Shown here: one piece after another, positions 1 through 64,000 of the stretch | Layout: the number at the start of each line of letters is the position of its first letter | Numbering within the stretch: position 1 is the first letter of the stretch | Source: Octopus sinensis | Taxonomy: Eukaryota | Assembly (NCBI RefSeq): GCF_006345805.1 | Contig: NC_043006.1 | Location: forward strand, 50,716,001-50,780,000 | Length of the DNA: 64,000 nucleotides | Direction: 5' to 3' | Notes under the pieces: generated by a model | Seen by the model: the letters and a program-made list of their open reading frames with translations, nothing else | The model's database searches: none | What the model was told of the DNA's origin: nothing | Program-made: the position numbers and the translations under genes

Positions 1-229
1 ATACATAACATGCAACGTTTCGTCCCCTTGATGTAGGGGCTCCTAGCGAGGCATTTCCCCCTCCATATTTTGAAGAGGTCTTAGGTCAACAAGTTTTAGG
101 TCTGACGATGCACCGTAAGGCCAAACCCTTTATGGACGAGAAACCCAGGATAACTCCATAAACTATCTATAGATAAATAGATAAAACTTACTTGGAAAAG
201 GATGCGCGGCGTTCGATCGTATGATAATA

Positions 230-319
230 TAAATAATATATATGCATATATTTATATATTATTTATATTATATATAATATAAATATATATATAATATATA
301 TAATATATAAATATATGCC

Positions 320-386
<67 letters not shown>

Positions 387-440
387 GTGCGTGTGTGTGT
401 GTGTGTGTGTATACACACTTGTATGTACGTGTGTGTGTGG
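230..440. repeat. (TA)n/(TG)n microsatellite
   Basis: Directly visible. Confidence 0.95.
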
Positions 441-559
441 AGATAGAGACAGAATGAGACTGACAGATTTGTAAGTGTACATATATATCATCATAGGCTG
501 CACCTAACAGTGATAACTATCTAAATGCATAATCTCGTGTGATAGTATCAAAACTGGAT

Positions 560-1760
560 TACGCTCTACCATGGCTTTCTATCCAAAGTTGCCATGATCC
601 GGTTGTGTAATTACTAGCTTATATCTCAGTTCAGATCTATTCTGATTTGTCTTACATCATGTCGGCTACGAACAGAGTAGTCGAGTTTCCTCGAATAAAT
701 TAATAGAATATCCTTCAGTTTTTTAGACATGCTCAAGATGACGGACGTTTCACTGTACTAATATATTTTTCAAGCTAAAGACATTAGCTTTATTTAGGAT
801 TATGATGTTCTTGATCTTGTCTTTCTAGATGATGTTCATGATCAGTGTCGGGTTTCTCATCAGGAATACGAGTATTTTTCTGTTCCATCCACGCCTCTGT
901 TCCATACGGTAGAGCAGATAATACCGTTGTTCAGTATGAACTGCACTTATTTGGCCTACATAATTCTTGTTCCACAATCACTCTTTCAAATATCCTAATC
1001 TTTAACTGGCCTTACCTTTTAATCAAGTTCTTCACTGAGACTACCTTCACTACCGATTATGCCTCTTCAATAGGCAAAGTGGCTAGCCTCTACTAACTTC
1101 ATTAGACAGAGCCACTTGGTTCATTCCCAGAGCTAAGCTGATGGAGAAAAGGTCTTCTTTATCTTAATATTCAATTTGAGCCGAGTTGTCTCTGCCAAAA
1201 GCATCAACTAAATTTCGCACTACAGAATTCAAGAATACATTCGTCAGCAAAAGCATTTCTTGCATGTATGTGTGTATATGGCTTCGGATAAGCGACAGAA
1301 TGCCTACTCGAACTTTGCTGTCAAATAATGTTGGTGATAAGAAGCTGCCTTGCTTGACTTCCGCCTTCACTCTAACATCAAACTCTTCAGATCGAGTTAT
1401 ACGAATGAAACCTTTCGGAAATGCAACACTTATTCAATGGTTTACTGTAGAGAAAGGACTCATGAAGTCAACAAAGACCATATATAGTCATTGTTTTGTT
1501 CCACACATTTCCCTTGGATCTGGCTGACACAGGACTCTATATCTACAGTGTTTCTTCTGAAACCCCGTTGTGTTCTTAGTAAAAATACTGTCATTTTCTC
1601 ACTCAGTTTGCTAATCAGCAAATTTGTAGCATTTAATGCAATCCGAGTTACCTCTCTTTAATGTCATGGCTGACTTTGCCTTACGCGGTTTATAAATTAA
1701 ATATCAGATCAATTAGTGATGGATAGAATAGACAAAAACACTCTGAAAACGTGCAAACAT
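560..1760 (-). pseudogene. Decayed RTE-clade LINE reverse transcriptase fragment
   Basis: Minus-strand pieces across frameshifts: TQRGFRRNTVD, QIQGKCVEQN..YMVFVDF..F.TVN, EVKQGSFLSPTLF (ORF 1164-1370) and TTVLSALPYGTEAW. These follow the order of non-LTR RT motifs. Confidence 0.8.
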
Positions 1761-2809
1761 GTTACCAGCAGAATTATATTGAATGGTGGTAAATATTTAT
1801 CAGTCAAATACTTTATGTCGTCTCTAGCAATCTGCTGCGAATTCTGATGCTGATGAGCAATAAATCGTGGCTCCATTTAAGATGTACGTCAATCTGGTTA
1901 TAGAAGGTCACCTAACTAAGATTGGAAAATGTCTCTCTATTCAAACTTGTAAGCAAAAACAAAAATCAAATCTAACCCGTCTCAAGCTTCAACAATAAAG
2001 TCCGAGTAAATATCTAAATAGCTGTAATTTCTATTGAAATGGAATAGACAGAAACAATAAACGGATAATAAAATAGTATTATACGATAAAATGTTTCACA
2101 AATCTATTTATCTCACATTGCTTATAAGCTGACACTTTACAATTATATTTTCATTTAAACGTAAATCTTCCAGTCAAAGACACCTCCACGCTACTCTACT
2201 ATAGTATTGATACAACTGACGCAGAGGGGAGTGGGATCTACAGTCAGTCGCACAATGTGCTAAATTAAGAGCCACATCTCTCTCAAATCATATCCTAATG
2301 TCTTTAAATAAAAAGTAGAGTAGGGGAAAGGTATAATCAGAATAATGTGGCCCAAGGTAATTGAAGAATAAGAAAAATATTGGCGGACGATCGACAGCTT
2401 CAACACATTTGGTGGGCGGGTGACAGCTGTTATATTCATTGTGAAATTTGACTGAAGAACTGTTGAGACGATGACGTCTTTACTGCTTGCATTCATATGT
2501 CTACTCGATCAGAACTGACTTGCGATAAAAAATGAGACTACGATACTTGTCATTTATATGATTTGTTTTTGATTGCTTGAAGATAAGCCAGATTGGGTAG
2601 GCTTACGATTAAATGTACACCTGTCGTGATCACCAAGTTCATTTTTCCTTTTATAATTATTTTCTGTATGATTGCATTTTCATTTTTATACAGTAGTGTG
2701 TGATTTGGCAAGCATTTGGTGTCGATTTCTTGCAGATGGAACGTTCACAAAATGTATCTCCGTTGGCTGGTGCAGTTTCTTTGGTTTGTGATTGTAACAT
2801 TGTTTGGCG

Positions 2810-2975
2810 AGCTGGCAGAGTTGTTACCACGCCGGGCAAAATACGTAGCAACACTTCTGTCTTTTAGCTCCGAGTTTGAAGTCAAAAGTTAACTTTGCCT
2901 TTCATTTATCGGAGATCGATGTAATGTATTATCTCCCTACCGCAAAATTTCCGTCTTTGTACCTATAGAACAAAA
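2810..2975 (+). mobile_element. Degenerate tRNA-derived SINE, family A (gagctggcaga... head)
   Basis: Matches better copies at 40118 and 44290. Confidence 0.6.
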
Positions 2976-3274
2976 TATTGTCGATGTTGTGGTTTAGGCT
3001 AAAGTTCTTTGATTAAGTTAGCCTATGATGAAAATCGGTCCAGCCATGACCATCCTGTTTTTATAGACATACACCAGTAAGTTATACAAATGATTTTTAT
3101 ATACTATTTTTTTTTTAATTAAGAGAAATTTATCTGCTATATCTAGCAGAGCGAGTGATCAAGCAGAGGCTTTCTCATCGCTAAGTAAATCTGGATTGAC
3201 TCTGCGTATAAGCAAAAGCATTCAATCCATGACAACCAAGACAGTCTTCGAATATTGCGTCGTCTTTCATAACT

Positions 3275-3625
3275 GTTGGCTGTTGTCGATGGTGGTGTAG
3301 TTTGTCGTGGTGAGGGTGACGTTGTTGTTGTTATTGATGGTGGTGGTGGTGGTGGTGGTGGTGGTGGTGGTGGTGGTGGTACTGCTGCTGCTGAAAGTTT
3401 TGAGGATGGTGATGATGAATATATACAGTTGGTTGTTATGGTTGTGGTAGAATTGGAGGTGACGGCAGTGTTAATGGTGTAACGGCTGCTGTTGGTAATG
3501 GTGGTGGTGGTGGTTTTGATAATGACGACGACGATGATAATGGTGATGGTAGTGATTATGGCTGTAATGGTACTGATGGTGTTACTGCTGTTGTCTTCTT
3601 CTTCTTCTTCTTCTTCTTCTTCTTC
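3275..3625. repeat. (GGT)n/(GAT)n/(CTT)n trinucleotide low-complexity tract
   Basis: Directly visible; it produces the poly-P/T/E ORF 3143-3628. Confidence 0.9.
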
Positions 3626-4102
3626 CAATCAGGAGTCACGCCATTAGCCACAAAGAATAATCTCTAATTTGAGCCAACTCTAATCTATTAAGAATGCGTG
3701 TGGCAACTTGAAGATCCACCCACCACACGCGATAGACTGGTGGTTGCACGGGCGCGAAAGCTACATTGTTACCCTCATTCCGTAAACGGTGGCTTTTAAC
3801 GGGTGGAGAGCTGAACCATCCTGGGGCACAGAGGTTTTGCAACCTAGACTAGGGTCTGAAAGTTTTACCACACCATAGTGGGTTACACCATGGTTCCTCT
3901 GCTTTGTGGCAGAAGTAGGAAGAAAGAGTAAGAGAAAGTTGTGGTGAAAGAGTACAGCGGGGTTCACTACCCCTCCTCACCGGAGTCTCGTGGAGCTTAG
4001 GTGTTTTTGCTCAATAAACACTCACAATGCCCGATCTGGGAATCGAAACCGCGTTCTTAGACCGCGAGTCCGCTGCTATAACCACTGGGCCATTGCGCTT
4101 CC
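3595..4102 (-). mobile_element. tRNA-derived SINE, family C head (ggaggcgcaatggcccagtgg), with a long tail ending in (GAA)n
   Basis: A-box/B-box-like head (tggcccagtgg...gtttcgattcc) shared with 28398, 31521 and 35910. Confidence 0.8.
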
Positions 4103-4129
4103 ACACTACTGTTGTTGCCGCCGGTGGTG

Positions 4130-4328
4130 GCAATTATGATATTGAGAATGATGATGATCATCGTCATCATCATCATCATGGTTGCAGTAGAGGTAAAGAT
4201 GCTGGAAGTAATACTATCTCTGATGAGAATTCTAGTGAACTTTGTTGTGGTAAGTGTGAGTGTACGCGTGTTTGATTCTGTAAGTGTGAACGTCTTTATT
4301 CATGTTTGTGTGTGCTTATGCATTTGTG

Positions 4329-4369
<41 letters not shown>

Positions 4370-4960
4370 GTGATGATGCTCGTCGTAGAAGTGGAGGCGA
4401 TGTTAGAGTTACAGACCCTGGTGATGTACATGTCTACATTGTTATATATTTAGAATTGAATTCTTCAAGATATTCGTTACAATATTGAATCATTTGGGAA
4501 TGGACGGAATCAAATCACAACACATCATCGATTGATCGTGTTGAGGCAGTTTCATTGTCTTCAATGCTGGTAGCATCAGTAGTAATGGTGGTGGTAGTGG
4601 TGGTGAGAAGCGTTGTCGTGGCGGTTGTAGTAATGATACTGATGTGGATTGTGCTGTTGATAGTGACGAACATGATGATGTTGAAGGTAGTTGTATTGGA
4701 GGTGGTGATGGTGTGGGTGAGCTTGGATGGTGATTGCAGTGATAATATTGATGGTTATTGGATATGATGGTCATGGTGATGTTGGAATGGCGGTGAGGGT
4801 AGTGATGATTACAAGGATGGTTAAGATAGTAATCCTACTAGTAGTAGTCGTGGTGGGTCTAGTAAGGATGGCGGTGATAATTATGGGAGTGCTGGTAGCG
4901 GTGTAGAGGTGGCAATTGTGGTTGTTGTGATTGTGGTGGTGGTGGTATTGGTGGTATTCA
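4130..4960. repeat. (GAT)n/(GGT)n/(GTA)n low-complexity tract
   Basis: Directly visible. Confidence 0.85.
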
Positions 4961-5133
4961 GTCGTTAGAACATCAGAAAAATTACTTTATATTAGTTCCT
5001 GTTCTTTAAGTTCTGAGCTCAACTCCAGTCGTGGTCTACCTTAACTTCCATCCCTTCAAAATTGATGAAGAATAAAGTACCAGTTAAATATAGAGGTCAA
5101 TGCTATCGACTAACTCTCTCTCTATCTCTCTCT

Positions 5134-5179
<46 letters not shown>

Positions 5180-5555
5180 CTCAAAATTATTGGCTCTCTG
5201 CAGAATCGTTAGCATGCCAGAGGAAAATGTTTACCGACATTTCGTCCGTCTTTACGTTCCGAGTTCAAATTCCGCCGAGGTCGACTTTACCTTTCATTCT
5301 TTTAGGAGTCAATAAAATAAGTACCAGTTAAGTACTGGGGTCGATGTAATCTACTCACCTCCTCCCCTGAAACTGGTGGTCTTGTTTCAAGTTTTGAAAT
5401 TATCCTTATTAATGCAGTGAGCTGGCAGAATCGTTACTGCGTCGGACAAATGCTTAGCGGCCTTTCTTCAATTTTATCAAGATTGGTTTTGCCGTTCAAC
5501 CTTTTAGGATCGAGGTAATGGCCTAAACGCTTACCCAACAAAATTTCAGGCTTTA
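4960..5555 (+). mobile_element. Cluster of three family-A SINE copies with a (CT)n tract
   Basis: Repeated gcagaatcgttag...gagttcaaattccgccgaggtcgacttt...aagtaccag..ctggggtcgat. Confidence 0.75.
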
Positions 5556-7594
5556 TGGCTATAGTAGAGAGGATCTATTGTAGTTGCTGTCGTTGTTGCC
5601 GTTTATAGTGTTGTTATTGTCGGTTTTGTCTTTACTTTTCTTTCGGTTGTTAGTTCTGAAAAATTTCACTGTATTTCCAGTACAGTCGGCACCTCTCTCG
5701 TATAAACGCATACATCTGTATACACATGTACTTACAAACAATTTCAGAAAGTTGTATGAAGACGTATGCCCATAAATACAGACATACACATTCCATCACA
5801 AACACGCACAAAATGACACAAACACACACACACACATATATTAAGCAAATACTTGCACTGGCATACACGGAGTGACGGTAATATGCTATAAACATAACCA
5901 GTTTTGCATAGAAGTCGAAGGATAGTGGTACTGAAAATTTAATGAGCAGTTTACAATATAACAACACTTATCTGAACTGTCCCAAACCCTACCATACCAG
6001 CAGCAAGAAGAAATATGTTGTCTATATTTTTTTAATAAATGGCAAGCTCTTATTAAGGTGTACTACCAAACTCTGATGCTCTCATTGCACTATACTGTTT
6101 GGACAGTACAAGAAAAATTGTAGAATAATCAATACTATGTTGTACACTGATCAAACAAAATAACGATCATTTAGAAAAGATATCAGAAAGTTTGTAATTT
6201 TGAAGTATAAAAACTTTTTAAGATTAAACGTAAAGAAAGTATAAAGATATACCTTTAGGATATACTTTGAGCATTGAAATAGGTAGACGATCTTTGGTTT
6301 ATTTTCTTGTAATTAAAACATGTAATAAGTATGTGATGCATTATCATCCATATGTTATTATTCATGTATGAATAGTTGCATTTGCTTAAGAGGGAATGAG
6401 GCATAACCATAGGTTTGCCCTTTTTGAAGTTACCTTAGTACTCAGATTCAAGAACTCGAAGTAAATGGCTTACTGAGACAGAATCATGCATAGCAATTAA
6501 ATTAGAATTTACTTATAAGAGCATATTTCAATCGCTAGTAATTTTTCAATGGTTCATTATTTGATAATTAGAATTTTTAGGAAAAATCCAATCAGGAAAT
6601 GATTTTGCTCATATCGCTTTATCAGAGAATTAAAGATAAAATCATTTGGTTTTTCTCGTGCTGATTGCCGTGTAAAAATTAGATGTTATGCTATGAGATT
6701 ATTACGAGTTTAATGCGTGAAATGATCTGATATCCACAAACGCGATCAATAATTCTAGATATTATTTTATCGTTTCTGATTTTTGTTTTCATCAAAGATA
6801 ACTAAGTAGGTTTTCCTATCACTCTATAGTAATGTTTTTTTTTTCCGTTTGATAAAGGATGGCTAGTTTTTCAAGTCTTATAAATATTCTATCAGCTTAA
6901 ACATTTCCAGATACCCAGTGTATTTAATCTGAGGTCTACTGTCTTATGAACAAAACTTCAACCGGCGAACAATGTGAATATTAACTAGAGATGTTAATTT
7001 CCTTAAAGCATCTACGGAATTGCAATACGTGAACTCTTCGAATACTATCAAAATGTGAAAATTGCCTAATATTATAATTGATTTTTATTCTCCGGTGTCA
7101 AATGTTAATAGCTGCCAACGTTTTCTTGATTGTTCAAGTTGATCATATGCAACCTAACTGTAGCGTAGTTTTAAACATTTGCACTTATTAAACCCACTGA
7201 CATGTTACACTCTCATATATTACATTTTGTCACATATTACTTATTACTTATTTAAGCTCTTTGCTCTCTACGGAGCATGGGTTATCAACAACTTACTTCC
7301 ACTGTTCTCGAGTGATTTTTTCCTCTCCCAAATCTTGTTTACTTTGAAATGTCATTGATACTTCTGTAACTACTTTTTTCTAAATAGGAGTTTTGACCTT
7401 ACGAAAATCTATTTTTACTTGGGAAGTGGTGGTGCTTGTTAGTCTGGCATATATCATTTGAGCTGTCCAGTACGGGTTGCCCAACCAGGAGCAGCTACAA
7501 CACTGCTCTTTAGTTTTTAGATAGCTACGAGAAATTCAGTCAATAATGGAAAACGTTGGTATAGTTTAGACTCAAATAATTTTGTAGTAATACA

Positions 7595-7979
7595 CTCTTT
7601 ACTCTTTTACTTGTTTCAGTCATTTGACTGTGGCCATGCTGGAGCACCGCCTTTTTAGTCGAGCAAGTCGACTCCAGGACTTATTCTTTGTAAGCCTAGT
7701 ACTTATTCTATCGGTCTTTTTTGCCGAACCGCTAAGTTACAGGGACGTAAACACACCAGCATCGGTTGCCAAGCGATGTTGGGGGACAAACACAGACACA
7801 CAAACATATACACACACACATATATATATACATATATACGACTGGCTTCTTTCAGTTTCCGTCTACCAAATCCACTCACAAGGCTTTGGTCGGCTCGGGG
7901 CTATAGTAGAAGACACTTGCCCAAGGTGCCACGCAGTGGAACTGAACCCGGAATTATGTGGTTTGTAAGCAAGCTACTT
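7595..7979 (-). mobile_element. Family-B SINE (ggctgtgtggtaag... head), body and tail; the head continues at 10176-10203
   Basis: Near-identical to the uninterrupted copy at 57203-57590; split by the 7980-10175 insertion. Confidence 0.9.
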
Positions 7980-10175
7980 TATTTCAAAACATTTGCCATA
8001 AAGCCAGTACACAGATTAAGTTATCTTTGCGGGCTGGACGAGGACATTAATGAGGTGAATGATAATGAAAGAAAGATAAGGATGGGAGAAGACAGAAAGC
8101 GCCCGCCAACTTTTGCTTCTCTAAAACATTGTTCTTTTTAAAAAAGATAAACACAAAACGAGGTATTAAACCTCTTACAATTTTTCCAATTTTTGGACTT
8201 AGCAGTCCATTATTAATATAAAACGAGGTATTAATCCTCTTACAATTTTTCAATTTTTGGACTTAAGTCCATTACTAATAATACATATCGTCCTCGAAAT
8301 AGCTTGTGCCCGCGCCCTCCACCATCAGCCACGCCTCCCTCAGAACGTAGTCAAGTTCCGAGTTCGCGTCGCCCGGGACCAAGTTATAATCTTCATTGAG
8401 CTCCTTTAGCCCTAGCGTCACGTCGAACGCCACGGCCTCCACAGCTACCTGCGGAGGCCATTCGGGGTCCTGTGTGAAGGCTAAAGGTGCTCCCTTGTAG
8501 TGTTCTTCCATCACTTTTTCAATTTCTCCTCCTCTATAGAAGAGGACAAATACATTCAGTTCTTTCGTTGGCGGCACAGTTTCCGCCAACGGTATTCCTT
8601 CTCTTGTCGGTGGCACAACCCCAACCGACGTAGTTCCGCGACATTCCGGTGCTACACTGACAGCCGGTAATGTCCCGTTTTTCTTCCTCTTTTTCTTTTT
8701 TTTTCCCTTTTCAACTGAGGGAGGGTGCGTCTCCTCCGTGGCTGGAAGATTCGCCTTCCTCTCCTCATCCCTATTATCCTTTGGTGAGCACCCATTGTTG
8801 CTCACCTTCCTCTTTCGGCCTCTGTTTGAGGAGTCCTCTGCTTTCTCGGCCGTTATCGTTCCCTCTTCTAGAGGGGTTTTACTTAACTGTTCCGGGATCC
8901 TATTTTGTTCCCGAGGACAGTTCTTCTTTATGTGGCCGGACTCCAAGCACCGATGACACTTAGGGGGGCGACCCTCAAGCATCACCGGGTACCTGCACCC
9001 GGCCATTTTCAAAAAATCTGGAAGAACCAGATTGGCTGATTGGGTCCACAGGGTCAAAATTGCTTTTGACCCAACCCAAGCAGCCGCAGGAAGAACTTTT
9101 ACATTGAGGAGCTTAGTTTCGCTGTCACCCAGACCCCGGCGGATAGTCTCCTCTATCCACTCGGGTTCTATGTCGGGTGCAGTCCGCAGATCCAAGCTTT
9201 CATCAATTTCTTTTTTTGTACGTGGGCAGGAATAAGATTTCCTTACCCTCCAAGGGTTTGCTAGCAAATTTGCAAGCCTCTTCAGGGGTGTCAAATAGCA
9301 ACCACACCGTTGCATATTTGACACCCCTGGAATGAATTTAATTGTTGGCAAATACTCTTCCAACTCCTTTTCAATCGCCGTCTTTTCGAATAGGGCGATG
9401 GTGTCAAGTGCCTTGGAGTAGGTTCTCAACACCACCGTCCTATCTTCACGGTCTTTTAACCACTTTTTAGGTGGTATGATTTCCCACTCCAAAAGTTTGT
9501 TATTTTTCATTGCCATGTTTTTTTTAAAATATATTCAAATTAAACTCAAAAGCAGGAAGAAAAAGTTCAAAAGTCCAAATAAAATTTGATAGATTTTTGA
9601 AAAAACAAAAAGGAGAAAGCACAACAGAAGGGAAGAAATTAACGGAAAGTCGCAATAAAGAAAAAAAACAAAAGGGGGGGGGGGGTAAATGAAGTTCAAA
9701 AGAAAGTTAATAAACAGAAAAAACACAGCAAAAATATTCTGGCCTTGCGGTACTCCCGGCCTGGGTTGAACCTGGAACGCCGCAACTGCAACACAACCTC
9801 CACAAAAATGGGTCCGAAAGGTAATCCAATAGTGGCTTAATTTTATAATTTTCTTGCGAAGTAGTAAAACACAAGCAAACAAATTAATTTTTGCGGAGGG
9901 GCTACGCCTCCTCAAAAAGTACAATTCTCACTAAAGAGTGAGACCTTAGACACGACAACAGGCAAAGAAATATATCTGAAGTAAAGTGAAGTTTATTACC
10001 CGCAAAAAAATATTAATGCTAGATAACGTTAACTGCTAAATAACATTAAGCAAGCAATAAACTTCACTATGCTTCTAAAAATACAGAACGTCTTACCTGT
10101 CGCCGAGTCAAAAGTTCAACATTTCACGTTCAAACACGTGACATTTGCAGGAGCAAAAAACAACACGTCTGTCTG
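7980..10175 (-). mobile_element. ORF1-only non-LTR retroelement (HAL1-like half-LINE), 2.2 kb, with a 15-bp TSD
   Basis: TSD GTAAGCAAGCTACTT at 7965-7979 and 10176-10190. The 5' end reads CAGACAGACGTG and the 3' end AATAAA. There is one gag-like ORF and no RT or endonuclease. Confidence 0.85.
8275..9516 (-). CDS. LINE ORF1-like nucleic-acid-binding protein (RRM-like region, CCHC zinc knuckle, basic tail)
   Basis: CHRCLESGHIKKNC is a CX2CX4HX4C knuckle, preceded by YPVMLEGRPP as in L1/Tx1-type ORF1, with KGKKKKKRKK downstream. Residues ~63-112 are probably out of frame. Confidence 0.75.
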   Translation of the reverse strand: MAMKNNKLLEWEIIPPKKWLKDREDRTVVLRTYSKALDTIALFEKTAIEKELEEYLPTIKFIPGVSNMQRCGCYLTPLKRLANLLANPWRVRKSYSCPRTKKEIDESLDLRTAPDIEPEWIEETIRRGLGDSETKLLNVKVLPAAAWVGSKAILTLWTQSANLVLPDFLKMAGCRYPVMLEGRPPKCHRCLESGHIKKNCPREQNRIPEQLSKTPLEEGTITAEKAEDSSNRGRKRKVSNNGCSPKDNRDEERKANLPATEETHPPSVEKGKKKKKRKKNGTLPAVSVAPECRGTTSVGVVPPTREGIPLAETVPPTKELNVFVLFYRGGEIEKVMEEHYKGAPLAFTQDPEWPPQVAVEAVAFDVTLGLKELNEDYNLVPGDANSELDYVLREAWLMVEGAGTSYFEDDMYY

Positions 10176-11174
10176 GTAAGCAAGCTACTTACCACACAGC
10201 CACATTCATTTTGTCAGTTATGCTCAAACGTAAAACACTGGAATTTCCTGGGCACAGGAAGCCTAAGTAGAAGCCACAGACTGTCAGAATCTAGCAGTGT
10301 TTTCCTTATCTAAAGATGTAACCTTGAATTTACAATTTTAATAGCTGACTGATCTATTTAAATTTGCAATTTAAATTGCTGACTGAAGTTTTAGAATATT
10401 TTAAATCATCACCAGGGATCATTTCTTTATATCATCGAAGTAATTAGCTAGCTCTTTAAAAGTCTTTAAGAAATCTTCCCAGTTCTCTGTTAAAAATTGG
10501 CACCCCATTTATAACACCAAACGGGAAGTGCATAAACAGTAACCTTTTCATATTTAGCCCAGGAAACTTGCGAAATGTTGTTGAGTAAACAAGAGTGTTT
10601 GATCTGTTGAACGTAGGTCAACGGTAATTATTATTAATGGGTGAGAAAGGAAATGCATCTAGCTGTATTTATCTAATAATAGTAAATGTGCTGTAAACCA
10701 TTAAGCACTTTTTTGCACTGCAATGACTTTGAAGTATAATTATTCTCTCAGCCGACAATTTATTAATTTCATCTTTAATCAATTGGCGGTCCTCAAAGGA
10801 GAGATAAGCGAAACTATGTGGAGCATCGGATGAGTAATTTCTCTGCAAAAATCGCCAAAATTGACTCTGTGAAAACCGGAAATTTTAAAGTTTTGTCAAA
10901 AATAGTTTAAATTTCGAGTCGCCACATATAACAAACTCAGTTATAGGCGGCAGTTTAATTTCAATCTGAAGTAATTGAATTTGTGATCATACACGGATTC
11001 TCAAGATTCAAGAAACACTTACTCCACAGGCTGTAAAAACTTCATTTGCTAACACTCTTCTCTCACAGTTATGCATTTTCATCTACGTACGCTGTTTTCT
11101 AACCAGTGCATCGAAGAAATCGATGTGTGCACAAAAGATTAATTACCTAAAATAATATAGAAATCCAAGATTAT

Positions 11175-11355
11175 TTATTTCAAATTTTGACACAAGGCCA
11201 GCATCAACTCCAGTGTTCAATTGGTACCTATTTTATCGATCCCGAAAGAATGAAGTGCAAAGTCAACCTCGGCGGCATTTGAACTCAGAACTGAAAGTTG
11301 AAAGAAATGCCACTAAGCATTTTTGCCGACTCAATAGCAACTGCCAGCTCGCTGC
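11175..11355 (-). mobile_element. Family-A SINE
   Basis: Reverse complement of the family-A consensus seen elsewhere in the window. Confidence 0.8.
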
Positions 11356-12079
11356 TTCATAGTAAAACATAATTATTATACAATTAGTGTCATGAGAAAA
11401 AACTGTACGACATAAGAATTTGTGTACACCAACAACTAAAACTTAGAGAGACTTTGCTGGTAACAGGTACCTACGTCAATGCTGGGTATTTTTACTCCTC
11501 TTAAATGTTTTCTTATAGCCAGGTTGCACCTACTAAGATAATTTGGTGTGTGATTTCATACCAAGCCTTTTCGCAATGTTTTCAGGAATCAAAACTAACA
11601 CTGTGAATAATCTCCTGTTACTAATCCAAAAATAATATAGTTTCTCTTAGGTTTATGATGGGATTGATACTATAGAAGCACTATCGGTTTTTTCAGATAC
11701 CTTTACATTATTTTTCCTGTAAGCATATTATTTATCAGCAATAGCAAGACAATCAATCTAGAAGGTCAACTAAGGGTCCTTTTTTATTCTCCTCAGAAAT
11801 ATGACCGAGCTTAAATTGAACTCACTGAAATAGTGCCATAAGAAATATGGTTATTTGTTGTAAAATTATCCAAGGCACTATAGCAGATAAACTCTTTCAC
11901 TTCAACTATAGAAAGAACAGCCCATAAAATATTTCCTAAACTTGATGAAACCAACTTTTATCTAAAAGCGTCTTTCGCAAATAATATGGTAACGTTATAT
12001 TTTTATGTAAGAAATGTAACAAAGTTATTCATAAGTTGTGCAGGTTGTTCCTTTCAAGAACATAACCCTGTTCGTTCAC

Positions 12080-12125
<46 letters not shown>

Positions 12126-12524
12126 CAGTAAAACTGGATGTCATAATATATAATTTCTTTTCAAGGTAGGTAATGTCACCTTAAACCTCATCTTTATAAT
12201 TTCAGGCCATTCTATTTCATTATAGTAAGCGGTTGTTTTCTGGAGGCTTGATAAAAGTATACCATTTATCGTTCTCATTTGTCTTCATATATTTCTAATC
12301 TTTTGTTTGAATCAAATATTGTACCGCTGTCATAGTGAAGCAGATCCTTGTAGGTTTGATCAAACAAATGACTCTGGCATATATTTTAGGTCTGATAGTT
12401 ATAGTATCGGATACTTTCTGCTGGAATGCTCGATTATAGTGACGCAAAAAAATCAACAACGATTCTCAAGCAATCTGAGACACGCACACACACACACATA
12501 TACTCACACGTATGTAAACATACG

Positions 12525-12675
12525 ACTTCTCACAGTTCCCTCTACCACGTTTATTTTCAAGGTATTGGAAAGTCTTAAGCTATAGTAGTACTTCCCCAAG
12601 ATGACGTGTGGTGGGACTGAACATGAAACCAGAATCACGTGTTTACAAATGGAACTTCTTAACCACATAGCCCTA
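12525..12675 (-). mobile_element. Degenerate family-B SINE, 5' part
   Basis: cccaagatgacgtgtggtgggactgaac...ttaaccacatagcc resembles the head at 57500-57580. Confidence 0.6.
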
Positions 12676-12783
12676 CATGTGCATCTGATATTTCTTCCAA
12701 ATTGCAGAATAATCTACCAACGATCTCTACAAAACTATTCTTTTGACATTTATATAAGTTGATTATTAATGATTACATTGTTA

Positions 12784-13393
12784 CCGTAAATCCCCGAGTA
12801 TAGTCCGGCCTTGATTATAATACACAGGGGATTTTTAGGGGCTGTACCTCTGAAAAACCTAAACCTTGTAAATAATACGCACCCCTTCTCTAACTTGTGT
12901 CAAAGAGATATATATAACGTCTTTGGTTTGTAAAACTGTATACGGCAACGTCCTTTATTATTATTGTATATATATAGCATAATGCAAACCTGTAGCTATT
13001 TTGTGCATTTTATTTGCAGAAAATAAAGAAATAACAGTAATAACGTTTAATAAATGTAGCTTACTGCAAGTTATGGATGATTCTTTTATGACTTCATTGC
13101 TTTCAGGTTTAGCTTAAGGTATTTTCGCGCCCGACATCACAAAATGAATCTGAATAAACATTGCCGGACAGCAAATAGAAACTCGGACATTGCTTAGAAA
13201 ATAATTTTTACTTTTAACCTTGTATATAGTACGCACTAGGGATTTTGACCTTTAAATTTTGGGGGGGAAATGCGGAGACTCGGACATTGCTTAGAATATA
13301 ATTTTTATTTTTAACCTCGTATATAGTACGCACTCGGGATTTTGACCTTTAAATTTTAGGAAAAAAATGCGGATTATACTCGAGGATTTACGG
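12784..13393. mobile_element. Non-autonomous Tc1/mariner-pogo-type MITE with TA TSD
   Basis: TIRs CCGTAAATCCCCGAGTATAGTCC and GGATTATACTCGAGGATTTACGG, each flanked by TA. Contains an internal ~97-bp tandem duplication (13181-13374). Another end of the family lies at 53622-53744. Confidence 0.85.
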
Positions 13394-13744
13394 TAATCGT
13401 AGTAGCTTCTGTGTAAAAACTACCGTAGTCAGAAAATTGAAAGCGCCAATAACTAATCAATTACGTATTTCACATTCCAGAAGTTGTCGACAAATGACGT
13501 TGTTTTGACTATGCTGCGATAAAGTGCGAGCCGGAGTAATGAAGGTCGCGAAGCATGGGTCACCGAGCTCTCGCAAAATTACACGTGACTTCACATTACT
13601 CTACCATGAACAACAAACATAACAATGTAACAATATAAGATAATTGTAGAATATTGAATACAACGTAATGCTACATCGAAATATAAACATAACACACTGT
13701 GAGTGGGATGTGATTCTATGTATTAATGTGTGTATACATGTAGG

Positions 13745-13778
<34 letters not shown>

Positions 13779-13780
<2 letters not shown>

Positions 13781-13848
13781 AGGTGGTGCTATTAAGTTAG
13801 ACATGGCCTGGGCCAATAATGGCCGAAACCTATCAAAGTATCAAAGTA
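13779..13848 (+). mobile_element. 3' tip of the CR1-like LINE with (ATCAAAGT)n tail
   Basis: Reverse complement of 20965-21048. Confidence 0.85.
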
Positions 13849-14520
13849 TATGTGTGTGTGTGTGTGTGTGTGTAGTTATGTACGTATTTGTGTATTCATA
13901 TATATCAATATATACGTATCTGTATGCACACACACATAAACACATACACACACACACATGTATATATATACACACACACACACATATATATACATACATA
14001 CATATATATTAAACATACACACGCAGGTACATTGCTGAATACATATGCAGACATATATAGGTAAGATATAAATATATATACAAATGCATATAAAATGTAT
14101 GCACGCACACACGCACGCACACAAAATCTCCTGGTGTATGCTTATGCAAGTTAATTGTTACAGGCGAAAGAAAGAAGGAAAAATAATCAGAACATTTTAA
14201 GTAGGGGTGGGAAGAGGAAGAAAACGGTGGAGAAAGAGAAACAGAAAATTAGAAAAAGCGGAAAGAATAGTTACGGGTTGAGAGTGCTGCATAAATGGCG
14301 TTCGAAAAGCTACGATTAGATACTTCGATTAGCTTGCGCAACGAACGCGTATAAAAACACGTACACATACAGTTACATGTATATCTACATAAATACAAAC
14401 ATATATACAAATATACACACATATAGATATGCATACAAATATACAAAAATATGTACGCAAATACATGTCCATATATATAAAATTATTTACACATGTGCAT
14501 ACACATTTAAACATATATAT

Positions 14521-14552
<32 letters not shown>

Positions 14553-14576
14553 GTCAATAATAATAAGGGTAACATT

Positions 14577-14609
<33 letters not shown>

Positions 14610-14621
14610 ATAAATATACAT

Positions 14622-14685
14622 AGGCGTAGGAGTCCTTGTGAGTGGATTAGGTAGACAGAACCTGAAAGAATACCGTCGTATATAT

Positions 14686-14738
<53 letters not shown>

Positions 14739-14963
14739 GTATATATGTATGTGTGTATGTATATTTTGTCCCCCCTCCCAACAACGCTTGATAACCGATG
14801 CCGGTGTGTTTACGTCCCCGTAAATTAGCGGTTCGGCAAAATAGACCGATAGAATAAGTACTAGGCTTACAAAGAATAAGTCCTGGGGTCGATTTGCTCG
14901 ACTGAAGGCGGTGCTCCAGCATGGCCACAGTCAAATGAATGAAACAAGTAAAAGAGTAAAGAG
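14622..14963 (+). mobile_element. Family-B SINE with an internal deletion in the head
   Basis: ggcgtaggagt|ccttgtgagtggat... and a full tail ...gaaacaagtaaaagag. Confidence 0.85.
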
Positions 14964-14968
14964 GGTAT

Positions 14969-15045
<77 letters not shown>

Positions 15046-15208
15046 CATGTATACGCACACAAACATACATATACATACCTGCAATACATACATACATACA
15101 TACACACACATATATAGAGAGAGAGAGACATCACATCACGATAAATATATACATCTTAACGTATATGCAAACATTTTAAAAACCTATCCGGTTTATATAA
15201 TATTGAAA

Positions 15209-15578
15209 TCTCTCTATATATAAACGGCAGTTTGTCTGTGTGTGTTTCTGTGTGTCTGTTTGGTTGTACCTCACCCTGACCACGGCTTTCAACCGGTTCT
15301 GATGAAACTTGACACACACATAGCCCAATGTCATAATTCAAAACTAACGCAGCGAAAATTTTGAAAAGTTCCCCCAGTTCTGAAAAGAATCGATAAATTC
15401 GACATGGGGTCGAGAATCAGAAACACAAACCACAGACTGTCTAGGGGACGCAACTTGACCTTTTTAACTAAAAAAAAAATTTACCATCATTTTTTTTCCA
15501 TTTTTGGCTATAACTCTCTAAAAATGCTTTATAGTTATTTCCCTTACTAACCCGAGCAACGCCGGGCGATACAGCTAG
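15209..15578 (+). mobile_element. Non-autonomous Helitron
   Basis: Starts with TC after A and ends with CTAG before T. Subterminal hairpin cccgagcaacgccggg; no TSD. Confidence 0.85.
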
Positions 15579-15809
15579 TGTAAAAATAAGAAAATTGTAC
15601 ATTAATTTGAAATCAAATAATTAAATACGTGAGTAAACAATAGAAATAAACCTCGGCGAAGCTTAAACTTAAATTTGTAAAACAGTCAAAATATTTTACC
15701 TATACGGTAGTTTGTCGTTTGACATTTTGAACTTTGCACGTGCCTGCAGGAATTTAAGAGCTCGCGTCCCTAGTTCAAAGTATTTTTATCCTGGAAGAGG
15801 ATGAAGAAC

Positions 15810-16339
15810 ATTTCTGAGAGGCAAAGATTACATTTCAAGTATTTTTGTTTCTCCAATCTCTTTACAGTGGTTGGGAATTGTTGTGTACGTTACGTCTAAT
15901 TCAGAAGCAAGCTCTCGAACAGCTGTACGTGGATTGATCCAACTAAGGCTCTTAGTCGTTGTCAACATAAGATGGCCGACCACTACGCTTATCATCTTCA
16001 AGACTCTCGTCACCGCTACGAAATTTCTTGAACCACCATTTGGCTGTACGTTCATTAGTGGTTCCTGGGCCAAACGCGAACTGTTTCGAAAGCTTTTCGG
16101 CCTAGCTTGAACTGGAATAAGAAAATTGTGCGAATGTGAGTTTTGTCCATGTTGTATTCAACGTTCCAGAAAAATGGCCAAATTATTAAAAAAGAAAAAT
16201 AGTAACATGATTAGATAGAGCGAAAAACGGGCTTTAAAATGATATAAAAAGTCAAAGTAATTCAACGAAAATTAAATAGAAAATATATAATTAAAAAACA
16301 AAATTTAAAGTTCCGCAAGAACACTACTTGACAGCCTAA
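15810..16339 (-). pseudogene. mariner transposon 5' relic (Hsmar1/cecropia-like N-terminus)
   Basis: TA-TTAGGCTGTC terminus; MDKTHIRTIFLFQFKLGRKA from 16150; HTH INPRTAVRELASELDVTYTTI; frameshifted and truncated. Confidence 0.8.
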
Positions 16340-16349
16340 TAAACATATG

Positions 16350-16380
<31 letters not shown>

Positions 16381-16405
16381 GCACACGTTTATGTGTATAT
16401 GTTTG

Positions 16406-16450
<45 letters not shown>

Positions 16451-16480
16451 TATATATATATACACGTTTATGTGTATATG

Positions 16481-16532
<52 letters not shown>

Positions 16533-16555
16533 TATGTGTATATGTATGTATATAT

Positions 16556-17872
16556 AAATATAACAACACTGGGAGGAAGAGAAGTGGAACGAAGCGACGA
16601 ATCGAATCGACCCCGACGCGAATAGCGCTGTCAGACAATAATGTAATAAATAAAATATATGCATACATACAAACATATATGTACGTACCTACATCTACAT
16701 GTATATATACATGCATATATAAATATATATACGTGAGTATAGGACACCGCAACTAGATGTAGAACTCAACGAAAAGCGAAAACGGACAAGCCATTTTTTT
16801 ACAACAAAAAACAGAGACGAAACGAAAACGGGAAAAACTTTATTTTTTACAACAGAAAAACAAGGTACAGGACACACCACACAAGGAAAAAATCCCCAGT
16901 CATCAGCTGTCACCAGCTAACTCAAGCGTGTTTCGAAGGCAAGACAGGACACGACTCGTCAACTAGTCCTTCACTGCGAGAGAATTAAAATAAAATTGCC
17001 TCGCAGAGGGGCAAAAACAGACATGAAAAAAATGTAACAAACACAGAACGTAAAAACGATACAAATGAAACTACAAAAATAAAATACAAGATAAAAATAC
17101 ACGTACAAGAAAATACAAAACGAGAAATAAAAAGAAAAATACAATACAGGAAATCAAAAGACAAGAAAACAAACGAGAAAAACAAAACGAAAAAGGCCTT
17201 TTTTCTGGCAAGACGGAGGATGTTGTAGTAGCAGCGGAAGGGAACACGTCCTTTCAACTGAAAAGCAGGGTGCAAAAGGAAGTGACCAGGAGTGACGAAG
17301 ATGAGGAAGAGAGAGAGAGAGATAGATAGAGGAAGACAAGCGGCAAGAGAGAGAAGGGGAAGAGTGAGCAGGAGAGAGAGAGCGGGGAAGGCAAAGCAAA
17401 GGGAGAGAATTTCGCGTCTTAATTATATATAAAACAATACTAGAAGGAAGAGAAGTGGAACGAAGCGACGAATCGAATCGACCCCGACGCGAATGCGCTG
17501 TCAGACAATAATGTAATAAATAAACTATATGCATACATACAAACATATATGTACGTACCTACATCTACATGTATATATACATGCATATATAAATATATAT
17601 ACGTGAGTACAGGACACCGTAACTAGACATAGAACTCAACGAAAAACGAAAACGGACAAGCCATTTTTTTACAACAAAAAAACGAAACGAAAACGGGAAA
17701 AAAAATTATTTTTTACAACAGAAAAACAAGGTACAGGACACACCACACAAGGAAAAAATCCCCAGTAATCAGCTGTCACTAGCTAATTCAAGCGTGTTTC
17801 GAAGGCAAGACAAGACACGACTCGTCAACAAGTCCTTCACTACGAGAGAATTAAAATAAAATTGCCTCGCAG
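16556..17872 (-). mobile_element. ORF-less Penelope-pLTR-like repeat, ~870-bp monomer plus partial tandem copy, in (TA)n
   Basis: 16560-17005 is repeated at 17433-17872. Homologous to 32657-33918. Carries GAAA and CTGATGA boxes on the minus strand. Confidence 0.6.
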
Positions 17873-17873
17873 A

Positions 17874-17874
<1 letters not shown>

Positions 17875-17932
<58 letters not shown>

Positions 17933-17948
17933 TATGTGTATATGTATG

Positions 17949-17997
<49 letters not shown>

Positions 17998-18088
17998 TTA
18001 TGTGTATATGTATATATATATGTTTATGTATAGTATAATATATATTTTTATGTGTATATGTATATATATTTTTATGTGTATATGTATG

Positions 18089-18126
<38 letters not shown>

Positions 18127-18266
18127 GTGTGTGTGTTTATGTGTATATGTATATATATATATGTTTATGTATATGTATATATATATATGTTTATGTGTAT
18201 ATGTATATATATTTTTATGTGTATATGTATATATATATGTTTATGTGTATATGTATATATATATGC

Positions 18267-18301
<35 letters not shown>

Positions 18302-18335
18302 TATATATGTATATATATATATGTATATATATATG

Positions 18336-18396
<61 letters not shown>

Positions 18397-18397
18397 G

Positions 18398-18441
<44 letters not shown>

Positions 18442-18449
18442 AATATATG

Positions 18450-18486
<37 letters not shown>

Positions 18487-18577
18487 TATATATATATATG
18501 TATATATATATGTATATATATATATATATATGTATATATATGTATATATATATGTATATATATATTATATATATATG

Positions 18578-18619
<42 letters not shown>

Positions 18620-18624
18620 TTATG

Positions 18625-18655
<31 letters not shown>

Positions 18656-18828
18656 GTATATATATATGTATATATATATATGTATATATATATGTATATA
18701 TATATATGTATATATATATGTATATATATATATATGTATATATATTGTATATAATATATATATATATGTATATATATATGTATATATATGTATATATATT
18801 ATATATATATATATATGTAATATATATG

Positions 18829-18861
<33 letters not shown>

Positions 18862-19013
18862 GTATATATATATATATATATATATACTTTGATACTTTGA
18901 TACTTTGATAGGTTTCGGCCATTATTGGCGCAGGGCATGTCTAACTTAATAGCACCACCTGGTGAAGTATTTCAAGTCAGAATTTGGGCACTATGCCCAC
19001 TCAAGTAGAGAGT

Positions 19014-19073
<60 letters not shown>

Positions 19074-19164
19074 ATATATATATATATAATATATATATAT
19101 ATTATATATATATATACATATATATATAGATAAATATACAATATATATATACATATATAATGTA

Positions 19165-19196
<32 letters not shown>

Positions 19197-19200
19197 GTAT

Positions 19201-19251
<51 letters not shown>

Positions 19252-19332
19252 GTTATATATAGATAATATGTATATATATATATATATATATGATATATAT
19301 ATATATTATATATATAATATATATATATGTAT

Positions 19333-19411
<79 letters not shown>

Positions 19412-19452
19412 GTATATATAATATATATATATATATGTATATATATAATATA

Positions 19453-19489
<37 letters not shown>

Positions 19490-19623
19490 ATATATATATA
19501 ATATATATATATATATATGTATATTATATATGTATATTATATATATATATGATATATGTATATATATAATATATATGTATATATATATGGTATTTTATAT
19601 TATATATATATGTATAATATATG

Positions 19624-19660
<37 letters not shown>

Positions 19661-19751
19661 TATATATATATATGTATATATATATGTATATATATATATA
19701 TATATGTATATATATGTATATATATATGTATATATATATTATATATATATG

Positions 19752-19793
<42 letters not shown>

Positions 19794-19798
19794 TTATG

Positions 19799-19829
<31 letters not shown>

Positions 19830-20002
19830 GTATATATATATGTATATATATATATGTATATATATATGTATATATATATATGTATATATATATGTATATA
19901 TATATATATGTATATATATTGTATATAATATATATATATATGTATATATATATGTATATATATGTATATATATTATATATATATATATATGTAATATATA
20001 TG

Positions 20003-20035
<33 letters not shown>

Positions 20036-20196
20036 GTATATATATATATATATATATATACTTTGATACTTTGATACTTTGATAGGTTTCGGCCATTATT
20101 GGCGCAGGCCATGTCTAACTTAATAGCACCACCTGGTGAAGTATTTCAAGTCAGAATTTGGGCACTATGGCCCACTCAAGTAGAGAGTTATATATA

Positions 20197-20230
<34 letters not shown>

Positions 20231-20231
20231 C

Positions 20232-20310
<79 letters not shown>

Positions 20311-20401
20311 CTTACATATACATATATATATATACATATATATATGTATATATCTATATATATGTATATATTATATAGATGTATATATAATATATATATG
20401 T

Positions 20402-20435
<34 letters not shown>

Positions 20436-20528
20436 ATATATATATAGATATTTATATATATATCTATGTATATATATATATATATAATATGTATTATATA
20501 TATATATGTATATATATATACTATATAG

Positions 20529-20623
<95 letters not shown>

Positions 20624-20641
20624 TATGTATATATAATATAG

Positions 20642-20677
<36 letters not shown>

Positions 20678-20854
20678 ATATATATGTATATATATATATA
20701 TGTTATATATATATATATACTATATATATTAATATATATATTAATATATGTATTATATATATATATATAGATATATGTATATATATATATGTATATTATA
20801 TATATATATATATGTATATAAGGGTATATATATATGTATATATTATATGTATAT

Positions 20855-20912
<58 letters not shown>

Positions 20913-20964
20913 TAATATATATATAATATATATATATATTATATATCTATATATGTATATATAT
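17875..20964. repeat. ~3-kb imperfect (TA)n/(TATG)n tract with two CR1 tail fragments (18886-19015, 20060-20190)
   Basis: Directly visible; 18436-19015 is repeated at 19610-20190. Confidence 0.95.
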
Positions 20965-21980
20965 ACTTTGATACTTTGATACTTTGATCTTTGATAGGTT
21001 TCGGCCATTATTGGCCCAGGCCATGTCTAACTTAATAGCACCACCTGGTGAAGTCTTTCAAGTCAGAATTTGGCACTATGGCCACTCAAGTAGAGAGTTA
21101 TTGTTTACAGAGACATATCCGGGTGTAGGGGGTTTATCCGGGATTTCTTGAAGGAATCTGTCCAAAGACTTCTTGAACCCTATAGGGTCAGTTTCTGTAT
21201 TAATGTGTTTTGTTAATGTTAAAGAGAGCGGGGCCAATTGAGGTGAAATAATTGTGCCGTATTGTTGTTATGAGATGAGAGTGCGATTTTTGTTTTGGGC
21301 GGATGGCACGGGGCCCAAGCCTTGGATGTACCTTAAAGGTGATGCCAACATCATTTGGGCAATGCTGATGGAATATTTTCCACATCATGCAGATGATGTA
21401 GCGCTCACGACGACGTTGGAGAGAATAGAGTTTTAGCTTTTCTAGTCGACCCCAATAGTCGAGGCCCGTCATGCCATCTATCTTTTTTGTGATTGCCCTT
21501 TGAGGTGCTTCAACTTTTATGATACCTTGTATTGTGTGGAGAGACCACAGTGGACAACAGTATTCAAGGTGGGGTCGGGCAAAAGTGGAGAAGAGAAGGA
21601 TAATGGTGTGGATATCTCTCGACTGGAAAGTTCTGAGAATCCAGGAACACATTCTGCGGGCCATGTCAACTTTGGTGTTTATATGAGTGGCCCAGCTTAC
21701 GTTGTTGTCCACAATTACTCCCAAGTCTCTGTTGTTGTTGGACGCCGCGAGAGTTTCACCTGAAGGAAGGGAGTATGGGAGTTTCAGGGCATCCTCTTTT
21801 CCAAAGTGGATTAGCTCAAATTTATCCTCGTTCAGCAGCATATTGTTTTTTTCTGCCCATTGGATAACAGCCAGTAGATCTGACTGAAGGCATGTCCGGT
21901 CACTCGCCTCATTTATGACCTTCTGTAGCTTGGAGTCATCTGCAAAGATTTTTATGTTGCTGTGCTTGATGATGTCATTA
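20965..21980 (-). mobile_element. 5'-truncated CR1-group LINE (RT C-terminal half, 3' UTR, octamer tail)
   Basis: KIFADDSKL (21935-21946), LQSDL..W...N.M.LN..K, RDLGVIVD, RPHLEYCCPLWS, LYSLQRRRER; (ATCAAAGT)n tail. Confidence 0.9.
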
Positions 21981-22046
21981 ATTATATATATATATATATT
22001 ATATATAATATATATATAATATATATATATATTGTATATATGTATG

Positions 22047-22094
<48 letters not shown>

Positions 22095-22153
22095 TATATA
22101 TATATGTATTATATATATATATATAATATATAATATATATATATATATGTATG

Positions 22154-22255
<102 letters not shown>

Positions 22256-22325
22256 ATATATATATATAATATATATATGTATGTATATATATATATGTTT
22301 ATGTGTATATGTATGTATATATATA

Positions 22326-23085
22326 TGTAGCCCTTCTATCACGAATTCTTTTTTGATGCCTTGTGGGAGTTCGTTGGCGTAATTCTCTAGCCAGAATTGA
22401 ATTGCTTCTATTCCTAGGTAGTGGGGGATATTCGATTAGAAGGATACTAATAGGATCATTTTGTTTATTGTTTTAGGAAGGTGACTGAGCATATTCAGGT
22501 CGTTCCTTATATAGCTTTTGACATGCTTGAGGAATGGTTTTAAGAGGTTATCTAAATACTTAGTGAGGCGGTGGGTTTCGCATGCGGGACCTGCTGCTTT
22601 AGGTTTCAATTTGAAGTCAATGGGAGCAGTGACTTTGATTATTATGTCTGTGGCTTTTCTTCATGCGTTACTTATTTTCTCAATTTTGTGTATCTTGGGA
22701 ATACCGTAGAATTGACTGATTTTACTTTTGAAATTGGTCGTATAGTCATATTCTTTGTCGGTGAGCCCTTCTTTGTATAGGTTTAACAGGATTTTCATTA
22801 TTTTCTGCTGACTGTAGTGTTCGCCCTTTTCCTAATATGTTGTGCCTTCCAATATGGATAGTACTAAAGTTATATAGAATACCGTGTCCATTAAGACACG
22901 GTATTCTCTTTATTACATAATACAGACCCCTTTTGAACGCGTCTACAACAAATGATATATCCACAACGGCCCTAGAATAACACAAATACACACGGAAATA
23001 TTAAAAATGGTGCACTCAAGAGATTCCCAAGAATTCATTTAAAAACAGTCCCAATCACTGCTATAATCCATAACGTGCTAATTTT
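22326..23085 (-). pseudogene. Penelope-like element RT fragment
   Basis: Minus frame: SQFYGIPKIHK...KLKPKAAGPACETHRLTKYLDNLLKPFLKHVKSYIRNDLNML...LVSF...[15 protein letters not shown]. This matches the PLE FYGLPKIHK/RPI region; it contains stops. Confidence 0.85.
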
Positions 23086-23093
23086 ATGAACCC

Positions 23094-23127
<34 letters not shown>

Positions 23128-23336
23128 GGGTTCATAAGTATCCTGTTTGTTACCATAGAATCGAGGCCTAGCACGCAGAGTAAAACTGCTTGACACAGAT
23201 TGACAAGCATGTGCACTAAGTTTTAACGTTCTAGTTCAGTTCCCCTATTTACAGTAGTAATTCGAATTGGGCTTTTGTGATTGTGTGTGTGTTTGTGTGT
23301 CTGTGTGTGTGCAAGAATACACATATAAGAAAATAT

Positions 23337-23698
23337 ACAGGTATGGCTGTGTGGTAATGAAGCTTGTTTTCCCACAACATGGTTTTGGCTAAGTGTCTCC
23401 TACTATATCTTCGGGCGGACTGAACCCTTGTGAGTGGATTTGGTTAATGGAAACTTGAAAGCGCTTCGTATGTATAGATCCCTGTGTGTGTCTTTGTGTC
23501 CGTGTTTCTCCTCCACTTGCACTTAACTGGTGCTGGTGTGTTTAAATCTCGGTAACTTAGTGTTTCTACATAAGTAACCAATAAAATAAGTACTGGATTT
23601 TAAAAAGTAATTCGTATCTCGATTTGTTCGATTTAAACGCTTCAAGGCGGTGCCCCGGTACGTCCACAGTCAAATGAATGAAATAAAAGATAAAAGAT
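23337..23698 (+). mobile_element. Old family-B SINE (duplicate at 34585-34918)
   Basis: tggctgtgtggtaa head; cagtcaaatgaatgaaa tail. Confidence 0.75.
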
Positions 23699-23744
23699 AT
23701 ATATGAGAAGAGCGAAAAAAGAAACATCGATCGATCAATAGATA

Positions 23745-24225
23745 TGTAGCAATATTGTTTTCTTCATTGCTATCTTCACCGTTTGAGAGAAATATTAAGA
23801 ATGATCTCGTTTGAGATTACAAACATCTGTGGCTAGTTTAACGTTGTTGTGTTCTCTATTTTGATTGGTTAACATCTAAGCGCGGTCTGTCTCTACTTAT
23901 TTCGCGCCAGTGTATAAACTGACCAATCACGGCTTTCGGATAGGACTTTCCATTTGAACTGTCTTTTGGCTTAAAACCTTTTAAGGTCTTAGTCGGAGAC
24001 CACACAGAGTATACTTAACCATGTTCCAGTTTCGAAAGGCTGACGACAACCAAACACCTGTTGCATGCACACACTTGCTAGTACTCACAACCTTCTAACC
24101 TTAACACCATTGTAAATAAAATATTACCTATCTCTCAAACAGTGGAACGGCTCGTCGTCAATTCACTTATATTCTATTGGCACTGCATTCTATAAATTGT
24201 ATTATTGTTTATCTTATTCCTTACA
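23745..24225 (+). mobile_element. 5' LTR of a Gypsy element (TG...CA, 481 bp) followed by a tRNA-Trp-type PBS TGGTGACCCC at 24227
   Basis: Begins TGTAG and ends TTACA, followed by the PBS. It is absent from the paralogous empty site near 34960. Confidence 0.8.
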
Positions 24226-24242
24226 CTGGTGACCCCCCCCCC

Positions 24243-24859
24243 CTTTGATATAACGTATATCTACAGTAAACTGTGAAATAAAATCAAGGTGTCTAATTTC
24301 TCTATGAGAATATTTCTCCGAAGAATTTTTTAATGCATATGTTAATGGTTTATGGTCAGTGAATAAAGTAAATGACCTACCTTCAATTTTTATGGAGATA
24401 ATCTTCTCGGCTTAGAAAAACTCGGTGGTCCTTGTGTGGTGATGTGATGTTCTACCGAATGTGCACACGTGGTATTTAGAGTTAACTGCTTTGTGATTTT
24501 TGGATAATTTTTCAAAATCCTGTGATACCTATTTTTTGAGGACGCTATGAAATATAGCGGACTAATTGTTGCTCTCCTGCATCTCATTCCCTGAATCTTT
24601 AAGGAGGTTTGTGTGTCTATTATTTTTTGTTTGTTCACATCTACCATTAAATGATAGTGCGCCAAAAATCCGCTCCTAATATTGGATATGGTAAATCCGC
24701 TACTATGAAGATCTATTTGTACTCTCTTCGTAAATTTATATCGAGCGTCAAGCCAATCTCTCCAAATGTTTGGATTTCAGACTGGTTCATCGCTTGAAGT
24801 GTCATATACACAGGTTTGGTTTTCTGTTTTAAGAGCCTTACAGGCCATATTGAACACGC
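24243..24859 (-). repeat. Inverted copy of the element's own internal segment 25974-26591
   Basis: ORF 24390-24665(-) matches ORF 25976-26443(+) with a few substitutions. Confidence 0.95.
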
Positions 24860-25032
24860 AGTCATTACCATTACCTACACTGGTGACCCCTCAAATACGC
24901 AGCCATTCATATATACTATGCAGCCAATAATAAGCATAAGTACGGAATTATTGACACAGAAGAAGCTGAAGAAGGAACCTTTTTTTTTTTTTAAAAAAAG
25001 AAACAAAAACAAAATATATATTCACAAAAATA

Positions 25033-26443
25033 TTGGAGCAGGAAAAAAAAACACCCGAGACATCGTACTTTGACAGAAGTCACACACAAGCTTCTGTCAA
25101 TGTACTGAATTGTCACCCGTGGACTGGAGACACACTAATTTGGTTGGCGCAACTAGAGGCAAGCTTTAAAGCCAACAGAATGACAAATGAGGAGCAGAAG
25201 TACTACATCATGCTTAGTAATTTGCCTCCACCTCTAAGCAATGAAATCATAGATCTTTTACTGAACCCTATGGAGCCAGTTTTGTATTCTTCGATTAAAG
25301 AAGAAATATTGAAGCGTACGTCAAGTTCGAAGCAAAAAGAATTCGCAAAATTATTTAACAACGAAGAGCTGGGTAGTAGAAAGCCACACAGTTTCTACGA
25401 AGGATGAACGAACTGCTTGGGAATCAGCAAATAGAGGAATCATACCTCAAAGAGGTATTTTTCAATAAACCGCCGCACAAAACCCAAACTTTGCTCTCGG
25501 CCGTAAAAAAACAGAATTCAATTCAGCAGTTGGCGGATCTCGCAGACGGTATTTTGGAGTTATCGTCTAGAGAAACTATTAGTGCGATTCCATCTATTTC
25601 AAGTGAAATACAAGAGTTTAAAAAATTTTACGAGAAACAATTCGACGTATTAACGAAGAAAATAGAGAGCTTACAACTTGAGAGAAACGGCCGCTCCGAT
25701 CACCAAAATTATACAAGATGGCGCAGGAAATCAAAGAGCCCTAGCTTGAAAAGAAACACCATATGTTGGTATCACGCTAAATTCGGAGAAAATTCTTTCA
25801 AATGCATCAAACCCTGTGCGTTTGATTTCCTTGCTAAAAAAAAAGGGAAATTCGGAAAACTTCTAAACCATAGATTGGAGGCGACGAAGTCTGTGGATAA
25901 CATTATAAAAAGTCGCGTGTTTTTCATCTACGACCTGAACTCGAAAGAAAGATTTCTCGTGGATACAGGAGCAGCGTGTTCAATATGGCCTGTAAGGCTC
26001 TTAAAACAAAGAAACCAACCTGTGTATATGACGTTCAAGCGGTGAACCAGTCTGAAATCCAAACATTTGGAGAGATTAGCTTGACGCTCGATATAAATTT
26101 ACGAAGAGAGTACAAATGGATCTTCATAGTAGCGGATTTACCATATCCAATATTAGGAGCGGATTTTTTGGCGCACTATCATTTAATGGTAGATGTGAAC
26201 AAACAAAAATTAATAGACACACAAACCTCCTTAAAGACTCAGGGAATGAGATGCAGGAGAGCAACAATTAGTCCGCTATATTTCATAGCGTCCTCAGAAA
26301 ATAGGTATCACAGGATTTTGAAAAATTATCCAAAAATCACAAAACAGTTAGCTCTAAATACCACGTGTGCACATTCGGTAGAACATCACATCACCACACA
26401 AGGACCACCGAGTTTTTCTAAGCCGAGAAGATTATCTCCATAA
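25033..26443 (+). pseudogene. Gypsy gag-protease (frameshifted)
   Basis: W..QLEASF, EELG.RKP and CWYHAKFG...KCIKPC in gag; FLVDTGA aspartic protease; PILGADFL. Confidence 0.9.
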
Positions 26444-26449
26444 AAATTG

Positions 26450-27515
26450 AAGGTAGGTCATTTACTTTATTCACTGACCATAAACCATTAACATATGCAT
26501 TAAAAAATTCTTCGGAGAAATATTCTCATAGAGAAATTAGACATCTTGATTTTATTTCACAGTTTACTGTAGATATACGTTATATCAAGGGGGTCGAAAA
26601 TTCAGCAGCGGGTGCACTTTCTAGAATGAATGTAGATGCATTAAACTCATTAAACACTATAAATTTGGAAGAAATGTCTAAGGATCAAGTTACGGATAAA
26701 GAATTTTCTTTATATAAAAATTCCGATTCAACTGCTTTAAAATTTAAAATGTTGCCGATACATTGGTGTAATTCACATATTTGCTGTGATATTTCTACAG
26801 GTTTTTCGAGACCATTTGTGCCTGAAAAGCATAGGAAAAATGTTTTTTCTAGCCTACATAATTTATCTCATCCATGTATAGAAGCTTCGTTAAAGTTATT
26901 ATCAAGTCGTTTTGTTTGGCCTGGCATGAATAAAGATATTCGTTCATGGGAAAAGTCATGTATGCAATGTCAGAAATCTAAAGTGCAGCGGCACATCAAA
27001 GCACCATTAGGTACATTTGCAAATCCTGATGCGAGATTCCAACACATCCACATCGATATAGTGGGACCCTTACCTCCATGCGAGGATAATATGTATTTGT
27101 TGACGTGGGTCGATCGCTTTTCGAGATGGCCCGAGGCTTATCCGATTAAAGACGTATCTGCAGTAACTATAGCAAAAACTTTGTTTACCAATTGGATGTC
27201 TAAATTTGGCATTCCGAATACACTGACAACAGATCGTGTTAGACAATTTGAGTCTAGCTTGTTCGCAGAATTCAATAAATTGTTGGGGGATTAATAGAAT
27301 TCGTACAACTTCATATCACCCACAGTCTAATGGAATGGTAGAAAGATTCCATAGACAGTTAAAAGCTTCAAGAACTTATTCTAATTCTAACGATTGGCTG
27401 GAGGCTTTGCCAGTGGTATTGTTGGGAATTAGAAGTGCGGTTAAAGAAACTATACAGTATTCTCCGGCTGAACTTTAGTACGGAACAACATTAACTCTAC
27501 CTGCTCAAATGTTCG
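26450..27515 (+). pseudogene. Gypsy RNase H C-terminus and integrase (frameshifted)
   Basis: FTDHKPL, IRYIKG.EN..A.ALSR; HNLSHP...CMQC zinc finger; HIDIVGP, TTD..RQFES, YHPQSNGMVERFHR. Confidence 0.92.
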
Positions 27516-28360
27516 AATAAAACAATACATACATACACATTTACTTGGTACCATCATATGGAGTGATGTAGTGGGATTACACACCCAGACGCACTCACGA
27601 ACGGGCGTGTTAATGTATATAAAAACAGCAAACTATAACCAGGGAACGTTCGATATGAAGCCAGATGCTACCACAATCATTGTCGTAGCCAGGACAACTG
27701 AAATTTTTAATAATTTCAGGAATGACATTAAAAGGAACAAAGTGAAAACGTAAAACTGGCAGAAAAATATTCACCATTAGAATTCATATCCTTATTGAAT
27801 GACTATCGGTTTAGCCTATTCCGAATTAACAAATATATGAGATGTAAAATTTAGGTCACTATGACAAAATTAATAATATAACAAAAGCAGCGAAGTTATT
27901 TTCATAGCAACAACTGTCCATATCGAACGCGATCGCATTGTACAATTGTTTTCTGTTATTGCTTCGGATAGACAAATATTTTGTGGCTGGGTCTGTGCAT
28001 TTGATAGACAAAGACTTTGATAAAGCCGTTCGTTGCTTACCTATATAGATAGGCATACCTACAAAAGTGCCATTCCTATGGGAGTTTGTTTCTTTGTAAC
28101 TTTCAGAAAAATTCATTCTTTTTATTAAATGTTCGTACAAATATTTTAATTCTTTTGTTTCAGTCATTTCACTGCGGCGATTCTTGAGTACTGCCTTGAA
28201 GTGTCTTTGTCAAAGAATTCGATGATCGACTTATCTTTTAAACTTAGTACTTATTCTATCGGTTACATTGCCGAATCGATAATTTATGGGGGCGTAACCA
28301 GATCAACACCTTTTGTCAAGCAATAATGGGTGGACAAAGATACATACACACAAATATATA

Positions 28361-28397
<37 letters not shown>

Positions 28398-28399
<2 letters not shown>

Positions 28400-28656
28400 G
28401 CGCAATGGCCCAGTTGATAGGGCAGCGGACTCGCGGTCTTAGGATCGCGGTTTCGATTCCGAGACCGGGCGTTGTGAGTGTTTATTGTGCGAAAACACCT
28501 AAAGATCCACGAGACTCTAGCAGGTGGTAGTGTGGATCCTTGCTGCACTCTTTCGCCACAACTTTATCGCAGTCCTTCTTCTGTTGGCCTGCTCGCTTAG
28601 CCAACCCAGCGGGTGTGCGTCATCTGAAGGCTATAACAATGCGAAGCGCATTGTGA

Positions 28657-28659
<3 letters not shown>
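28398..28659 (+). mobile_element. Family-C SINE nested in the microsatellite of a minus-strand family-B SINE (28150-28345)
   Basis: ggcgcaatggcccagttg head; duplicated at 35910-36172. Confidence 0.85.
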
Positions 28660-28730
<71 letters not shown>

Positions 28731-28775
28731 ATGTATATAATATATATATATATATACATGTTTATAGTGTATATG

Positions 28776-28812
<37 letters not shown>

Positions 28813-29262
28813 ATATGTATGTACATATATGTATATATATATATATATATTATGTGTTTATGTGTATATGTATGTATACATATATATATATATGTTTGTG
28901 TATATGTATGTATATATATGTATATATATATATATATGTTTTATATGTATTGTAGTATATATAATTATATATAATTTCAACAAATTGAGGGCAAATTAAT
29001 TAATTATTAATCAATTTTCACCAAGTGTTCAGTATGCAAGGGACCATTCAAGGCGAATTCAAATTATTACATTATATAAAAGGGCTTAGTAAAATAAATT
29101 ACTTTGCCGCATACTGAACTCATTAGAAATAGCAGCTAAAAAACTTTTTTAAAGCTATTTCTAATACTTAAAGAAAATCTCTCTCATATATTAGTGTTTG
29201 CTTAATTCAACTCACAAAAGTTTGGGGGTAAGGACATCGAAAAATCAAATGCTAAGGTTATT

Positions 29263-29314
29263 TGAGAACGTACGTTTCAAGATTAGTCAAAACAACACTT
29301 CTATCATCAGCTCA
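29263..29314 (-). ncRNA. Putative minimal type I hammerhead ribozyme
   Basis: Reverse complement of 29692-29743. Confidence 0.6.
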
Positions 29315-29691
29315 GAAATTCCTTGGTTTGGATTTGAAACACTGAAAATAAGAACATACCTTTCGAAGATCTGCTCGTAACTAACAGTGCCAACAAATTC
29401 AAATAAGCAAGCGAAGAATCTCTGTTTCTCCCCTTTCCACCAGCGTGGGTTAAAAATCATCAACACTATGCTTATTTCGGTAAATCCGAAGTTAATCAGA
29501 GGAGATTAATTAATCAGAAGGGCAAAATTATTAATTATCATTTTCACCAAGGTTCAGTATGGGACATTCAAGGCGAATTCAAATATAACATTATTAAAGG
29601 GCTTAGTAAAATAATTTAGTTAGTTTTACGAGCAGATCTTCGAAAGGGTATGTCTTATTTTCAGTGTTTCCAAATCCAAACCAGGAATTTC

Positions 29692-29743
29692 TGAGCTGAT
29701 GATAGAAGTGTTGTTTTGACTAATCTTGAAACGTACGTTCTCA
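29692..29743 (+). ncRNA. Putative minimal type I hammerhead ribozyme
   Basis: tgag CTGATGA t-aga-agt..act-aa-tct-t GAAA cgtacg T T ctca. Stem I is tgag/ctca, stem III is palindromic and the triplet is GUU. Confidence 0.6.
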
Positions 29744-30230
29744 AATAACCTTAGCATTTGATTTTTCGATGTCCTTACCCCCAACTTTTGTGAGTTGAAT
29801 TAAGCAAACACTATATATGAGAGAGATTTCTTTAAGTATTAGAAATAGCTTTAAAAAAGTTTTTTAGCTGCTATTTCTAATGAGTTCAGTATGCGGCAAA
29901 GTAATTATTTTACTAAGCCCTTTTATATATGTAATAATTTGAATTCGCCTTGAATGGTCCCTTTGCATACTGAACCACTTGGTGAATTGATTAATAATTA
30001 ATTAATTTTGCCCTCAATTGTTGAAATTATAATTAATCTCCCTCTGATTAATGCTTCGGATTTTACCGAAATAAGCATAGTGTTTGATGATTTTAACCCA
30101 CGCTGGTGGAAAGGGGAGAACAGAGATTCTTCGCTTGCTTATTTGAATTTGTTGGCACTGTTAGTTACGAGCAGATCTTCGAAAGGGTATTTTCTTATTT
30201 CGTCAGTTTCCAATCCAACCAAGGAATTTC

Positions 30231-30282
30231 TGAGCTGATGATAGAAGTGTTGTTTTGACTAATCTTGAAACGTACGTTCTCA
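30231..30282 (+). ncRNA. Putative minimal type I hammerhead ribozyme
   Basis: Identical to 29692-29743, 539 bp downstream. Confidence 0.6.
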
Positions 30283-30621
30283 AATAACCTTAGCATTTGA
30301 TTTTTCGATGTCTTACCCCCAAACTTTTGTGAGTTGAATTAAGCAAACACTATATATGAGAGAGATTTTCTTTAAGTATAGAAATAGCTTTAAAAAGTTT
30401 TTTAGCTGCTATTTCTAATGAGTTCAGTATGCGGCAAAGTAATTTATTTTACTAAGCCCTTTTATATAATGTTATTATATATATATATATATATGTTTAT
30501 GTGTATAGGTATAGAATATATATATATATATGTATGTGTAATATATATATAATATATATGTGTTATGTGTATATATATAGATATATATAATATTTTATGT
30601 GTATTATATATAATCTATATA

Positions 30622-30661
<40 letters not shown>

Positions 30662-30705
30662 ATATATATATATATATATATGTCTATGTGTATATGTATA
30701 TATAT

Positions 30706-31398
30706 GTAGTCCTTCTATCACGAATTATTTTTTGATGCCTTGTGGGAGTTCGTTGGCGTAATTCTCTTGCCAGAACTGAATTGCTTCTATTCCTAGGTAG
30801 TGGGGTATATTCGATTAGAAGGATACTAATAGGATCATTTTGTTTATTGTTTTAGGAAGGTGACTGAGCATATTCAGGTCGTCCCTTATATACCTTTTGA
30901 CATGCTTGAGGAATGGTTTTTAGAGGTTATCTAAATACTTAGTGAGGCGGTGGGTTTCGCATGCGGGACCTGCTGCTTTAGGTTTCAATTTGAGGTCAAT
31001 GGGAGTAGTGACTTTGATTATTATGTCTGTGGCTTTTCTTCATGCGTTACTTATTTTCTCAATTTTGTGTATCTTCTTGTATAGGTTTAACATGGATTTT
31101 AGGTCTCTAATTATTTTCTGCTGATTGTAGTGTTCGCCCTTTTCATAATATGTTGTGTCTTCCAATATAGATAGTACTAAAGTTATATAGAATACCGTGT
31201 CCATTAAGACACGGTATTCTCTTTATTACATAATACAGACCCCTTTTGAACGCGTCTACAACAAATGACATATCCACAACGGCCCTAGAATAAAACAAAT
31301 ACACACGCAAATATTAAAAATGGTGCACTCAAGAGATTCCCAAGAATTCATTAAAAAACAGTCCTAATCACTGCTATAATCCATAACGTGCCAATTTT
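30706..31398 (-). pseudogene. Penelope-like RT fragment, paralog of 22326-23085
   Basis: Nearly the same sequence, with a ~74-bp deletion that removes FYGIP. Confidence 0.85.
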
Positions 31399-31520
31399 AA
31401 GTCACATGACCTTTTAACACCTTACTACTTTCATACCACCTATATTCCTTTTTACTCTCCCTTCTCTTTCTTCTTTTCTTTGTCTTCTTCCTCCTTCATA
31501 ACTTTACTACTATTGCTATA

Positions 31521-31902
31521 GGAGGCGCAATGGCCCAGTGGTTAGGGCAGCGGACTCGCGGTCTTAGGATCACGGTTTCGATTCCGAGACCGGGCGTTGT
31601 TAGTGTTTATTGTGCGAAAACACCTAAAAAGCTCCACGAGGCTCCGGCAGGGGATGGTGGTGATCCCTGCTGTACTCTTTCACCACAACTTTCTCTCACT
31701 CTTACTTCCTGTTTCTGTTGTACCTGTATTTCAAGGGACCGGCCATGTCACTCTGTGTCACGCTGAATATCCCCGAGAACTACGTTAAGGGTGCACGTGT
31801 CTGTGGAGTGCTCAGCCACTTACACGTTAATTTCACGGGCAGGCTGTTCCGTTGATTCGGATCAACCGGAACCCTCATCGTCGTAACTGACGGAGTGCTT
31901 CC
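31521..31902 (+). mobile_element. Full-length family-C SINE with an 11-bp TSD
   Basis: tRNA-like head; ACTATTGCTAT at 31509-31519 and 31903-31913. Confidence 0.9.
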
Positions 31903-32523
31903 ACTATTGCTATTTAGAATAACACCTACGCAATTTTTATAAACAAAACATTCAAAAAAGATGTTTCAGGAATTTTACAATTACTACTACCCTCCACAGC
32001 AAGTCATTTTCTCCTCCTCCCCTTCTTCTTCATCTTCGCCTCCTCTCCTTTTTCTCCTTCTCCTCTTCCTCCCGCTTCTTCTTCATCTTCTTCTCCCTAT
32101 CAAGAATTCACAACGATCTCAAACCCACAAGAGTAAACAAGAAAAACAGACGCAGGTAGAAACAAGGAAAATGACACTTTTATTTGAACACTATGCAAAT
32201 ATTCATTTAAAAATCTTTTCTTTTAATTTTTCCAAAATTTAATTGTCTTCCGTACTTAGAGTTGATAATGTCTCATTGTCTGAAACCGGTAATGAAATGG
32301 TTTTTAATAAAATTATTTTAGCATTTTCTATCTTGACTTTATATATATATATATAAGATATAATATATATATATATATATCTATATATTATATATATTAG
32401 ATATGTTATATATATATATATATATATATATAATTATATATATATATTATATATATATATATATATACAATTATATATATATATATACATATATAGTATA
32501 TATATATATATATATATACATAC

Positions 32524-32588
<65 letters not shown>

Positions 32589-32656
32589 TATATATATATA
32601 TAATATATATATATATTATATATATATATATATATATGCATATATATATATATATA

Positions 32657-33918
32657 TAATAATATAAAATAACAGGAACCAAGAGGTTGAACGAAACGAC
32701 GATCGGAACGAACCTGACGCGGGGCGCTGTCAGACAATAATGGGATAAATAAAAATATATGCATCATACAAGCATTATGTACGTACGCTACATCTACATG
32801 TATATATACATGCATATATAAATATTATACGTGATACAGGACACCACAATAGGACGTAGAACGGGAAAAACAAAAAAAACACAAAAAACAAGAAAACGAA
32901 AAAAACGCAGTTACAGGACGTGCTACACAGGAAAAAACCCCCGTCATTAGCTGTCGCTAGTAGACTCAAGCATGTTTCGAAGCAAAGACAGAACACTAAT
33001 CCCCAAGGCCTTCCTGCGAGAGAATTAAAATAAAATTCCAAGCAGCGGGGCAAAATGAGTACGAACACGAACAGGACTAAAAATAAAACTGCAAATAAAA
33101 TACCTGTACAAAAAATACAAATAACATACAAAACCAGAAAATAAAAAGAGAATACATCAGGAATCAAACACACAAGAGAACGAACGAAAAGGCCTTTTTT
33201 TCTGGCATAACGAAGGATACTGTGGCAGCGCGTGGAAGGCAGTCTTTTCAGTGAGGAGCAACGTGTAAAAGAAATTTTTATAGGCTGGCAGTAAGGAAGA
33301 AGGAAGGAGGAGGGAGACACGCGGACTGAGAGAGAGAGGAGGAGTGGGAGGGAGAGAGTGGAGAGGGTAAAGCAAAGGGAGAGAATTCCGCGTCTTAAAT
33401 ATAATAATAATATAAAAATAACAGGAACCAAGAGGTGGAACGAAACGACGAATCGAATTCGTCTATGCCAGAAAAAAAGGCTTTTTCGTTCGTCCTCTTG
33501 TGTGTTTGATTTCCTGTATCGCATTCTCTTTTTATTTTCTCGTTTTGTATTTATTTGTATTTTTTGTACATGTATTTTTATTTTTCCTGTTCGTGTTCGT
33601 ACTCATTTTGCCCCGCTGCTTGCAATTTTAATTTAATTCTCTCGCAGGAAGGCCTAGTGGATTAGTGTTCTGTCTTTGCCTTCGAAACATGCTTGAGTCT
33701 ACCAGCGACAGCTGATGACGGGTTTTTTTTCCTCGTGTAGCACGTCCTGTAACTGTTTTTTTCATTTTCTTGTTTTTTGTGTTTTTTTTGTTTTTCCTGT
33801 TTCTACGTCTTATTGAGGCGTCCTGTACTCACGTATAATTATTTATATATGAATGTATATATACATGTAGATGTAGGTACGTACATATATGTTTGTATGT
33901 ATGCATATATTTTTATTT
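32657..33918. mobile_element. ORF-less Penelope-pLTR-like repeat: ~750-bp monomer, short direct restart, then an inverted copy
   Basis: 32745-33213 is inverted at 33460-33918; the 32657 start recurs at ~33405; homologous to 16556-17872. Confidence 0.6.
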
Positions 33919-34286
33919 ATCATATATATATATATATATCAACTCGTGTGTTCCTTTCCAATCTTCTACATATACATATATATATACATATACATATATA
34001 TACATATACATACATATACATATATTTGCATATATATATATATATATACATATACACATATATATATATACATATACGTTATACATATATATTATCACAT
34101 ATAATATATACATTGTATAAATCTAGATATATACATATATAGGACTAGATATATAAATATATACACATGTGTGTGTGTATATATATATATATACATATAT
34201 TATATAATATATGTATATATACATACATATACCTATATATATATATATATAATTATATATATATATACATACATATACCTATATAC

Positions 34287-34338
<52 letters not shown>

Positions 34339-34344
34339 ATATAT

Positions 34345-35013
34345 ATACGGGTTCTAATTCATAAGTATCTCTTTGTTATCATACATAGAATCGAGGCCTA
34401 GCACGCAGAGTAAAGCTGCTTGACACAGATTGACCTTGACCTCTTCCTGCATGTGCACTAAGTTTTAACGTTCTAGTTCAGTTCCCCTATTTACAGTATA
34501 CTTCGATTAAAACATGTGCTGTTGGGCTTTTGTGAGTGCGTGTGTGTTTGTGTGCGTGCAAGAATATACATATAAGAAAATATACAGGTATGGCTGTGTG
34601 GTAATGAAGCTTGTTTTCCAACATGGTTTTGGCTAAGTGTCTCCCACTATATCCTCGGGCGGACTGAACCCTTGTGAGTGGATTTGGTTAATGGAAACTT
34701 GAAAGCGCTTCGTATGTATAGATCCCTGTGTGTGTGTCTTTGTGTCCGTGTTTCTCCTCCACTCACACTTAACTGGTGCTGGTCTGTTTAAGTCTCGGTC
34801 TGTTTAAGTACTGGATTTTAAAACAGTAATTCGTATGTCGATTTGTTCGACTTAAACGCTTCAAGGCGGTGCCCCGGTACGCCCACAGTCAAATGAATGA
34901 AATAAAAGATAAAAGATATATATGAGAAGAGCGAAAAAAGAAAGATCGATCGATCAATAGATACATACATACATGCATACATACATACATACATACATAC
35001 ATACATACATACA

Positions 35014-35048
<35 letters not shown>

Positions 35049-35876
35049 TTACTTGATACCATCATATGGAGTGATGTAGTGGGATTACACACCCAGACAC
35101 ACTCACGAACGGGCGTGTTAATGTATATAAAAACAGCAAACTATAACCAGGGAACGTTCGATATGAAGCCAGATGCTACCACAATCATTGTCGTAGCCAG
35201 GGCAACTGAACTTTTTAATAATTTCAGGAATGATATTAAAAAGAACAAAGAGAAAACGTAAAACTGACAGTAAAATATTCACCATTAGAATTCATATCCT
35301 TATTGAATGATTATCGCTTTAGCCTATTCCGAATTAACAAATATACGAGATGTAAAATTTAGGTCACTGTGACAAAATTAATAATATAACAAAAGCAGCG
35401 AAGTTATTTTCATAGCAACAACTGTCCATATCGAACGCGATCGCATTGTACAATTATTTTCTGTTATTGCTTCGGATAGACAAATATTTTGTGGCTGGGT
35501 CTGTGCATTTGATAGACAAAGACTTTGATAAAGCCGTTCGTTGCTTACCTATATAGATAGGCATACCTACAAAAGTGCCATTCCTATGGGAGTTTGTTTC
35601 TTTGTAACTTTCAGAAAAATTCATTCTTTTTATTAAATGTTCGTACAAATATATTAATTCTTTTGTTTCAGTCATTTCACTGCGGCGATTCTTGAGTACT
35701 GCCTTGAAGTGTCTTTGTCAAAGAATTCGATGATCGACTTATCTTTTAAACTTAGTACTTATTCTATCGGTTACATTGCCGAATCGATAAGTTATGGGGG
35801 CGTAGCCAGATCAACACCCTTTGTCAAGCAATAATGAGTGGACAAAGATACATACACACAAATATATATATATATA

Positions 35877-35911
<35 letters not shown>

Positions 35912-36172
35912 AGGCGCAATGGCCCAGTTGATAGGGCAGCGGACTCGCGGTCTTAGGATCGCGGTTTCGATTCCGAGACCGGGCGTTGTGAGAATTTATT
36001 GAGCGAAAACACCTAAAGATCCACGAGACTCTAGCAGGTGGTAGTGTGGATCCTTGCAGTACTCTTTCGCCACAACTTTATCGCAGTCCTTCTTCTGTTG
36101 GCCTGCTCGCTTAGCCAGCCCAGCGGGGTGGCGTCATCTGAGGCTATAACAATGCGAAGCGCATTGTGACCA
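34345..36172 (+). repeat. Paralog of 23125-23744 plus 27520-28659 (empty site of the Gypsy insertion)
   Basis: ORF pairs 27571/35079 and 27859/35454 are near-identical, with the same nested SINEs. Confidence 0.92.
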
Positions 36173-36340
36173 TATATATATATATATAACGATCTTCTTT
36201 CAGTTTCCGTCTACCAAATCCACTCACAAAGCTTCAGTTGACCCGAGGCTATAGAAGACACTTAGCCAAGGTGCCACGCAGTGAGACTGAACCCGAAATT
36301 TTGTGATTGGAAAGCATGCTTCTTATCACACAGCCATGCC
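35660..36340 (-). mobile_element. Family-B SINE with a nested family-C SINE (35910-36172, +)
   Basis: Tail at 35660-35850 and head at 36190-36340. Confidence 0.8.
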
Positions 36341-36655
36341 ATCGGAATTTGTTTTAATTTTGTTTTTGGAAAAGGGGCAGGTTATATTTTTTCTTTTTTT
36401 TTTTTCTTTTTTTAAATTCCAAGTTTTATAGTGCCCTCCAATTCTTTTACACTAAATTCCGATATAATCGTAATCTACATCATTTGAAAAGTAATTGTAG
36501 GAAATTTCATCAAAATTATTTGATATATTAAAGTTATGAGGAAACAAATCGGCAAGGTACAAATGTGTATGTATGCCGATCGATCGATAGATAGATAGAT
36601 AGATTATATATATATAGGGATCTAATGGCCTTCTGAGGTTCTACGTTATATATAT

Positions 36656-36687
<32 letters not shown>

Positions 36688-36696
36688 ATATATATA

Positions 36697-36814
36697 TTAT
36701 AGAAGGAGCTTCTACAGGACTAGAACTATTTCATTCAAAAGAAATCATCAGGAAGCATCCTGATGATTTCTTTTGAATGAAACAGTTCTAGTCCTGTAGA
36801 AGCTCCTTCTATAA
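36697..36814. ncRNA. Palindrome encoding putative type I hammerhead ribozymes on both strands
   Basis: Plus strand: agcatc CTGATGA t-ttc-tttt-gaa-t GAAA cag-ttctagtc-ctg TA gaagct. Minus strand: gcttc CTGATGA ... GAAA tag..ctg TA gaagc. Confidence 0.7.
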
Positions 36815-36890
36815 AATAAATTAATTTACTCTGCTATGTATTGAGTACCTTATTTACTGTGGTTAACCCCGACTCAACCCGGACCTATAT

Positions 36891-36961
<71 letters not shown>

Positions 36962-37677
36962 CATACATAGAATTACATACATACATGTGTATGTGAACAA
37001 AGACGAGCGCGCGCACACACACAGATGGGTGCTCAAGCAAACAAAAAATACTCGATATATTGTAGAGGATAAATATGTATAAATATAAAACGAGCTGATT
37101 ATACGTGTGTGTGTATATGTGTATGTGTGAGTGAGTGTGGTTGTACAGACGTGTTTGATATAAAACTGCTGCTTCAGAAACCTCTGCCTGTATGTCAAAA
37201 GGAAAAATATATGAAACAACAGATAAAATATGGATTGATAGAATATGTACCAGATTACAACGAATACTGGGGTCGATATGATCGATTAAAATGTTTGATC
37301 GACCCAAAATCAACTCAAATCAGTAAAAGAAGAAAAATAATGAATAAAATTCAAATATAAAATAAATTACGTTTATTTATTTATTCTGCGCTATTGGAAA
37401 CAGATTCACATGTTTATCTGAGGTAACGCCAGGACTCCTTTCCACACAAGGCGTAGCATTCTGTCGCCATTTGTATTATTTATTAAATGGTTCTATTCAA
37501 GCCAGCATAGGAATTTCTATGTCGCTGTTACCTGCCGTTACTCTGTGACCTCGTCACACTCTCTTACCTTGCAAGGCCGTGACATGTTTTTCTCATTAAA
37601 AAAAATAAATCTAATGAATGAATGAATACGTGACATATGCTTATATGTACAGGGGTGGCTATCTATATATATATATG

Positions 37678-37729
<52 letters not shown>

Positions 37730-37979
37730 TATATATATATATATAATATATTATATATATATATATATATATATCTATATATATATATATATTAAGACAC
37801 AAGGATATTTTCCTACTTCCCTTAACATGAAACCAATGGTACCCTTAATTCACAAATAAAGAAATTAAATCCAAGTATGCGGTGTTTGCCACTCATTTTC
37901 ATCGTTCGATATTTACACACACACACACTATTACATAATCAGTTCGATTCAGACATATATATATATACATACATATATA

Positions 37980-38082
37980 TGTCTGAATCGAAATGATATA
38001 TATATATATTATATATATATATATATATATATCTGAATCGAAATGATATATATATATATATATATATATGTCTGAATCGAAA

Positions 38083-38122
<40 letters not shown>

Positions 38123-38140
38123 TATGTCTGAATCGAAATT
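37980..38140. repeat. 4x TCTGAATCGAAAT units separated by (TA)n
   Basis: The unit is the reverse complement of the flank at 37943-37955. Confidence 0.9.
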
Positions 38141-39324
38141 ATATATATATATATATATATGCATATATATATATACACACAGACACACACACACGATGAT
38201 ATGTATGCTTCCGTAAGTGTCTTCGTATCTTTATCCGTCTACACCGCTTGTCAATTGGTGTTTTACTTTTACATCCCTATAAATTAACGCATCTGTACAA
38301 TAAGTACCAGACTTTAAAAATAAATTACGAGGGTCGATTTGCTTAATTGAACCATTGAAGGCGGTGCCTCAGCATGGTCGCAGTCCAGTGGTTGAAACAA
38401 GGGAAGTCACGACAACCATGTTGGAAACCACTACTCGACGCTGTTGGCCGTTCGACCTGCTACGTATAACAGTCAAGTCTCTCATTTCAGATACTAGTCT
38501 TAATACATTAGACAATGTAGTCTAAGATTCAAGATAAAGGCGTAGCGTACTAGCTTTCCCACTCCCACCGGCGCTTCAACAGGCATCCGATAAAAAAAAA
38601 TTGTAGATTTTCTTCCTTCTCTCTCCGCGTTCTCAGTTCAAATTCTATCAAGGTTAACTTTTCTTTTCCTCATTTCGTGATCGATTCTTCTTTTTCCTCC
38701 TCCTCCTCTTCCTCCTCCTTTTCTTTTCCTTATACTTTCTCCTCTCTCTCTCTCTCTCTCCCTCGCTCCATAATATGGTTCAATGTGTTACTTTTCCCAG
38801 AAATGACCACAGTTTTGCTTTGGAGTTGGGCAAAAACTCCAAAGTTTTTTTGTTTTGCTTTGCTTGTCTTTTTTCTTTATGGTGAGCTTTGTTCTCTGAT
38901 CTGAACATGAGCCGTACATGAAACATTAGAATTTGCTAGCGTGGACGTGGGATGAGATGGAAGGGGAGGCCTGTCATAGTATAAGTCTCCCCTGGGATAG
39001 CACATAGACAGAAGGTTCCTTGTTTTATATACCAACAACGTACCACTCAAAGTAAGGTGGACAATCCCCTTAGGCGCTAAATACTCATAGGGGAGCTTTT
39101 ATCTGTGTACAAAAGCGAAATATCCTACATGACATCGCGACTCAAACCAAACATTGGTAAAAGAGTAAAAGAGTATGTGTATATATATATATAGTTAATC
39201 CAAACATGAAAATACAAAACACAACGCGAGGACGTGGAACAAGTATAGTATTATTGGACACTCAGAAAAGAAGGAGGGTTTAATATATATATATTAAACC
39301 TTCCTTATATATATATATATATAT

Positions 39325-40035
39325 ATGTCTCACTCTCTCTCTCTCCCCCTCCTCATTCTTCATGGTTTCCTCGCAGCCATTCCCCTTCTTCTCTCTCTTT
39401 CTCTTGCTCCTCCTCCCCCCTTCCCGTCGCTCACCCACGACGTGACTTCCGCCTTCCCGTCGTTCACCCGCAACGTCACTTCCGCTGCTGTCTCTTTCGC
39501 CTGGCTCTTTCTAAGCAATGGACGTCACTCTTTTTCCTCCTCGTCATCCCTAAAAAATTCTGCGTTTGTAATACTTTTTTTCGTTCGGCGTCAACAGCCC
39601 TTCTTATCTTGTTTTTCCTTGTCCTGTCTTCTATTGTTTACAATTTGCACTGTCGTTACTGTCCTGTTGTTACTATTTTTTACCCCTCCGCGAAATGATC
39701 TCATAATTTTAATTGATTTGCTTTTCGCAGGAAGGAAAGTTTTCTTGTTGAAGATACGTCTCGCTTTTATCCTTCGAAACGTAGAGTAGATGAAAGCTTT
39801 ATCGACTGAAGAAGGGGTTTTTTCTTTGTGTTAATTATCCTGTATTCTATATTATTTTTTTGTTGTTTTTAAATATATGTCCAGTCCCTTTGGTTGTGTT
39901 TGTTTTCGTTTCTCATTGTGTTCGACGTCCTTTTGGTGTCCTGTACTCACATATATGCGTGTATATGTACATGTAGAGGTAGGTAGTACATATATGTTTA
40001 TATATATGCATATGTTTTATTTTATTTATTAATAT
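39325..40035 (+). mobile_element. Diverged relative of the 16.5/32.7-kb pLTR-like repeats
   Basis: Shares cgcaggaagg...ccttcGAAAc, CTGAAGA.gggg...tcctgta and the gtcctgtactcac...gcatat.ttttatttattta end. Confidence 0.55.
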
Positions 40036-40117
40036 ATATATATATATATATATATATAAAGAGAGAGAGAGGTATACAGTAAGTATCACATTAATCTTAT
40101 AATACACATAATTCATT

Positions 40118-40660
40118 GAAGACGGTGAGCTGGCAGAAACGTTAGCACGCCAGGCGAAATGAGTAGCCGTTACGTTCTGAGTTCAAATTCCGACGAGGTC
40201 GACTTTGCTTTTCATCTTTTCGGGGGTCGATTAAATAAGTACCAGTTACGCACTGGGGTCGATATAATCGGCTTAATCCATTTGTCTGTCCTTGTTTATC
40301 CCCTCCGTATTTATCCCCTTGTGGGTACTAAAAAAATAGGTATTTCGTCTGTCGTTACGTTCTGAGTTCAAATTCCGCCGAGGTCGACTTTGCTCTTCAT
40401 CCTTTCGGGGTCGATAAATTAAGTACCAATTACGCACTGGGGTCGATGTAATCGACTTAATCCGTTTGTCTGTCCTTGTTTGACCTCTCTGTGTTTAGCC
40501 TCTTGTGGGTAGTAAAGAAATAGGTATTTCGTCTGTCTTTACGTTCTGGGTTCAAATTCCGCCGAGTTCGACTTTGCCTTTCATCCTTTCGGAGTCGATA
40601 AATTAAGTATCAGTTGCATACTGGGTCGATCTAATCGAATGCCCCCCCCCCCTCCAAAAA
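40118..40660 (+). mobile_element. Trimeric family-A SINE (one head plus ~184-bp internal units)
   Basis: Junctions aaatag|gtatttcgtc at ~40339 and ~40523. Confidence 0.85.
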
Positions 40661-42374
40661 TGTAATAATATTTTTATCCTAACTTTTAATACTTTTGATA
40701 AAAATAAATATTTTATTTGGTTTTTTTTTTTTTCATAACTGTATACCTTCTTCTGCACCACGCTGTATGTGTGTGTGTGTTGAAATGAATGTATAAATTT
40801 ACTTTTTAGGCTTGCGGCTCTCAGTAACCACATTAAACTTACTCCTTTGTGCGAACCCCTTGGGATTTCTATGCAGAGAACTATAGCATAATATAATAAG
40901 CACACAATAACAACAGAATAACAGAATAAACATGGGCATAAACGATTCATAACCAATTCATAACCAAGATTTTTTTTTCTCATACTGTGTGCGTATTTGC
41001 GCGCGAGCAACTGGTTTCCACAGAGATTTCTATTAATTTTCCTCGGACTCCAGCTTTTATTTGTTTCTTTACATTCTTATCTGTTTCAGTCTTTCTCTTG
41101 TATTTGTTGTTCTTCCTTTTCTTTTTTATTTTGTTTTTTCCTTTCTTTTTCATGTTTATTCTTTCAGTGTCATCTGTTCTTTGACTTTTTCTTTCTTCTA
41201 CTTTTTACTTCCTTTTCAATATTTTCCAACTTTTCCACTTTATGTCTCTGTCTTTTGATTTTTTCTTTGCTGGTTTTCTATTATTTTTCTTCGTCCTTCA
41301 TTCTTTCTCACCTTTTTTCCAGTTTTTGCCCTTTCTTTCCTTTTATTATTAATTTTGTTTTCTTTTCTTATTTATTAAATAAGCGTCAATATTTTAAAAC
41401 TGTTTTTTTTTTTTTGCTGGTACCTGTTGAGTATCTATATTTAGAAATGATTGTAAAAGATAATTCGGGAAGAGTGTAAAGTTCTTATTTAAACTTTTGT
41501 AAGAATTTCTATAAGAATCATCTCATTCTTTGTTAACAGGCTAATATAATCCTATGTACCCAAAGGAATCGAATTTGGGTCAATGGTTCAATTCGCCTAA
41601 TCAAACAAGGAGTATGTACATAGATGCTCGATCTGCTAAAAATTGCAGTTAAAACATCCTATATCATATGCTATCATCTTAAATAAAAAATATATTAGAG
41701 AGTATAATTCTAAATGAACTCCCTGTAAATAGAATGGATGGTCACGCTTCGAACATGTTGAATGACAGGTTTGCATTATCAAAGATAACGGCAAAGAAAG
41801 AAGCCATAAGGCACTGAACATGAATTGTCACTTTGAGGCTCACATTCTTTCAAACCAAATTTGAAACTTAATGTCAATCAAAACCCATTGTAGGCAGCCA
41901 AAGAACTTCTACGATGTCACTTAACCTGCCAGAAATAGCACCCAAATATTCTTCAAAGCACATTTAATCATCTTCAATTTGAACAGATACGATGGCTGCA
42001 GCAGTCCATGATGCACCATGTATGAAAAGTATAAAGAAATATCGAAAACTGTAACGATTTGATCTGTAGTTCTGCTCTACAAAATTTCTAAACTCGGCGA
42101 TATACTGTTTTCTCGGTTACCGTCATTTATGATTTATGTTCATAATATCTCCTACGAGAAACACAACTTATGTGTTATTTGTCTGATGAATCAGATTTGA
42201 CCTGGAGCTAAACAACAGCATTTAAAAATGAAAAGCAAATTATTTAGTCGCTTCTTCCCAGAAAGGTAACCACAATTCACTAAGATCCTATTATATTCGT
42301 GATTTCCTTTCAAACACTGAGCAGCAGCAATTTTTCTTCTGAAGCAGAGGAGTCGTAATTATAGACAGTAAGAA

Positions 42375-42570
42375 GTGGCTAGCATGCAAAATTGTTAGGG
42401 CGTCGGACAAAATGCTTAGCGGCACTTCTTCCAATACGTTCTGAGTTCAAACCTCACCGAAGTCAACTTTGTCTGTCATTCCGGATTGATAAAATAAAGT
42501 GCTAGTCAAGTGCTGGGGTTGACTATAGTGCTCACCCTAAATTCGCTGGCCTTGTCTCAAAATTTGAAAC
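42375..42570 (+). mobile_element. Degenerate family-A SINE
   Basis: cggacaaaatgcttagcgg...ttctgagttcaaa...gtcaacttt. Confidence 0.65.
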
Positions 42571-43409
42571 AAGTTTAGAGAATAGGGATATGAAAGTGGT
42601 GCCATTTCAATTATCTTTTTTTTTTAATGGCTTTGTGAGAAAAAATGTCGGGCAACAACTCTGATCCTTTGATGGGTTCCTGTAACAGGTGCAGAAAACA
42701 AAAAAAGAAATCGCATCCCTGGGTTGCTGTAGTAAGACATAACGCATCAGTGTTATCTTTTACTACAGCAACGGTGTCGTGGCTGGAAGGCACACTTGTA
42801 GCAGAGTGGAATCCATTAAAGACATGAAACCAATTGGAAGAGAATATACAAACAGACGACGGATTGAATCTACCACCTAAAAGCAAGTGAAGTCTATCTG
42901 ATAGACTGTCGTCTATTTAATTTCACTCTGGTTTTGGTTGAAAGCACCTATACAAAACGCGGCACATTGTGACTGGACCTGAAATCTTCAAGCAGGAAAC
43001 TTAACTACCATGTCCATATACATCTCGATACTTATTCATTGATTCAGCTGCCAAATTTTGTTTTGAATGCAGAAAATTAGAATGTCTGGTAATCACACTT
43101 TAGACAAGCTCATCGGCGGTGTAAGTTGCATCTAATGACTTCCGTGACTTTCACTACAGTGATTCGTCTCTCTATCTCCCATACAACCAGCCTCTTTCTC
43201 AGACTAACCAATAAAATACAGATATGCATATGAGCACTCACACTTCCCCCTTTCCTTTCTCTTTCACTTTGGCATATATATTCACTTTACATCGCTGCTT
43301 CTTTCTATATGTGTTCTTTCTTTCTCCCAATCTCTTTTCTTTAATCTCTCCCTGCTTCTCAATCCATACATACATACATACATACATACACACACAAACA
43401 CACACACAA

Positions 43410-43470
<61 letters not shown>

Positions 43471-44289
43471 TCACAGATGCATGCACTAATATACAAGCAT
43501 ACATATATAGAGAGAGACATACAATTTCTGTCTCTCTCTCCTTCTCTCTCCCGTCTGTGTCTCAGATACATGTTCACATAAAAGACGATTAACTTCGATG
43601 TCCTAAGCGTAGAAATTAATGATACTCAGCAGATCTTTGAACTCTAAAAATATTGTTCCTGTTCAATTATGAAGAGGAGTTAATTAAATTACTTGATAAT
43701 ATAGCTAACCTCAACGAAAGAGACACCTAATCTAATAATATATCAGACGCCACTCGGTTCGTTACTCTGAACACGCAGAATACAAGAAAGGGAGATAACA
43801 ACTTCATTTATGTTAACAATGGAGTTGTTTCTAATGAACTTAACGGGAACAATATATTTGTTTCGACAAGACACAATTAGTCAGATTTTTGTAGACTTAA
43901 ATAAATCTTTCATGCCTGTACCATAGAGAAAGAGGTGATGAGGTAAGCCACAACAGAGTAGAATCTTCAATTCTATTTCAATTCAAGCTTAAATGAGCGT
44001 ACCGAACGTTTAGGGATTCGTCACCTGCTGTGAATGTTACTATTTTGCATTTTGGTTCCTTACCACTGAGCAATTGTCATTTTACTGTCCTTAATCTGCA
44101 AAACTAAATGATTTCAGCGCAAAGGAAATGCTTCAGACGTACAGACTGGCAATCAATTGTGTCAGTCTTTCATAGTTGACTGCCCCAAATTTCCTGGTGT
44201 CCGATATTAATACATGATCTTCACTATCTTCAGACTAGCGATTACAATACGCATGCATGCATGCATACATACGACAGATACAATTTTAA

Positions 44290-44522
44290 GGCGGCTAGCT
44301 GGCAGAAACGTTAGCACGCCGGGCTAAATGCATAGTAGTATTTCGTCTGTCGTTACGTTCTGGGTTCAAATTCCGCCGAGGTCGACTTTGCCTTTCATTC
44401 TTTCGGGGTCGATAAATTAAGTACCAGTTATGCACTGGGGTCGATGTAATTGGCTTAATCCGTTTGTCTGTCCCTGTTTGTCCCCTCTATGTATATCCTT
44501 TTTTGGACAGTAAAGAAATAAG
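44290..44522 (+). mobile_element. Family-A SINE monomer
   Basis: ggcggctagctggcagaaacgttagcacgccggg...ggttcaaattcc. Confidence 0.9.
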
Positions 44523-44641
44523 ATACACTTTTAATTAATTTCGGGCAAAGATCATCAAAAAGCTACCTAGAATTAATTTTTCTTTGGGGAAAAAGAACTA
44601 AAGAGAAAATATTAATAAGTAACTAATATATTTCAATTAGT

Positions 44642-44926
44642 GGAGGCACATGGCCTAGTGGCTAGAGCAGCGGACTCGCAGTTGAGGGATCGCGGGTTCG
44701 AATCTCAGACCGGACGATGTGTGTGTTTATGAGCGAAACACCTAAGCTCCAAGTAATGTCGAAATTCTGCTGACTCTTTCACCAGAACTTACTCTCACTC
44801 TTTCCTCCTGCATCTTGCAGCTCACCTGCGACGGACCGACGTCCCGTGCAGGTGGGGAACCTATACGCCAAGGAAACCGGGAAACCGGCCCTTATGAGCC
44901 AGGCATGGCTCGAAAAAGAACAAACA
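44642..44926 (+). mobile_element. tRNA-derived SINE, family D
   Basis: tggcctagtgg A-box, ggttcgaatc B-box and cctgcgacggaccg..gtcccg body; inverted copy at 49945-50245. Confidence 0.88.
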
Positions 44927-46999
44927 TTTTAATTAATTAAGCATGGTTGTATGAATCGGCATTGACTAGGATATATACGTGCGTGTATATCCTAACATTG
45001 GAGGACCTTTCACTACTGAAATAGACTCAGTAGAAATATCTCCTTGTAGACATGTGCGAAAATACATTGGTATATGAATAATACTGTCGTAACGTGGGAC
45101 GCATGCGTACGTTGTCGGCCACGAATACTGACTTTGTACTTCAAAACCCTATCAGAACGCAGCAAGTACGGGAGATACCATTATGTATGTTTTGGTATTA
45201 ATGATTCCACCAGTGAAGTATAGGTTTTACCCAATTACTAAAAAATGGGAGAGGTTGGTGGATAAACATATAAACTCAACATGTATCTCAAACGTTTAAA
45301 CGCAACATGGCTGAATAAAATGCACACTCCCAAAACAGAAGTTTAGTATACCCTGGAATCTATATTTTACTTTTTTTCTCCCTCTCCTCTTTCTTCCCTG
45401 AAAGAAATCGCAATGGTTCGACCTAAAGAGGTAGGGGCACCGCCAAGTTTAATTTGCTCCTAACACAACGCTCTATGTTACGACATAGCCAGCCCTACTC
45501 CATCAACCGTTGAGGGTTCAAACTAAGGCAAAACTATATACGAACGTCCTTGGACTGCGTAACAAACGGTTTTTTGGGGGGGTTTTTTTTGGAGAGTTAA
45601 ATCACTCCACATTCAGCAACGACTACATACTTTCTGAGGAAACATCTAAGTGATCGTAAGCAAAATCTTTCCAAAATTACTCACTAACACAAAAAAAAAA
45701 ATATCTGCATAAACGATATGATAGTCGTGGCTGGAATGTCTTTGCCGTTCGATCAAGTCTAATCATGAAGAACAAACATCAACAATAGCTGTCACATTCT
45801 TTAAGAATCCACATATTTAAATGAAATAACGAAAGACAATATATTCATTTATATAAATTCATTTCTTCTCTTTCTTTTTCCTGCCTTCTTTGCATAATTT
45901 TCTTGTTTTTTTTTCTTCCTTCTGTTTCTTCTTGTTTATACTTTGATTCTTCTGCCTAGATTCATTTTTCAATTTCTAGCGGGTTTTGTATAACGTTTTT
46001 TTTCTCTCTATTATTTTCTTCTTTCTACTTATTCTATTTTCATTTTTGTAATCACCGTTTTAAGTATTCTTTTCTTTTTAAATTCCTCTTTCTTTTCTCC
46101 CCTTCCTTCATTCTACTCATCTTTTCTAGTTTACCTTAACCTATACACCCTTAAGATGTTTTCAGCTCTATCTTCCAACGTCAACCACTTCACCTCTCAC
46201 ATTCTTTACACGAAAAAGACAAAAGAAATCAGATAAGCGTATCATGTTAGCCAATGAGCTTAAAGAAAAATTGCACTACCATTTCTGTCTAATTAAATTT
46301 TTACGCTCTATGTCTTCCGACCTGTTGATAATATTCAGCCCATCCTTTCTAAAATGAAAGAATTTAGTTATCTCATTTCTTCTCAGTCCTTTTGCTCTAA
46401 GTAGTTTTCTGTCATTTGTTTAATCGAGGATATTTTCTTTTCCGTTTTGTAGTTGTTATTGGTTTTCGTTATTTTATTATTTAAGCTGGATTTGCAGAAT
46501 CTTCAGAGCCTCAGATGAAGTGCCTTGCGATATTTATTCCAGCAATCGTGTTCTAAGTTCAAATCCCAGAAGTCAAACTTTGCTTTTCATCTTTGGGGTT
46601 TTAAAAAAAGTGGGGTAAGGTGCTTGTCTTCAACAGTTCAAATTCAAGCGTACTCTACTTGGCTTGTAGCCCTAATTCGTTGCCTGGGTGCACACACATT
46701 TACTCCTGTAACCTTGGCTACCTTTAACTATGTCCAATCTGATTGCCAATATTCAAATCAGCTCTCCAATTTGATGATAACTTTCTTCTTTCTTCACACT
46801 AGTGTCGAAGGCCTTGTATGGTGTCATGAGCATTGCTCTCCCATTTGACTAAAAGAGAAAAAAGGGTTCTAATTATTTCTTTTTTCCTGTATTCCTCTTT
46901 ATCAGTTTTCTCTTCTTCCTTCTTTGCTTTTTATTTTTGTCGTAGCGGGTCGCGGGTTACAGATGAATATGTCATTATAGCATAAATACGTATGTCCAC

Positions 47000-47064
<65 letters not shown>

Positions 47065-48869
47065 CACACACATACACGCACACACTGATCTGTAAATATA
47101 CATACTTATATGGGTTTTTCGGTAGATTGAGTCTGTGCAAAAGTCATTCTTCTGATTGGCTTAAAAACATTCACAGACACAGCTCTTTCTCTTGCCTTCA
47201 GACTTCTTATCTTCTCTCTTTAACTTTTATACTGATACTACAACGGCCGTTGTTCATTAGAACTGTATTGTTCTACATGTCATCTCCACTTCAGAGCTCT
47301 CAGTTCACATCTTGCCGCTTCTCATTACCCAATTTGTATCCAACCTCAAAATACAGGCTTTGATCTGGTCACAATACTCACTTCTACCTCCCCAGAGGGT
47401 CATCCCTGGAATTCTCTCATTGCACATGGCTTCCCTCCAGTCATTGAATTGCTATAGTTTTGGTGGAATGTTAATGGCATATTTCGCAGGCGTTGAAGTG
47501 CCTGCGTTGACTTTGGAGAAAAAGATTTATGTTTATGAATATACCTATTTGTTTCATTGCTATTTTATTAATATATTTTATTTTTCCTTTTGGAACTCCG
47601 TTCATCTCGTGTATTCGAAAATTATACTTTTTGGTTGGGTAGATGGCGTTTCCAAGATACTTCGATTGTTGTCAACACATCTTTCTGCTCCTCCAGTAGG
47701 TTTCTTATGTATTAAACCAAATGTAAATACAACAAAATATTTCAGGAAAATGAAATATTTAAAAGACAGACATAAATTTTAACCTAGGTATAGGGTTAGA
47801 CGTCCACGAGTTCCAAAGACCTCTGTTCTCAAAATCAACAAAACAAAATACAAAACCACAAAAAAAGGAAACATTTATCCACTAAAACTTCCTAATCACC
47901 CAGTTTTCTCGGTTAAATAGCAATACTAGATGACCAGACGTATTTCAGTGCCGGATGTTCATTAATAGACGTGTCATTCCGTCTTTCTCTTTCGACTCAT
48001 TAAAAACATTATACAATAATTAAAGTTTAGTTATATATTTTTTCATAAATGAGGCTGGTTGAATGAAACAGATTATTCCCAATATATTACAGACATGTTA
48101 ATAGAAACCATCGCCATTAAGTCCAATCAATATTTCTTAAAGAGGTAAGAAACGCTTTATTGTTTGAAGTTATTACTCTGACCTAAAGCCGTTAACCAAA
48201 ACAAATAATACAAATAGCAAGACCAAATTGATATAATCACGCTTCCAACGTTAGACTACACAAAACAAATCACTCCTACTAAAATAACATCGTGTATGTA
48301 TGTGCTTGGGTATATATATCTGTGTGCGTGTGTATGTGCTTGTGTGTCTGTTTCTCCAGCTTTGACATTGATTTTCAACGATAATTTGACCGTTATCATC
48401 CTGACATGTTTTTGCAATAAAGTGTGTGTGTGTGTGTGAGTGACAGCGCATGTATGCGTGCATGTGGTTGGAAGTGCGTTTGTGTGTGCTTCAACTGATT
48501 TAATATAGTAATTCCTCTACTTGAAAATTACTATCATTTTATTTTATTTCCTCTGAACTGTATACAGCGGAGAATTTCTTTTTTCATAGAAATGTTATGA
48601 TAAACGTTTCATATTCATTTGAAAGAAATCATACAAAACAGTATTTATTTATTTGTTTGGCCTATATTCATATACAATGTAGGATATTCATTTTATCATA
48701 ACTGAAAATCATTCATCCTTCAAGCACACTCCGAAGGATTTTTCTGCATGAGTGTTAGTGTTTTCTCTAGCAAGAAATTTCTTTTATTACTTATCGTTGG
48801 CGCCGTTTTCTGATCATATCACATTTAAGTTTTACTAACAATAAACTGTTAACTTTTTATTAAACACTG

Positions 48870-49512
48870 GGATCTTTACCTTTTGACCGACAGATTTAGA
48901 AAATAATTTTTTGTAACTAAACACTTTCAAACTTCGGACACTGGTAGAATGTGTCATATAAAACATCTTTTACTCTTAGCATTTTTGAGAAAAACTTATA
49001 TTTACGAAGTTATTTCACGTTAAAGTAGTCCTATTTCGGTAATTTCAACCAATCAATGACGTGTATTCAGATGAATAAAATTACTGCCGTTGTTTGTCAA
49101 CAACAACTATCGGCGGTGTATTTTTCGTTTGTCACTGTTATTTATGACACCGTTCGTGAATTTGTACTGGTTTTAGCTTTAGGGTTTTAAGATTAGGGTT
49201 AGTGTTTTAGGGTTAAGGTTTTAGGATTAGGGTTATCATAAATAACTGACAAACGAAATATACACCGCCGGAAGTTCTTGTTGACAAATAACAGCAGTAA
49301 TTGTATTCAGCTGAATACACGTCATTGATTGGTTGAAATTACCGAAATAGGACAACTTTAACGTGAAATGACTTCGTAAATATAAGATTTTTCTCAAAAA
49401 TGCTAGGAGTAAAAGATGTTTTATATGACACACTCTAACAGTGCCCGAAGTTTCAAAGTGTTGAGTTACAAAAAATTATTTTTTAGATCTGTAGGTCAAA
49501 AGGTGAAGATCC
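48870..49512. mobile_element. Foldback MITE with ~275-bp TIRs, a TTAGGG-like core and a 7-bp TSD
   Basis: GGATC...GATCC ends; AACACTG at 48863-48869 and 49513-49519; arms 48870-49148 and 49236-49512. Confidence 0.88.
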
Positions 49513-49944
49513 AACACTGTGGTGTCTATACAGATACTTGTCTATACAGATACTTTAACTTTTCAGTATATGCCTATTACGGATTTAAAACGGTCACTGG
49601 GAAGAAACGCAAGGAAGAGAGGAGCAAAGATACCATCGATAAAAAGACGTTGGGGTTGAGGAAAAATAGACATGGAAACGTCAAAGAGGTGGTATTCCGT
49701 CAATCCCAAAGCAAATGGAAAATATGTATGTCGTAAGGTTACTGCAACAATTGAGGCTATGGGAATTGCTATAAAACAAGAAAATAACCGATTTTTGTTT
49801 CTTATATGCAGTTCTAAATTGGAATGGTTTTCACATTGAAATCAATAAATCTTAGTCTCAATTGCTGATTAAAATATGTCTATTTTCCACAACTAATCTT
49901 TTTCTGTCAAAGCGAATGAAAACATCGTATATACATATTTTTTT

Positions 49945-50245
49945 CTTCTTCTTAATCCTTTTTGCCCCTTGTGGAACATAGGGCCGGTTTCCCGGTTTCC
50001 TTGGCGTATAGGTTCCCCGCCTGCACGGGACGCCGGTCCGTCGCAGGTGAGCTGCAAGATGCAAGAGGAAAGAGTGAGAGTAAATTGTGGCGAAAGAGTC
50101 AGCAGAAGTTCGCCATTACCTTCTGCCGGAGCCGCGTGGAGCTTAGGTGTTTCGCCATTAACACACACATCGCCCGGTCTGAGATTCGAACCCGTGATCC
50201 CTTGACTGCGAATCCGTTGCTCTAACCACTAGGTCATGTGCCTCT
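49945..50245 (-). mobile_element. Family-D SINE
   Basis: Reverse complement of 44642-44926. Confidence 0.88.
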
Positions 50246-51149
50246 ACACATATTGTTTAGTACTTATGTATTTTTACTTTTATTCTGCGTGTGCTTGTTA
50301 TCAACGATCTTCATCGTTAACAGCAACGTCGACAACTGCTGAGGAAATCGAGAACGTCTACACTCGTATATATAATTGTATTGTGTATCAGGAAAGATTA
50401 CTTAACTTGTGCGTCTTAATTGCTTAAGTAACAGCGCTACACATGAATGAATTCGTGTAATGTTGTAGCGTTTACGGCTTGTGCTTTTAGTTATGATTTT
50501 AAACACTAGGGTTTATAGAGACAGGCCCTTTCAAATTCATTGCAAGATTATTTTTGGTTTAAGATATTGAAGTAAAAGTGATAAACTCCAGCATAGAAAA
50601 GAAAATTTCTTCGTAGGGAGAAAGGCGTAGGTTTGTGATATATCAGAAGTAACGGTATTTACTAGATATTTATCACCAAATGTCGTTCCACCTCGGATTG
50701 CTGGATCAATCCTGTCATACATATCTGTAACATTGATGAGTGAGTACCTTACTTGCTTAGGTTTTCTTGAGAGAGAAATCCACGGTGAGGGAGAAAATGT
50801 TAATATGATTTATTACATCTTAGCCGACGTCTTCCACGCTTAACATCCTAAGATTTTCAAGCTTGCTGTGTAGTAAGTAAATATCAGGCTTTAGGTAAAA
50901 TAAAGAGTGCAACTTTTCATTTCGCTTGCATCTTGTGTTAGCTGTTCTACATAAATTGGTCCCTTAAATATGCAGCTGGATCCACAAAAGTATTTGCCAA
51001 TCAACTCTCGAATGCAATATACATCCAGCAACTCAATGACTATCGACTTGTATAACTCCATCCTTGTCCTAGTTGTTCCATATCTAAAAATATATTGATT
51101 TCAAATATTGGCACAGGGTCAGCAGTTCCGGAACATATACATACATATA

Positions 51150-52277
51150 TAGAGGGGTTGGACAAAATAATGGAAACAGCTTAAAATTTGAAACATTTAT
51201 TTCAATATGGGGTACGACCGCCTTTGGCAGTAATTACAGCTTGAATTCTACGAGGTATGGACTCGCACTAAGTTTGAATTGTTTTCAAAGGAATTTTTGT
51301 CCATTCTTTAGCTAAAACAGTCTCCAGTTCTTGTAGTGATGATGATGGAGGATATCAATTCCTTACTTGTTTTTTTTCTAAAATGCACCATAAATGTTCA
51401 ATAATATTGGGATCTGGGGGCTGAGGTATCTAGATAAGATGTTCAACTTCACTAGAATGTTCTTCGTGTCATTCAGTAACATCTTTAGCTGTGTGAATTG
51501 GTGCATTATCATCCTGAAAGATTGCGTTTTCTTCCGGAATTTGATCAAATAAAATGCTTAAATAGACCTGACTATTAATTCTGCCATGAAGGGAAACAAA
51601 TGGGCCGACGGATTTCCAAGATATAGCACCCCCCCCCCCCGATCATCACAGATCCTCCTCCATGTTTAACTGGCCGGTGGTCGGAAATAAGGTGCCAATT
51701 ATGTAGGTTTTTACTCCATTCTAAACGCTTGGTAACATTTGTTTTTGAAAGTAGTGGCTTTCTGATTGCACCCCTCCCGTGAAATCCGACTTTGTGCAGC
51801 TCCCGACGAACTGTTTTTGTGGAAACTGTGTTCTTGAGGTGGTCATTAAGCTCTGCAGTAACTTTGGGAGCAGTACTTTCGTGATCCTTTCTAACAATTC
51901 GTGTAAGTGTCCGACGGAGTGTTGTTTCAACGAGGAGGTTTTTCCCCTCTTTCTCAAAGGCAGTCATTACTTTCCAGACAGTACTTCTTGAGACACCAAA
52001 CATTTCGGCTATTTTCGTTGCGCTAACGCCTGCCATACGAGCACCAACAATTTGAACTCTTTGAAAGTCCGATAGATCTGTCATTCTAATGAATTTTAAT
52101 TACCTATTTTCTGATGATATCTGAAAAGAAACAGCAATTTTAGCAAAACATATCAAGCAACACTAACAACAAATAAAGAAAAACATTAAAATAAAGAAGC
52201 TTTTGACGGCTTTAAAGCTACTTCAAAATTATGATGGTATGATGCTAGGTGTTTCCATTATTTTGTCCAACCACTTT
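51150..52277 (-). mobile_element. Internally deleted Tc1-like (DD34E-type) transposon
   Basis: TIRs GGTTGGACAAAATAATGGAAACA at both ends, in TA. Transposase pieces MTDLSDFQR..IVG, VKHGGGSVMI, FQDDNAPIH and PDPNIIEHLW. Confidence 0.92.
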
Positions 52278-52314
52278 ATATATATATATATATATATAAA
52301 TAATTGAAAAAATT

Positions 52315-52531
52315 TTGAGTCAAATTTTGGCAGAGGGCTAGCAAGTTTGTGGTGGGGTTAAATCAATTACATCGAACCCAATGTTCAATTGATACTTATT
52401 TTATCGACCTCGAAAGGATGAAAGGCAAAGTCGACCACGGCGGAATTCAAACTCAGACTTCAAGGCGGACGAAATACCGCTAAGAATTTTGTCCGGCGTG
52501 CGTGCTAACTATTCTGCCAGCTCAGCGCCTT
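52315..52531 (-). mobile_element. Family-A SINE
   Basis: Reverse complement of the family-A sequence. Confidence 0.82.
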
Positions 52532-52904
52532 GATATATATATATAGTGGCACCAGAAATACGCTGTTGATATTATTAAAATAATTGTAATTCGATAAAAT
52601 AACTAGATTTCACTTTCGGTAAGAACGAATGTTTCTAGACTTTTTTTATCATTACCACTCAACGCCCCTAACCACGATCACCATCACGAAAAGACAATAA
52701 AAACAGTCTACTACTCGCAAACATATTACATTTATCAGTTCAGAAAATCTGAACGGTGTCACTTAGAAAAATATAGATTTTTTCATTCGCATATTTAAGA
52801 TAATAATTAATGCAAAAACTGACACTTCATTGATAATTTATGTATTTAAAACTCTGCTAGGCGACAAGATACTTTCTAGATTTTTTTTTCTTTTTTGCTT
52901 GTTT

Positions 52905-53260
52905 TTAACGTATCACCAGATACTAGACGTCTAGAATTCTATAAATTTCAATACATTTAGTCTTTTCCATTATTCTCAAATTATATAAATAGTATATAAT
53001 TCATGTTCTATTTTGAAATCTATTGCTATTGTTAGTAATAAGCAGAAAACAAAATGGCAACATCCACAAGTGATAAGGATTTAGCAGCAGAACAAGTTAT
53101 GCAAGAGATTATTATGGGCACCAATGATAGCGAGGATGAAACATCAGAGAGAAAAAATTTGTTTTCTATTTTCGTTCAGCGTATCTGTTCTACGGTTCCC
53201 ACCATCATTTTATTTTATCTACTTCATAAACTGAAAAAAGGCCAGTCTCCATAGCCACTT
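52905..53260 (+). mobile_element. Possible DNA transposon 5' relic (piggyBac-like acidic N-terminus)
   Basis: TTAA followed by ...ctagacgtctag and ORF MATSTSDKDLAAEQVMQEIIMGTNDSEDETSE; no catalytic motif seen. Confidence 0.25.
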
Positions 53261-53621
53261 AAGCTGGTGTGATCAATGCCATTAATACTTCTCGTGAACC
53301 TTTGTTAGATAGCTCCTACAGAAAAGACATGAACAGAGAGGGGTTTCAGAGTTCTACGATGGTTTGGTTAGGTGTTGTGAGTCGGGAATGCCTTGAGTAA
53401 AATTGGCATGTGATTTCGATTCTTGGACCGCTGCGATGGACTGGCGTCCTGTCCAGCTGGGGAACACGCCATAGAAACCAGGAAACCGGGCCCATGAGCC
53501 TGGCTATGCTTTAAAAGGGCGCATTTATTTATTTTATTTGTTTTATAACAGTCAAGAACATCACCATTGTTGTATTACGCGGAAGTGTTTGTTCGACTAG
53601 GTGTTGCTGGCTTAATTACGC

Positions 53622-53744
53622 ACGACTCAAGTTAGAGAAGGGGTGCATATTATATACAAGGTTTGGGCTTTTCAGAGGTACAGCCCCCTAAAAATCCCCT
53701 GCGTATTATACTCAAGGGCGGACTATACTCGAAGATTTACGGTA
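53622..53744 (-). mobile_element. One end of the 12784-13393 MITE family
   Basis: Reverse complement of 12782-12905. Confidence 0.8.
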
Positions 53745-54149
53745 GTTGTAATGCAGTCTTAGCAGTGTTAAGAAAGTGCTTTCGGTAGAAAAGATCCCTG
53801 GTAACAGAAAATATCATCATTTCGGACAATTTTCAGGCTTGTGCGCTGGTCATGACTAAACGAGATTGTGACTCGTTGATACTTTCTTGAGGTGTAGCTT
53901 TGAGTTCTTTCACTGTTGGAAAAGTTTGCAGGGTCTCTATCAACAGTCAGTATGAATATGGTGTTTGCTGTTGAGGTTGCGATTGAGTAATGCATGGGTG
54001 GAAATATTGGAGCTGAATGAAGGTCAGTAGTATCTGAGTAACTGTGGGTGTTGTTGGGTGTGGCGTCAAATAACTCAACGAATAAGATAAGGCAGAGGAC
54101 AAGGACGAAAATCAAAATTGGCGGCACGCTGGAGTTGAGAGAACAGCGA

Positions 54150-57100
54150 TGGTGTGGTCAGATAGGAAGCTACAATCCAAGACTTGATTCACTTGGTAAG
54201 ATTGCATCTGTGATGGACAGTAGTTCGTAGATTATTCGCTCATACAAAAGTATATTTTATTCACTAACCCTATAGATTCTAGGCAAACAACGTATTATTG
54301 AGTATTGTGACGAGAATTACAGAATAGACATAGAGGAAAAGTAACTAAAGCTGTATTTTGCTTGGCTTTTCTTGAAATTTCTAACCCCGTTCAAATGCAA
54401 TTCTGAAAGTAACTTCGAATTCAAGTGTCGGAACTGATGAAATGAGGACGAAAAGGAAGACGCGCAATCATAGGTATTTATGACTACCAAATGAATGCTT
54501 GATATAGCAAGTATCTTGTTTTTGAACCGATCGATGTAAATGTCTGACAGCTTTCAGAAAGATTTTGTCGATCACAACCAATCGGAAGTCCACATTGCTG
54601 TTTTAACTGCAGGAAGAAATACTAGTGAATATGAACTTAGAAAATCATTTAACACCATGGATGTTTCTTACTTAGAGCCTAGTTATTTAATGCTTCGTTC
54701 TGCAAATTATTTAGCTTATAATCACTGTCCATACTTTGATCAGCTTATCATAGTAGAACTTCAAAAGGAAAATAGTATTAACATGGAAAGTGGACAACGG
54801 TCTTGTACCAGTACTGCCCATATAATTAATCACATAGCCATTAATATGAAAATGAAAATTTGTTATCATATAAGCTGATAATTGGCAAAATTGCAGTTAT
54901 TGATGACTCAACAAGCTTGAGCATTAAGCTAGCCTAATGGTTTATTTGAAACATAGAAGTATTACGGAGGGTAAACCCCATTTATATATAGACCTAATTG
55001 AACTGCCTACTCAGTCTAAGCATCTGCTGAACTGTCGCATCAACCATTGGTTTGATGACTTTTAATTGAAAAAGAACCTCGTATCATTTGCTGTGATGAG
55101 GTCGAAGCAATGGTGATGCAACAATTCTTAAGGGGCATTATCGTGAGGTGATAATTTGGCATGGTCTTAATTAAAAATTAGAAGTTGCAGAAAGTAATCC
55201 TATGTGAAACGTTTGTGAAATTAATAATTTTCAATAAATTATGGGCAAATATTCTAGTCTAGAAAACCTTCAAACGAAAGAGAATTGTTTGAATGTCTCT
55301 CTTAACTAGAATTACAAATTTTCAAACGTGATCTGGATATCAACGGTGGGTACCAAGTTGGTTTCGAACAATTTCAAAAGTGTGTCAAAATTATAAAACC
55401 CTGTGTTTTCATTGTGACAGAATATAGAAAGGTGAGATTGGATCCGCGAGTGAGAGAAAAAGACATATGGAGAAATGTTGAAGAGACTCTCTTTAGAATA
55501 GTTTTTATTGGATTTAGCTTTAACATATGACACGTTGCATGAACTTGATTTATTGTCAGAATGTTTATGTCTACACAAATGCACTACTACCATTGTTCAT
55601 GCAAACAAATTAATCCACTAGAGAATTAGATTACTGTAAGAATTGAAAGAGAAGCCTGACACAAAACCTCTAGAAGTTCACGATGCATTTCAAAAGAAGT
55701 TTGGAACAAAATTACTTGAACAAATAACAGCTCACTTGTCTCCATTAATCATATAGTTTCTTATTAAGTCTTATAACACAATTTATAGCATTCTATGTTT
55801 ACAGCAACATCCTTGAAAGGTTCTCAAACTTCTTAACCTCAACTATGTAGAAACCAATACAAAATGAAACGTGCGTCCTGATAAATGTAATATCCAGTTG
55901 AAATATTGCCTAATTAAGGAGAAACTGCAATGCCATTGCTCTGTAAGAAGTTTCAGGATTTTCTTCATTTATAATGAATGTCGTGTATAATTATGTGATG
56001 AATCTTCGATGCGTATACCCCAAGGCTTGCGTCCAATATTGAGCAGTTTATGATTTATTCCAATAATACTGTTGAGTGTGAGCGAGAATTCAGTTACGTG
56101 AATTGGATTACAACTTCACATCCAAGAATTGTCATAAATTGTGTATTAACTCTTACGCTCCTTAAATTATGATGACCTTTTCTAGTTCAGTGACAGCGTA
56201 GGCCGTGGAGCACATAAAGATTGTGTTAACACAGATCAGCAGATGGTGACATCAGAAAGTCCATATACAAAATACTTAAAATTATATTCAGACCATTTGG
56301 TAGGTTCGTAGTTCCTTCTAAATTTTAGGTTAAATACACGGTTAACACTTCTTGATTTGCTTGTTTGAGTTTTATATTTTATAATAATTAGTGAATGAAA
56401 CTTCCTCTGTGCAACTGTGCAATACAATGTAATATTAAATAATGTATGTTGTTTGATTTCCACACTGAAGCTCTTAAATATAATGATTGGCAATGAACTT
56501 GTTAATGTTGTAACTATTAATGGTAGTTACCTGTGACATATTCAGAGAGATGAGATGTAAGAAATGGCGAGAATTTGCCAGCTCCGACACCTAAAATAAA
56601 TAACTCTGTATACCTGTTTCAGGTTGTGAAAATCAACGGGCAAGTTGTACCCTTTTCTAGCAGAGCATATAAAAATTACTCCCTCGAACAAATACGAGAG
56701 ACGTAAACCAAACCCATGTAAAACAACATGTGAAGAATCCATCAGACTGTTTCGATCCAGTATTTTGTATTACATTTTCTGTAAGGAGGGTGGGATAAAA
56801 ATATCATTCTATTTTATTGACTATTACTCTAGACTTTTCTGTGAGTCTGTTGACTTCGAATGTGCATTGTGCTTTGCCGTGTGGGTGAGTTAAAAGTCTT
56901 GTGGAAGTTGAGGATATAGAAGGCCACAGTGCTGACTATCTTGTCTGAACTTTGTTTGACTTTAAAATGGAAATGACATTGCTACAAAAGATAACCTTGG
57001 TCGAAGTTACGGCAATGCCAGCAACACAAGTGACAAAAACAGTAGATTACAGAAACAAATTAAAGCGCTGAATGAGTTTTCGGATTAAATCTCTTCACAA

Positions 57101-57150
57101 AATTTGACTGAAAAATGAGATCCTAAATGCTGTGAGGGAGCGTTAAGTTT
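54150..57150 (+). pseudogene. Possible very old RTE-like LINE ORF2 relic
   Basis: Microsatellite-free 3 kb with faint motifs in the expected order: IGSYNPR..LGK, KLYSDHLVG and IRLFRSSILY. Weak. Confidence 0.3.
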
Positions 57151-57202
57151 CTTTGCATATGTACCCTTACATTTTTCAAGTAAAAGGAAAAACTGTCTAC
57201 TA

Positions 57203-57590
57203 TTTTACTTGTTTCAGTCATTTGACTGTGGCCATGCTGGAGCACCGCTTTTAGTCGAGCAAATCGACCCTAGGACTTATTCTTCTTTGTAAGCCTAGTA
57301 CTTATTCTATCGGTCTCTTTTGCCGAACCGCTAAGTTACGGTGACGTAAACACACCAGCATCGGTTGTCAAGCGATGTTGGGGGGACAAACACAGACTCA
57401 CAAAAATATACATACACATATATACATACATATATACGACGGGCTTCTTTCAGTTTCCGTCTACAAAATCCACTCACAAGGCTTTGGTCGACCAAAGACA
57501 CTTGCCCAAGGTGCCACGCAGTGGGACTGAACCCGGAACCATGTGGTTGGTAAACAAGCTATTTACCACACAGCCACTCACTCCTACGCC
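57203..57590 (-). mobile_element. Full-length family-B SINE
   Basis: ggcgtaggagt..ggctgtgtggtaa...ggttcagtcc head through gaaacaagtaaaa tail. Confidence 0.9.
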
Positions 57591-57694
57591 TACGTCTAAA
57601 TATATATATGTATTATTTTTTCAGTTTAAGGCCCTTATACCATACACCCTGTGTTCTCTTAAACCTTATCTGAAAAACAATAATAATGTTTCAC

Positions 57695-58690
57695 ATTTCG
57701 ATACAGGTCAGTAATTTCAGGAGAGTGTAAAGTTGATTACATCAACCTCGGTATTCAACTTGCATTTATTTTATTCACCCCAAAAAGATGAAAGTTAAAA
57801 TCAACTTCGGGGAAATTTGAACCCAACGCATAAAGGAGTGGAAGAGACGTTGCTAAGTATTTTCTACACGTGTTTCAAATTTTGGCACATGTCCAATAAT
57901 TTTAGGGAGAGTTGAGTTAATCGATACGATTCGACCCCCATCACTTCATTTTATCGGTCTGATGGACCTTTTAAACAAGCAGTACAGAGTGGCCTATATA
58001 ATTATACGAAGGAATTTAGGCAGGAGCTTAACAATCTTCAAATATTGATAATGATGATGACTTTTGATTTAAAGACAAGGTCAGTGACTCTGACGAGAGG
58101 AATTATTCTATAAAAATTACTCCAGTACTTGACTAGTACTTTATTTTATTGACACCGGAGGAATGATAAACAAAGTTATCTACAGCAAGATTTGAACTTA
58201 GAACTCATAGATCCGAAGGATGTAATATAAAACATATTATCGGACGCTGTAATATTTCTGTCAAAACTGCTTTTAATAACTTTTTCCAAAACAAGCACAA
58301 CGCTAGCAATATTCTTTTTTACTCTAGGCACAAGGCACGAAATTTTGTGGGAGGCGACCTGTCGATTAGATCGACCCGAGTATGCAACTGGTACTTAATT
58401 TATCGACCCCGAAGGGATGAAAGGCAAAGTCGACCACGGTGGAATTTGAACTCAGAACGTAAAGACAAACGAAATACCTATTCCTTACTGCCCACAAAGG
58501 GCTACACATAGAGGGGACAAACAAGGGCAGGCAAACGGATTAAGTCGATTATATCGACCCCAGTGCGTAACTGGTACTTATTTAATCGACCTCGAGTGGA
58601 TGAAAGGCAAAGTCGACCTCGGCGGAATTTGAACTCAGAATGTAGCGGCAGACAAAATACCTATTTCTTTACTACCCACAAGGAGATAAA
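57695..58690 (-). mobile_element. Family-A SINE cluster, including a multimer at 58315-58690
   Basis: Several reverse copies; ~183-bp periodicity at 58477/58660. Confidence 0.8.
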
Positions 58691-59372
58691 CACATTTCAG
58701 TTCCGTTTAGCATAAACCATAGCATATAATCCAGATTTATACAGTGAAGTTAAAATATCATTGTAATTGTTTTATCACTTGTAACTACTCCTAGACCGGA
58801 AATTTTTTGCTACATGTGTATATACACACACACAACTTGATGCTCATATACACACACAAATTCATGCATTTATACATACGCATACATGTGTATATATAAT
58901 TACATATATGTATAGATATAGATGTGCGTGTGTATTGTATATATTTTACGTACACTTACGTACATATATACATATGTGTGTAGGAGGAGGACAAACATTA
59001 ATTACATTAGATCTCGATCACGAAAAGAGAGAGCGGGGTGAAGAGAGACAGAGATGAGGAGCTTAAAGAAAGGGAAGAAATATTTATAGTATTATGTCAT
59101 TAACTACAACGAGACGAGGAAGTTAAACTACATTCGCGTTTGACCTACAAAACTTAGCAGCCAAATCATTATCTGACGAAATGAGTAGGGTGATCTCGTA
59201 AGTCCTACATATATGTCTGAATAATACATGAGGTGATCTTGGTTGAAACGTTCAGACGTTTTCTTTTAGAAGCCCAGGCTATCGTATGTGACCTGTGGTT
59301 AAATAACAACTAACTCAAGATTATTCTGTACTCACAAACAATTCTAGCACCAGAAAAAATAATAGAGCCATT

Positions 59373-59728
59373 TCTCTTTACTCTCTCTTTTATTGTTTCA
59401 GTCATGTGACTGTGGCCATGCTGGAGCACCACCTTTAGTCGAGCAAATTGACCCCAGGACTTATCTTTTGTTAACCTAGTACTTATTCTATCGGTCACAT
59501 CTGCCGAACCCCTAAGTTACGGGGACGTAAACACACCAGCATCGGTTGTCAAGCGATGTTGGGGGTACAAACACAGACACACAAACATATACACACACAT
59601 ACATATATACGACGGGCTTCTTTCAGTTTCCGTCTACTAAATCCACTCACAAGGCTTTGGTCGGGCCGAGGCTATAGTAGAAGACACTTGCCCAAGGTAC
59701 CACGCAGTGGGACTGAACCCTGAACCAT
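59373..59728 (-). mobile_element. Family-B SINE, slightly 5'-truncated
   Basis: Matches 57203-57545. Confidence 0.9.
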
Positions 59729-60000
59729 CAAATTGGCTTCGGTTGTCGAAAATGATTGTAGAAGACTTTTCAAAGAATATGCTAAGGGAGTTAAGAAATG
59801 AGGATAAAGAATAAAAAGATTAAACTGATGTTGTTTAATTTTGCCTTTGTTGTTTTGTATACGAATATAGTATAGTATGTAGCTTGATGCACGTAACGTA
59901 ATAAATATATGCATATCTCCGATAATGTAAGGTGCAAAAAACTTATAATCTTCGACAAACCTTCTTACCACACGGCCACGCTTGTTTATATTCTGTTTTT

Positions 60001-60376
60001 CTAACAGTATCGCCCGGCGTTGCTCGGGTTTGTTTCGACCCTTTAGAATTGGAATTTATGAAAAGTAAATATTTTCTATTATGTAGCTTGTTATTCTCTT
60101 TTTCTGGTTGAAATACACCGAAAAATGGCGACACAGCAGTAAAAAAAAATTGTAAAAAATATTGATTTTCAAAGAAAAAAAGCACCTTTTTGATGTAAAT
60201 AATTTTTGGTCTTAACATGGTCTTAACATGGTCCGATTCTTCGGAAGGAAGAGCAAGCCTTCTTCTATCATACTCTCAATTTTGGCCAACTTGCACCGCA
60301 GAGTCTCGGATGAGATAGTGTAAGTTGAAGGCTACCAAACCAGCAATACACAGACAACTTCAGCTTTATATATAGA
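60001..60376 (-). mobile_element. Non-autonomous Helitron
   Basis: The minus strand starts TCTATATATAAA and ends cccgagcaacgccgggcgatactgTTAG, the same 3' hairpin as 15551-15578. Confidence 0.8.
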
Positions 60377-61003
60377 AAGGTAATATTGCGTCGAGTAATC
60401 ACTGATGTCTATGTCTGTTCATGAAAAGAAATCGCTCTATCTTAAAGTGACGACATTTAAGTTGGCGACGATTTAAGTCAACGGCAATAAATCAAGATAA
60501 ACAACAACGTAATCGAGATTAAAGATAAAGAAATTGAGGAAGATGATGGCGAGTTTGAGATCGGCTTCGATAAGATATTGGTTGGAACATGACGAATCTA
60601 AGGAGGAAACCCTTTGTATCGTTAAACATTATAATACAACGACAACAGCTAGCCGGAAGACAAGTTCAAATACAATTGGAATGCATTATAATGTTTATAT
60701 TTCAATAAACCGAAAGTTTCTGTTGAAACATCAAATTTCATGCATCCTGCAAACCTTTTTCCGTGTGTATATGTTTGTGTGTGTGTGAGAGTATGTATGT
60801 ATTTATAATATACACACACGCGTGGATTGCACGTTTCTCTTAACAATAATCTGAATCCACATGAATAGTGTATCGAGAATTCAGCCCACAGAAGACTAAA
60901 CTATATATTATATGATTTAGTCTACTCAGCGCTGAATTCTCTCTCGATACACGCTTCATGTTGCTTCAGATTACAGTAAAGAAAAACGTGTGGTCCACGC
61001 GCG

Positions 61004-61004
<1 letters not shown>

Positions 61005-61054
<50 letters not shown>

Positions 61055-61237
61055 ATGTGCATGTGTGAGTGCGTGTCCATATGTGTGTATGTGTATATAT
61101 ATGTATGTATATATGTATGTGTATATGTATGTATGTATATATGTATGTATAGTATATATGTATAGTATATATGTATATGTATGTATAGGGATATATATGT
61201 ATATGTATATATGTATGTATATGTATATATATGTATG

Positions 61238-61280
<43 letters not shown>

Positions 61281-61989
61281 ATGTATGTATTTATATATGT
61301 ATGTATGTATACGTATGTATATATGTATGTATATATATATATGTATGTATATGTATGTATATATGTATGTATATGTATGTATATATATATGTATGTATGT
61401 GTATATATATATGTATGTATATGTATGTAAGTATATATGTATACGTATGTAAGTATGTATGTATATGAATATATATATGTATATGTATGTATGTATATGT
61501 ATGTATATGTATGTATGTATATGTATGTATATATGTATATATGTATATGCATATATGTATATATGTATATATATATATGTATATATATATATTTATGTGT
61601 ATATGTATATGTGTGTATATGTATATGTGTATATGTGTATATGTATGTGTATGTATATATATGCATGTATATATGTATATGTGTATATATATGTATATAT
61701 GTATATATATATATGTATATGCACATATGTATATGTATATATGTGTATATGTATAAATGCATATATATATATATGTGTGTGTATAAGTATAAATGTATAT
61801 ATATATATATGTATATATATATATAATATATATATATATATATGTATATATGTGTACATGTATAAATGCATATATATATTATATATATGTATATTATATA
61901 TATATATATATATATTATATATGTATATATGTGTACATGTATAAATGCATATATATATATATATATGTATATATGTGTATATGTATAAA

Positions 61990-62024
<35 letters not shown>

Positions 62025-62026
62025 AT
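61005..62026. repeat. (TATG)n/(TA)n microsatellite
   Basis: Directly visible; source of the spurious 350-aa ORF. Confidence 0.95.
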
Positions 62027-62582
62027 TGGTGAATTGAAGAAATGGAGCTGAACGCAGATTGAACAGAATCGTTTTATTTCATTCTACACGTGTTTCGAAA
62101 GGCACAAATTACCAAAATCCGATTGAATAATGGGACCATATTGTGTCTTTCTCTTCAGGAAGAAAAAAGGAAATCCGTTGGAAAAACAAAAACAGAACAG
62201 AGGCAGAGCAAAAAACAAATCGAATGTGCTCCTAAGAGCCCATGGGCTCTTAGGAGCACAGTTCGATTTGTTTTTTGCTCTGCCTCTGTTCTGTTTTGTT
62301 TTTCCAACGGATTGCTCTGCCTCTGTTCTGTTTTTGAATGGTAATTTGTGCCTTTCGAAACACGTGTAGAATGAAATAAAACGATTTCTGTTCAATCTGC
62401 GTTCAGCTCCATTCTTCAATTCACCAATAATGTTTTAATTTCAATTATCCGCACCAACGCACGGTTGCAACGCCAGATGGTTGTACCTCCAACCGTGCTG
62501 TTCACTGCTGTGATTTTTGCTACTAAGGTATCGGTTAAACTTTTGATTAATCTACTACAAGATTATTCATCTTCTATTTCAC

Positions 62583-62590
<8 letters not shown>
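62027..62590. mobile_element. Foldback hammerhead-containing Penelope-pLTR-like element (second copy 62826-63398)
   Basis: ~410-bp imperfect palindrome centred on GAGCCCATGGGCTC (62242/3) plus a unique tail; embedded in (TA)n. Confidence 0.75.
62077..62166 (-). ncRNA. Putative minimal type I hammerhead ribozyme
   Basis: ttttcttc CTGAAGA gaaagacacaa..ttgtgcctttc GAAA cacgtg TA gaatgaaa. Canonical core, G10.1-C11.1, 10/11-bp stem II, palindromic stem III and GUA triplet. Confidence 0.78.
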
Positions 62591-62621
<31 letters not shown>

Positions 62622-62799
62622 CAACCCGGGACCTACATATATATATATATAATATATATGTATGTATAAATGGATATATATATGTATATATATATATATA
62701 TATATGATATATATATATATATATATATATGTGTGTATATGTATATAATATATATATATATATTATATATATATATATGTGTGTGTATAAGTATAAATG

Positions 62800-62832
<33 letters not shown>

Positions 62833-62885
62833 ATTGGTGAATTGAAGAAATGGAGCTGAACGCAGATTGAACAGAAATCGTTTTA

Positions 62886-62974
62886 TTTCATTCTACACGT
62901 GTTTCGAAAGGCACAATTACCAAAATCCGATTGAATAATGGGACCATATTGTGTCTTTCTCTTCAGGAAGAAAA
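62886..62974 (-). ncRNA. Putative minimal type I hammerhead ribozyme (duplicate)
   Basis: Same motif as 62077-62166. Confidence 0.75.
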
Positions 62975-63444
62975 AAGGAAATCCGTTGGAAAAACAAAAA
63001 CAGAACAGAGGCAGAGCAAAAAACAAATCGAACTGTGCTCCTAAGAGCCCATGGGCTCTTAGGAGCACAGTTCGATTTGTTTTTTGCTCTGCCTCTGTTC
63101 TGTTTTGTTTTTCCAACGGATTGCTCTGCCTCTGTTCTGTTTTTGAATGGTAATTTGTGCCTTTCGAAACACGTGTAGAATGAAATAAAACGATTTCTGT
63201 TCAATCTGCGTTCAGCTCCATTTCTTCAATTCACCAATAATGTTTTAATTTCAATTATCCGCACCAACGCACGGTTGCAACGCCAGATGGTTGTACCTCC
63301 AACCGTGCTGTTCACTGCTGTGATTTTTGCTACTAAGGTATCGGTTAAACTTTTGATTAATCTACTACAAGATTATTCATCTTTCTATTTCACATAATAT
63401 ATATATAATATAATATATATATATATATAATTCAACCCGGGACC

Positions 63445-63475
<31 letters not shown>

Positions 63476-63541
63476 GTGTATATGTATAAATGCATATATA
63501 TATATGTATATGTATGTATATATGTGTATATGTATAAATGC

Positions 63542-63573
<32 letters not shown>

Positions 63574-64000
63574 TTATGTATATGTATATATATATATGTA
63601 TATGTATATAATAATATGTATATGTATATATATATGTATATATATATGTATATTTATATGTATGTATATATGTATGTATATGTATATATATATGTATGTA
63701 TATACATATATATATATATATTCATACATACATACATACATACTCGCGCACACACACGTGCTTATTTACATACAGCTCTAAGCTTATGGGAATGTAATGT
63801 TTTAAAGATCAGTCCAATTTTTCTCTATTATAGATGTGTCATATACTTCCTGAGTCATTCTATTGTACATGACTTCGCACTAATTATTATTTTTGTGCAA
63901 TTATTTATTTTTGTAATTGTATGTTACATTTTCCCCATAAATTCTTCATTATCAAAATAAAATTGCCATCGTCACCCCGCAGTTCCGTTTTCTTCAGACT

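Follow-up and report, generated by a model that had tools for sequence, protein, structure and literature searches.

How does a retroposon that encodes a single ORF1 protein, and neither an endonuclease nor a reverse transcriptase (RT), come to move as a unit, and what determines where it lands? The question is raised by an element in the window (the whole 64,000-nucleotide stretch of the Octopus sinensis genome analysed here). A first-pass annotation had described, within a 15-bp target-site duplication, a 5′ UTR of ~660 bp, one ORF with a CCHC knuckle and a 3′ UTR of ~295 bp that includes a ~64-bp tandem duplication. This layout was recovered on the minus strand (659 bp, 413 codons and 295 bp, the tandem duplication being 65 bp), and no endonuclease or RT was found between the two repeats. 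The features of the element, and of the SINE in which it sits, are these:

7980 to 10175, minus strand: ORF1-only retroposon of lineage A, 2196 bp, bounded by an exact 15-bp repeat
10176 to 10190, minus strand: 5′ copy of the 15-bp repeat, ~10 nt of duplicated target plus ~5 nt of likely element leader
7965 to 7979, minus strand: 3′ copy of the repeat, which is the SINE target site; the insertion point lies between 7980 and 7979
9517 to 10175, minus strand: 5′ UTR, 659 bp
10164 to 10170, minus strand: AGACGTG, an instance of the RGACGYG motif and a candidate internal promoter element
8275 to 9516, minus strand: ORF1, 413 aa, with two predicted RRMs and a CCHC knuckle
8914 to 8961, minus strand: CCHC zinc knuckle
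9178 to 9330, minus strand: stretch out of frame in the window copy, with three single-base deletions relative to siblings
8155 to 8280, no strand assigned: 65-bp tandem duplication in the 3′ UTR, common to many siblings
7994 to 8006, minus strand: 4-bp tail hairpin of the TGCC-n5-GGCA type, also present in the LINE described below; the window stem has a mismatch at 8004
7978 to 7983, minus strand: AATAAA spanning the 3′ junction
10191 to 10203, minus strand: remnant of the host SINE head, box-A-like; its first ~9 nt are absent in the window copy
7595 to 7964, minus strand: remainder of the host SINE (box-B-like motif, body, microsatellite and tail), by comparison with empty SINEs (L103–L107)

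An Rfam search of the element returned nothing above threshold. The copy itself bears signs of a complicated history. The first 312 nt of its 5′ UTR match another ORF1-only subfamily (~81% identical) and the remainder matches the main young subfamily (~97%), and it is likely a recombinant of the two. Residues ~63–113 of its ORF1 are out of frame in comparison with all nine of nine aligned siblings, and at 9178, 9210 and 9330 alike a single additional base is present in contigs of four public runs. Such a pattern indicates that the ORF is open solely by virtue of three compensating 1-nt deletions, and that this copy is decayed or mis-assembled.

The first-pass annotation supposed that the element moved as an ORF1-only unit, and other copies bear this out. 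A DNA search of the 2.72-Gb genome gave matches longer than 1 kb at 92–100% identity for 40 of 40 scored candidates, and a 23-nt pattern from the tail occurs exactly 203 times: lineage A comprises at least 200 copies. The suggested check – whether other copies continue into ORF2 – was made in two ways. Of 30 loci from a protein search with ORF1, a set that overlaps those of the DNA and tail searches, 29 stop 230–410 nt beyond the ORF at one junction, the remaining locus having suffered a deletion across the junction. A sample of filled sites (78 of the first 100 listed, the other 22 being already typed: 17 by a lineage-A tail and five as LINE) was classified by script as 40 ORF1-only elements, ten LINEs with ORF1 and ORF2, eight truncated LINEs, 19 short or unknown inserts and one ambiguous case (L220); at none of the 78 does a lineage-A ORF1 run on into ORF2. 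L220, a candidate for just such a fusion, proved to be a LINE with an internal deletion, the ORF1-only match being a separate one 4 kb upstream, and L202, called ‘full’ by the script, is likewise an internally deleted LINE. These two keep the LINE ORF1 and have lost internal parts of ORF2 at different breakpoints; they may be intermediates toward new half-LINEs. Lineage A thus combines an ORF1 without ORF2, a multicopy state and fixed ends with the marks of target-primed reverse transcription (TPRT), namely duplications and 5′ truncations. Sequencing runs under four other species labels contain 35–52% of the element's sampled words, a lead to a family shared among related species.

What the first-pass annotation missed is the site. 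The window element splits a SINE: above 10190 there is a short remnant of its head, below 7965 its body and tail, and the base of the split is used family-wide. Throughout the genome, 191 of the 203 exact tails are followed by AAGTAG; of the 12 others five were fetched, four being one-mismatch targets and one retaining only AAGTA. In 29 of 30 loci from the DNA search, the element stops at the identical base and the sequence beyond it is this SINE, always in one orientation. An exact 33-nt pattern representing the empty site has 52,602 occurrences in the genome; for the exact filled junction the count is 400. Insertion of lineage A is site-specific: the head of a tRNA-like SINE is entered at a single base. 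Three further heads of the same type, all without insert, lie on the minus strand of the window at 57575, 36335 and 59977, the last of them partial. Some SINEs hold more than one insertion: at L031–L036, L063 and L228, two or three elements from different subfamilies are stacked head to tail within one SINE.

A critical issue is the identity of the entity that supplies the missing enzymes. At L036 a two-ORF LINE lies directly upstream of an ORF1-only copy in one SINE, with a rebuilt site between them. Both of its ORFs are intact, and its ORF2 (1130 aa) has APE, RT and zf-RVT domains by Pfam; the nearest solved relative is L1 ORF2p (E 3e-65, versus 6e-20 for R2). Of 30 ORF2 loci, 29 end at the SINE base used by lineage A, the 30th being a sister at 65% identity, and of 91 exact LINE tails 82 run into AAGTAG, seven of the other nine being target variants. 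The LINE uses the same SINE base, stands in tandem with ORF1-only copies and shares with them a tail of ~35 nt, from which we conclude that it is likely the helper of the ORF1-only family. Its features – two ORFs, APE and RT with a C-terminal zinc motif, affinity to the L1 group and target specificity – fit a Tx1-like LINE, an assignment by features rather than by a tree with named references; among 120 listed ORF2 homologues none bears a Tx1 name. The annotation had proposed a search for an autonomous LINE with a matching ORF1 or 3′ end. The 3′ end of the one found matches; its ORF1 is only 27% identical. A parent LINE bearing an ORF1 of the lineage-A type was not found in genome searches that scored 40–101 candidates each, so a rare one may exist.

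The site has a third user. One insert left as ‘unknown’ by the script (L195, G000:C3:14775448-14777398), together with L234–L252, defines a second ORF1-only lineage (B) of ~1.45 kb that has the same tail and occupies the same SINE base. Eleven of the 20 loci fetched have both ends parsed at the SINE site, many of the 20 lie in an AAGAAG variant of the SINE, and none has an ORF2 match. The lineage-B ORF1 is nearer to LINE ORF1s than to that of lineage A; the best tree places it among them, and an AU test does not reject A and B as one clade (p 0.376).

The ends of the element suggest how it is copied. The last ~35 nt are the only DNA that lineage A and the LINE have in common, and they contain the four-pair stem. 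In 63 distinct tails 92.9% of cells are paired, 15 being altered on both sides (T-A to C-G and C-G to T-A), and these compensatory changes trace to few subfamilies; none of 500 shuffles reaches three of five measures, and 41 and 50 reach the other two. The hairpin is likely a handle for ORF2p. The AATAAA with which the element had been said to end is present and straddles the junction: AATA comes from the element and AA from the repeat, and no poly(A) or A-tract follows. All 100 parsed 3′ junctions pass from an AAATA-type end straight into the target, and since the script selected for that junction it is of note that 191 of the 203 unselected tails agree. The hexamer would thus be completed by the first two bases of the target, and these could prime synthesis. 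Mammalian HAL1 is a poly(A)-tailed derivative of L1. The comparison with HAL1 made in the first-pass annotation consequently holds for the ORF1-only state and not for the poly(A) feature: the candidate helper is Tx1-like and tail-recognising, not an L1 of the poly(A) type.

For 81 full-size insertions the final 5 nt of the 5′ repeat were compared with the local target: 35 differ, 43 are the same and three are unparsed. The differences are mostly toward the subfamily's own form, and among 13 copies that carry the leader of the window copy, 12 have the same 5′ form regardless of target. This independence of the target suggests that the RNA likely begins inside the repeat, and that the window's perfect 15 bp consists of a ~10-bp duplication together with leader sequence that matches; the supposed 15-bp target-site duplication stands as an exact repeat, its distal ~5 nt being probably element leader. 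The AGACGTG noted at the outset, and likened to internal LINE promoters, is present, and the guess gains support from the family: of the 81 full-size insertions, 66 have RGACGYG within their first 100 nt and none (0/81) has it in the next 100 nt, making it a candidate internal promoter element. Most young copies (L004–L030) have other 5′ ends with a GCGCATG-type motif, which we take to be NRF1-like, pointing to promoter swapping.

We consider it very probable that lineage A is mobilised by TPRT in trans, in which ORF2p of the LINE, recruited by the tail, makes a sequence-specific nick and the site is rebuilt. An internal Pol II promoter would start the RNA within the duplicated target, ~5–7 nt before the element body, and the element's own ORF1p (two RRMs and a CCHC knuckle) would package it. 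ORF2p of the LINE would then bind the tail hairpin in trans and nick the bottom strand of the SINE at CTACTT/ACCA, reverse transcription being primed on the terminal AA of the RNA. Finally, the 5′ end would be joined via the target-like leader, and such joining would rebuild the site on both sides so that later copies could stack head to tail.

A refinement that does not exclude TPRT in trans is that a short tail motif, complementary to the top strand of the target, guides or stabilises insertion by RNA–DNA pairing. Of 61 sampled tails, 39 have within their last 110 nt a match of at least 7 nt to the reverse complement of the target (2.7 expected from shuffles), at about −80 in the LINE and at −42 to −48 in lineage A. 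However, the motif is found in 0 of 16 tails of lineage B, which shares the base, so it is not required; it is interrupted by bulges in the window's own subfamily, and it could pair with read-through RNA instead. We regard such guidance as unlikely.

It is also conceivable, if improbable, that mobilisation is in trans and yet what selects the site is not the sequence specificity of an endonuclease but tethering to Pol III factors at the SINE promoter. TRE elements of Dictyostelium are tethered near tRNA genes in this fashion, and the octopus site falls between motifs that resemble box A and box B (a likeness by eye; ARAGORN found no tRNA gene in ten host-SINE loci and Rfam no tRNA match in two). 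But tethering sits poorly with single-base precision in one orientation, and with repeat insertion at rebuilt sites inside stacks, kilobases from an intact promoter. The sister LINEs are telling in this regard. Eleven such loci (ORF2 63–65% identical) lack the SINE junction: five end in (TC)n (L173, L177, L180–L182), one in (TATC)n (L190), two in one other shared repeat (L175–L176) and three in unrelated flanks. The microsatellite targets point to a tunable endonuclease. Several sister LINEs carry open ORF2s.

A third possibility is that SINE and insert are mobile as one composite, the fixed site being a single old insertion copied many times, with which the common orientation of SINE head and body in every copy accords. 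It is very improbable, and is refuted by the truncations and the flanks. Nineteen insertions under 1.85 kb, truncated to many lengths, adjoin the SINE head with duplications of 0–17 bp, and in 21 young copies the inserts are 97.6% alike while their SINE flanks, which include several SINE variants, are 91.0% alike, with no correlation between the two (210 pairs, not independent). Short copies abutting the head, and flanks more diverged than the inserts, show the insertions to be independent. Moreover the LINE, lineage A and lineage B are all found at the site, and in tandem stacks.

With independent TPRT in trans as the preferred reading, it remains to ask what kind of protein the element has kept. 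Pfam recognises only a weak zf-CCHC in the window ORF1 (E 0.006, below the curated cut-off). Two RRMs are predicted at ~aa 14–183, followed by the CCHC knuckle at aa 186–201; the C-terminal half is of low confidence. An AlphaFold model, built for the in-frame sibling L046 rather than the window ORF, is confident for residues ~10–200 (block pLDDT 69–90) and low beyond. It resembles tandem-RRM proteins (best Foldseek E 5e-5), the VIA Z of 7–9 being modest and spread across many RRMs, and we predict that the lineage-A ORF1 has a tandem-RRM-type fold and binds RNA. This ORF1 is homologous to that of the helper LINE (27% identity, E 8e-22); sister LINEs that use other targets have ORF1s nearer to the latter, at 30–42%. 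The dN/dS comparison that the first-pass annotation recommended gave a median of 0.21 among lineage-A ORF1s (range 0.10–0.82; 150 of 171 pairs, dS above 0.3) for rows chosen for open frames, indicating on sequence grounds that the protein is under purifying selection. In a tree the 19 lineage-A ORF1s lie on one side of a 100/100 branch and eight LINE ORF1s on the other. Low identity, the tree and constraint together indicate that the family is old and its protein kept, rather than a recent half of its helper. The idea that one deletion, or one premature polyadenylation, in a LINE gave rise to the window copy merits next to no credence: internally deleted LINEs do occur at the site, but 203 exact tails, many subfamilies of 1.9–2.45 kb and an ORF1 diverged under selection across that branch refute it.

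Each ingredient of this system has precedents. LINE derivatives with ORF1 alone have been described in the L1, Jockey and CR1 clades, and the passage concerned names none from Tx1 (PMC5786205, PMC5753468). HAL1 of mammals, HeT-A of Drosophila and Ag-Sponge of Anopheles are likewise non-autonomous, have kept ORF1 and the 3′ end and need ORF2 in trans; the octopus family differs in inserting at one base of a mobile element, in lacking poly(A) and in having an ORF1 far from that of its helper. Transposon-targeted LINEs, with passengers that share the target and tandem insertions around the duplication, are represented by Tx1L in Tx1D of Xenopus and by Tx1-Mar and SINEU-3 in Mariner-N4_AMi of crocodilians (PMC4494074). 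The targets named there comprise DNA transposons, LTR elements, snRNA genes and microsatellites, with no SINE among them, and whereas the crocodilian passenger SINEU-3 is a non-coding SINE, that of the octopus is a protein-coding half-LINE (PMC4494074). Keno, Dewa, Mutsu, Kibi and Koshi insert sequence-specifically into multicopy RNA genes or repeats (PMC4494074, PMC3706591); the octopus sister LINEs in (TC)n resemble Kibi, but the target of the octopus family is the head of a dispersed SINE that offers upwards of 52,000 exact empty sites. Finally, the stringent LINE/SINE tail pairs of UnaL2 and ZfL2 offer a likeness in the short common 3′ stem-loop as a probable ORF2p handle (PMC4176376), although they belong to another clade and the octopus stem, of four pairs, is putative.

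ORF1-only parasitism and transposon targeting are thus each known; their combination, a half-LINE family and its helper at one SINE base, was not found in the literature searched. Nor did that literature (Repbase and Dfam lay outside its scope) yield, for cephalopods, any account of a LINE that targets a SINE or of a Tx1 family with ORF1 alone. A 2026 paper on repeats of O. vulgaris reports 13 recently active L1-Tx1 families (PMC13282606); neither ‘target’ nor ‘non-autonomous’ occurs in its searched text, as distinct from its supplements, which may hold these families.

The family is of interest for several reasons. Half-LINEs outnumber their helper at one SINE base; the ~35-nt tail is a minimal putative handle for ORF2p, and the LINE a candidate site-specific endonuclease. 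The family also offers natural evidence that ORF1p remains under selection where ORF2p appears to be borrowed. Annotation is also affected, of cephalopod repeats and genes alike: a protein search with the in-frame ORF1 gave only two matches, both labelled Octopus sinensis, and the closest database protein is annotated as an uncharacterized host protein.

More tentatively – and we put the chances at somewhat less than even – the octopus SINE may host a guild of hyperparasites at one base, made up of a Tx1-like LINE and two separately born ORF1-only lineages, in which an RNA chaperone has been kept over long divergence, promoters have been swapped by recombination, and RNA ends that mimic the target (5′ leader and tail motif) aid joining and the rebuilding of the site. 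Were this so, the LINE would amount to a naturally occurring integrase with single-base precision and a safe landing pad of 50,000 copies, and the system would allow a direct test of why ORF1p is needed in cis when ORF2p can be borrowed.

Repeats of other kinds are present elsewhere in the window: a tandem array with a 184-bp unit (2.6 copies) at 40168–40638 that resembles another SINE, one with a 97-bp unit (1.8 copies) at 13181–13357, and, at 17873–20965, a tract of AT microsatellite that extends for 3.1 kb and shows strong GC skew.

Follow-up and report, generated by a model that had tools for sequence, protein, structure and literature searches.

Non-LTR retrozymes and Penelope-like elements are the described systems closest to the repeat array reported here. 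The life cycle proposed for non-LTR retrozymes consists of cleavage, ligation to a circle, and target-primed synthesis of tandem cDNA (Cervera & de la Pena 2020, PMC7229834), and Penelope-like elements are candidate mobilisers of these retrozymes (PMC7229834; preprint 10.64898/2026.07.22.740005). Penelope-like elements themselves are marked by one-end tails, tandem or inverted insertions, and a bias toward (TA)n targets (Craig et al. 2021, PMC8557442). Hammerheads with a short palindromic stem III act as dimers (PMC6765202, citing Lunse et al. 2017 and Cervera & de la Pena 2014). Neither "cephalopod" nor "octopus" occurs in the text of PMC7229834. No paper bringing together a retrozyme, target priming, Penelope, and a head-to-head arrangement was found among the main texts searched in the open literature.

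The array described below represents a single insertion of a young ~540-bp repeat without an ORF, which bears a Penelope-type hammerhead motif; the array was probably formed as two arms in (TA)n by Penelope-like double priming on one small RNA. We place the repeat among the known non-LTR retrozymes, as a probable cephalopod-type member. Cleavage, RNA circles, and the mobilising enzyme are what we infer in addition.

The array, its family, and their outer ends

The window, which is the whole 64-kb stretch of DNA analysed, contained exactly three copies of the motif CTGATGA-N25-GAAACGTACGT, two on the plus strand at 29696-29738 and 30235-30277 and one on the minus strand at 29268-29310, and no match was obtained in 100 dinucleotide-preserving shuffles of the window. 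The array spans 28964-30472 and is a single insertion of a ~540-bp family. When compared by BLAST to the monomer at 29740-30278, it resolved into two head-to-head arms, with ~1.2 units inverted and ~1.6 units direct. The features of the locus were as follows.

28659 to 28973, no strand: left flank, an imperfect (TA)n microsatellite that is the insertion target (Tandem Repeats Finder, period 2, 158 copies)
28964 to 29616, minus strand: left (inverted) arm, ~1.2 monomers, running from monomer position 298 to 1 and then from 539 to 164 (BLAST)
29255 to 29322, minus strand: inverted-arm hammerhead-type motif (pattern matched exactly at 29268-29310)
29619 to 30472, plus strand: right (direct) arm, ~1.6 monomers, made up of monomer positions 421-539, 1-539, and 1-193 (BLAST)
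29684 to 29751, plus strand: hammerhead-type motif 1 (match at 29696-29738), predicted cut at 29739/29740 between GUU and C, from sister-subfamily alignment and pair counts
29838 to 29881, plus strand: near-perfect 44-nt hairpin at monomer positions 99-142, also present at 30377-30419 (plus) and 29122-29165 (minus)
29930 to 30031, plus strand: segment of ~102 nt between the two 3'-end sites, monomer positions 191-292, here inside the plus-strand arm
30223 to 30290, plus strand: hammerhead-type motif 2 (match at 30235-30277), predicted cut at 30278/30279
30476 to 30705, no strand: right flank, an imperfect (TA)n microsatellite (Tandem Repeats Finder, period 2, 119 copies)

The outward 3' end of the left arm lay at monomer position ~298, the "292 site," directly after GTTGAAATTATA, and its inward 5' end lay at 164. 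The right arm had its inward 5' end at 421 and its outward 3' end at ~193, the "190 site," directly after CCCTTTTATATA. The inverted repeats of the array (I1 to I6) were 90-98% complementary, and its direct repeats D2, D5, and D8 were spaced 538-539 bp apart. The inner junction (29470-29622) was covered by none of the contigs, 60-90-nt unitigs, from four public DNA runs. The GC content of the unit was ~33% by base counts. The initial annotation had described three identical hammerhead motifs, a plus-strand pair 539 bp apart and a third on an inverted arm, in an array without an ORF whose copies differ mostly by indels. Each of these points held: the pattern matches were as described, no stop-to-stop frame inside the array exceeded 78 aa, and the substitution distance between copies was only ~1%, compared to a gapped BLAST identity of 93-98%.

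Two internal parts of the unit were also compared with a 586-bp sister family. The stem of the 44-nt hairpin, which had been folded following a chance match to CRISPR-DR50 (E 0.89), was kept in the sister family with a different loop. The 102-nt segment, which is the outer "tail" in any arm with its end at 292, was the best-conserved long block between the two families.

The repeat family is young and very abundant. We refer to the ~540-bp unit as family A, which has six subfamilies, with the window belonging to subfamily a, and to the 586-bp sister as family B. Family A had 1,311 candidate loci dispersed over all large contigs, and the 40 of these 1,311 candidates that were scored yielded a sample of 287 matches at 93-98% identity. 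The substitution distance between family A arrays was 1.26%. ORF-less arrays of up to 9 units were present at dozens of the sampled loci.

The outer ends of the arrays were nearly invariant. Among two-armed arrays, 30 of 31 in family A paired an end at ~190 with one at ~292, in both orientations (14 versus 16), the exception being a 190/108 pair, and 10 of 11 in family B had the same ~190/~292 pair, with one odd array. Like ends (190/190 or 292/292) were found in 0 of the 42 two-armed arrays (31 from family A and 11 from family B). The 3' ends of the arms always pointed outward, and the outer ends fell only at ~190 and ~292, two TA-rich positions that each abut (TA)n. The inner ends varied through 5' truncation, each sampled array having its own inner junction, and single arms with 5' truncation also occurred. 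Flanking sequence was (TA)n at almost all ends of the sampled arrays; at one array located in non-TA DNA (L015), a target duplication of ~9-10 nt or more was present.

The longer arm could be either one, as seen in L074 (3970 versus 694) and L082 (403 versus 2274). A fold-back (snap-back) origin of the second arm was rejected, because either arm can be longer and the order of variants in L071 was not mirror-symmetric. Tandem copies together with inverted 5'-truncated ones, a tail on one side only, and a microsatellite target, which constitute the insertion signature of Penelope-like elements, were all present in the repeat, and the two-armed arrays are this signature, here with a 102-nt "tail." Dispersal, mobility, and non-autonomy of the retrozyme type were likewise found, in the form of the 1,311 candidate loci, the fixed 3' and variable 5' ends, and the intact RT/GIY-YIG elements elsewhere in the genome.

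The hammerhead-type motif

The window unit carries a hammerhead-type RNA motif, with self-cleavage predicted from its sequence. In the inverted arm, the parts recognised were both stem I strands, CUGAUGA, stem II, GAAA, the palindromic ACGUACGU, and U17. Exact motifs numbered 3,212 genome-wide, compared to 1 for reversed-pattern controls. CUGAUGA, GAAA, and ACGUACGU were invariant across the six A subfamilies and family B; in the same alignment, 88.9% of stem cells were paired, compared to 23-46% when the partners were slid, and four stem pairs had changed on both sides. The core was kept in the subfamilies, in family B, and in family D, which is older and dispersed (10 copies) and in which 4 of 7 stem II pairs showed compensatory changes. 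Position 17 was U, A, or C and never G in all 17 of the 17 sequences compared. The usual 10.1/11.1 pair of hammerheads is G-C; family A and most family D copies had U.U or G.U.

The variant present in the window, with U.U at 10.1/11.1 and a GUU cut triplet, is the weakest hammerhead of the superfamily. Its MFE structure was not a hammerhead (z +1.1), and 179 of 200 shuffles folded equally well. The core motifs of a type I hammerhead were in the right order in all three units, with no match in Rfam and no hammerhead fold for the window variant. Rfam 15 detected no hammerhead in the window at the gathering score or in 28900-30600 at E<=10, nor did Rfam detect one in family B (to E<=10) or in the autonomous elements described below. 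Penelope-type hammerheads with a loop-less stem III probably fall outside the Rfam models, and we do not take the silence of Rfam as strong evidence against a hammerhead.

The motif has the type I topology and the extremely short palindromic stem III of minimal Penelope-type hammerheads, for which a dimer is expected; the dimer is here a prediction. ACGUACGU is an 8-nt palindrome without room for a loop, and in the predicted cofolds of each of three variants it formed pairs from one molecule to the other. The initial annotation had pointed to dimeric action as the expectation for hammerheads with such a stem III. The palindrome and the predicted dimer pairing agreed with this. Only subfamily e and family B gave a complete double hammerhead, in which stem III is intermolecular and 8 bp long; the predicted dimer of the window variant buries GAAA.

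None of ~95 arm ends lay at the predicted cut site, and there was therefore no genomic footprint of cleavage. An apparent enrichment of 5' ends at this site (4 of 69 in family A and 2 of 26 in family B) was a query-start artefact at position 1, with the sequences running 5-19 nt beyond it. None of the runs that contain the unit was recorded as RNA. Four runs guessed to be RNA had pieces of it as short contigs, in which neither RNA ends nor circles are visible, and a joint that goes back by 540 is expected from a tandem array as it is from a circle.

Proposed template, priming, and enzyme

We compared variants between the two arms of the same array. In the seven arrays with at least two full units per arm, 17 array-specific variants were fixed in both arms and 0 were fixed in one arm only. 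The substitution distance across arms (0.90%) was equal to that within an arm (0.96%), and both were lower than the 1.26% measured between arrays. Variants recurred along the arms at period 2 in L066 and at period 3 in L071 and L064. A>G changes weakly exceeded T>C changes, both among private variants (26 versus 17, p 0.04) and among array-wide variants (6 versus 3, p 0.2); the excess was too weak for RNA-editing scars, which were set aside as evidence.

In the mechanism that we propose, a Penelope-like endonuclease/reverse transcriptase would nick both target strands and prime DNA synthesis twice on one small RNA, with the two target 3'-OH ends annealing via TA microhomology to sites that bound one ~100-nt segment of that RNA. 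Both cDNAs would run across several units, and a template switch would join them in the middle. The template may be a circular RNA, either a monomer or a small oligomer, copied round and round as in the retrozyme model; a circle is suggested because arms reach 9 units and because, in some of them, variants recur with a period of 2 or 3. Predicted hammerhead cleavage followed by host ligation would make such a circle. Two counterpoints concern the template. The period-2/3 patterns imply oligomeric templates with several copies of each priming site, and a monomer circle with one site of each kind therefore cannot simply explain the unlike ends. The same patterns could also have arisen from later unequal crossing-over.

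It is unlikely, although worth weighing, that the template was an uncleaved, linear multimer produced by read-through transcription of an existing array and inserted by the same two-sided target priming, with the hammerhead playing no part in making it. Arrays with as many as 9 units are available as sources, the window variant of the hammerhead looks weak, and no arm ends at the cut site. Every multi-unit arm holds intact, uncut hammerhead junctions, which is equally compatible with a re-ligated circle and with a linear multimer that was never cleaved, and an enzyme complex gripping one 190-292 segment could impose unlike ends on an RNA of any topology. However, a transcript leaving an arm would stop in flanking DNA and not at a fixed site, and the many 190 and 292 sites in a multimer lead one to expect like ends, which were seen in 0 of 42 arrays. 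The 17 versus 0 variants fixed in both arms and the period-2/3 recurrence are also easier to obtain via a short cyclic template, and the hammerhead core is conserved across diverged families. We consider it very improbable that the repeat is satellite-like and spread at the DNA level by unequal crossing-over, segmental duplication, and palindrome formation: it is tandem and non-coding, with many small indels between copies and a higher-order periodicity in some arrays that unequal crossing-over could produce, but it occupies >1,000 candidate loci over all large contigs, each sampled array has its own inner junction and yet the same two outer sites in (TA)n, 5'-truncated single arms exist, a target duplication is present at one array in non-TA DNA, and an RT/GIY-YIG element shows the same signature.

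That element belongs to the family of the RT fragment located at 30707-31222 on the minus strand, 236 bp from the array. Pfam gave no match to the fragment. A full ORF of this family contains RT, with GIY-YIG at its C terminus, and at least 7 copies with an open 784-aa frame were present among the matches listed. The family is abundant, Neptune-like, autonomous, and (TA)n-targeting, and its copies have (TA)n ends, with a tandem pLTR and an inverted 5'-truncated copy also seen in the family; a one-sided tail of ~38 nt was seen in one copy (L041). The label "Penelope RT fragment" given in the initial annotation was right, because intact relatives settle its identity, but the fragment and the array are unlinked. 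The fragment is part of a separate, rearranged Penelope-like insertion (30707-32340) that has its own (TA)n flanks within the same (TA)n tract as the array, and tblastn of the local Penelope-like ORFs matched this neighbouring insertion only. That insertion showed no significant DNA similarity to the monomer, and local alignments between the monomer and the neighbour-family pLTR did not score above shuffles (z 1.5 and -0.05). The unit itself has no ORF and thus no autonomous Penelope-like ORF (RT and GIY-YIG).

Whether the monomer ever flanks an intact RT/GIY-YIG ORF, or exists only as the pLTR of an autonomous element, had been raised at the outset. Neither the ACGUACGU hammerhead nor monomer homology was present beside the ORF at any of the 30 GIY-YIG loci fetched, two of which (L123 and L130) had separate A-like insertions nearby only, and the ORF-less arrays of up to 9 units at dozens of sampled loci speak against the second case. 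Two resemblances were discarded as too short to count: TTTCACCCTT, which the autonomous family and family B both have near the tail end, and a hairpin match of 43 nt (72%, E 0.26). The monomer can hardly be the pseudo-LTR of an autonomous Penelope-like element, of which the window would hold a solo or partial copy; an RT fragment does lie 236 bp away, hammerheads occur in the pLTRs of Penelope-like elements (PMC6765202), and Xenopus retrozymes resemble pLTRs (preprint 10.64898/2026.07.22.740005), but up to 9 consecutive units are ORF-less across 41 sampled arrays of families A and B, the adjacent fragment is a separate insertion, the neighbour pLTR is 300 bp long and not significantly similar, with a different hammerhead-like motif (UUGAAAA...ACCGGU), and the ACGUACGU motif was beside the ORF in 0 of 30 GIY-YIG loci.

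For the double-priming mechanism proposed above, the enzyme would be provided in trans by an autonomous (TA)n-targeting Penelope-like element. The Neptune-like family next door is a candidate source; it leaves the same two-site signature, with a ~38-nt tail. As a counterpoint, an autonomous element with a homologous pLTR or the ACGUACGU hammerhead was not found in the neighbour pLTR or the 30 GIY-YIG loci. We put forward tentatively, as a version that may well not hold, that each insertion is a single event in which a Penelope-type complex takes one circular ribozyme RNA, either a monomer or a small oligomer, primes on it from both nicked (TA)n strands at two fixed sites separated by ~100 nt, and keeps copying round the circle in each arm. 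In that case, rolling-circle target-primed reverse transcription would have its first genomic footprint in the obligatory 190/292 end pair, and the one-sided "tail" and tandem/inverted structure of Penelope-like elements generally, long unexplained, would be accounted for.

Comparison with known systems

The route by which a small ribozyme RNA returns to DNA has not yet been demonstrated, and a link between non-LTR retrozymes and Penelope-like elements is suspected; in the non-LTR retrozyme literature, tandem cDNA from a primed circle and mobilisation by Penelope-like elements are both only proposed (PMC7229834; preprint 10.64898/2026.07.22.740005). The present family offers clean, countable footprints: strict (TA)n targeting, two fixed priming sites always present as an unlike pair, arms with common array-specific variants, and no ends at the ribozyme cut site. 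With it, the retrozyme class reaches a genome of cephalopod size and gains larger units, of 540-586 nt; the family also adds a hammerhead clade that retains U.U or G.U where G10.1-C11.1 is the norm, and explains, for genome annotation, thousands of head-to-head repeat arrays in TA microsatellites. The proposal that the locus is a candidate retrozyme stands in so far as it is an ORF-less, tandem, hammerhead-bearing repeat of the retrozyme/Penelope kind; its weaker side is the window hammerhead and the lack of arm ends at the cut site.

Like the non-LTR retrozymes described in PMC7229834, the repeat lacks an ORF and is built of AT-rich units in tandem, each predicted here to carry a type I hammerhead, and has many dispersed copies that co-exist with Penelope-like elements. 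Its unit is 539-586 bp, compared to RNAs of ~170-400 nt and repeats of 150-450 bp with GC <50% and no ORF, LTR, PBS, or PPT in that group (PMC7229834), and its hammerhead is of the minimal Penelope type, with a 2-nt "loop" and palindromic ACGUACGU, whereas most invertebrate retrozymes have the canonical loop-loop form (PMC7229834). Targeting of (TA)n is strict here, in contrast to that group. The marks of non-LTR retrozymes also include expression as linear and circular unit-length RNAs and hammerhead self-cleavage in vitro (PMC7229834), which for the present family are predictions. The sections of PMC7229834 used for this comparison describe no non-LTR retrozyme with head-to-head arms and a pair of fixed unlike ends.

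With the minimal hammerheads of the Penelope type (PMC6765202), the motif shares type I topology, a very short palindromic stem III, and, in sister variants, a predicted double hammerhead; it differs in residing in a non-autonomous repeat, in having U.U or G.U at 10.1/11.1, and in that its activity is a prediction only. With Penelope-like elements (PMC8557442), the repeat shares partial tandems plus an inverted 5'-truncated copy, a one-end tail, the (TA)n bias, and a short palindromic stem III. Unlike them, it lacks an RT/GIY-YIG ORF, repeats its entire unit as many as 9 times, and has a tail of 102 nt, compared to 30-40 bp (PMC8557442). It also differs in having no detectable homology to the local Neptune-like pLTR.

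In the "twin priming" of L1, cDNA synthesis on a single RNA starts from each of the two nicked target strands, which leaves an inverted arm joined to a direct arm. The arrangement proposed here is similar, in that an inverted and a direct arm would derive from one RNA. It differs in having fixed internal starts ~100 nt apart and several units per arm, and its arms overlap in content, whereas those of L1 "twin priming" represent consecutive parts of the RNA.

Organization of the array and its family

Reading of window positions 28600-31400 and a pattern search identified three identical copies of CTGATGA-N25-GAAACGTACGT, at 29696-29738 (+), 30235-30277 (+), and 29268-29310 (-), and no matches were obtained in 100 dinucleotide-preserving shuffles. 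The pattern search agrees with the initial annotation, which had placed two such hammerhead motifs on the plus strand and one on the minus strand of an inverted arm. The repeat unit was numbered from window position 29740, the first base 3' of the predicted cut, and BLAST resolved the array into 1.2 inverted and 1.6 direct units joined head to head.

The array and its flanks, in window coordinates (arms from BLAST)
28659-28973, imperfect (TA)n, left flank
28964-29616, minus strand, left arm, monomer positions 298 to 1, then 539 to 164
29619-30472, plus strand, right arm, monomer positions 421-539, 1-539, 1-193
30476-30705, imperfect (TA)n, right flank

The array had been described as lacking an ORF, and its stop-to-stop frames were found to be no longer than 78 aa. 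Rfam 15 returned zero families for the whole window at gathering score and zero hammerheads in 28900-30600 at E<=10. In an open frame at 26422-27478 (+), an integrase zinc-binding domain was matched at 2.8e-17 and an rve core at 5e-11; this LTR-type retroelement fragment is unrelated to the hammerhead array.

When the genome (2.72 Gb, 13,516 contigs) was searched with the window monomer, 1,311 first-look candidates were obtained, and the 40 that were scored yielded 287 matches with 93-98% identity, often in runs of 2 to 9 units. A comparison of 129 full units drawn from 37 arrays gave a substitution distance of approximately 1%, the remaining difference consisting of small indels. Exact hammerhead motifs with the window's stem III numbered 1,216 (N10-25), 1,541 (N26-55), and 455 (N56-75) in the genome, compared to 0, 0, and 1 for the reversed-pattern controls, and stem II distinguished several subfamilies. 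Family B, a sister with a 586-bp unit and 818 candidates, could be aligned with the window's family, A, across the full unit, best at positions ~90-300 plus a few short blocks. The family to which the window array belongs is very large and young. Contigs from two sequencing runs with the same organism label (X14 and X16) carried, at the joint 30180->29659, a unit variant with 35 additional letters upstream of the hammerhead, which may be a further subfamily.

Insertion ends and the template of the two arms

In all sampled arrays the left arm lay on the minus strand and the right arm on the plus strand, so that both 3' ends faced outward. The outer ends fell at two sites only, directly after CCCTTTTATATA (~190) and directly after GTTGAAATTATA (~292), and nearly all continued directly into (TA)n; a histogram of the sampled arrays showed inner ends spread across the unit, the pattern that 5' truncation would give. 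If the ends were chosen independently, like ends would be expected in about half of the arrays. Of the 31 family A arrays in which both ends could be seen, 30 paired ~190 on one arm with ~292 on the other, one was 190/108, and none had like ends; the 292 end lay to the left in 14 arrays and to the right in 16. Family B independently replicated this pattern, with ~197 paired with ~300/307 in 10 of 11 non-redundant arrays, one odd pair, and no like ends. Single-armed, 5'-truncated arrays (five in A and five in B) had their inner end directly against flank DNA, and the target of one array in non-TA DNA (locus L015), ATAAGGTCG..., was duplicated. The possibility that the second arm is a fold-back copy of the first was ruled out because, in the sampled arrays, either arm can far exceed the other in length.

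Variants were compared in the seven arrays with at least two full units per arm. Seventeen were fixed in every unit of both arms, part of them unique to their own array among those sampled, and none was fixed on one arm and missing from the other. The distance across arms (0.90%) was equivalent to that within an arm (0.96%), and that between arrays was higher (1.26%). Both arms probably derive from one template. Along the arms of family A arrays, variants recurred at period 2 (L066; ABAB) or period 3 (L071 and L064; abcabc), and their order in L071 had no mirror symmetry about the junction. This recurrence fits a short cyclic template, a dimer or trimer as circles would provide, that was copied again and again, although later unequal crossing-over could mimic it. 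The predicted ribozyme cut marked neither the beginning nor the end of any arm, and the few arms that seemed to stop there extended 5-19 nt past it, so the template ran unbroken through the hammerhead sites, which were either never cut or re-ligated after cutting.

The hammerhead and its relatives

The motif consists, in order, of the stem I 5' strand, CUGAUGA, stem II, GAAA, ACGUACGU, H17, and the stem I 3' strand, and its topology is type I under the conventional numbering and rules (type I, H17, 10.1/11.1). The 8 nt of stem III are palindromic and leave no space for a loop. According to the accessible text of PMC6765202, hammerheads with such a stem III are of the Penelope type, said to act as dimers.

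The hammerheads of six A subfamilies and B were aligned (seven sequences). The three core blocks were unchanged, H17 was U, U, U, A, A, U, and C, and stem I contained A-U/C-G and U-A/C-G exchanges as well as a C.A mismatch repaired differently in two lineages. In the drawn structure, which was derived from these same seven sequences (effectively two to three lineages), 88.9% of cells were paired, compared to 23-46% with slid partners, and four pairs changed on both sides.

An older, dispersed, non-tandem family, D (10 copies; L096 and L099-L107), is 60-67% alike across roughly 0.4-1 kb. Its hammerheads have a core and ACGUACGU stem III identical to those of A and B and a covarying stem II of ~70 nt, with compensatory changes in four of the seven basal pairs; H17 was A in seven copies, C in two, and U in one. 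No ORF or RT was found near the ten loci.

At 10.1/11.1, B has G-C and subfamilies d and e of A have G.U, whereas four of the six A subfamilies, including that of the window, have U.U, as do 5 of the 10 D copies; U.U is therefore a clade feature and not a private defect of the window locus. The MFE fold was a hammerhead for B (z -2.1) and, without significance, for subfamily e, and was not a hammerhead for the window variant (z +1.1). Cofolded dimers of e and B were predicted to form a double hammerhead, and that of the window variant an over-long stem III with GAAA buried. For the superfamily, we regard the motif as a genuine hammerhead under selection, with its predicted activity in the window's subfamily uncertain.

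The pseudo-LTRs (pLTRs) of local RT/GIY-YIG families (L041:7372-7440 and L130:2355-2400) contain a hammerhead-like motif with UUGAAAA or UUGAUAA in place of CUGAUGA, possibly a U3-A8 exchange of the C3-G8 pair, a 4-5-bp stem II, GAAA, and either ACCGGU or ACAUGU as a 6-nt palindrome. Stems I and II were present in the MFE fold of the L041 motif, and Rfam made no call on the motifs of these families. Hammerhead motifs with other 8-nt palindromes (ACUCGAGU and ACGAUCGU) occur at two GIY-YIG-bearing loci (L111:2621-2678; L116:886-943 and 977-1034), so a distinct stem III word seems to go with each Penelope lineage.

Relation to Penelope-like elements and to retrozymes

A Penelope RT fragment had also been reported beside the array. 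The fragment at 30707-31222 (-) does match a Penelope-like family (5,273 candidates), but it belongs to a separate insertion. This family has a 4,366-bp unit, a 300-bp pLTR, an inverted 5'-truncated copy upstream, and ends that continue into (TA)n.

Rearranged Neptune-like Penelope derivatives in the window
30707-32340, separate from the array, own (TA)n flank 32340-32666
Joined pieces of 30707-32340, in unit positions: inverted internal RT piece 2009-2616, minus strand; 3' pieces 3834-3881, 4241-4285, and pLTR 4473-4652, plus strand
22328-22952, second copy, same arrangement

The array adjoins the derivative because the two inserted into a single microsatellite; array-type and Penelope-like sequences are likewise co-located at L038, L055, L123, and L130. 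Small two-armed insertions in (TA)n abut Penelope-like 3' ends at L038:166-605 (family B) and L130:2600-2870 (a further relative, ~65-71% like A and B), again through a shared target.

In the Penelope-like copy at L041, the inverted arm halts directly after ...TTTTTTCA and the direct arm extends ~38 nt beyond. This extension is the one-sided tail known for Penelope-like elements, for which the accessible text of PMC8557442 describes such tails, tandem and inverted insertions, and a (TA)n bias. The 190/292 rule is a Penelope-like insertion signature with a 102-nt tail. No homology was found between the unit and the pLTR of the neighbour family, and none of 30 GIY-YIG loci held an autonomous element with the ACGUACGU hammerhead; we therefore infer the source of the enzyme only from the shared target and the signature.

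The two fixed TA-rich ends as an unlike pair, the variable inner ends, the variants common to both arms, and the multi-unit arms are the basis of a proposed mechanism. An endonuclease would nick a (TA)n tract on both strands, and the two 3'-OH ends would anneal via TA microhomology to the sites on either side of one ~100-nt stretch within a single RNA. The two cDNAs would then extend 5'-wards across several units, and a template switch would join them head to head. A circular RNA, monomer or small oligomer, would best account for the periodic variants and for arms that reach 9 units, and a circular template agrees with the retrozyme model in the accessible text of PMC7229834. Less probably, the template would be a linear multimer that stays uncleaved and that the enzyme complex holds at one 190-292 segment.

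The element fits among the non-LTR retrozymes. It also fits the proposal, made for vertebrates only in the accessible text of a preprint (10.64898/2026.07.22.740005), that retrozymes of the non-LTR kind are non-autonomous Penelope-like derivatives. The words cephalopod and octopus are missing from the accessible text of PMC7229834, and no description of head-to-head retrozyme insertions was found in the open literature searched. Compared to known non-LTR retrozymes, the octopus element differs in its unit of 539-586 bp, its minimal Penelope-type hammerhead, its strict (TA)n targeting, and its clean two-site rule. With its predicted cleavage and circles and its putative mobilising enzyme, it belongs to a known kind and adds a useful mechanistic footprint.

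Follow-up and report, generated by a model that had tools for sequence, protein, structure and literature searches.

Head-to-head hammerhead palindromes in the Octopus sinensis genome and their relation to a Hydra-clade Penelope-like retrotransposon

We analysed a 64,000-nt stretch of Octopus sinensis DNA (hereafter the window; NC_043006.1, positions 50,716,001 to 50,780,000) containing a 118-bp palindrome with a hammerhead ribozyme motif on each strand. Judging from its sequence, this palindrome is almost certainly the smallest insertion class of a Penelope-like retrotransposon (PLE) of the Hydra clade, a degree of confidence that applies to its identity as a by-product of a known element class, the family itself having no match among those listed. 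The palindrome as such is an ordinary PLE by-product, and its value lies in the statistics of its junctions, which are probably best explained by two target-primed cDNAs that would have run off the 5′ end of the RNA at stem I of the hammerhead and would then have been joined head to head.

The palindrome and its parent element

The self-pairing segment spans positions 36697-36814 of the window and includes two mismatches, 36754/36757 and 36728/36783. Folded as RNA, it yields a hairpin with z = -17.6, and none of 200 shuffled sequences was equally stable, so that the near-perfect palindrome reported in the preliminary description is real. If the parent element is numbered from the predicted ribozyme cleavage site (position 0), the arm without a tail (36697-36756, minus strand) corresponds to parent positions -44 to about +16, its outer end being an A/T run that grades into (TA)n, and the tailed arm (36758-36886, plus strand) corresponds to positions -41 to about +88. 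The single base at the junction, 36757, is absent from the parent sequence of either arm, and is likely a non-templated addition. As described earlier, a tail of about 70 bp follows the palindrome, and the unit sits inside (TA)n: the tail measures 72 nt (36815-36886, plus strand), in parent copies runs on into the 5′ UTR and ORF, and here ends at 36886, with (TA)n target sequence on the left at 36647-36696 and on the right at 36887-36958. No target-site duplication could be discerned at the palindrome within these (TA)n flanks.

A search of the 2.7-Gb genome yielded 358 candidates for the palindromic unit, 40 of which were scored and found to be nearly all full length and 93-99% alike. A 32-mer from the start of the tail has 945 exact matches, two hammerhead cores lie back to back at stem I in at least 580 loci, and promoter-bearing ends number at least 1881; as exact-match counts, all three are lower bounds in which the subfamilies are unevenly sampled, and the 580 loci represent the CTGATGA variant only and not the share of short palindromic insertions (stubs) in the whole family. 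Because the palindromes recur at hundreds of loci that differ in their flanks and in their centres, an assembly artefact is ruled out, and a MITE of a DNA transposon is ruled out by the asymmetric tail and by continuity with a retroelement ORF. Two or three stubs with rare variants in common lie within 0.3-1.3 kb at each of four loci (L016, L020, L027 and L028), and L027 includes two-tailed palindromes.

Tracing the copies that are not palindromic in the upstream direction led to a 3′ UTR and an ORF. The tail runs directly into this ORF at 55 places in the genome, the ORF starting about 137 nt past the cleavage site in the parent, and the palindromic unit is contiguous with the RT/GIY-YIG ORF at both ends. 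The overall layout can be seen in L127, which reads pLTR-hammerhead-tail-ORF-3′UTR-hammerhead-tail and has its cleavage sites 4603 nt apart. The parent protein carries RWR at position 38, DKT at 116, YRDDG, CNCPDKTTC (a CxCX5C linker), YIG, CDLC and CMH, and, by eye, resembles the Hydra rows of the Figure S7 alignment in PMC8557442, the features of the clade being RWK-like and DKT motifs, a CxCX5C linker, and CxxC and CxH flanking E and N. In the parent ORF, Pfam recognised neither the RT nor the GIY-YIG domain; Atlas look-alikes of the parent protein at 0.96 contained RVT_1 in 48% and GIY-YIG in 47%, and a BLASTP comparison of the ORF with a Pfam-positive PLE ORF gave an E value of 9e-6. None of the copies read has an intact full-length ORF, all being broken or truncated.

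Partial pLTR tandems, an inverted 5′-truncated copy and a tail at a single end, which are hallmarks of PLEs, are all present, and the motifs, the (TA)n target and the hammerhead near the 3′ end are those of Hydra-clade PLEs (Craig et al. 2021, PMC8557442). Members of that clade are generally under 3 kb, which is a tendency and not a definition (PMC8557442), whereas the unit here, as measured between the ribozymes of L127, reaches 4.6 kb owing to its microsatellite-rich 3′ UTR. Larger insertions, the longest of 11.7 kb, are likewise arranged as inverted pairs in which one end has a tail and the other has none, which places the palindrome at the short end of one series.

A 773-aa open ORF of the Neptune type in L092 (2578-4896) was considered as a partner of the palindrome and rejected, being nested in the 3′ UTR; it is 70% identical to a relative in L094, and the termini are 98-99% identical. 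Other PLEs also nest in the microsatellite-rich 3′ UTR, and in L093-L094 a second Hydra-type ORF and a Neptune-type ORF are found inside one 11.7-kb inverted pair. Tandem arrays of the tail plus the ORF start occur at G000:C9:87420560-87422224 (L225-L229), with units of ~420 nt, and at G000:C16:42874981-42877673, with 247-nt units; both are inverted about a centre, and the unit read from the C9 array also contains a hammerhead. These arrays are retrozyme-like and derive from the end of the Hydra-clade PLE behind the palindrome. Elsewhere in the window we found fragments of an LTR-retrotransposon integrase (26422-27294, plus strand) and of a Tc1-type transposase (51575-52099, minus strand).

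Junctions of the two arms and the end at stem I

The tail is confined to one arm in 92 of 98 short insertions. At a T/A site at -28, both arms carried the same allele in all 56 of the pairs scored among these insertions, where 0.64 would be expected if the arms were independent; 26 arm variants were mirrored, 33 were present in one arm only and none differed between arms, while 2000 shuffles gave at most 12 mirrored variants. The concordance of the arms, together with the one-arm variants, indicates that both were made from one template at insertion, with no later homogenisation. Centres fall into 25 kinds among the 61 that are readable, the perfect AGCT centre being the commonest (27/61). The preliminary description proposed to check whether the same palindrome centre recurs at independent loci, a one-off insertion by-product being the alternative; the palindrome does recur, at 580 or more loci, but not with one fixed centre.

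The position at which the arms end was scored in 95 copies, drawn from the first 100 of the 945 matches listed (98 taken, 3 duplicates removed), a sample that rests on one 32-mer and excludes the largest subfamily. An inverted arm is present within 330 nt in 66 of the 95, and 19 of the 95 extend at least 188 nt upstream. As many as 41 of the 67 copies reaching -44 end within 3 nt, by -46, and 7 of the 26 that pass the -44/-46 zone end within the next 141 nt, so that the end rate is 0.20 per nt at the stop versus 0.002 per nt beyond it. Among the inverted copies ending at the stop (n = 40), 16 are explained by AGCT overlap and 24 were joined otherwise; no preference is seen for joins at the other upstream 4-mers that are self-complementary. 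The cleavage site is the approximate centre of just 18 palindromes, versus the 580 at stem I, suggesting that uncleaved RNA was the main template.

A TATA box, TATAAATG, begins 29 nt upstream of the stop in 91 of 98 parent-like ends, a count biased by the selector, which demanded a near match to that region, and 28 nt upstream in 4. The spacer differs between subfamilies at 12 of its 21 columns. The usual position of a TATA box is -31 to -29, and the chance of finding TATAWAWR in a 4-nt window is about 0.3%. The same stop is found without inversion in L201, L204, L209 and L214, where head-to-tail junctions restart at -45/-44 after a piece of the ORF. The 20 unexplained junction bases comprise 10 G, 8 T and 2 C (p = 7e-4 versus 17% G), a small count made by eye next to which 12 further G junctions are ambiguous; an added G is the trace of a copied cap, and an added T that of a non-templated A. 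We infer from these sequence features that -45 would be the capped transcription start.

According to the explanation that we favour and regard as probable, the two cut strands of the (TA)n target would each prime one cDNA, the tailed and tail-less ends would represent two RT start sites, and both cDNAs would run to the capped 5′ end of the RNA at hammerhead stem I. The template would be uncleaved RNA, probably a single molecule or RNAs of one locus, and the cDNA ends would anneal, most often via the self-complementary AGCT of stem I, leaving an insertion without promoter and ORF, a transcript through which would fold as a long hairpin. The PLE RT is not known to have an RNase H, so that one RNA could serve twice. 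Among the 60 scorable copies of the 66 with an inverted arm, 23 have the longer reach in the tail-less arm and 17 in the tailed arm, and in 20 the two are equal; two cDNAs primed at the two target nicks, at the two start sites, and both running to the cap, would account for all of these classes. The PAc Poseidon element in vitro (Frangieh et al. 2024, PMC11167929) cuts and extends both strands of an AT-rich target and uses uncleaved RNA, with two RT start sites, one on either side of the tail, in likeness to what is inferred here, although its ORF starts inside the ribozyme and not past the cleavage site.

The concordance of the arms in 56 of 56 pairs and the mirrored variants would fit equally well if one cDNA molecule (or one antisense RNA) folded back on itself at the stem I AGCT and copied itself into the second arm, and the frequency of the perfect AGCT centre speaks for such a fold-back as well; self-priming has been proposed for head-to-head PLE palindromes (PMC3846280), and antisense RNA for rotifer PLEs. 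We nevertheless consider it unlikely. In 23 of the 40 asymmetric joins the tail-less arm has 5′ sequence that is absent from the tailed arm and that a tail-primed cDNA cannot supply, a loop-less centre is no hairpin, the self-complementary 4-mers further upstream are not preferred, and the end at -45 recurs in non-inverted junctions.

Another reading, to which we give rather little credence, retains the PLE by-product but explains the -45 boundary, which adjoins the ribozyme, by splicing to an acceptor there, by RNA processing or by arrest of the RT. The bases at -45/-44 are AG and could be used as a splice acceptor, and in D. virilis Penelope, the promoter of which is TATA-less (PMC2377424), an intron ends at the 5′ end of helix I (PMC4209133). 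This reading is also favoured by two other hammerhead repeats of the same genome, which likewise give a few back-to-back palindromes in the region of stem I. Taken as controls, with counts of 5 and 3 (raw, unscaled to family size), these repeats do no more than suggest that the pile-up at stem I is specific to the PLE family of the palindrome. On the other hand, no upstream exon sequence is common to the junctions, the pyrimidine run is not conserved between subfamilies, the TATA spacing and the extra G are left unexplained, and the RT would already have opened stem I on arrival.

The first of the control repeats (L232-L249; 5 palindromes) is a second Hydra-type family with another hammerhead, having a long stem II and a palindromic stem III, and with no TATA box at -30. 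The other, with 3 such palindromes genome-wide, is found in (TA)n at 28970-30480 of the window, has a palindromic loop III, and consists of one inverted and two tandem copies, with cores at 29275-29310 (minus strand), 29696-29731 and 30235-30270 (both plus strand); it is likely a second PLE family.

It is very improbable that the palindrome is a non-autonomous mini-element which the PLE protein re-mobilises whole. Hundreds of copies 93-99% alike and the neighbouring pairs with variants in common (L016, L020, L027, L028) would agree with it, but the 61 readable centres fall into 25 types, the most frequent of which is shared by both -28 subfamilies, the variants of the stubs match those of the long parents, there is no promoter inside, and changes confined to one arm never pass down together as a group.

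Hammerhead motifs on both strands

The preliminary description also proposed hammerhead ribozymes on both strands with a common stem I strand. The motifs are indeed present, with CTGATGA..GAAA cores at 36760-36782 (plus strand) and 36751-36729 (minus strand), and on each strand stems I and II are 5 bp and 3 bp long, respectively, and stem III closes GTA. On the plus strand, the type I motif (36754-36804) is made up of stem I (36754-36759/36799-36804, with one A-A mismatch), the core at 36760-36766, stem II (36768-36770/36775-36777), GAAA at 36779-36782 and stem III (36783-36785/36794-36796), with predicted cleavage after GTA, at 36798. The mirror motif on the minus strand (36707-36757; core 36751-36745, GAAA 36732-36729) has a 5-bp stem I and a stem III in which G-U replaces C-G, and would be cleaved between 36713 and 36712. 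The stem I strands of the two motifs overlap, but by 4 nt only. The Rfam hammerhead model, proposed earlier as a check, gave no match in the 64,000-nt window at the gathering score, and none at E<=10 on the palindrome locus or on one parent copy; the ribozyme call therefore rests on the motif, its conservation and its likeness to published Hydra hammerheads. The miRNA matches returned by Rfam at the locus were only of a generic hairpin type and below the gathering score (MIR9486, 84 bits). Core-like CTGANGA..GAAA matches at 52111-52131 and 54434-54453 of the window have no obvious stems and are probably due to chance.

An alignment of 90 parent ends shows recurrent variants in 0 of 38 constrained hammerhead columns, versus 12 of the 21 columns of the spacer immediately upstream, and the only variable sites inside the hammerhead are N7 and two positions in loop II, a pattern which speaks for the motif being under selection in the parent. 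Covariation lends no support, since the stems are invariant; loop III is invariant as well, for which the fold gives no explanation. In computed folds of the parent RNA beginning at -45, the hammerhead lies 2.7-4.5 kcal/mol above the ensemble, and a competing hairpin over the cleavage site (equivalent to 36793-36813 in the window) may keep the template uncut. Two of the 18 short palindromes stop at the cleavage site with no explanation by AGCT overlap, a weak hint of self-cleavage, and in L197 both arms end exactly at the predicted cleavage site, hinting that cleaved RNA is sometimes copied.

In the whole palindrome, the hammerhead fold lies 73-75 kcal/mol above the long hairpin, and 14 of the 33 one-arm changes in stubs fall in the catalytic core (11 of 55 columns), with no depletion relative to chance, on which grounds the stub ribozymes are predicted to be inactive and the product a dead end. 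Of the two interpretations offered originally, a Penelope 5′ inversion at stem I was correct and can be made more specific, the parent belonging to the Hydra clade and the stop at stem I being a preferred one. The other, a tiny ambisense viroid-like ribozyme element with RNA switching between hairpin and cleaving fold, is practically untenable even though a full core exists in both polarities and both cores are kept at the 580 loci, for the energy gap leaves hardly any room for a switch, the polarities do not appear to be both foldable and under selection as in ambisense viroid-like RNAs, the core is not spared by one-arm mutations, the centres vary, longer and non-palindromic family copies are also present in the genome, and the parent PLE explains everything.

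Relation to known elements and significance

Many of the published Hydra hammerheads in File S2 of PMC8557442 have T..T (U-U) at 10.1/11.1, as here, and one has an identical ACAG/CTGT-A stem III, but the hammerhead of the palindrome's family differs from every row listed there, and its loop III has 8 nt versus 1-3 in the listed Hydra hammerheads. The sections of that paper covered make no mention of mass-produced 190-bp stubs. Inverted 5′-truncated copies and an optional tail have been described in PLE insertions (PMC8557442, PMC3846280, PMC2377424), as have (TA)n targeting (PMC8557442), palindromic head-to-head junctions (PMC3846280) and, in Schistosoma, opposite-strand hammerhead pairs 100-700 bp apart (PMC4209133). 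The insertions studied here share with these published copies the head-to-head arrangement, the tail at one end and the junction palindrome, and differ from them in that the junctions pile up at one position and in the length of the tail, about 65-70 nt versus 30-40 in published PLEs.

Non-LTR retrozymes and ambisense viroid-like RNAs are also small and have type I hammerheads, but retrozymes are head-to-tail tandems with a hammerhead per unit, whereas here a single head-to-head unit is dispersed and predicted to be inactive. Twin priming of L1, in which two primers on one RNA lead to inversion, and the strong-stop DNA of LTR elements, a short cDNA which runs off the capped end and then jumps, are comparable to the mechanism proposed here; in L1, however, the joined segments stem from parts of the RNA that do not overlap, whereas the arms here copy one 5′ segment.

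A start site at stem I, or the joining of two cDNAs in PLEs, was not reported in the literature searched, most subscription papers and Repbase reports lying outside its coverage; nor was there a published account of the stop statistic (41/67), although supplements outside the search may describe such stubs. How the inverted and tandem ends of PLEs are formed and the pseudo-LTR is regenerated is stated to be an open question (PMC8557442, PMC2377424, PMC3846280). Hundreds of near-identical stubs provide junctions at base resolution, which separate the models of how these ends arise and single out the base at which transcription is predicted to begin. The stubs also score as miRNA-like hairpins and as two-polarity ribozyme pairs, and may therefore mislead searches for miRNAs and viroid-like RNAs.

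We tentatively propose, as a possibility somewhat short of an even chance, that the hammerhead is the first thing transcribed in a PLE and that PLEs make strong-stop cDNA, with the RT starting 65 or 135 nt from the cap; the run-off product would either join a second cDNA, yielding stubs and inverted ends, or jump back into the RNA, yielding partial tandems with a regenerated pseudo-LTR and promoter. If this is true, a sense template alone would explain both the inverted and the tandem structures of PLEs, and the stretch from cap to tail would be the functional equivalent of the retroviral R region.
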